Source: Naegleria gruberi | Lineage: Eukaryota | Direction: 5' to 3' (one strand) | NCBI GenBank assembly: GCA_000004985.1 | Contig: GG738863.1 | DNA length: 64,000 bases | Shown here: piece after piece, positions 1 through 64,000 of the stretch | Numbering within the stretch: position 1 is the stretch's first letter | How the letters are laid out: the number at the start of each line of letters is the position of its first letter | The notes under the pieces: model-generated | What the model saw: only the letters and a program-made list of their open reading frames with translations | The model's database searches: none | Told to the model about the DNA's origin: nothing | Position numbers and translations under genes: made by a program

Positions 1-10353: not shown

Positions 10354-11383
10354 TTATTTATGTTTACCTCCCATGGCCTTTTCAACTTCAGTAACAATTG
10401 TATCATAGATGGTAAGGTGGAATGCAGACATCAAAAGAGTTTGTACAAGCTTATTCATCAAACCATGATACCATCCATAAATACCATCCTCCTTAAACAT
10501 TTTAATCAGACAGTCCAAAGTATTCTTATAAATCTTGTGTCCAGTCTTTCTAATTTCTTCTTCAGTCATTGTCTTCTTTGAAGTTCTCAATTTAGTTTGA
10601 GCAACTTGGAGTGGATAGGTCAAAATGGTGGCAATAAACTTGGCAAAAAGACCAAGGAAGAATGATTGACTAGAAGTAAGATTCTTTTGATTCATATATT
10701 TCAAATAATGCTTCTTAGTTTGATCACTAATAAAATTCCAATAATTCCAAATCAATTAAAAACTTACAATACAGTATAGTTAATCATTGGATTTGTAACA
10801 AGGACAATACTGGCAAGAACACCACTCCACAATGTTGAAATACCTTCTTCTTTAACCATTTTGACCATTCCTTTGAAAATTCCCTCATTTTCAGTAGAAT
10901 CATTCTTTCTTTGAGCCTTATATCTTGTTGTAATGACCCACAATGGACAAGTGGTGATAACTGTGTGAAATTAAAATCAAATTTGTGTCATCATTTTCAA
11001 TTATCTCAATCTTCTTCAACGAGGATCTTTAATACTTCGAGAGTAGTCTTTCCTTTAAGATGTTCATTGGCTTGAATGTGTGTTCTGATAATTTCTATTA
11101 TTATTTGTCAATGAATTATTAATTGTTAATCATCATTAGTAGCAAAGCATCGGAATTATGATCATCATCAATTAATTAATCATCATTTCTTGATTACATA
11201 CCAATAGGATAAAAAGCAGACATGGCAGCTATTATCAATATTTAAATAAAATCATCATCATCACGATCAATTGATTTTATCTTCATATATAACAATTATC
11301 TTTCTCATGAACAACCTACCTTGTCCACCAATACTACCGGCAGTAGCATGAACAAAAGATTCGTAGCTAAACACTTGATCCAT
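10354..11383 (-). CDS. Mitochondrial carrier family (SLC25-like) protein, 5 exons, unusually short (about 250 aa)
   Basis: Exons 11383..11320, 11228..11202, 11094..about 11011, 10960..10768, 10726..10354. Introns: GTAGGT..TAG (91 nt), GTATGT..TAG (107 nt), GTAAGT..TAG (41 nt); exon3/exon4 junction non-canonical (see finding). Carrier signatures YPIEIIRTHIQ, PLWVITTRYKAQ and TYPLQVAQTKLR, each followed by a G-x3-G/EG-type helix (VKMVKEEGISTLWSG; FKEDGIYGWYHG). Confidence 0.65.
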
Positions 11384-11870
11384 TTTCTTTTATAAAATTC
11401 CTTTCCTCCGATGATGTTGTTGTTATTGCAACAAGATTTAGAGACGATAATAATTAATTGGGTTAAAAACTGGTGTGCGAAATTCTCTTGGCGCCAAAAG
11501 GTTGTTGTTGAGAGAGAATTGAGAGAGCTATTATTTACAATATTTGCTTATTTGCTCACCAACAAAATAAGAATGATTTTGTCTGTTGGGTTTTTTTTGT
11601 GATTTGTTTTTTAAGAGATGATGAGAAGAAGCTTCATCAAGATGATTTTTTGAACGACATGCATGTAGGAGGTTAGTTGAATGGCAGGTGTCGTTGAGGA
11701 AGGGTTTGCAATTTGAACGTTTAGAAATCAAGATTACGAACATGTCTGTTGGAATTGAAAAAGTTCCACTCATTAAATAATTGAAATTTTCACAAAACAG
11801 TCTCACTTTATTTCACTTCTCTTTTTTTTGAAATACAGCACAACACACAATTAAGGAAATTCTTGATTAT

Positions 11871-12248
11871 TTAACAATATCTATAACCACCATATCCACC
11901 ATAGTATGGAACACCATAACCATAACCTCCATAATATGGAACACCATAGCCATAACCACCATAATATGGAGCTGAATAAGCACTTCCATAATTGGTGCCA
12001 TAACTAGATGGACCAGTGTAATAAGATCCATAACTTGAATATGGTGAATAGTTGACTGCACTGATTTGATTGGAATAAGCTTGAGTATTTTGAGCATATT
12101 GATTGTAATTACCACCTGTTACTCCATAATTTTGACCAGCACCACCATAATAACCATAATTGTTTCCATAATTATTGCTGTATTGACAGTTGGCAAATGC
12201 AAGACACAAGATGAGCACGAAGACACAACAACACACTGATTTGAACAT
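11871..12248 (-). CDS. Secreted Gly/Tyr/Asn-rich low-complexity repeat protein (125 aa)
   Basis: ATG at 12248 (track start 12266 is GTG). Signal peptide MFKSVCCCVFVLILCLAFANC. Body made of NYG/YGG/SYG repeats ending in tandem GYGYGVPYYGGYGYGVPYYGGYGGYRYC. Confidence 0.55.
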   Translation of the reverse strand: MFKSVCCCVFVLILCLAFANCQYSNNYGNNYGYYGGAGQNYGVTGGNYNQYAQNTQAYSNQISAVNYSPYSSYGSYYTGPSSYGTNYGSAYSAPYYGGYGYGVPYYGGYGYGVPYYGGYGGYRYC

Positions 12249-12734
12249 TTTAATCACTTTGATCACTTTGATTTTTTTTGGTTTTGAGAATAGGATAGTT
12301 AGTTTGGTATTTAAATGAATTTCAATGGGTAGTATTCGAAAGTAAATGAATAATTGGAAAGAAACTAGTTATGGAAATTTGTCACTTTGGAACATCCACT
12401 TTTCCAAAGTTATTTAAACACTTTGTTTTGAGAATTTTCCATCTTTGTCAACAAATGAATTTGGAGAATCGAATTGAAATTTTTGCAGTTGGATGTCAAC
12501 TCTTCCAAATTCCATACTCATTTACAGTTGGTTTACAATCAACACCCAGATAAATTCGAATAGGTAAAAAAACAAACAGAATTTTCCCATCAACCTCAAA
12601 ATCAGGTTCTCAGCCCTTCGGCTGTCATTAATCAAACTCAAAAAAAATACACATTCCATTACATCACAATCGTCACCCTCTTCATCACCCTGTACCATAA
12701 AACAACTATTTTCATTAAATAACAACACATAATC

Positions 12735-13205
12735 ATGACAGACCAAGTGACAGTCACCATTCAAGAACCAAAATCAACCTTCACAACCTACCATCAAAAT
12801 TCCAATGAATGGACAGCCAAAAGTATAGTAGCAGTTACCTTCTTCTATCTCGGTTTCATCTTTCCTCCATTGTGGATCATTGGTTTCTTCGCATTCAGAT
12901 CACAAAATGATAGAGAATACTTTTGGGGAACTATGAATGTATCAGCATGTGCTATGTGTTCTTTTATTATCTATGTAGTTGCTGGTTTTACTTGGATTTT
13001 CTTCATGTACTATCAGGAAGCAGGTGCAGCAGGAATTACGAGAACTTATTACTTGAATTTTACACAGGCCTATTTGGAACCTGGTGAATGGGTCGCAATT
13101 GCCTATGCCTTGTTGATGTGTGGTATTTTAGGATATGAATTGATGAAGTATTTGATCAAATTGAAATTTGTTAGAAAGATGTGTAAATGTTGTTTGAAGA
13201 AGTAA
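12735..13205 (+). CDS. Small hypothetical membrane protein (156 aa, 3-4 TM helices, Cys-rich basic tail KMCKCCLKK)
   Basis: True ATG at 12735 (ataatcATGaca). Uninterrupted ORF. Confidence 0.45.
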   Translation: MTDQVTVTIQEPKSTFTTYHQNSNEWTAKSIVAVTFFYLGFIFPPLWIIGFFAFRSQNDREYFWGTMNVSACAMCSFIIYVVAGFTWIFFMYYQEAGAAGITRTYYLNFTQAYLEPGEWVAIAYALLMCGILGYELMKYLIKLKFVRKMCKCCLKK

Positions 13206-13376
13206 CAAGTTTCTTCTTTCCAACAAGAATAACAATTTTGATACAATCATTAATCGTATGATAATGATGAGAATAAAAAATTCATAAATAATAATAATTG
13301 TGTGTTGGTTCATCATCTACTTTCCTTTGGAATGTTTCTTGAGCGAGGTCTTTCTTCTGTTGTTATTGGAAATAGT

Positions 13377-14495
13377 TTATTGAACAAAGGCAACTTGTTT
13401 GAGAGTGACTCTTTGACCAACAGAAATCTTTCTTCCTGAACTCTTCTTATTATGACACAAATTCATACCAAACACTGTTCCATCAATAATTTCACAGAAA
13501 CGATGTTTGTTCAATGAATCAATAATGAAACTCTTCTTGACACCTGAATCAACATCAACAGATGGCATGGTACATCTTGAACATCTCTTAACACCATAGA
13601 ATGTAACTCCATTAATTTCAATTTCTCTATACTTTTCTTCATCGTATGGTGAAATAGATGGTGATGAGATTACAATATTTCCACGGAAATTCCAATTACT
13701 AATATATGAATAAGCTCCAAATAAATCATAGAGGAAGGTTTTGAAATATCTTGTGAAAAGATTTGATTGATCTTGAATGACCTTCTTGTTAAAATCGCTG
13801 ACTGAATTTTCAGAGGTTAATAAGAATGGATAACCATCTGCAAATTGAGCAACATGTGTAAATTCCTTCTTTTCATCAATGAATGGTTGGAGAACTTCTG
13901 GTTCAGCAGGTCTGTGATGAGTTTGAATTTCTACAGATTTATCACTTCTTAAATCAGTAAACTTATCAATAACTTGAACCAAACGAACTGAAACTTTCAA
14001 ATTCTTTGACAACCACTTGGCAATTTCATCTCCACAATCAAAAGCATTGACAGGATATTTCCAAATAGTGACATTTTTCACTCTATCCTTATTTTCATCA
14101 TTAATCTGAATATTTTCAATATATTTCACTGAGAAATCATCAGATCCAGGGAAGCTAACCTTCAATTCTCCCTTTTTCAAATCAATACTTGTTCCAATCA
14201 AAACCATCGAAGGAGTTTCTCTCTGAGTAACAAAATTATTATTATCCTCCTTGATAACCATCCAGGCACGATCATACAAGAATCCATATTCACCAATCTC
14301 CCACTCCTTGACTTCAAATCCTCTACATGATTTAATTGGGAAAATTCTAATATTCTTTATAGTGATGGGAGCATACAATTTTTGATAGAGTTTGATCAAA
14401 CCACCCACAGCTAAAGCACCTAATCCTGCTCCGATCAGTGTTGTTGAATGTTCCTTGTTGGTGAGTGATGAAATGATTTTTTGAATGCTTTCCAT
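13377..14495 (-). CDS. MOSC-domain protein (amidoxime-reducing-component-like: MOSC_N beta-barrel plus MOSC domain), 372 aa
   Basis: True ATG at 14495. N-terminal TM/signal-anchor. IRIFPIKSCRGFEVKEWEIGEYGFLYDRAWMV resembles the MOSC_N barrel. C-terminal FRGNIVISS...GVKRCSRCTMPSVD carries the conserved MOSC cysteine. Confidence 0.7.
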   Translation of the reverse strand: MESIQKIISSLTNKEHSTTLIGAGLGALAVGGLIKLYQKLYAPITIKNIRIFPIKSCRGFEVKEWEIGEYGFLYDRAWMVIKEDNNNFVTQRETPSMVLIGTSIDLKKGELKVSFPGSDDFSVKYIENIQINDENKDRVKNVTIWKYPVNAFDCGDEIAKWLSKNLKVSVRLVQVIDKFTDLRSDKSVEIQTHHRPAEPEVLQPFIDEKKEFTHVAQFADGYPFLLTSENSVSDFNKKVIQDQSNLFTRYFKTFLYDLFGAYSYISNWNFRGNIVISSPSISPYDEEKYREIEINGVTFYGVKRCSRCTMPSVDVDSGVKKSFIIDSLNKHRFCEIIDGTVFGMNLCHNKKSSGRKISVGQRVTLKQVAFVQ

Positions 14496-14869
14496 TGTTT
14501 TTTGTTTTTTTTCAAATTGTTTTTAAATATTAAAATTAATTTCGAATTTGAAAGATACGGAAGATAACGTTTTGCAGATAATGCAGTAATGAGGTTACTA
14601 CTACATGGAATGATGAGTGCTAATGGGACAATTTTCATGCCTGTCGGAGTCGATGAGGAGAATCTTTGATTTACAAATTTGACTGATTATTACGGTTCTA
14701 ACCAATCGATTGAGAGTTTCATCATTAAGGTGTTGAATTTTCGAATTGATTGACCATATTGTCCGTTCAACAAGAAATAACTACCCTCTCGTCGGTGCTT
14801 TGCCATTTGATTAATTCCGCCCTTATTTTACATTTTCTATTTTTTAATAAAATAAATAGAAACAAAAAA

Positions 14870-15406
14870 ATGTCTGAAAATCAATCGGAAACCATTCACA
14901 CACCTCAAACAAGCATTTTGAAAACTGGTTCATGCAATTGTGGTAAATTAATGTTCGAAGTTTCCGAAAAACCACTTTTCACTGTTCTATGTCATTGTAG
15001 AATGTGTAGAAAAGGCACTGGAGCACCTGTTAGTTTAGTCGTTGCTGTACCACCGAATGGATTCAAATGGAAAACAAAAACTGGATTCACAACTGATCAA
15101 TTATTGAAAATAGTTCCATTCTCTGAAAAATTTAATGGAATGTATTGTGCAGAATGTAATGGATTTGTGGCACAACATTTGACAGGTGGACCAATCGTGT
15201 CAACTATGGGTTGTTGTTATGATGAAATGAAGAATGCATTCTGTCCTGGTGAGGAAGTTGTTAAGAAGGATGCATTCTTTCAACCAATATGTCATGTCAA
15301 TTATGAAAATCGAGTTATAGACATTCCAGATAAATTACCAAAATTTATGGACTTTTCTGCTCCGTATGGATCTGGAAGAATGTTTACTGAGGAAGAAGAG
15401 AAATGA
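14870..15406 (+). CDS. GFA-family (glutathione-dependent formaldehyde-activating enzyme / CENP-V-like, Mss4-like fold) protein, 178 aa
   Basis: Real ATG at 14870 (aacaaaaaaATGtct); the track start at 14750 is TTG. Cys pattern GSCNCGK...CHCRMCRKGTG...CAECNG typical of PF04828. Confidence 0.6.
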   Translation: MSENQSETIHTPQTSILKTGSCNCGKLMFEVSEKPLFTVLCHCRMCRKGTGAPVSLVVAVPPNGFKWKTKTGFTTDQLLKIVPFSEKFNGMYCAECNGFVAQHLTGGPIVSTMGCCYDEMKNAFCPGEEVVKKDAFFQPICHVNYENRVIDIPDKLPKFMDFSAPYGSGRMFTEEEEK

Positions 15407-15933
15407 TTTCTCAATATATTCAAGAAATGATATCAAAGATTTGAAGGAAAGGCATGTTCACATCTTAAAGTTTCTGTACGATAAATTTTTCACTATTAAA
15501 TATTTTGTAAAGTTCAATAAAAATTTGCCTAGAGTTTCTAATTTTTTCTATTATTTACATCATTAAGGAAAGAAGATTAACAATTTGAGAAACGGTTAAC
15601 AATAGATATCACGAGTGTTGTAGTTGAAACTTACAAAACATTTCAATTTTTATTTAGATAGAGATTGACATTCCCTTAAAGTGCTTTATATATTTAAAGT
15701 CAATGGTAAGCTATAATGAAATTTTGAAAGAGAAAGACCACTTCTTTGTCCATCATCATAATTAAAAAGCCGACAACCCATGTATTATTACATGTATTGA
15801 CAGCTGGCACTTTAACCTTCACTTCCCATCAAGTCAATCGAAACCAATGAACATCAATTTGATGTAATCAATTCATTATTCTCAATACCTAACCAAATCA
15901 AAAAACATAACAAAAAAATCAAGTCAACCAGAA

Positions 15934-18275
15934 ATGCCCAAAATTTCTCCCTCCAACGAAAAGCAAGATTTACTAAACAATCAAACCACCAACGATTCCT
16001 CAGACATTGTCCTTCCTAAAAAGAAGGTTTTCTTTGGTGGTTGCTTTTCCATGAGAATTGTAATAATCCTCCTCATTGTCTCCTTACTTTTTCTTTGTTC
16101 TTTATTTATTTGGTTGGCTTCGTTTATTGGATCGAGAACAGCTGTTAATGAGTTGACCACAAATTTGATCAATCAAGTTGGTAGAAAGATATTGGTCTTT
16201 TTGGAGAGCCAGATTGCACCTAGTTCAGGATTGGCAAAGAGCATTGCGTCAGATTTCAAGTTGGGAATTATTGATAGACAGCCACCACTTTCGTATTTGT
16301 TTGAGAAGAATAATATTTATAGACCATCGAGTGTTGGAGTGTTTTATCCTACTGAGATGTATGGTTACTTTAATTTGACATTCTTTACAAAAGGTTATCC
16401 AGAAGAAACTTTTACTGTTTATATCAAACATAGAGATTCGGTTGGTATCGAACAATGGAATGCGAGTGTTTCGACAGGTAGTTTACTGGATATTGTAGTT
16501 AATCAGACTACTCCTATAACTTGAAGATTTATGAAAGAGGGTATGTGTTAGTATCTGAACCTAATGACTTAGTTATTGGTGGTTCAATCAACACCACAGC
16601 CTTAGATAAGGTATCTCGAGTTCCCTTATTTAATTTGACAGATAAGGATTCAGGTATTTTGATGAGTGACATTCGATACAAATACGGAGGCGTTTCAAAA
16701 TCTCCAAGCACCTTTGAAATACAAAGTCTTGGAATTGATTACTATGTATCAAGAATGGAATTCAAATTAGAAAACATTGTTTGGAATGTTTTCCTTGTTG
16801 TCTACGCGGATGATATTTCCAGAACTGTGAATATTAACACTGCTATATCAGTAGGTGTTGCTGTATTTGTGATTATAGTTGGTTTATTGACAAGTGTCCT
16901 GATTGGATATATGATTACTGAGCCATTGAAATATTTAGAGAAACAATTTATGAAAATCAAAAAATTTGATTTAACAAGTGTTCATTTTACTTCGAGTAGA
17001 TTCAAGGAAATTGATGTCATGTACGAAGATTTGCATGAAATGGTAGTTTGGCTCAATGAATTCAAAAGCTTTTTACCAGAATCCATTTTTAACCAATTAA
17101 GGAATATGGAGAACTCATCTGAAAGCGGAGAAGAAACTCCAAAACAAAAGAATATGGAAAGCCAAGCCAGTGAATCAATCAAGAAACAAATCTCAACCAG
17201 AGAATCCAAAGATGGCATCGAAACATCAAGTAGACTTTCCTCCTCACACGACGGAAGTTTCCGAAACAATGAAGATCGAACCTCACTCTTCAAATTAGGA
17301 CTCTCAGAAAAGGAAGCAAGTATTGTCCTTGTAAAGATCTCTGAAATGTGTAAGAGCCTCTCCACAATTGAAATAGCTCAGTTATTTTCAAAGATTGCCT
17401 CTGGATTGAGCGCACTTGCAAAGACCATGCAAGCCGACTTGCAAATTCTTAGCATTGATCAATATCAGATATCATTCGTGACAGGAAAGAAGAAATCTAA
17501 CATTCAGGCTTTGGAAGCAGCTTTGAAAATATCCAAATCATTATCGAGCTTTTTATCAGATTATGAAAAATTGTCAATTTGTATTGGAATTACAACAGGA
17601 AAGGCCAATGTTGGAAATTTGGGAACCAATTCTTTGAGATTCTATTCGATTGTTGGTTCTCTACTTTCAAATGCTGAGAAATTATGTACATTGAGTAGAC
17701 ATTACAATATTCAAATTCTTGCAGATTCAAAATCTTTGGAATATGGCGCCAAAACTTTGTTTGTCACTCGTCCAATGGAAAGAATTGAGATAGAGAACGA
17801 AATTTTCCTTCCAAATATTTCAACAGTTTATCAGGTAATTAAGGAGAATTCATTCTCCAAAGATGAGTGGATGTAAGTTTCCTATTTTAAAACTGAAATA
17901 TTTTTCTTATTCGAAAGGTATGAATTGGAGCAACAAAAGGAAAATGTCAAGTACAAGAACTTTGAAAATGCATTCTCAGTATTTGAACAATTAGATTCGA
18001 ATAGTAATTCAGCATCCCTAGTAGAAAAAGTCAACCAATCCAAGAGTTTACTTTACGAACATTTAGAAAAATGTCCAGGAGATTCTCAAATCACCAACAA
18101 TGTTCTCAATTCATTAGATATGCTCTTTACAAAAGCTTATAATGGAAATATTGATTTAAGAAACGGTCTATTGAATTACAGAACTAGAATGGACCAGTCA
18201 ATGAGTAAGGTTACACAGGATAGCTCCTTCAATATTGTGGAAATATGCAACTCACAACATGTTAATAGTTGTTAG
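15934..18275 (+). CDS. Receptor-type adenylyl/guanylyl-cyclase-like protein: N-terminal signal-anchor TM, about 250-aa extracellular domain, second TM, Ser-rich linker, C-terminal class III cyclase-homology domain; probable exons 15934..16494, 16527..17872, 17918..18275
   Basis: Track ORFs 15934..16524 and 16521..17876 are in different frames. Removing a 32-nt GTAGTT..GAAG segment (16495..16526) joins them; otherwise it is a frameshift. GTAAGT donor at 17873 overlaps the stop and an acceptor at 17916-17917 joins the 17925..18275 ORF in frame. The cyclase-homology segment ICIGITTGKANVGNLGTNSLRFYSIVGSLLSNAEKLCTLSRHYNIQILADSK aligns to V(R)IGIHTGPVVAGVIG...YDVWGDTVNTASRME. Confidence 0.55.
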
Positions 18276-18467
18276 AATGGTGTAGCACAATTTGCGAGAA
18301 TTTTTCATTAGCATTTGACATCCAAATGTGATTAAGTAACAAGTAATAAAAAGTAGGACCTTAAAACAAAAAGACTACAGCACCTGTATAATTTCTGATA
18401 TTTAAAACAGCTGTATTCAGAATCCTTCACATTCTAAATTACAAACTCTTTACAAAAATAAGAAAAA

Positions 18468-19916
18468 ATGTCTTCAAATGAAAGTGTGTTCCTACCAGGA
18501 GATATTTGCTTTCATATTTTACAATTTCTACCATGGAAACAAATCATTGCCTGTTCTCTCCTATCAAAACAATGGCGATCCGAAGTAATGAAAAGTAAAT
18601 TATTTGGTACTGTAAGCGTAAAAGGTTCATTGTTGGTTAATTTATTCCGATCACTATCATTCAAGGTGCAGAATATTCAATCTCTGTGTTTATTATTGGA
18701 AAACCAAGAACAATTGATGGAATTTTGTGAGAATTTATCAGAGATGAAAAGTTTGAAAGCATTGAGTTTGGGCAGTGCTGTCTTGGAGTTGCCGTATATT
18801 GGTGATGGATTGATTCAATTGTTTAAATGTAAAGAATTGGAGCAGTTGAGTACTTTGAGTTTGAATTTTTTTTTAAAAGGTGAAAAAGTAGGATGTGGTT
18901 ATGGTGCTGCATTAGAAATTGCCACTTGTCCTTATATTGGAAATCTAGAGAAATTGATAATTTGGGCAAATATTACAAAGGATGGAGTTGCCAAGGTGGC
19001 CAGTAATCCACTTTTGTCAAAGTTGAAGGTATTTTCATTTTTCATTGTTGTACAAGAAGAAGAATTGAAAATAATTTATGAAAATATGAAACATTTACAA
19101 TATATTTCAGTGAGCAATCCAAATCCCAAATGTTTCAAGATTATTACACAAATGAAAGAAATGAAGGAAATAAGAATAAGTAGTGGGAAGATAAATCTGC
19201 AAGATATTGACACGGAGAGCATGTCCAAGCTGGAACAAATTAACTTTACCCATACTTCTTTGAAATCTATCAAATTGCTTGGAACAAGCTCACATTTGAA
19301 AAACTTGTCCTACATATCTCTAAACCAGGGAATTGACAGAATTAATTTAACTATTGAAGATTTGGATGAGATGTTTTCAGGACATCTTGCACATACTTTG
19401 AGGTATTTGAGTTTAGCCCTTAACTTTCCAAGGAACGGTCTTCTCTATATCGCAAAATATTTGAAAAATTTAACTTATTTATCTATAGACTCCTTAGAAA
19501 TATTGAATGACAAGAGCATAATAGAATTCACCGAAAATTTGGAAAGAGAATCCCTTCTCACTTACTTACAAATATCATCAAACAATATTACGGAATTGTC
19601 TATTGAATATCTTAGTAATTGCTCTTATTTTAACAGAATTGAAAGCCTTTCGTTAAAAAGAAGTAAGGTATTCTCATTCAATTCATTAGATATGGTTGCA
19701 TCTTCACAATTTTCAAATACTATTAGATCATTAGAATATAAACTAGATTTTGATGATGTGAAAATTGAAAATCACATCAATAATTTGAAAAAGAATGGTC
19801 AATTGGTAAATCTGATTAAATTTCCAAAGAGTTTTAGAATTCCAAGGAAGGGAAGTAGTTTGAAACGATTGGATAGAGATCAACAAACCTCACTAGTGAA
19901 AAAGAAGAAACAATAA
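18468..19916 (+). CDS. F-box / leucine-rich-repeat protein (482 aa)
   Basis: True ATG at 18468 (aaaaaATGtct). N-terminal F-box LPGDICFHILQFLPWKQIIACSLLSKQWR, followed by repetitive L-x-x-L-x-L LRR-like units. Confidence 0.65.
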   Translation: MSSNESVFLPGDICFHILQFLPWKQIIACSLLSKQWRSEVMKSKLFGTVSVKGSLLVNLFRSLSFKVQNIQSLCLLLENQEQLMEFCENLSEMKSLKALSLGSAVLELPYIGDGLIQLFKCKELEQLSTLSLNFFLKGEKVGCGYGAALEIATCPYIGNLEKLIIWANITKDGVAKVASNPLLSKLKVFSFFIVVQEEELKIIYENMKHLQYISVSNPNPKCFKIITQMKEMKEIRISSGKINLQDIDTESMSKLEQINFTHTSLKSIKLLGTSSHLKNLSYISLNQGIDRINLTIEDLDEMFSGHLAHTLRYLSLALNFPRNGLLYIAKYLKNLTYLSIDSLEILNDKSIIEFTENLERESLLTYLQISSNNITELSIEYLSNCSYFNRIESLSLKRSKVFSFNSLDMVASSQFSNTIRSLEYKLDFDDVKIENHINNLKKNGQLVNLIKFPKSFRIPRKGSSLKRLDRDQQTSLVKKKKQ

Positions 19917-19934
19917 GCTGACTTGCAAAATGGT

Positions 19935-20007
19935 TGCTGACGGACGGGATCGAACCGGCGACCAATGGCTTATTAGACCAACGCTCTACCTACTGAGCTA
20001 CGCCAGC
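19935..20007 (-). tRNA. tRNA-Ile (anticodon AAU), 73 nt, no intron
   Basis: Reverse complement reads GCTGGCGTAGCTCAGTAGGTAGAGCGTTGGTCTAATAAGCCATTGGTCGCCGGTTCGATCCCGTCCGTCAGCA. 7-bp acceptor stem, D-arm GCTC/GAGC, anticodon loop CTAATAA, T-loop GGTTCGATCC. One C-T mismatch in the T-stem. Confidence 0.85.
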
Positions 20008-20466
20008 TTCACATTAACCTTAAATACCTTAATGATATCCTTAAAATTGCAATAAAGAAAATTATCCTACACGTCCTGATCTTCCAAGTCAACCTTGATA
20101 TTTCACCCTTTACCTTACTGAAAGATAGAATATTCACCAAAATGTCTTAAAATTGAACCATATACATTATTTGAGAAGTATAACATGATGGTAAAGTTGC
20201 ATAGAGTGGTTATTTTCCAGATTTTCGTAATTATAATATATTATTTATATATTTTTCAAGAGTGAGATTGATATGAGCAAGTTTTACTCTTTTTCTTCTA
20301 TGTTGTTTTGGCAAGTGTGGAACTACTCAATCAATACTCTTTGTCACTTGTGAGCAAATTATCAATTTTATTAATTTAAAAAAAACAATATTTACACAAT
20401 CAGTTGTGACTCTATGAACTGAACCAACAGGAACTAAACATCACGTTCGTTTCCTTTCCGAAGATG

Positions 20467-21504
20467 TTATTCTTGTGTACCAACATTACCACTACTACTG
20501 CTACTGCCACCATTGTCACAACCCAAGACAATATTACACCTTGCACCTTCTTCTTGGAACAAATGAGAATATCTATTTTTCAAGTTTTGGAATCTCTTCT
20601 TTCTTTTTTTAGCAGTTCTAGGGGTTTCCACATTGGTAAGGATTAGTAAAGCCTTTTCCAAGTCACTAAAGTCACTCTCATTGATAGCAGTTATCTTGGC
20701 TATTGCCATTAGACGCTCAATAGCCACTCCAAATTGACTGCATACTTTGAAATCAGTTACTTGTTGATCTGTAAGAGTGTGACTGATCCCTCTGAGGATG
20801 AATGATTTAGGATCATCATCATCTGCATCATCTTCATCAGGCCAAATATTTGCAATTCTCTCCTTAACTTTCTTCTTCTGGATGGCTATACGATTTTCCA
20901 ATTCAGTACATTTCTTTTTGGCAGTCGATTCCAAAGTTTCTAATTCTTCCACTTTTCTCTTCAAATGATTGCATTGTTCATTGAGAGCTTTTTGAAATTC
21001 AATTTCTTGCTGGACTAGTTTTTCTTGGAATTCATTCTGTTGCTGGATTAGTTTTTCTTCAAAAAATCTCTTTTGCTGTTCCAACCCGTAATTGCTTACA
21101 ATACCATTATTAGTAATAATATTACCCATTCCACCAGTAGAATTATGAAGAGAAATAGCACCACTATTATTACTACTATTGCCCAATCCACTTGAGGAAC
21201 CAATATTACTACTACTACTACTACTACTGCTGTTGTGGATAGATTCGGCCTGATTTGGTACTTGATCATTATTGTTTGCAGAATAATTAATCGGTGTTTG
21301 TTGAGTAGTGTGTTGACAACCACTTGAATGATAAGAAGGAGGATGATCATGTTGTTGAGTTTGTTGTTGTTGTTTGAGACGAGATTGCTTTGATTTACGT
21401 TTTAACTGTGTAACAAAGTCCAAAACATCGTGTCTTCCTCTCTTCAGTAGGCTTTTCCTCTTAGCCTTTGTTAAGGTTATTGTTCGTGTTGGCGTGAGAG
21501 ACAT
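20467..21504 (-). CDS. Hypothetical nuclear coiled-coil protein with N-terminal basic region, Q-rich and S-rich tracts
   Basis: Real ATG at 21504 (track start is GTG). KAKRKSLLKRGRH basic stretch. Heptad-like LEQQKRFFEEKLIQQQNEFQEKLVQQEIEFQKALNEQ...LETLESTAKKKCTELENRIAIQKK. No convincing bZIP N-x7-R signature. Confidence 0.45.
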   Translation of the reverse strand: MSLTPTRTITLTKAKRKSLLKRGRHDVLDFVTQLKRKSKQSRLKQQQQTQQHDHPPSYHSSGCQHTTQQTPINYSANNNDQVPNQAESIHNSSSSSSSSNIGSSSGLGNSSNNSGAISLHNSTGGMGNIITNNGIVSNYGLEQQKRFFEEKLIQQQNEFQEKLVQQEIEFQKALNEQCNHLKRKVEELETLESTAKKKCTELENRIAIQKKKVKERIANIWPDEDDADDDDPKSFILRGISHTLTDQQVTDFKVCSQFGVAIERLMAIAKITAINESDFSDLEKALLILTNVETPRTAKKRKKRFQNLKNRYSHLFQEEGARCNIVLGCDNGGSSSSSGNVGTQE

Positions 21505-32277: not shown

Positions 32278-32533
32278 TTTTTTATTTGATTTTATTTTGT
32301 GAGTTATAGAATTTAAACCTCCGATAATTACCTGTGTTACAATTTCGATAATACCCAATCAAAACAGGACGGTTGACAAGAATTGGGAATATTGTCTTTT
32401 TTATATTTGAAGATTGGGTTGGTACAATTGACTGAATGAGATTTTGAATTATTAGATTTTGAATGTCTTTTGATATAAGTTTTGTAATCTTCCAACAAGA
32501 ATATGAGATAATATTAAAGAAGATTCTGAAAAA

Positions 32534-34216
32534 ATGGCACAACATCTTCCTCCAGAATTGCTGCAGCTCATCATTTCATTCATTCCACCATCAGAATATT
32601 TAAAAAATAATGTCATCACTGTTTGTTCCGATTGGTTTGAATTGGGAGAGTATGAAATGTTTTGGTTGGCTACTCTAAAATCACTACTTCAGGAGGAGAT
32701 CTTCTTTACAGAGAATGAAGAATGTGAATTTGTGGGAGTGGTTCATTATACATTCCTCGATTCATTGTTTAATTTTAAAATGGAAAGAGAGTCCTATGCT
32801 CAACAATTAAAACGATTGGAGCAAATTTTAATTTTTGATCGTAAACCTTTTCAACTTAGGAGAGAAACTAATAGTGATATTTTTGGAAAAACTTATTGGA
32901 AAAGGTCGCGCCAATTTGTTACAGAGAGAAGGAGGAGACGTATTATGCTGGAGGTTTTAAGAAGAGTTATTCAAATGGGATTTTCAGCCAATATTTCAGA
33001 ATGGATTGATATTGTAAAATTTATCAAAAGTCATAAGGATTTAAAATCAATAGCTAGGTACAATTACGCACATGTAAATTTGGCAAATTTATTCTTATTT
33101 CATTATGCATATGATTATTTCAAAGTTGTAGATCAAAAATGGAGAGATTTTGCATATTATATGCTAGATTTCTTTTTCAATGAATGTGAAACACCAATAT
33201 TAGACTGTATAGAGCGAATTTTTAAAATGAAACTTATAAGAGTTTTTAATGATAAATCTCTAGGGCTCTTTGAAAAATTCAAAAAGGAGCTCGTAGCATG
33301 TGGGAAGAAAGGTGTTCCAGATTATTTTATTGTAACACTTTTAAATTCTGCAGACATGACAAAGGCAGAAGACATTGAAATTGTAACCAAATTTGTAACT
33401 TTAATAAGAGATAGAAAGCAATCAAAATTTACTGAAACCATAGCAGCTCGTGACGTCAATTCTCTATTCTTATATGTACGAGGAAATTGGGAATGTATTG
33501 AATTTTACTTGAAAGTATTGGAAGTCCAAAAGTACCAACAATTTTCTCCTAAAATATTTATTGATAATATTATTAGAAATAGTGACCCAGAGTCATGTAA
33601 TATTATTGGGATTTTAAGGAGAATTCATAACGAATATGGATTGGAAATGAATTACCTTTCAAAGTTTTTGGTTCAAGAGAAAACAAATGACCTACTCTTA
33701 TTTTTTGTTGATGAGTGTGGAGCTAATGTTAATCAACTAATAGGTGAGAGTGATAACAGTTTTTTAATTAGTGAGTGCATCCATGCCACAGGGTTGAGAC
33801 GATCTCAAACAGAACTGATTTTAACATTAATGGAGAGGGGAGCAACCATACCAAATCATGAATTTTTTTCAACAATATTTAACAACTATTTCGATAGAGA
33901 GGAGCTTTATTTACCTACATTGAAAAAGCTTGTTGAGAAATATGGTCCACGATTTGACTCTCTTGACTTTTTCTCTTATCATGTAAAATATATAGATGAT
34001 GGCTTTCTCTTTTCTCCAAAAAGTTTAGTTTCAGTATTTCAATATTTCGTCGAATATTTAGGCAGCAAACAATTAGCAACCAGAGATCTCAAGGAGAATA
34101 TTCAAGACTATTGCAGTCGAATATCTAATAATTGGTTTGACATTAATCTAGAGGAAGTTGAAGAATTGAAGAAAAAAGTTAAGGAATTATTTGGATTTAC
34201 AATAACTACTAAGTGA
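32534..34216 (+). CDS. Hypothetical F-box-like protein (560 aa)
   Basis: True ATG at 32534. N-terminal LPPELLQLIISFIPPSEYLKNNVITVCSDWFEL resembles an F-box. The rest is helical with no other recognised domain. Confidence 0.45.
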   Translation: MAQHLPPELLQLIISFIPPSEYLKNNVITVCSDWFELGEYEMFWLATLKSLLQEEIFFTENEECEFVGVVHYTFLDSLFNFKMERESYAQQLKRLEQILIFDRKPFQLRRETNSDIFGKTYWKRSRQFVTERRRRRIMLEVLRRVIQMGFSANISEWIDIVKFIKSHKDLKSIARYNYAHVNLANLFLFHYAYDYFKVVDQKWRDFAYYMLDFFFNECETPILDCIERIFKMKLIRVFNDKSLGLFEKFKKELVACGKKGVPDYFIVTLLNSADMTKAEDIEIVTKFVTLIRDRKQSKFTETIAARDVNSLFLYVRGNWECIEFYLKVLEVQKYQQFSPKIFIDNIIRNSDPESCNIIGILRRIHNEYGLEMNYLSKFLVQEKTNDLLLFFVDECGANVNQLIGESDNSFLISECIHATGLRRSQTELILTLMERGATIPNHEFFSTIFNNYFDREELYLPTLKKLVEKYGPRFDSLDFFSYHVKYIDDGFLFSPKSLVSVFQYFVEYLGSKQLATRDLKENIQDYCSRISNNWFDINLEEVEELKKKVKELFGFTITTK

Positions 34217-34614
34217 ATTTTGAGAAAAATTCCTTAATTCTAAGACAATTAATTTCTAACTTGATGCATATTGAAGTTCATTTTCAATGAGTAATTACTG
34301 AAGAGAGAAAATAACACCTTATTTACGAACTGTGGATATCGATTCAATCAAAATAATTAATGATTGCCTTCTCTTTGTAATCTACAAAAACATCTTAACA
34401 CCCAGAATATTCAACATCCACCTTTTTTTGATCCAATTTCTCCTTTTAGACTTATTTTTGTGGTCGTTTCAAAAATATTCCCCTTTTGCATGCGCGCAAA
34501 TGGTTCATCTTGTTCAACAAGTATGAGTAAGGTCATCTCGATATGCTGAGTAACAAAGCCTATTTAACCAAGGCTAACAAATTACCAAGTTGAAAAAAAC
34601 AACACTAATACACA

Positions 34615-35385
34615 ATGGAAGTTATCGAAGAAAAGAGATTATTCACTGATTTACCTTATAGATTTGCCTATGTTGCCAAGTTTGTTGGTTTCGGTGAAGA
34701 AGATGTCAAGTATATTCATGAATCAGCTGCTGTTTTGGCTCCACTCGTGCCAACAGTTGTTGATTTGGTTTATAAAAAGTTGTTCAGTTTTGATGTGACA
34801 AAGAAGACCTTTATGGTTCGTAATGATAAATTTCAAGGAAAGATGGAAGATACTTTGGATGAATTGTCTGATACTTCTAGTGAACAAATTAAATTCAGAA
34901 AGGATATGTTGAGCAAGTATTTGGTTAAATTGGTTACTGCTGATTACTCTGATCCTGCTCTTGTTAAATATTTGGATTGGGTTGGTAAAATCCACACAAC
35001 TAAGGCTGGTAACAAGGATATTGTTATCGATTATATTCACATTAATGCTTTGTTTGGTTATGTTTCCGATGTCTTGTTGGGTACTATTGCTATGTGTCCA
35101 CAATTGAATGAAGAACAAAGAGCCAAGACTGTCCAAGCTTTTAACAAGTTATTGTGGATTCAAAATGATTTATTTGCTAAATATTATGTTGATGATGATT
35201 CTAGACATGGAATTACTCAACCTGAATCTACTGAATCTGCTCCATCATCTGGTGGTTGTTGTTTTGGATTCAAGTCAGCTAAGCCACAAACTTGTCAAAA
35301 GACTTGTCCATTGAAACCTCTTGCTTGTATTTCTATTGTTGCTGCTGCTTCATTCTTCCTTGGTAAATACCTTGCCAATAAGTAA
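34615..35385 (+). CDS. Hypothetical protein, possibly protoglobin/globin-sensor-like N-domain, with C-terminal TM/Cys-rich segment (256 aa)
   Basis: True ATG at 34615. Family call is tentative, from the spacing of conserved aromatic residues only (FAYVAKFVGFGEEDVKYIHESAAVL...NALFGYVSDVLLGTIA). Confidence 0.3.
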   Translation: MEVIEEKRLFTDLPYRFAYVAKFVGFGEEDVKYIHESAAVLAPLVPTVVDLVYKKLFSFDVTKKTFMVRNDKFQGKMEDTLDELSDTSSEQIKFRKDMLSKYLVKLVTADYSDPALVKYLDWVGKIHTTKAGNKDIVIDYIHINALFGYVSDVLLGTIAMCPQLNEEQRAKTVQAFNKLLWIQNDLFAKYYVDDDSRHGITQPESTESAPSSGGCCFGFKSAKPQTCQKTCPLKPLACISIVAAASFFLGKYLANK

Positions 35386-35454
35386 ATTATCATTGAATTG
35401 ATAACCCTAGTTTTTAATTCCGATAGAGCAATTCTTTTCACATCTTTCAAAAAA

Positions 35455-36927
35455 ATGATTCGAAACCATCATCAATCCTTTCACTCACAAGTTTATCAAT
35501 TGCTATCCTGTTGCCATTTAATGTTTGGTCATTTATTGATACTCTTTGTCTTGTCGATAGTTTCTGCTAAATCCATTACACCATTCCTTCTCTACGTGTC
35601 AATGATCATCACAAGTGACATTCTCATTTCACAATTAATTCCTCTCCTTGACAATTCATCATACCGAAAGATTATTCTAATGACATGTTTAATTATTTAT
35701 AATATTGGTGGAGTACTTTCTAATTATTATTGTTATTCGGAAATGGTTCGAGTTGTTAAACATGATTTGGCATATTCAGAATCTGCAATTAATGATACTG
35801 ATTGGGATGTTCACGATTCTGTCAAGACTTTACGATATTATTCATTTGTTTGTTTGATTGGTTTTATTCAGGGATTTGGAAAGGTTATTAATCAAACCAT
35901 TTTACAACAAGCATATGGAAAGAAAATTAGTTTTATTGAAATGATTGCTTTTTGGATGAGTGGTTTGCTAGTTTTAAATGTTAGCAAATTTCAATATGTT
36001 TCAGATTTTATGGCAATGTTTCAGTTGGGAGTTTTTTGGGTTGTTTTGGGAATTATTGATTCAATAGTTGGAGTTTTACTCATTTGTAAAATTGAATTCA
36101 ATAATGAAAGTGTGAAAACATATGAGCAAACTGAGGAGGAGGATGAACCACTGAATCTTGAGGAGGAAGACGAAGGATTGGAATTGACTGTATTTTACAA
36201 ACTCTTCATGTTTGGATCGAGTTCTAAATATCCAAGTTTTATCTACTCAATTTCTCACACTCTAAGTAATTGGGCTAATTTGTGTTTCAGTGCAAGAATT
36301 CATGAAAATTCCAATCTGATACTGTATTACTTACTAATTATGAATTTTAATCCATTATTAATTGCATTCTATATCATTCTGAAAGGACTCTTCTTGATGA
36401 ATATTAATAAGAGTGATAATATGTGGTTTGTGAAATTTATTTCCTCTTCTAGAGTTGAAATTAAGCCTACCATTGGTTCAATATCTTTCCATTTCATCAC
36501 TTTACTAATTTATCTTGCAATTTTATTCATGAATTCACTGCCTTTCAATTATATAGGATATCAACAGGTAGTTAGGAGCGTGAGAGATCAATTTGTGTTC
36601 GGAATTACAATTTTCATTCCAACAATCCTATCTCTATTGGAAAGTATTTTAATTTCAGATCCAAGCAAGCTATCAATAACCCATGGAATTTCAGTGGAGA
36701 ACTATTTTGAAAGTAAGGAAATACCAATCGCCACTACCATTAACAAATATCTGGGAATTGCAGTTCAAATATTAATAATTTCCATAATTTCTACATATTT
36801 CAAAAGAAGTGGACTTGTTGCCTTCAAGTTCTTTAGTGATCTCTCGGTGGTGATGCAAATTTTGGGAACCTGTTGTCTTTTACTTAGCTTTTTGCTTTAC
36901 AGAAAACCAAAGGTTAAATCTGATTAA
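35455..36927 (+). CDS. Hypothetical polytopic membrane protein (about 490 aa, 10 or more hydrophobic segments; transporter-like)
   Basis: Real ATG at 35455 (aaaaaATGatt); the track start at 35398 is TTG. Acidic loop EQTEEEDEPLNLEEEDEG between two bundles of TM helices. Confidence 0.5.
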   Translation: MIRNHHQSFHSQVYQLLSCCHLMFGHLLILFVLSIVSAKSITPFLLYVSMIITSDILISQLIPLLDNSSYRKIILMTCLIIYNIGGVLSNYYCYSEMVRVVKHDLAYSESAINDTDWDVHDSVKTLRYYSFVCLIGFIQGFGKVINQTILQQAYGKKISFIEMIAFWMSGLLVLNVSKFQYVSDFMAMFQLGVFWVVLGIIDSIVGVLLICKIEFNNESVKTYEQTEEEDEPLNLEEEDEGLELTVFYKLFMFGSSSKYPSFIYSISHTLSNWANLCFSARIHENSNLILYYLLIMNFNPLLIAFYIILKGLFLMNINKSDNMWFVKFISSSRVEIKPTIGSISFHFITLLIYLAILFMNSLPFNYIGYQQVVRSVRDQFVFGITIFIPTILSLLESILISDPSKLSITHGISVENYFESKEIPIATTINKYLGIAVQILIISIISTYFKRSGLVAFKFFSDLSVVMQILGTCCLLLSFLLYRKPKVKSD

Positions 36928-37157
36928 TTGTTATTTATTGTATTCGTTCCAAATATGGATTTTGTAAAATATGCAATATTTACATTTAATAATCTTTGAA
37001 TATCATCATATTTTAATAACTACATTTCTGTTTTACAAACACCAAAAGTACTACTCAACCAAAAGAGGCCCATTTTGGGAATTAACCCAAAAAGTTACAT
37101 GGCAATATATTTAAAACAACCACAAAGGAAAACCAGCACCAGAATCTTTATCAAAAA

Positions 37158-37700
37158 ATGTATCCTAACTATCAAACACCCACACTTTCGTCTACCACCT
37201 CTTCAAGTGTTCATCCAGGAGATGCAGTAAATCCACTCAGTTCACCATTCAGTCCAATTGGAACATATCCAATGAGTCGTTCAAATTCTGCACCTTTGGA
37301 TAAAGCACACAGTTTGATGGGTTGTTGGAATAATAATATTTTGTAAGTTTGTAGAGTTGTAAAGATCTATTGATCGGGATGGATTTTTGTAATGATCAAT
37401 AGTTATCCGTGTACTTTAAAAGTTTTTGATAACTCTGTTGTGCTTGATAAGATTAGAGTAATTAATAATGTAGATGTTGATGAATGGAAAGAGATGGTTT
37501 CATTATTATTGTCACACAATCATTCAAATTGGAATATAATAGAAAGAACAGAGAACAAAATGATTCTTTCAAAACAAATTGAAGGAGTCATGTTTGAAAT
37601 TGTAATTAATCAAACAAGTTTTACAATGGCAGAATTGAGATATGAGAAAAATGGATTGAAAATATTTATTGATTACATGTTAATTTATAAATTTGGTTAA
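37158..37700 (+). CDS. Hypothetical small protein, 2 exons (37158..37342, 37403..37700; intron GTAAGT..CAATAG, 60 nt)
   Basis: ATG at 37158. Donor GTAAGT at 37343 overlaps the track stop. Acceptor AG at 37401-37402 joins the 37392..37700 ORF in frame (phase 2). S/T/P-rich N-terminus. Confidence 0.5.
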
Positions 37701-37779
37701 TATAATTAATATCAAATCTTAGTTCCTGAACAAGTGAACAAGTCGGGGAGAAGACATTTGACTTCTCGCCACATGACGG
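37690..37779. repeat. Direct repeat copy 1 (about 90 nt), duplicate of the 38022..38114 region; carries small indels including a 9-nt internal duplication (gaacaagt x2)
   Basis: taatttataaattt..gttaat..aaatcttagttcctgaacaagt..ggggagaagacatt(t)gacttctc(g/t)ccacatgacgg occurs at both positions. Confidence 0.8.
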
Positions 37780-38021
37780 TCATTAGATTTATTAATTTCA
37801 ATGCTTAATGATGTCTAGATGATTTTGAAAACAGATTTAAAACGTGTTGCCTCTCGAATGAATTCTGTCAAAGTCTCAATAAATATATTGAAAGGATGAC
37901 AAATCTCACTTCACTAATATCTTGAACAGTCTCATAAAAGGTAAAACTCAGTCTAATGTGGATAAGAGAAAACCATTGACAAATTCAACAGTTACAATCC
38001 ATTTTTCTCATATCTCACAAC

Positions 38022-38114
38022 ATTACGTAATTTATAAATTTTGTTAATTTTTATTTTAAATCTTAGTTCCTGAACAAGTTGGGGAGAAGACATTGACTTC
38101 TCTCCACATGACGG
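38022..38114. repeat. Direct repeat copy 2; contains the authentic stop codon and last about 18 codons of the minus-strand WD40 gene
   Basis: Same sequence as 37690..37779, about 90% identical by eye. Confidence 0.8.
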
Positions 38115-41100
38115 ACTCAGCCAAACTGATTATTGAGCCACCATCTTCTAACAAGACAGGAGGTTGAGCTTCTTTCTTTGAAATGACACTTATTGCCCTC
38201 TTTCCATCAATTGAACGAACAGGTAAATTGGATCCTGATGGTATTACTAAATTTGATGGAGTCCATTCATGAACTAAAGTTTTTTGTTCTAATCTCTTCT
38301 TGAATGAAATGAGTGGCTTGCTGTATTGTTCTTCCAGTACTTCATTGGTATCGCTAAGAGCTTGAGAAAGTATACTAATAGCCTCATCAATTTCACCCGA
38401 ATAAGCCATACTAAGGCAATAAATATATTCAGCAAACTGTCTTGGTGCAAAGAATTCTTTTGGAATATTCTTGAGACAATCCTTAGCATTGAGTGCTAAC
38501 TTAGGAGCAATAACAAAATATTCTTTCCATAAAGCAAGTTGAGCACCAATCAAATTAGAGTAGAATAGAATCTTATTCCTCATAATGGTTTCCAATTTGT
38601 ATGCATCAATACATTGAACAGCATTATGTATACTGCTAATGAGTGGCCAGTTCCAATCTTGCTCAGCAAATAATTCTTCATAATTTACCACAGCAACTAA
38701 GGCAGCATTAATATTATCGTAGGCAAATGAATAAAATCTGATGCATTCGGCTGGATTTTCATGTTCCAAAGCAGGTGCCTGGGCAGCATAGAATGAAGGA
38801 GTTTGGAAACCTCCTTTAATGAACAAATTATCTCTCTGAGGATGAGTTGGTGGAAGCTTACACATCATCTTGGAGGCTTCTTCTCTGTTTTTAACTTGTG
38901 CAAGTGTTTCGCAGGCAATATCCCATTCTCCATTCATAGTACAAACATTTGCGAACGCCAAAAGTATGCTATCGTCTGTGTTTCTTATGAGAAGAGCTTT
39001 GGCCAAAGAATAAGCTAAATGTCCCTCACATCCTTTAACTAGGTAATGGAAGCATTTATCAACATCCTTGATTGAAAGGAATGCAGAAGCTGCCAGAATA
39101 GGTTTCGATTCTCTCATAAAGTTCTTAGCTTGCAACTCAGCAATTCTTCTCATTTCAATAGTTACAGGTGCATTCTCGGAGCTTTCTTCTTGGTTGGCCG
39201 TCTTGGTTTGTTCGGCGATAGGTTTAGGATAACCTGATTCTGCACTTCTTCTTGCAACAATGGAAGCTTCAGTCAATTGATTCTTTCTAATGAAATAATT
39301 CAGCAGCTTATCAGTTTCAGATGTTGCAATGTAGTATGGAATAACATCTTCGCTTTCATTCTCAGCTAGTTGTTTAGTATACTTGGCTGTCAGATCTTTC
39401 CAATAATCAATTGAAACAGATGGAGCAACTGAAAGAGCTTTTTCCCATTCTCCAACCTCACACATGATTTCGCAATAATTTCTTACCTTACCAATTTTAA
39501 GGTAAAGTTTTGCAGCTTCCTTTAATTGCTCGGCCACTCTTTGTGCAGCTCCTGTACCCTTATTCTTATATCTAGCGGATTCCATTTCCTTGGCCTTATT
39601 ATATACAGTTTCAGTAATAGCATTACAGAACAAAACATCAGACTTGAGAGATGATTTGTACTTTTTACCTTGGAAGAAACTGTTAGCAAGTTCCCACAAG
39701 TTTCTGCTAGTACTTGGGAAGTTGAAATATTCGGAGAGAATGGTGTGCTTTTCAACATCTGTCTTTGCTTCAGCCAACTTGGTGCTAACGAGTTTAGCTC
39801 CCGGCCCAGATAATCCATCTCCCTGAGAATCAGAATCAAAAGGACTCTTTGGAGTGGTAAGCAGAGGTGCAAGTGATTGGATATTAATTGCCTTAACATA
39901 GAATTTTGTTGAAATATTATCAAGGCTCCAGAATCTAATTGTGGTATCTCTTGAAGTTGATCCAAAGGTGAATGGTCTTTCAGGATGAGATGATAAACCA
40001 TAGACGTCAGCATGGTGATCGTTAGAGACAGCAATTTGGCATTCCTTCTTTGTATCCCAAACTCTGATTGTACCATCCCAAGAACCACTGAGTAAAATGT
40101 TAGAAACCTCATAGTTCCAAGCTAAAGCTCTCACATAGTGAGTATGCCCTTTCAACACTTTGGAATTACCAGTATCACTGTCCCATATTCTAATAGTCTT
40201 ATCATTTGATCCTGAAGCTAACACATTAGGAATAGTTGGATGCCATGTTACGTTGAAAACTTCAGCAGTGTGACCTTTGAGAATTGAAATTGGAGCATCA
40301 TTTGGATTATTAATGTTGAAAACTCTTACAATATGATCATGGCAACCTGTAGCAATAATATTCTTGTTGGTTGGATGCCATTGAACACCAAAGACTGGTG
40401 CTGGGTGCTTGAACTTTTTAATTACCTTTCCTTCCTCGTTGAATACAATACAGAATGTATCCTTAGAGGTAGTTGCCAGAAGAGAGTGGTCAATTGGATT
40501 CCATGCAACTCTATAAATACAGTCTTTGTGAATTTCTTGTTGAAGTTTTGGAATTCTCTTTTGGGCGTCCCAAATGATGACCATACCAGTGTTGAAAGCT
40601 CCGGCAATTTCTCTCTTAGTTGGATGCCAAGCAAGGCCATAGATAACACCAGTTTCGTGAGTAAGATTTTCTACAACCTTCATTCTGTGAGTATCCCAAA
40701 GTCTGATACTGTGATCAAAACCTGAAGTGGCGAAAATATCTGGATTGGCAGGACAATACTCACAATCGAAAATGGTTTCTGTATGAGAACCGGGTGTCAA
40801 AAAGTCGAATTGCTTCTTTGAAATATCAAATAATCCTACGGCTCCATCCTTGAAAGCACAAGCTAACTTTTGACATCCTGGAAGTAAAAACATATCCTGG
40901 AATCCACTATTTTTTCTAACTCTTTGCACTTTGAGAGGAGCTGTTTGAGAAACGTTCCAGTATCTAATAACACCTGCTCTTACATCAGAAGTTATGAAAT
41001 TACCAGGTTCATTCTTTATCCATGCAATCGAAGATATACCAGCTCCGGATTTTTCAAATACCTTAACTTTCATATTTTCTTCTTTGGCATCAGTATCGAA

Positions 41101-41815
41101 AAGTACAGTCTGGCCGTTTTCGTAGCTACAAATGAGATAATTATTAGAAAGAGAATCCCATTGGAAATCTACAATCTTGTAATCTGAAAATTTGTGTCTG
41201 CAAATTGGCTTTTTCTTCTTAATATCCACTAAAAACAATTCAGCTCCACAAGCAGCAAATAAAACAGTAGGATTTCTAGTATTAAACCCTATTGATCTTA
41301 GATCATCTCCCGAAAGATTGATTGTATAATTTGAATCGTCATTAAAGTCAATTACTTTGATTGCACCTTTTTTACCTCCAACAACTAATTGATATGAATC
41401 CGTACAACTCCAATCGATACAATAAGGCTTGAATTGTGAAGATTTTAAATCCACTACTTTGATTGTTTTTCCATCGGTAATATCCCAAACTCTGATTGTT
41501 TGATCTAAACTGGCTGTGGCAATTAAATAGGGCGAGTGAGGCGAGACGGCCACACCAGTTATTGCCATACCATGACCAGTAAGAATTCTTTCCAAACGGA
41601 AATCACTCAAATTGTAAACATAAACAGCAATGGTAGAACAATAAATAAGTCTTCCTTGAGTTACAGTTATTATTCTCTTGTACCAAAGTTGAGCTCCGGA
41701 AGGAATTAATCCCTACATTAATTGTAACAATGATGAAATATATAAATTAATACAACAACAACAATAACATTAATAAAAAACAAATCCTCAACAAAATACA
41801 TACAATTTGTTTCAT
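38056..41815 (-). CDS. Large WD40-repeat protein (N-terminal double beta-propeller, about 650 aa) with C-terminal alpha-helical/TPR-like half; 2 exons (41815..41804, 41712..38056)
   Basis: Track ORF 38056..41610 begins at TTG. Its frame stays open upstream to the TAG at 41713-41715, which is also the acceptor of a GTATGT...TAG intron (41713..41803, 91 nt) preceded by aaaaaaATGAAACAAATT. Many WD signatures (GHxxxV...S/W-D). C-terminal half helical. Confidence 0.7.
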
Positions 41816-42074
41816 TTTTTTAAGGTTAAAAAGCATGGTGATTGATGTTCTCTGAGAGTTATGTGGATTGGCGCCAAATTTGACCTCTCAATACGAGTTC
41901 GTAAACTGTAGCAGGAGTTGAGTTGCACAACACTTGATAGAGATTAAATATCAGAGATTGCACCACCACAAATATATTGAGGCTATTTGAGGATGAAGAT
42001 CAGTCCTATGGATTAATGAGGAAGTTTTCACATAGGACTGGTGATGTTTCACTTTAACTGAGTTGGTGCTCATT

Positions 42075-42977
42075 CTAGAACTCTCTATACTCACAACAGT
42101 TATCGAATGAGACGACCGCAACATCATCATCTTGATTTTTGAGGAGACATGTCTCTTTTTCTCTATCTTTTGATACTAAACTGCCCACAAATCCCTTATG
42201 TTCTCCCTTCACAACCATGCATTGAAGTCCTTTTTGCTTTGGAATAATGGTTTCAAGGGAATCCTCTCCAATATGTTCCAATATTTCTCCAGTATCCATT
42301 TTGATTGTGCATTCATAACTAGTTGGAATATCCATTACAAGACCTTTTTGTAAATAATGTTTTCCATTACTGATATATCTCACATAGAGGTTTGGTAATA
42401 ACCAAGTGATGGCCTTCTTTTTCTTTGGTGCTACTGAGCTTGAAGATGCTGATTCATTAGTTTTTGGTCGTTGTTGTTCAGATTTGTTTTGAATACTTGT
42501 GGTTGCTGTCTTTTTACTGTCAGCTTGTTTTTCCTTTTCCAATTGGTCTTTCAATTTCTTATTCCTTGGATCCAATTCAATTTGATGCTGAAGACTACTT
42601 CCCAATCCAGCCAAATGAGGTCTAGGTTTTGGCTCTACAGGTTCAACGATTTGTTTCGATCTTCCAAATGGTTGACCATCCTTCCAACCCATTCCTCTCA
42701 ACATTGCAGCACCAAATCCTTCAACTGGCTTGGACGGAATAAACTCCTCATCCTTAGTATAATGATGATGATGATTTTCCAATTTTGCTTGTTTTATATT
42801 CAAATGATTTCCCTTGCACGGAATTACTTGATCAATTTTTCTCTTATTAGATTCTTCCTCTTTTCTTTCGGATTTTTCTTCTTCGGGATTTAAAAATTGA
42901 AGTGAAGATGATGCTGATTTGATATTTTTTGATTGTTTTGAAAGTTGAATTAAAAGTCTCTTGTCCTCACTCATCAT
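42075..42977 (-). CDS. G-patch domain and KOW-motif protein (GPKOW/SPP2-like splicing factor), 300 aa
   Basis: True ATG at 42977. G-patch GFGAAMLRGMGWKDGQPFG. KOW-like GLVMDIPTSYECTIKMDTGEILEHI and GFVGSLVSKDREKETCLLK. Confidence 0.65.
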   Translation of the reverse strand: MMSEDKRLLIQLSKQSKNIKSASSSLQFLNPEEEKSERKEEESNKRKIDQVIPCKGNHLNIKQAKLENHHHHYTKDEEFIPSKPVEGFGAAMLRGMGWKDGQPFGRSKQIVEPVEPKPRPHLAGLGSSLQHQIELDPRNKKLKDQLEKEKQADSKKTATTSIQNKSEQQRPKTNESASSSSVAPKKKKAITWLLPNLYVRYISNGKHYLQKGLVMDIPTSYECTIKMDTGEILEHIGEDSLETIIPKQKGLQCMVVKGEHKGFVGSLVSKDREKETCLLKNQDDDVAVVSFDNCCEYREF

Positions 42978-43128
42978 GTTTAAATATTTTTTTTATTATA
43001 TTTATTAAATATTTAATCAACTATTAAAAACCAGTTTACCAAATACTTAATAATTAAATTATTTAATTTAATATATTAACAGTAAATACTATTTAATATT
43101 TAATAAAGTCAATCAATATATCAAAAAA

Positions 43129-44094
43129 ATGTCTGCACTTGATAGACCAATCTTTATCGATGATAGAACAGAGGAAGAAAAAGTAGAATTGCAAGCTGCT
43201 CAAGCAGCCTACTTTAGATGTTTTTCATATGTGGATAATATGATGAGTAGACTATTTCCGAGTGCAAAAGTAACTGAACAACATGAAGATTATGCACAAA
43301 AGATAACATTGGCTTGTACTTTGGAGGCTTTATATGAAGATTCTCATGTGGGGTTCAAGTCAGCATGTGTGGATTCAATTAAAAGAGCAAAGGACGTAAA
43401 TGAATATGCTAATTCGGACTTGTTAATTGATAATCCAAACCAAATTACAAGAATGACTGAACAGGATTTTAAGAATGTAGGAAAATCATTAACTCAATGT
43501 ATTAGATCCAACAGAAACTTTGAAGGATTAATTCAATTTGCAACTAGAAAATATTTTTATTGGACTGAGGAAGGAAGTAGCAAGTTTTATGCTCCATATC
43601 TAGTTAAAAATTTCACAGAGGATAGGAATAGATTTAAGAGTTATGAATTTAAGGGGGATGAGGACCAAGATGGTTTGGAATATAAATTGGATTATCTGAC
43701 TGATAGATTTGCTAGACATCAAATTAAAGATTATTATGTCTGTATGACATCCAATTCTCCAGCAATGTCAGATAAATTTGATATGGCAGATATGAAATTA
43801 AACTGTCTTCCAGAAAGATTATCCTATCACCTTAATGTTCATTCAGTTTTTTGTAGAAGATTATACGAAAGATGTTTGAGAAAGAGAGATAACTATATGC
43901 TTTCCAAAAATCCAAATTATGATATGAATATTGCAATGCAAGAAAGACCATTCAATGATTTCGTTGAATGCCAACTGTATGATGCAGATATTGCCAAGGT
44001 TTGTGTCTCTGTGGTTGAGGAATATGTCAATAGGAAAGCTGTGACAGATGCTGAAGCTGCTTATAATGAAAAGCTGCAAGAAATGAGAAAATAA
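43129..44094 (+). CDS. Hypothetical protein (321 aa), no recognised domain
   Basis: True ATG at 43129 (caaaaaaATGtct). Clean ORF. Confidence 0.5.
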   Translation: MSALDRPIFIDDRTEEEKVELQAAQAAYFRCFSYVDNMMSRLFPSAKVTEQHEDYAQKITLACTLEALYEDSHVGFKSACVDSIKRAKDVNEYANSDLLIDNPNQITRMTEQDFKNVGKSLTQCIRSNRNFEGLIQFATRKYFYWTEEGSSKFYAPYLVKNFTEDRNRFKSYEFKGDEDQDGLEYKLDYLTDRFARHQIKDYYVCMTSNSPAMSDKFDMADMKLNCLPERLSYHLNVHSVFCRRLYERCLRKRDNYMLSKNPNYDMNIAMQERPFNDFVECQLYDADIAKVCVSVVEEYVNRKAVTDAEAAYNEKLQEMRK

Positions 44095-44097
44095 ACT

Positions 44098-47000
44098 CTA
44101 TTTATTTAATTCTTCCATCAAAATATTGATAGCATCATTAAATTTATCTTGAACCACAGGAGAGCACCTACGTATTTCGAAATTATCCTTAATGAGGGCA
44201 GTCATTGAGCATTGATTATAAAAAGGAAGGGAGGTAAATTGTCTAGTTCTGAATTGAAGCTGTTCCAAGAGAGGTTTACATGTTCTATCAATCAACTCCT
44301 TGTTTTTGGTTCTAACAATCTCAAGAGCTCTATTATCCAACTCAATGAGTTGATATGTTTGTGTAATTTGATCAAAACCTCTTTTACCTTGTTCAATTTC
44401 GCTCAAAATATTCAAGTGAATGGTTGCTGTCTCAAACAGAGCTCCTAATATCAAAGGTTGAACTAGATGGAAAGGACCAGAAGCTGTTGTCAATGTAAAA
44501 AGCTTTGCCTCATTTTCTATTCTCTCGTCCAATACGCCAGCTTCCTTATATAGCTGCACGTTACACCCATGATAGAATAATTGATGTAAACACTTCATAC
44601 AACTCCTAGTTGTTTCACTAATATTTCTTTCATCTTCGTGAACAGTCAAGAAGTTGGCAGAAAACTCGACCAACATGGTATACAGGTTCAAATTCTCTAA
44701 TGACACTTTCTGAGACATGATGCTCATAATAGTATTGGGAATTTTTCCAATAGCATACAAGCAACCATCGCAAATAATCTTGGAAACATATGAACCAAAA
44801 GTAAATCCAGGAAAGTTAGAACAATCATCCAAAAAGAACTCTCCAGATTTGTCTACACTGATTCCACACAATACTCTATACTTGAGTAGATGCAAATCAT
44901 CTACAGGTAATCCATTAAATATTGAATAGTTTTCTCCATTCTTGTTTTCATCTTCAATAGAATAGTTCAAGTGAGTTTTGTTTTTAAAAGTCTTATTTCT
45001 CTTTCTGAAAAATAAATCTACATAATTGAGATAAAACTTTGCCTTTCCCTTATCACCAATACCACTGCAATATCTAGCAAAATGACAGTAAGTACCAGCA
45101 ACAAAAAGGCATTGAGAATTGTCAAAACTTTCTGTGAGAAGAGTTCTTGATTTTTGGAAACTTATTTGAGCCTCATCATGAACTCCAAATGCCTGACAGG
45201 TAACAGCATGAATAGCATACAAGAGTGCCAAAACATCATTTGAATAAATTCCTCTCGTGGCCTCCTCGTTGAAAAATGCCAATTCAAGAGTAGTTTTTGA
45301 AAGAAGTGGATAACCCATTGAAATCACCTCATCATACAACTCTACAGTACGTTTCTTGTATGCATTCATATTCAGTCTTTGATTCATCTCTGCATCTTTA
45401 ATTAAATCATGAGCTATCGCATTATTATTAATATCCAATTTGATATTGAGATTTTGAGGGAAATTAGTTTGGTTAACACCCAACGATCCGAGTAAATCAC
45501 TAATAGAATCCTTTGATAAATTCAATAAAAATTCTCTATCAATCTTCGGTGATTGAGATCTTTGATTATTTTGAAAATTATCAATTAATGCAAGTGCTTT
45601 TTCCTCTTCCTCATTCTCTTTAGAACTACTGCTATCTGAATTCGAGAGTGATGTAAATAGTGTCGAAAAGGTATCATTATTAAAATTGGATGTATTTTGT
45701 GCTATTACTAATTGTAACTGATTTTGCAATTGATTGGAAACAGTCATTGGACTGAAATTAATATTTGGTTCTTCAATTGGTTGAGGAGGTTGAGACTGTT
45801 GTGGAGGTTGTTGATTCCATTGTGCTGTAAAATGATTATCAACAATGTGATTAATTACATTTTGTTCCTTCTTTTGTTTCTTTGGTTTAGGTTGAGTTGA
45901 AGATGAAACAAGTGGAACAGTATTAGTTGGAGGAATGTAGAGTAAACTTGAGTAAGGATGAAACTTTTGATCCTTTCTTCCTTTCATCTTTGGAGATCGA
46001 TAAGTACATTCCACACCTCTCTTAGTACAATTCAAACATGCAGGCAATGTACGATCACACTTCTCTGGGTTAGATTAAATTATTCGAAACTACACATACC
46101 TTTTTGTGTCTCGACCTACATTGCACACATGCAATAGGATGTCCATGTTCAGGTAATATAGATTCCTGAGAAAATCCATTTACATCCACATTTTCACTAC
46201 CTAAAGATTTTTTCCTTTTTTGTTTCTTTGCTGGGGAATCTGTCGCCACCATGTTGTTGGACGAAACAAGAGAAGGATTAAATGTAGTGCTAGTACTATT
46301 ATTTGGCTGTTGTTGAGGTGATGATGCAAAACTAGTAGCAATTTCATAATTACTATAATTTTGTTGCTGCTGACTCACGTCGTATTGATTCGTTGACATG
46401 TTACTACTGCTCAAAGGAACATTCGTAGAATAGTTAGCATTCGAATAAGTTGTGGTAGGATATGTCTGTTGTGGTGGAATGTGATGATGTTGCTGCGGAT
46501 ACAAATTATTATTGTTATTAGGCATCAAATAATTAAAATGTTGCTGCTGATGTGGGTTAACCATAGGAGGTGTTTGTTTAAAAGATGTTGTTGGTTGTTG
46601 TTGCGTATTATACTGAAATGATGATGATGGAGGATTGGATGTATATTGATTATTATTAATCACCACTTTTTGCATGGAAGGATAGCTATTATTATTGAGC
46701 ATGTTATTGTTAATAACATTCGGGGAAGAAGTGAACACATGTGATGCTTGTTCGGCACCACCAACATGCTGCTGAGGTTGTGATAAATTTGGTTGAGATT
46801 CTCCATTGCCAGTAAAATTCTGTTGGGCGGAGGAGGGATGTTGTTGTTGTGATCTTTGGTTGTAGTATTGAATATGATCATAGTCCATGTGACGATTCAT
46901 CATTGGAATGTTATTATTTGATTGTTGTTGTTGTTGGTGAAGCATATGATGATGTGAATTATTTAGCATGTTATTGGTAGTAGTCATCATGTAGGATGAT

Positions 47001-47128
47001 GAAGAAGAATTTGGAAGAGCATTCTGCACCATGTAATTGTTGTTATTGCCTGAATGTTGTGATGAAGATGAACCTATTGTTGATGCTGAGGGTGGAAGCT
47101 GCTGTTGATGAGGTGGGTTATTGTTCAT
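44098..47128 (-). CDS. Zn(II)2Cys6 zinc-cluster transcription factor (about 997 aa); 2 exons 47128..46100 and 46062..44098, intron GTATGT..CCAGAG (37 nt)
   Basis: ATG at 47128. Exon 1 is N/Q/S/P-rich and ends ...HGHPIACVQCRSRHKK. Exon 2 starts KCDRTLPACLNCTKRGVECTYRSPK (CxxC-x7-C-x6-C-x2-C-x6-C). The C-terminal 600 aa resemble a fungal-TF middle-homology region. Confidence 0.7.
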
Positions 47129-47940
47129 GATAGTTCTTTTATGAGGAGTAAGTATGGGGTGCTGTTCTGATTTTTGGATGTGATTGGTGATGGAAGAGGA
47201 GAGGCAGGGGAACAGTGTGGTTTAATTTTCTTCTGATCAGAAAAGTGCTTGGTCAATCCGGAATAAAAAACGATATCTCAAATTGATAATGTTTCAATCT
47301 AGAAAGCAACTCTAGATTTCAAGAATTTGAATCGACTCTTTAAATTGGTCTACTATCCTAGAATGAGTTGAAATTTGAGAGAAATGCAAGTTTTTGGCTG
47401 CAGTTGGAAGATAGAACCAAAATAAATACGCGACAACACAAAAAATGAAAGCAAAGAAAATGCGATTTGGATGTTTTGGCAATTTTTTAAAACTTGAAAT
47501 AATAAAAATATGAAATATTGTGTCAAACCAAACAACATCTATGTGGTTCACGGGGGCAGAAAAGTTTAGCCCACCAATTTGTCAGTTTGTTCAGTTGATG
47601 TGGGTTGATTTGTTTAATTGTGAAAGTGGAGGATTTATTGCACCTGGTTTTAGTTGTGAAAGAGCATGATGAATGATCAACAACTTCTATTGCCTTTTGT
47701 TTTGAGCTCGTGGATTTTTGGAGTTATTTAGGAAGGGGATCTTTCCATATTTTCATTATCGTAGAACTCGATATTCAGTTTATTGAGGCCAATCTAGTCC
47801 GGTATATCGCTCTCAATTACAGATTTTTTTACACTAAGGCGAAAGAGGAATGCATGCTCATTCCTATCCCATGGGCTGTTATGGATGCATCCAGAAAGAA
47901 AAGAGCATTCTACTCATTATTTCTTCTATTTATATTTTTA

Positions 47941-49062
47941 TTACTGGTAATTAATTAACATACCCAACAAACAATTTAGGATGACCACAAAGGACAGGTT
48001 CATGCTGTAAAAGCCTGATTCAAGAACAATTTGAGAACCACCAATATGCACAGAGCTTGAGTTTGAAGTCACAACGATATTTTCATATTCAAATTCGCTC
48101 ACTCCCACACTCACATTCGAGATTGCTTTGATCCACTCTTTGTGGAATGGAATAGTTGTGTAAACACCTCGATTAGAACTGGCGGCTGGTGTACCACATT
48201 GACTAGGACCATAGCTTACAATACCAATCTCAATGAAATCAGTTGAATTCACAGTATGAAAAAGTCCACTTCCGGAATCTCCAGCACAAGCATCTTTGCC
48301 ATCTCCAGCCCCAGCACATAATTTACCGACAGTGGTACTCATGTCTAATTCCAGATCATTACAATACTTGTCTTCAACATAGGGAACCGTGGCCTTCATC
48401 ATGTGGTCAACAGCTTGATTGACATAACTTGAAGTGATTCCCCAACCAGCAACAATTTGCATGGCATTAAAAGCAGGAAGCGATGATGCAAGTGTAACAG
48501 GTTTAATAGTCGACGAATAAGGAATATCATCGTACAGTTCCACTATTGCTATATCATTATTGAGCGAGTAATCATCATAGCTTGGATGTAGATGAAGAGC
48601 CTTAACTCTGGCCACAACACAACTCGATGATGATTGTATAGTGTAACCTGATGAAAATAGACTCTTCGTTATGGTACACTCTGATAAGGTTGTAACTCCC
48701 ATTACAGCTGCATAATTTGTTGCCGAGGCTTCATAGGCACAGTGTCCAGCTGTTAGAATGAACCTTTTAGAAATAATAGAGCCACAACACTTATGAAAAA
48801 CATTGCCACTCACTGATCGTTGCTGAAGAGAAACAAGGAAGGGAAATTCATGATTGCTGGTTTGTATCCCTCCCTGGATTTTCGTATCTTGTGGAGAGTG
48901 AATATTCAAACTTGCTCTCTTATTTCCTTCTATTGGGCATAAAACATTGAATAGAGTAATTAAAAATAATATCTGTAATAATATTGCACAATAGGTTGTT
49001 GTACAATTCCGTATTATTTTTCGTGTGGATGATAATGGCCAAGATAATTGATATCTCCTCAT
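47941..49062 (-). CDS. Trypsin-like (S1 family) serine protease, secreted/membrane-anchored, 373 aa
   Basis: ATG at 49062. Hydrophobic N-terminal anchor. Catalytic triad present: LTAGHCA (His), NNDIAIVEL (Asp), CAGDSGSGLF (Ser). Hydrophobic C-terminus, possibly a GPI signal. Confidence 0.75.
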   Translation of the reverse strand: MRRYQLSWPLSSTRKIIRNCTTTYCAILLQILFLITLFNVLCPIEGNKRASLNIHSPQDTKIQGGIQTSNHEFPFLVSLQQRSVSGNVFHKCCGSIISKRFILTAGHCAYEASATNYAAVMGVTTLSECTITKSLFSSGYTIQSSSSCVVARVKALHLHPSYDDYSLNNDIAIVELYDDIPYSSTIKPVTLASSLPAFNAMQIVAGWGITSSYVNQAVDHMMKATVPYVEDKYCNDLELDMSTTVGKLCAGAGDGKDACAGDSGSGLFHTVNSTDFIEIGIVSYGPSQCGTPAASSNRGVYTTIPFHKEWIKAISNVSVGVSEFEYENIVVTSNSSSVHIGGSQIVLESGFYSMNLSFVVILNCLLGMLINYQ

Positions 49063-49383
49063 TATTCCTTAATATTGATTGTTTGGTTTTTTTTTCAATT
49101 TAAGGAGAACACACCGATCAATTTAATGTGTTGCTTTCCATCCTACAGGTTCTAAAATTCAAAAAGAAGAACTCTCAACTGAAAATTTCTCGTTACTAGT
49201 ACAATTTTTAATTTCCAATCACTTTATCCTTATCAGGCAGTAAATGTGGTTTGAATACTTTTTCTTCTGATATACTCTTGAACGGGCTTTCATCGTTAAA
49301 ACATTGTTTAAACACATCATCCACATCCTATAAAGCGTGTGAATTAGATCAACATATATGGATTAGTATTTTGAAAAATTCAC

Positions 49384-49992
49384 TTAATTAGTACATACAG
49401 ATAACGCCGATTGTTTGCATGCACTCACAGTACTTGCAAATGCGTGTCTTTTCAGACATTCTTCCTTGTTTGAGTAATTCTTTAAATCTTCTGCACTTGC
49501 ACATGATCCACCAAGATAATATGCTCTTACTTCAGAGCATGCTCTCACTTTACAATAAAACAATTGTCTAAATCTACAAAAATCATATGCATGAACCAAT
49601 TCATGTACTACAGTATTTTCTAAATCACTTTTTCCTATCATTCTATTACAACAAATCACAATTTGATTTTTAGATGATGAATAATATCCGCTCACACCAT
49701 CCTCTTCTGGTGATTCACATTTCTTCAAATCCAATCCTCTTTTCAGCATGCCACATCCTTTAGTATTTTGCTCCTTTATCTCTTGAAGTAATTTATTGAC
49801 TCTCTTTTCCGTCAACACTGATACCATGTCTATCAATTCCGAAGATGTGAGAAATTAATCATTTAAAAATTACCCTATAATTATTAAATAAAAACACATG
49901 TGTAATAGAATGTTAAAGAAGAATCGGCATAAACCAATCAAAGATGAAACTCTTACTTTTTGACACGCCTTCAACTCTTCGTATGGTGGCAT
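49384..49992 (-). CDS. Mitochondrial inner-membrane protease ATP23 (peptidase M76) homolog; 2 exons 49992..49956 and 49829..49384, intron GTAAGA..GATAG (126 nt)
   Basis: Exon 1 aaaaaATGCCACCATACGAAGAGTTGAAGGCGTGTCAAAAAG (phase 1) joins ...DMVSVLTEKRV in frame. HELVHAYD zinc motif and conserved Cys pattern of the ATP23/KUB3 family. Confidence 0.65.
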
Positions 49993-50241
49993 TTTTTATC
50001 TTGTTGATATGATGAATTTATTTTGATTATTATCTTGTTGCTCTATTTAATAAAGAGTTCTGATAAAAATAGTGAGGAAAGAATCCTCAAATCAATTTCT
50101 GTATCGTTCTACTGTGATGAATTGATGAATTTGAAACTCTGTTTAGAGAGTTTGGTTCGTAAAATTGATTGAATGCCTTTCTTTTGGCATCGAGATGGTT
50201 TTGGTCAATCAATTAATTGGTCTCGTATGAATCAAAATTGT

Positions 50242-52641
50242 TTATTTTACGAGTTGGAATTTCTTAGCAAGGTCTAGCACTTTAATTTCTAATGAGGTGA
50301 GAGTTGGAGGAGGTATTGCCCATCTCTCTTCGATAATATCTGGCATGATACGTTGAACATTCTTTACATCACAAACGAGAGGAGTATACTTTTCAAAGAT
50401 GAATTTGAATAATCTTTCATAAAGTGCACCATCTCCTAATTTGACCTTCTTTTGTGCAATAAGTGTTGAAATAAGGTAATAGTATAATTGCCACGAAATT
50501 CTTGGAATGTTTTCTTTCATGATAAATTCTAAACTGTCATTAAATGATTTGTAATCATTGGATAATTCACAAGATGATAAGGCAATCAAATAAATGGAAC
50601 CATCTAATTTTGATTTGTGAGGAAGTCTAGCCCTCACTGCACGCCATATTTTAATGACAGTTCCATACTCCTTAGTTGCTTTAAATCTTTTCATGGCTGC
50701 TGAAATAACAACAAAATTGACTGGTTTTCCTTGACATGCATCATCAATGATATCCTTTAGTAAAAGATCCAATGTATGTTTGTATCTTTCCAATCTTTCC
50801 ACAATTTCAGTATCAACTTCTCCAGGTTTGTACAGAAGATCTCTCAACTTGGTTTCAATACTCAGTAAACTGACAAGAATAAAGTCGCTTGGATGAACCT
50901 TATCTTCTAGCATATAGTTCAAAATATTGAAAGCCAATGTAATTTGCTTCAGATCATTCGTTACAGCTTGAAGGATAATATTGTAGGCAGAGGAGGATAG
51001 TGCATTACCATTTAATTTGGATGTCTCTCTAGCACTACAGAAGAATGAGTAACCTGCCGTTATTCCTCCTTGTAAAACAGACTGGTGAATGAGTTCTGTA
51101 ATTGAATGGCTATCTAAATTCTTCATTCCATATAAATCAGAACTAACTTGTTCTCTCAATCTGTCAAATCTTTGACTGTGTCGTTTTGTAATACTCAAAA
51201 ATGTTGTTAATAAATGTTGATTAATCAAGTTCTTCTTCTTAATTTCTTCATAAATTGTTAGTAATTGTTGTTCATCATCTTCTGTCAGTTTCTTTCCGTA
51301 ATGTTTGATAAGTGTACAGTAGGTACCAGTATCTGGTTTGATATGTTCGAGATTCCTTATTTCTTCAAAGAATTCCATCGTATTATTACTGTTATTTCTT
51401 ACCAGAATTTCCAAAGCAAAATTATACTTGTGAATATCCATATAAACTCCCTTTTCATGAATTTTTCTGAAACTCTTAATGAATAATTCTGAATCGAATT
51501 TTCCCTTACTAATTGTCTTTTTCTCTAAACTTTCCATATATTGGAATATTTGCTCGGATAATGATCTAACACAGCTAAACAACCCATAGCTGTTTTGGGA
51601 TGGAAGGATTTTAGTTTGATTCTTAAACTTTTCGTGAACTTCTTCTGCACTGGAACCTAGAGCTCCCTTTGGAATAACCTTTGCTGAAATTTCAAAGATT
51701 TTATCAACCAAATGTTCGTGTGTAATTGAAAATGTTGGTAAAAGGAGATGTGCTGACATTAAATAGTCACAATAGAAGGACTGATCTTTTTTGATCAATA
51801 CTTCTAAAATCTCAGCAATATGATTTTCAAATAATGACTGAGCAAATTCAATATCATTCAATACTTTAAATCCATAAGCCAATTGATAACAAGGAATTTG
51901 AAGAGATGAAAAGTTTTTGAACTGTATCATGCAAATTAAATTATAGACATCTCTCAAACTTTGTGGATTATTTCCAATGATTTTCAAAACATTCTTAGAG
52001 ATGGAATAAACCATTCCAACCATCTTTTTAGATGCCATAAATTGAGTTGCTTCTGCATAGGTAAGAACAAACTTCATCATTTTGAAGAATTCATGAATGG
52101 CTTCTTCCTTTGAGATTTGGAATTTGTTCTTGATGAGATATTGATCAATTTCATGGACAGAAGTTAACATGAACTGTATTTCAGTCCATCTTTGTTTGTG
52201 TTTCTGTTGCTCTTCTTTAATTTCCTCTAAATCCTTATCAACTTTTCGATTCATTCTCATACTCTTTAGTTTTACAAAGTTATTATATGATAATTCTTGA
52301 ATTTCTTTCATTTCTTGTGTTGTTGATGATTTGTTCTTATTAGATTGTTTTCTAGATGTATTTTCCGAGTGTGATGATGTTAATTTACCTGTTGCATCAT
52401 TCTCGGAGGAAGGTAATGAAGTTGATGATGAAGGTGTTTCAATTTTAATTCTTCTATTGGGTGCAGAATAACTTCTATTCATACCACTCAGCAATTCAAT
52501 CAACAATCCTCCTCCGATACTACCCATCATTATCAGTGGTGATGAAGATTTCCTATTGGTTTTAAACAAATTCAAAGAACTCAACAATGGATCCGATGAT
52601 AAGGATGAATTTGTAGAAATGTGTGTTTTAATCGTTGACAT
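50242..52641 (-). CDS. Hypothetical helical-repeat (PPR/TPR-like) protein, about 800 aa, possibly mitochondrial
   Basis: First ATG at 52641 (track start 52674 is TTG). S-rich N-terminus. Body composed of about 35-residue helical repeats. Confidence 0.45.
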   Translation of the reverse strand: MSTIKTHISTNSSLSSDPLLSSLNLFKTNRKSSSPLIMMGSIGGGLLIELLSGMNRSYSAPNRRIKIETPSSSTSLPSSENDATGKLTSSHSENTSRKQSNKNKSSTTQEMKEIQELSYNNFVKLKSMRMNRKVDKDLEEIKEEQQKHKQRWTEIQFMLTSVHEIDQYLIKNKFQISKEEAIHEFFKMMKFVLTYAEATQFMASKKMVGMVYSISKNVLKIIGNNPQSLRDVYNLICMIQFKNFSSLQIPCYQLAYGFKVLNDIEFAQSLFENHIAEILEVLIKKDQSFYCDYLMSAHLLLPTFSITHEHLVDKIFEISAKVIPKGALGSSAEEVHEKFKNQTKILPSQNSYGLFSCVRSLSEQIFQYMESLEKKTISKGKFDSELFIKSFRKIHEKGVYMDIHKYNFALEILVRNNSNNTMEFFEEIRNLEHIKPDTGTYCTLIKHYGKKLTEDDEQQLLTIYEEIKKKNLINQHLLTTFLSITKRHSQRFDRLREQVSSDLYGMKNLDSHSITELIHQSVLQGGITAGYSFFCSARETSKLNGNALSSSAYNIILQAVTNDLKQITLAFNILNYMLEDKVHPSDFILVSLLSIETKLRDLLYKPGEVDTEIVERLERYKHTLDLLLKDIIDDACQGKPVNFVVISAAMKRFKATKEYGTVIKIWRAVRARLPHKSKLDGSIYLIALSSCELSNDYKSFNDSLEFIMKENIPRISWQLYYYLISTLIAQKKVKLGDGALYERLFKFIFEKYTPLVCDVKNVQRIMPDIIEERWAIPPPTLTSLEIKVLDLAKKFQLVK

Positions 52642-52964
52642 CTTAAATATGCTCCTCTCCACAGATAATAACAATTAGCTAATGAATTGTTGCGTTTGTT
52701 TTTTGATTGAATTTTCTCTCAACTCTTGGGATTCAATAAGAAAAATGAATGATTTTGATTAGGTTGATGGTTTTAATCAATTCAATAGCTGCACCACCAA
52801 CCAGTATCGGAATTTTAACCAAGCCATCATTTGGTTTTGATAGAATTTAAAATGGATATCAATGATGCAATTATTGTTGTACACAAATTTCAATATATAT
52901 TATTATGAATATTTAGAAAAGTATTAAATACATCAGCTGATGAATTGAATTGTAAAACAAAAAA

Positions 52965-53966
52965 ATGTCGCAAAGTGTTGGTGCTGGAGGTGAATTATTG
53001 TTGGAGTGGACAAGAAAGTTGATCACCTCCCAGAGTGAGAAGGCTTTCTTTTATAATATTGTACAGACAAGGAGTGGAAATGATGAATCATTATTCAACT
53101 TTCCCAAGTGTAGTATTTCTAAAGGAACGGAACAATTCATTGAGAGGATTAATTCCATCATTGAAAAGTCTCAATCTTTAAATCATGTACTTGCTAAATA
53201 TATTAAACAAGCTACAGTGTTGTATAGAGTTTTAATTCCTAAAATTTATGGAGAATTGATTAATCAATTTCCTCAATTCTCGATGATATTATTTAATGAT
53301 TGTCATTGGATTGCAAAGGAATTAGATATATTATGTGTAAAATATAAAATTGATGATGGTTTCAAGTCATTGGTTTGTGATGGAGCTAGTACTTTGAGAG
53401 CATTCTCGGAAGAACACAGAAAGGAATTTATTGACAAGCAAACAATTATTTTAATTACTTACTTGCAAGATTGTAACAAATTCAAGGATGTTTACAGTAA
53501 TATGAAGCAGAACAAAAAGAGTTTTGAAAAGATTGTCGATCATTTGGATCATTTAAGGAGATTGTGGGTTCAGGTTATTCCACAAGACAATGGAATTGTT
53601 ATGGCATCACTTGGAGCTATTTTAGAACCAATAATCGCTACTATTTGTAGCTATATTCTCAATCGCAAAGATATTGGAGAGAATGAATCACAGGATATTA
53701 GTTCTTTAATGACATACTTGGTAAAGTGGATTTCAGAAAATTTCTCCTATGAAAATGAAGACATTTTGAAATTTATTCCATCCTTATACAAATTCAGAGC
53801 TATCAAGTCAATGCTGGTAATGTCATTGTTAAATGTTGTGGAAAATTTTAAAGTTGGAGGCACTCTTTATGGCTTAACTTCAGCAGAATTAACAAAATTG
53901 ATTCAGGCTATTTTCGAAGACAGTAAAACCAGACGAGAGGTCATCAACCAGATATCACAACCATAA
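52965..53966 (+). CDS. Hypothetical protein (333 aa), alpha-helical, no recognised domain
   Basis: True ATG at 52965 (caaaaaaATGtcg). Confidence 0.45.
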   Translation: MSQSVGAGGELLLEWTRKLITSQSEKAFFYNIVQTRSGNDESLFNFPKCSISKGTEQFIERINSIIEKSQSLNHVLAKYIKQATVLYRVLIPKIYGELINQFPQFSMILFNDCHWIAKELDILCVKYKIDDGFKSLVCDGASTLRAFSEEHRKEFIDKQTIILITYLQDCNKFKDVYSNMKQNKKSFEKIVDHLDHLRRLWVQVIPQDNGIVMASLGAILEPIIATICSYILNRKDIGENESQDISSLMTYLVKWISENFSYENEDILKFIPSLYKFRAIKSMLVMSLLNVVENFKVGGTLYGLTSAELTKLIQAIFEDSKTRREVINQISQP

Positions 53967-54369
53967 TCCAATTTACCTATTAATAGTTCACCCAATCCAA
54001 CAATCCAGAACATTTATGAATAAGCAATACCACAACCAATTTGGATTTCAAAAATCTTATTAAATTATGTACTTGAAAATATAGTTTATCAATTCTTTAA
54101 CTGCAAATTTCCATTTTGAACGATAAAGGTCAACTCAATGGATTACCTGTAATTACAGTTGGTTGAACACTACGTTTCTTGACAAATAGAAATAAACTCC
54201 ACCATGGCACTCCAATTTACTTCGAAGTTGATTCGTTTCCATTCCAAAAATATCCAACTTGTCGAATAAAGCAGCCAAGCTCTCCGTTCTCCTAATGCAA
54301 TTCTATTTTAAATTGTAATTTAAAAACGTTAATTCTTTCAAATTTCATCCAATAAACTATTCAAAAAAA

Positions 54370-55162
54370 ATGTTTTTACCTTTGCTTGATTTAACAGCTG
54401 GAAGTCCATTCTGTTCTTCTAGTGCTGCCTTCTTTGGTTATATGGGAGTTGCATGTGCTTTAATTTTCTCAAATCTTGGTTCTGCTTATGGAGCTGGTAA
54501 AGCTGGTAAGTGATAAACAGATAATAGATTGGCTAAATGAGTTTACTCATGTCTTGATAATGTTGCATGTATTGTGTATTGTATTCATTCACTGATTCAG
54601 GTGTTGGTGTTGCTCATTTGGGTAAGTAAGCATGATTGTTATTGAGTAATAATTGTTTCATTCGTGCATGAAAAGGTATTTTAAATCCAAAACTTGTCAT
54701 GAAAGGATTGATTCCAGTCATCATGTCTGGTATCTTGGGTATTTTTGGTTTAATTGTTGCCATTATTATTAGTACAAATGTTACAACTGGAGTAAGTTGC
54801 TTTGAAGATTTATGGATTTTTAACCAATTTTTAGAGTGGATACAGTAACCATAAGGGTTATTCTCATCTTGCTTCTGGTTTATCTGCTGGTTTATCCTGT
54901 TTAGCTGCTGGTTTAGCTCTTGGGGTAGCAGGTGATGCTGGTAAGTTTCAAATATTAATGAGACGAAACTATTCAAATATTAACTTTTGTACGTAAATTC
55001 ATCCAACAAATAGGTGTTAGAGCATTTGGAAAGCAACCAAAAGTTTTCGTTGGTTTGGTATTAATCTTAATTTTCGGTGAAGCTCTTGGATTGTATGGCT
55101 TGATTGTTGCCTTGGTTACTTCATTGAATGACAGCGGTCCAAAATGTTTAGCACCACATTAA
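54370..55162 (+). CDS. V-type H+-ATPase 16-kDa proteolipid subunit c (VMA3/VMA11-like); 5 exons 54370..54505, 54601..54621, 54676..54791, 54835..54940, 55014..55162
   Basis: Four GTAAGT..(T/C)AG introns (95, 54, 43 and 73 nt), all phases consistent. Protein [175 protein letters not shown]. Essential Glu in FGEALGLYG is present. Missed by the ORF track because every exon is shorter than 60 codons. Confidence 0.9.
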
Positions 55163-55441
55163 GATTAATTTTGAAATAATAAATTAATCAATAGTGAGTT
55201 TTCTTTTGGAGGTTAAGATTACCACAATTAAAGTATTGTAGAATAAAAATATGTATGATAATATTGTAAATACGCTCCTTGTATTCATTAGTTAAACTAG
55301 CAGATTTTAATAACATTTTCCAAAATCTGTAACAAGAGTAATTTCCATCACTTTGATAATTCTCAATTTCTAATAAAGAACTATTCAAATATTTTGCAGT
55401 ATTGTTCACATTGTCAATTATTTTCTTCTGGGCTCCATAAA

Positions 55442-56389
55442 TTACTTATTCCAAATTACTGATGTGATACTTCCAAGAGAAACTGAGAGAGCAACCTCAC
55501 TTCTGTATACAATTTTACGAGCCAGAGAAAGAGATTCAAATCCCAATTCTGCTAACTGAGCTCGTTCTTGATCAAATAAATCTCTTTCTGGTCCAACAAG
55601 CAAATTGATATTCATCTTGTTCATCTTTTGTTTGTTTTCTTCAATTTCATTCAAGAGGGAAAGCCAAGGCTTTTCTCCATCAACATCCAAGAAAACTCTT
55701 CTTTCATTCAATTGCTCTTTCATTTGCTTGCAATAATCTTGAATTGAAAGAGGTGAAGCAATTTCTGGCATTCCATAAAATTGTTTGGATTGCTCCACTG
55801 CTGAAATCATAATCTTTTCAAGTCTATCCTTCTTATTTTCAAAATATTCAGCATGTTGTTTCTTTTCAGTCATGATTGGAATAATCTTGTTCACTCCCAT
55901 AGAGGAACATGTATACATCATCTCTTCAAAAGTATCTCTTGATTTTGTCATACATATTGATGCAGTGACTGAGAATAATTTTCTCTGATTTAATAATTGA
56001 CTGGTTGTTTCATCTTGTTCGAGAGTTAGTACTTTGGCTTGAATCATTCGATTTTCCATTTTAATTACTTCAAATAATTGATGATTTGATTGAGTGTCGA
56101 ATAAAACAAATTGATCACCAGTTTTAAATCTGAGAATATTATTCATTCTCCTCACCAAATTTCCATCATCAATTCCAATAATTTCATTCGGCTCCACATC
56201 AACCATCATTTCCGATAATTCATTATAATTCAATGCAAAAACATGTCTATTATGATTATGAATATTTCTTGTACAATTTTCCAAAATCCTTCCACCACAC
56301 CTCCTCTTACTTCCCAAAGCTCCTATTGCAAATTTTAAATTGTGCACAGAATAAGCTAGTGAGTTTGCTGCTGTTATTGATTTGAACAT
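55442..56389 (-). CDS. RsmE-family RNA methyltransferase (16S rRNA m3U methyltransferase-like, probably mitochondrial), 315 aa
   Basis: True ATG at 56389. C-terminal SPOUT/RsmE block INLLVGPERDLFDQERAQLAELGFESLSLARKIVYRSEVALSVSL. Confidence 0.6.
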   Translation of the reverse strand: MFKSITAANSLAYSVHNLKFAIGALGSKRRCGGRILENCTRNIHNHNRHVFALNYNELSEMMVDVEPNEIIGIDDGNLVRRMNNILRFKTGDQFVLFDTQSNHQLFEVIKMENRMIQAKVLTLEQDETTSQLLNQRKLFSVTASICMTKSRDTFEEMMYTCSSMGVNKIIPIMTEKKQHAEYFENKKDRLEKIMISAVEQSKQFYGMPEIASPLSIQDYCKQMKEQLNERRVFLDVDGEKPWLSLLNEIEENKQKMNKMNINLLVGPERDLFDQERAQLAELGFESLSLARKIVYRSEVALSVSLGSITSVIWNK

Positions 56390-56509
56390 TTTTTATTGTG
56401 TGTTCATTACAAATGGATGCACCACTCATGAAGACAACTTGATGTAAAGTACTTTAACATTTACATTGTGTCTTGCAGATGAATGGATTCATCCCTAATA
56501 ATTTAAATT

Positions 56510-64000: not shown

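What the first reader, a model, noticed from the sequence alone, without database searches (positions are those of the whole stretch)
15934..18275. Receptor-topology nucleotide cyclase homolog with a degenerate catalytic domain and two atypical junctions
Topology (short cytosolic N-terminus, TM, about 250-aa ecto-domain, TM, linker, cyclase-homology domain) resembles single-TM receptor cyclases such as ACG. In the cyclase-homology domain, the positions of the two metal-binding Asp (F-x-D-I-x-G-F-T and I-G-D-x-Y) read VLVKISEMCKS and SFVTGKKKS, and the transition-state Asn/Arg block VNxASRME reads LSNAEKLC. The domain is therefore probably non-catalytic (a pseudo-cyclase or regulatory cyclase-homology domain). 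The gene is in frame only if a 32-nt GTAGTT..GAAG segment (16495..16526) is removed, and it probably continues past its apparent stop through a GTAAGT intron (17873..17917) into the 17918..18275 ORF.
Basis: partly seen in the sequence, partly recalled or inferred. Interest (0 to 1): 0.55.

Follow-up and report, generated by a model that had tools for sequence, protein, structure and literature searches.

The report
Broken copy of a pseudo-cyclase receptor gene
This Naegleria gruberi locus is a copy of a receptor gene whose cyclase-like domain lost its catalytic residues long ago in the whole gene family, and this copy has also lost the core of its outside sensor through a frame-breaking deletion, so the supposed 32-base intron is a deletion scar.

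Summary
The window is Naegleria gruberi. Bases 15934-18275 hold a real gene-like unit, and its 3' two-thirds is annotated as XP_002678111.1, 'adenylate cyclase 1-like'.

- **Cyclase-like domain.** It has the class III cyclase fold (Foldseek to CyaB, E 4.6e-11). It lacks the first metal Asp (Lys here), the transition-state Asn (Ser) and Arg (Lys), and the base-specifying Lys.
- **Family-wide loss.** The same losses occur in all close relatives and in nearly all of about 150 more distant cluster representatives, from Naegleria, Willaertia and two prokinetoplastids. The degeneracy is old, not local decay.
- **Ectodomain.** In intact relatives it is a dCache sensor that Pfam does not detect at threshold.
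- **The 32-nt 'intron' (16495-16526).** I reject it. It encodes the conserved V-V-N-Q-T-T-P in frame with the upstream exon, and the 72-77 residues that follow in intact relatives are missing. The scar is a 3n+1 deletion that removed half of the distal sensor module.
- **The 45-nt intron (17873-17917).** It is real. It lies 7 nt downstream of the position shared by four relatives and has an AAG acceptor.
- **Timing.** The upstream ORF shows the same constraint as the rest of the gene, so the lesion is recent, allele-specific or an assembly fault.

Best reading: a recently disabled or truncated member of an unrecognised family of dCache pseudo-cyclase receptors.

The parts
15934..16524 (+). Upstream ORF (196 codons plus TGA at 16522..16524): cytosolic N-terminus, TM1 and the first half of the dCache ectodomain. 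It is not part of the public gene model.
   Evidence: tblastn places P0002 residues 7-200 on 15919..16518 at 57% identity, E 3e-69. The N-terminus MPKISP..KQDLL matches P0004. pN 0.29 against pS 0.78 versus the N. lovaniensis relative.
16051..16131 (+). TM1 (MRIVIILLIVSLLFLCSLFIWLASFIG)
   Evidence: Kyte-Doolittle 19-residue maximum of 3.12. Coordinates. The FIWLASFIGS motif is conserved in the family.
16495..16526 (+). Bases 16495..16515 encode the conserved V-V-N-Q-T-T-P in the upstream frame. The rest is the deletion junction, including the TGA.
   Evidence: Alignment A1. P0006 reads VVNQTTPF and P0003 reads VMNQTTPF at the same columns. Donor GTAGTT and acceptor AAG differ from the family consensus.
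16516..16538 (+). Deletion scar and frame switch from frame 1 to frame 0. About 72-77 codons (3n+1 nt) present in intact relatives are missing here.
   Evidence: A1 columns 693-775 are empty only in the window copy; P0007 and P0015 have smaller partial gaps, probably from gene-model errors. P0002 residues 201-272 have no counterpart anywhere in the 64 kb, all tblastn E > 1. There is no slippery heptamer in 16480..16530.
16539..16841 (+). Membrane-proximal dCache module (GYVLVSEPNDLVIGGSINTTA ... VVYADDIS). The start codon of the public model XP_002678111.1 lies inside it at 16755.
   Evidence: 70% identity to P0002 over 94 aa. It corresponds to strands E213-300 of the P0002 ectodomain model. 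The public model begins at MEFKLEN.
16842..16916 (+). TM2
   Evidence: Kyte-Doolittle maximum of 2.74. Coordinates.
16917..17105 (+). Juxtamembrane two-helix segment (HAMP-like, inferred) followed by the F-L-P-E-x-x-F-x-Q-L motif, which resembles the cyclase transducer element. This is the best conserved part of the family.
   Evidence: 79% identity to P0002 and P0003. Invariant W, L, E, K, F, P, E, F, Q, L. No Pfam or PDB sequence match, so the HAMP assignment is an inference.
17106..17285 (+). Ser/Glu/Lys-rich, poorly conserved linker, predicted disordered
   Evidence: 21-25% identity to relatives. pLDDT below 50 for residues 118-180 of the P0001 model.
17286..17849 (+). Degenerate class III cyclase-homology domain. 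Key codons: Lys at metal-Asp-1 (17334..17336), Asp at metal-Asp-2 (17457..17459), invariant Arg (17637..17639), Ser at the Asn position (17667..17669), Lys at the Arg position (17679..17681).
17873..17917 (+). Real 45-nt spliceosomal intron (GTAAGT..AAG, phase 2). It lies 7 nt downstream of the position shared by four relatives.
   Evidence: The public protein reads across it. Relatives split GAT G|GTAAGT...YAG|AA TGG ATG.
17918..18275 (+). Last exon: a conserved helical C-terminal tail (YELEQQK...), with its stop at 18273..18275
   Evidence: Three helices at residues 372-447 of the model, pLDDT about 80-90. The end of the protein aligns with the ends of relatives.

Best explanation
The locus is one copy of a gene family found so far in Naegleria, Willaertia and two prokinetoplastids.

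**What intact members look like (shown).** They have a short cytosolic N-terminus, TM1, an extracellular dCache sensor of about 305 aa and TM2. After TM2 come a highly conserved two-helix juxtamembrane segment ending in a transducer-like FLPExxFxQL motif and a disordered Ser-rich linker. The C-terminal part is a class III cyclase-fold domain followed by a conserved three-helix tail. The nearest relatives with catalytic residues intact are bacterial-type dCache adenylate cyclases.

**Catalytic state (shown).** Across the family the cyclase fold has lost the first metal Asp, the transition-state Asn and Arg, and the base-specifying Lys. It keeps the fold glycines, one Arg at the position of the conserved Arg preceding beta4, and the second Asp or Glu.

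**Inference from this.** No homodimer or within-family heterodimer can build a canonical two-metal active site. The domain most likely acts as a dimerising, possibly nucleotide-binding, output or scaffold module and does not make cAMP or cGMP.

**This copy (shown).** A 3n+1 deletion of roughly 220-280 bp removed the second half of the membrane-distal sensor module: the helix carrying the family's conserved Y-W pair, three strands and the connecting helix. The deletion shifted the frame, so translation from the native ATG stops at 16522.

**Inference for this copy.** It can no longer make a ligand-sensing receptor. It is a young pseudogene or null allele. At most it yields a sensor-less, membrane-anchored remnant from an internal Met, which is how the public annotation models it. 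The 45-nt intron near the 3' end is genuine.
For: - **Organism and annotation.** The best hit is 100% identical to N. gruberi XP_002678111.1 and covers only 65% of the query.
- **Deletion.** Alignment of 19 family proteins shows about 80 columns missing in the window copy, flanked by conserved VVNQTTP and GYVLVSEPNDLVIGGSINTTA. tblastn leaves P0002 residues 201-272 unmatched, and nothing in the 64 kb encodes them. The frames differ by one base.
- **Sensor identity.** The AF2 model of the P0002 ectodomain has pLDDT 89.9. It matches dCache ligand-binding domains (6d8v, 3li9, CtaA, PctC, Mlp24, Tlp3) at E about 1e-9 and TM 0.5-0.7. The missing part corresponds to model residues of about 129-205.
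- **Cyclase fold.**
- **Key sites in 15 close family domains.** Metal Asp 1 is never D (K3 R3 H3 W2 Q E T Y). Metal Asp 2 is D11 E4. The Asn position is E5 S4 Q3 T N A. The Arg position is K9 R2 T2 N Q. The Arg, GNLG motif and fold Gly residues are invariant.
- **Wider family.** In 152 proteins from an exhaustive profile search, full or near-full canonical catalytic sets appear in only a few metagenomic or bacterial-type sequences (P0079, P0142, P0145, P0159); several others keep only the Asn and Arg. Four of these (P0079, P0142, P0148, P0159) pass Pfam Guanylate_cyc at 74-95 bits.
- **Not an intron.** The donor is GTAGTT and the acceptor AAG. Eight family introns have GTAAGT (7) or GTATGT (1), YAG acceptors and lengths of 41-140 nt, and none lies at this position.
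- **Recent lesion.** ORF1 has pN 0.29 and pS 0.78, the same as the rest of the gene (0.28 and 0.79) and as intact pairs. Per-region identities are no lower than for intact pairs. There is no second disabling mutation.
Against: - No transcript or read data could be consulted. Splicing of a 32- or 62-nt segment, which would give an in-frame protein with a mutilated sensor, is not excluded. N. fowleri annotators accepted introns down to 30 bp (PMC8296547).
- Both ORFs are otherwise intact and constrained. That fits a very recent lesion, but it also fits an assembly or sequencing fault, or one null allele in a heterozygous strain.
- The public annotation treats the 3' part as a gene.
- Loss of catalysis is inferred from residues only. 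Non-canonical chemistry, or pairing with one of the many canonical Naegleria cyclases, was not tested.
- The HAMP and transducer-element assignments rest on pattern and position, not on a significant database match.
Confidence: 0.68

Rival explanations
1. One reading: a working receptor gene in which a tiny intron (32 nt, 16495..16526, or 62 nt, 16478..16539) restores the frame. The product would be a 745-754 aa receptor with a shortened ectodomain.
For: Both removals give one open frame. Both segments have GT..AG ends. Both ORFs are open and constrained. Short introns exist in this clade: 41 nt in Willaertia and 45 nt here. A 30-bp minimum was used for N. fowleri (PMC8296547).
Against: The 32-nt segment encodes VVNQTTP, conserved in relatives and in frame with the upstream exon. 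Its donor GTAGTT lacks the AGT at +4 to +6 that is shared by all nine introns looked at. Its acceptor is AAG or GAG, against YAG in 8 of 8. No relative has an intron there. Even if spliced, the protein lacks three strands and two to three helices of the distal dCache module.
Confidence: 0.1
2. The deletion is not in the organism, or not in all its alleles. It is an assembly or sequencing fault, or one null haplotype, and N. gruberi still makes the full-length receptor.
For: There is only one lesion. ORF1 shows no relaxation of constraint. The copy is as similar to its nearest relative P0002 (60%) as any N. gruberi/N. lovaniensis pair in the family.
Against: No repeat or low-complexity sequence flanks the junction that would favour a collapse. 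The missing piece is not elsewhere in the 64 kb. A loss of more than 200 bp inside unique coding sequence is not a usual assembly error. Nothing in the public protein set shows an intact version. An exact-match scan of metagenome contigs found nothing.
Confidence: 0.12
3. The public model is right in spirit. The 3' ORF is expressed on its own from Met at 16755 and gives a sensor-less, single-pass membrane protein (TM2, juxtamembrane segment, pseudo-cyclase, tail). By dimerising with full-length paralogues it would act as a constitutive or dominant-negative partner.
For: XP_002678111.1 is modelled this way. ORF2 and the tail exon are open, constrained and carry all family motifs. Class III domains work as dimers, and inactive partners are documented in chytrid NeoR/RGC heterodimers (PMC12264004).
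Against: There is no evidence for an internal promoter. On the native mRNA the start would lie behind a 196-codon ORF. The model start is a gene-predictor choice, and an earlier in-frame Met (MSDIRYKY) was passed over. The conserved upstream ORF shows that the ancestral unit was full length.
Confidence: 0.15

Closest known systems
Bacterial dCache-linked class III adenylate cyclases (for example the metagenomic proteins P0148, 'MAG: adenylate cyclase [bacterium]', and P0159)
   Same: They share the order of parts: TM, dCache ectodomain, TM, juxtamembrane helices, class III cyclase fold. The family profile aligns to them best over the ectodomain-to-linker region. Upadhyay et al. [quoted passage not shown]
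   Different: The bacterial proteins keep FxDIxGFT, KxxGD and GDxVNxASR and pass Pfam Guanylate_cyc at 74-95 bits. The Naegleria family has lost those residues. It has also gained a 45-90 aa disordered insert between the transducer-like motif and the cyclase fold, and it falls below Pfam thresholds for both domains.
C2-type (non-metal-binding) halves of pseudo-heterodimeric cyclases, such as human soluble adenylyl cyclase ADCY10 C2 (4cm2 and 4clf, the best sequence match)
   Same: They lack the first metal Asp but keep an acidic residue at the second. Overall profile similarity is E 7e-8.
   Different: C2 domains supply the Asn, Arg and base-specifying Lys to the shared active site. In this family those positions are Ser/Glu/Gln, Lys and Ile/Val, so it cannot play the C2 role either.
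Neorhodopsin (NeoR) and RGC2 of chytrid rhodopsin-guanylyl cyclases
   Same: These are receptor-type class III cyclase proteins whose catalytic domain is inactive alone and works through dimerisation, with one degenerate regulatory site (PMC12264004).
   Different: The sensor is a rhodopsin, not dCache. The heterodimer still has one complete active site. No complementary partner is known for the Naegleria family.
Dictyostelium ACG and trypanosomatid receptor adenylate cyclases
   Same: A membrane receptor topology with an extracellular sensor and one cytosolic cyclase domain.
   Different: These enzymes are catalytically active. Their ectodomains are of other kinds: CHASE in ACG and periplasmic-binding-protein-like in trypanosomatids (from memory, not tested here). 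No specific sequence relationship appeared in any search.

Membership tests
Class III nucleotidyl cyclase catalytic domain (Pfam PF00211) | The class III cyclase catalytic-domain fold | tested here: met
   The AF2 model of XP_002678111.1 has pLDDT 85-92 over residues 180-365. Foldseek to CyaB 3r5g gives E 4.6e-11, TM 0.75, rmsd 3.5 A, followed by Cya2, CyaC, Rv1625c and RhGC.
Class III nucleotidyl cyclase catalytic domain (Pfam PF00211) | Sequence score above the Pfam gathering threshold | tested here: not met
   17.9 bits against 21.9 for this protein. Only 6 of 19 relatives reach E < 0.01; the relatives scanned individually all score below 21.9. A family profile does reach solved cyclases at E 7e-8.
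Class III nucleotidyl cyclase catalytic domain (Pfam PF00211) | Two metal-binding Asp (FxDIxGFT and IGDxY) | tested here: not met
   The first is Lys here and is never Asp in 15 family domains. The second is kept: Asp here, and D11/E4 in the family.
Class III nucleotidyl cyclase catalytic domain (Pfam PF00211) | Transition-state Asn and Arg (VNxASR) | tested here: not met
   Ser and Lys here. In the family, Asn occurs in 1 of 15 and Arg in 2 of 15. The gapless alignments to CyaB, sAC C2 and a canonical bacterial cyclase agree. A conserved Asn one residue later (13 of 15) leaves a shifted register formally possible.
Class III nucleotidyl cyclase catalytic domain (Pfam PF00211) | Cyclase activity | not testable with these tools
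   This needs an enzyme assay of a recombinant domain.
dCache_1 extracellular sensor (Pfam PF02743) | Double PAS-like fold on a long stalk helix between two TM helices, in intact relatives | tested here: met
   P0002 ectodomain model, pLDDT 89.9 and pTM 0.86. All of the top 50 Foldseek PDB hits listed (of 122 at E <= 0.001) are extracellular sensor domains of chemoreceptors and sensor kinases, most of them described dCache ligand-binding domains, best E 1.5e-9. Pfam scores are below threshold, with a maximum of 27.4 against 45.
dCache_1 extracellular sensor (Pfam PF02743) | Complete distal, ligand-binding module in the window copy | tested here: not met
   About 77 residues are absent (model residues of about 129-205: H135-147, E151-153, E164-173, H175-181, E186-195, H197-204), and the frame is broken.
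HAMP linker | Significant match to HAMP profiles or structures | tested here: not met
   There is no Pfam HAMP hit in this protein, in relatives or in bacterial-type homologues. There is no PDB hit with the segment profile. Two helices are predicted, but at low confidence. I use the label 'HAMP-like' by position only.
Spliceosomal intron (claimed for 16495..16526) | Splice-site consensus of the lineage, non-coding content, and a plausible or shared position | tested here: not met
   The ends are GT..AG, but the donor is GTAGTT and the acceptor AAG, against GTAAGT or GTATGT and YAG in 8 of 8 family introns. The segment encodes the conserved VVNQTTP, and no relative has an intron there. Splicing itself cannot be tested here.
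Spliceosomal intron (claimed for 17873..17917) | Consensus ends and removal needed to give a conserved protein | tested here: met
   GTAAGT..AG, 45 nt, with an in-frame TAA. Removal gives DEWMYELEQQK, which is found in all relatives and in the public protein. Its position is shifted 7 nt and its acceptor is AAG.
Pseudogene or null allele | Frame disruption and loss of an essential part relative to intact homologues | tested here: met
   A 3n+1 deletion with a premature TGA at 16522.
Pseudogene or null allele | Relaxed constraint or further disabling mutations; lack of expression | tested here: not met
   No other stop or frameshift was found. ORF1 has pN 0.29 against pS 0.78, equal to the rest of the gene. 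Any decay is therefore very recent. Expression cannot be tested here.

The most novel reading that the evidence does not exclude
A sizeable share of the 'more than 80-100 adenylate/guanylate cyclases' counted in Naegleria genomes may not be cyclases. They would form a large Discoba family of dCache chemoreceptors, with at least about 70 clusters at 50% identity in Naegleria and Willaertia and relatives in prokinetoplastids. In this family the cyclase fold has become a pseudoenzyme output module that signals by an unknown route not involving cAMP or cGMP. The window copy would be a recent casualty of turnover in that family. Its 3' intron, 7 nt away from the ancestral position, would be a rare clean case of intron relocation.
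Probability: 0.4. Interest if true: 0.6.

Novelty: new variant of a known kind. Interest (0 to 1): 0.4.

Why it matters
**For the locus.** The public gene model (XP_002678111.1, 'adenylate cyclase 1-like') is the stump of a broken receptor gene, and its name implies an activity the protein almost certainly lacks.

**For the field.**
- Naegleria is cited for an unusually large cyclase repertoire. If a whole expanded clade is catalytically dead, counts of cAMP/cGMP-producing enzymes are inflated.
- A set of extracellular dCache sensors in a eukaryote would have gone unrecognised. The reference survey found Cache in a single Naegleria protein (PMC4822843).
- These receptors would then need a different output mechanism. 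That can be tested with recombinant domains and ligand screens.

Tried and rejected
- **Missing exon elsewhere.** tblastn of the missing segment from three relatives against the whole window gave only chance hits, all E > 1.
- **Programmed frameshift.** There is no X XXY YYZ heptamer in 16480..16530, so I rejected it.
- **Repeat-mediated collapse at the junction.** No relevant direct or inverted repeats were found.
- **Synteny with the N. lovaniensis and N. fowleri loci.** tblastx found no shared neighbours within +/-8 kb, so positional orthology could not be shown.
- **N. gruberi gene calls around the locus.** The genome is not in the encoding-contig index, so nothing was returned for P0001, ORF1 or P0006.
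- **Sequence-only identification of the ectodomain and of a HAMP domain against PDB.** Only a non-significant dCache chemoreceptor hit (6mni, E 0.95) appeared, and nothing for the linker.
- **dN/dS dating of the lesion.** Synonymous sites are saturated (pS 0.78), so only the equality of pN between the parts could be used.
- **Exact-match scan of metagenome contigs for an intact allele.** 0 hits.
- **Literature search for described 'pseudo-cyclases' in Naegleria.** Nothing specific was found.
Full report
**Source and first look.** The window has 31-39% G+C and is from Naegleria gruberi. It is 100% identical but covers only 65% of the query. The search also returned 19 relatives from N. gruberi, N. 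lovaniensis, N. fowleri, Willaertia magna and unnamed assemblies. They are far longer than chance allows at this base composition. Removing 16495..16526 and 17873..17917 gives one 754-codon frame.

**The first junction is a deletion scar, not an intron.**
- In the 19-protein alignment every other member has about 80 more columns between two conserved blocks...GS(L/I)xx(V/L)xxNQTTPF... and ...L(L/I)GxGYVLVSExNDLVIGGSINTTA.... P0007 and P0015 have smaller partial gaps in this region, which look like gene-model errors.
- The window sequence runs straight from VVNQTTPIT-stop in one frame into LKIYERGYVLVSEP in the next.
- The seven residues VVNQTTP are encoded by 16495..16515, which is inside the proposed intron. 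They are identical in the N. gruberi paralogue P0006 and nearly identical in N. fowleri P0003.
- tblastn places P0002 residues 7-200 on 15919..16518 and residues 273-818 on 16509..18197. Residues 201-272 have no home, and no part of the 64 kb encodes them.
- The frame change requires a loss of 3n+1 bases.
- Both candidate rescue introns start with GTAGTT: the 32-nt one and a 62-nt one at 16478..16539 that I found also restores the frame. They end in AAG and GAG.
- The eight introns I mapped exactly in four relatives have GTAAGT (7) or GTATGT (1) donors, YAG acceptors and lengths of 41-140 nt. None lies at this position.
- There is no slippery site for frameshifting and no repeat that would explain an assembly collapse.

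**What was lost.** The ectodomain of the nearest relative (P0002, N. lovaniensis) folds with high confidence (pLDDT 89.9, pTM 0.86). Its Foldseek hits are bacterial extracellular sensor domains, mostly described dCache ligand-binding domains, including CtaA, PctC, Mlp24, Tlp3 and the mmHK1S sensor kinases (E about 1e-9, TM 0.5-0.7). Pfam dCache_1 sees the family only below threshold, and a PDB sequence-profile search fails. The missing residues correspond to about 129-205 of that model. They include the helix with the family's conserved Y-W pair, three beta strands and the helix that leads into the proximal module. This is half of the membrane-distal module, which is the usual ligand site in dCache sensors (that last point rests on general knowledge of the family). 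Even an in-frame transcript would therefore encode a mutilated sensor.

**The cyclase-like domain.**
- By sequence alone this protein is below the Pfam threshold, at 17.9 against 21.9 bits.
- A profile of 15 family domains reaches solved class III cyclases. The best is human soluble adenylyl cyclase C2 at E 7e-8, followed by OaPAC, RhGC and CyaB.
- The AF2 model of the annotated protein matches CyaB at E 4.6e-11 and TM 0.75.
- Site by site, the first metal Asp is Lys, at the end of beta1.
- The second metal Asp is retained.
- The base-specifying Lys is Ile, the transition-state Asn is Ser and the transition-state Arg is Lys.
- Across the 15 close relatives the first Asp is never present. The Asn is present once and the Arg twice. 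The fold glycines, the GNLG motif and one Arg are invariant.
The cause is old and family-wide, not decay at this locus.

**How far the family reaches.**
- An exhaustive profile search of 1.84 billion cluster representatives found 112 proteins at E <= 1e-30. About 70 of them match over the full length.
- I aligned 152 of the retrieved proteins to the domain profile. Nearly all lack the catalytic set.
- Named members are from N. gruberi, N. lovaniensis, Willaertia magna and two free-living prokinetoplastids, Apiculatamorpha spiralis and Papus ankaliazontas.
- The few sequences with canonical or near-canonical FxDIxGFT / KxxGD / GDxVNxASR motifs are metagenomic, bacterial-type dCache adenylate cyclases. 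Four of them pass Pfam Guanylate_cyc at 74-95 bits.
- This fits descent from a bacterial-type dCache cyclase, followed by loss of catalysis and expansion.
- The literature I could search counts 81 to more than 100 cyclases in Naegleria (PMC9928731). It reports Cache in a single Naegleria protein (PMC4822843). It does not mention a degenerate clade.

**Other parts.**
- The segment after TM2 is the most conserved part of the family, at 79% identity to relatives.
- It ends in F-L-P-E-S-I-F-N-Q-L-R-N. From memory this resembles the LLxxxLPxxVAxxL transducer motif that directly precedes canonical catalytic domains, for example in Rv1625c.
- In this family a poorly conserved Ser-rich stretch of about 45-90 aa, predicted disordered, separates that motif from the cyclase fold.
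- No HAMP match was obtained, so 'HAMP-like' is an inference.
- The tail after the cyclase fold forms three confident helices.

**The second junction.** The 45-nt intron (17873..17917) is real. The public protein and all relatives read DEWMYELEQQK across it. It is unusual in two ways. Two N. lovaniensis genes, one N. fowleri gene and one Willaertia gene all split GAT G|GTAAGT...YAG|AA TGG ATG, in phase 1. The window gene splits GAT GAG TGG AT|GTAAGT...AAG|G TAT, which is 7 nt downstream and in phase 2, and it has an AAG acceptor.

**Age of the lesion.**
- The window copy groups with N. lovaniensis P0002 in a distance tree, at 60% identity.
- Region by region it is no more diverged than intact pairs.
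- The nonsynonymous difference is 0.29 in the upstream ORF and 0.28 in the rest, against saturated synonymous differences of about 0.78.
- There is no second disabling mutation.
- The upstream ORF was therefore under selection for nearly all of its history. The deletion is recent, confined to one allele, or an error in the assembly. I cannot tell these apart without reads.

**Conclusion.** The locus belongs to a lineage-specific family of dCache receptors with a catalytically degenerate cyclase fold. The public model is the 3' stump. Neighbouring genes are unrelated: MOSC, GFA, F-box and the glycine cleavage P-protein.

Noticed in passing
window 17862-17925; L001 10296-10353; L002 10450-10517; L003 2740-2879; L004 2712-2765: The intron at the DEWMYE site lies at an identical phase-1 position (GAT G|GTAAGT..YAG|AA TGG ATG) in two N. 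lovaniensis genes, one N. fowleri gene and one Willaertia gene. In the window gene it is 7 nt downstream, in phase 2 (..TGG AT|GTAAGT..AAG|G TAT), with an AAG acceptor. This is a possible case of intron relocation, or of loss followed by regain.
   Followed up: partly
family level (P0002-P0163): The window gene belongs to a family of at least about 70 clusters (50% identity) of dCache-plus-degenerate-cyclase receptors in Naegleria and Willaertia, with relatives in the prokinetoplastids Apiculatamorpha and Papus. Pfam misses both domains at threshold. A 2016 survey reported Cache in only one Naegleria protein (PMC4822843).
   Followed up: partly
P0006 (N. gruberi XP_002671149.1, 1272 aa): The closest N. 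gruberi paralogue is annotated as a fusion. A GT10 fucosyltransferase domain (PF00852, residues 359-498) is joined to a family member that lacks its N-terminus and TM1. This is probably two merged gene models.
   Followed up: no
P0005, P0007, P0015, P0020 (alignment A1): Several public models of relatives have internal gaps. About 30 aa are missing from the cyclase fold of P0005, part of dCache from P0007 and P0015, and TM2 and the linker from P0020. These look like mis-called introns, not real deletions, so single-gene gaps in this family need DNA-level checking.
   Followed up: no
window 17106-17285 and the equivalent region in relatives: A Ser-rich, poorly conserved insert of 45-90 aa, predicted disordered, separates the conserved FLPExxFxQL motif from the cyclase fold. 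In canonical cyclases that motif directly abuts the catalytic domain (from memory).
   Followed up: no
window 18468-19916 (+) and 32534-34216 (+): Two ORFs of 482 and 560 aa each start with an F-box-like motif (PF12937/PF00646, E 2e-5 and 3e-4) and have no other recognised domain. They may be paralogues.
   Followed up: no
window 13377-14495 (-), 14750-15406 (+), 27295-30336 (-): Neighbouring genes are ordinary and unrelated to signalling: a MOSC-domain protein, a GFA-family protein and the glycine cleavage P-protein. No neighbour is shared with the N. lovaniensis or N. fowleri loci of the relatives.
   Followed up: partly
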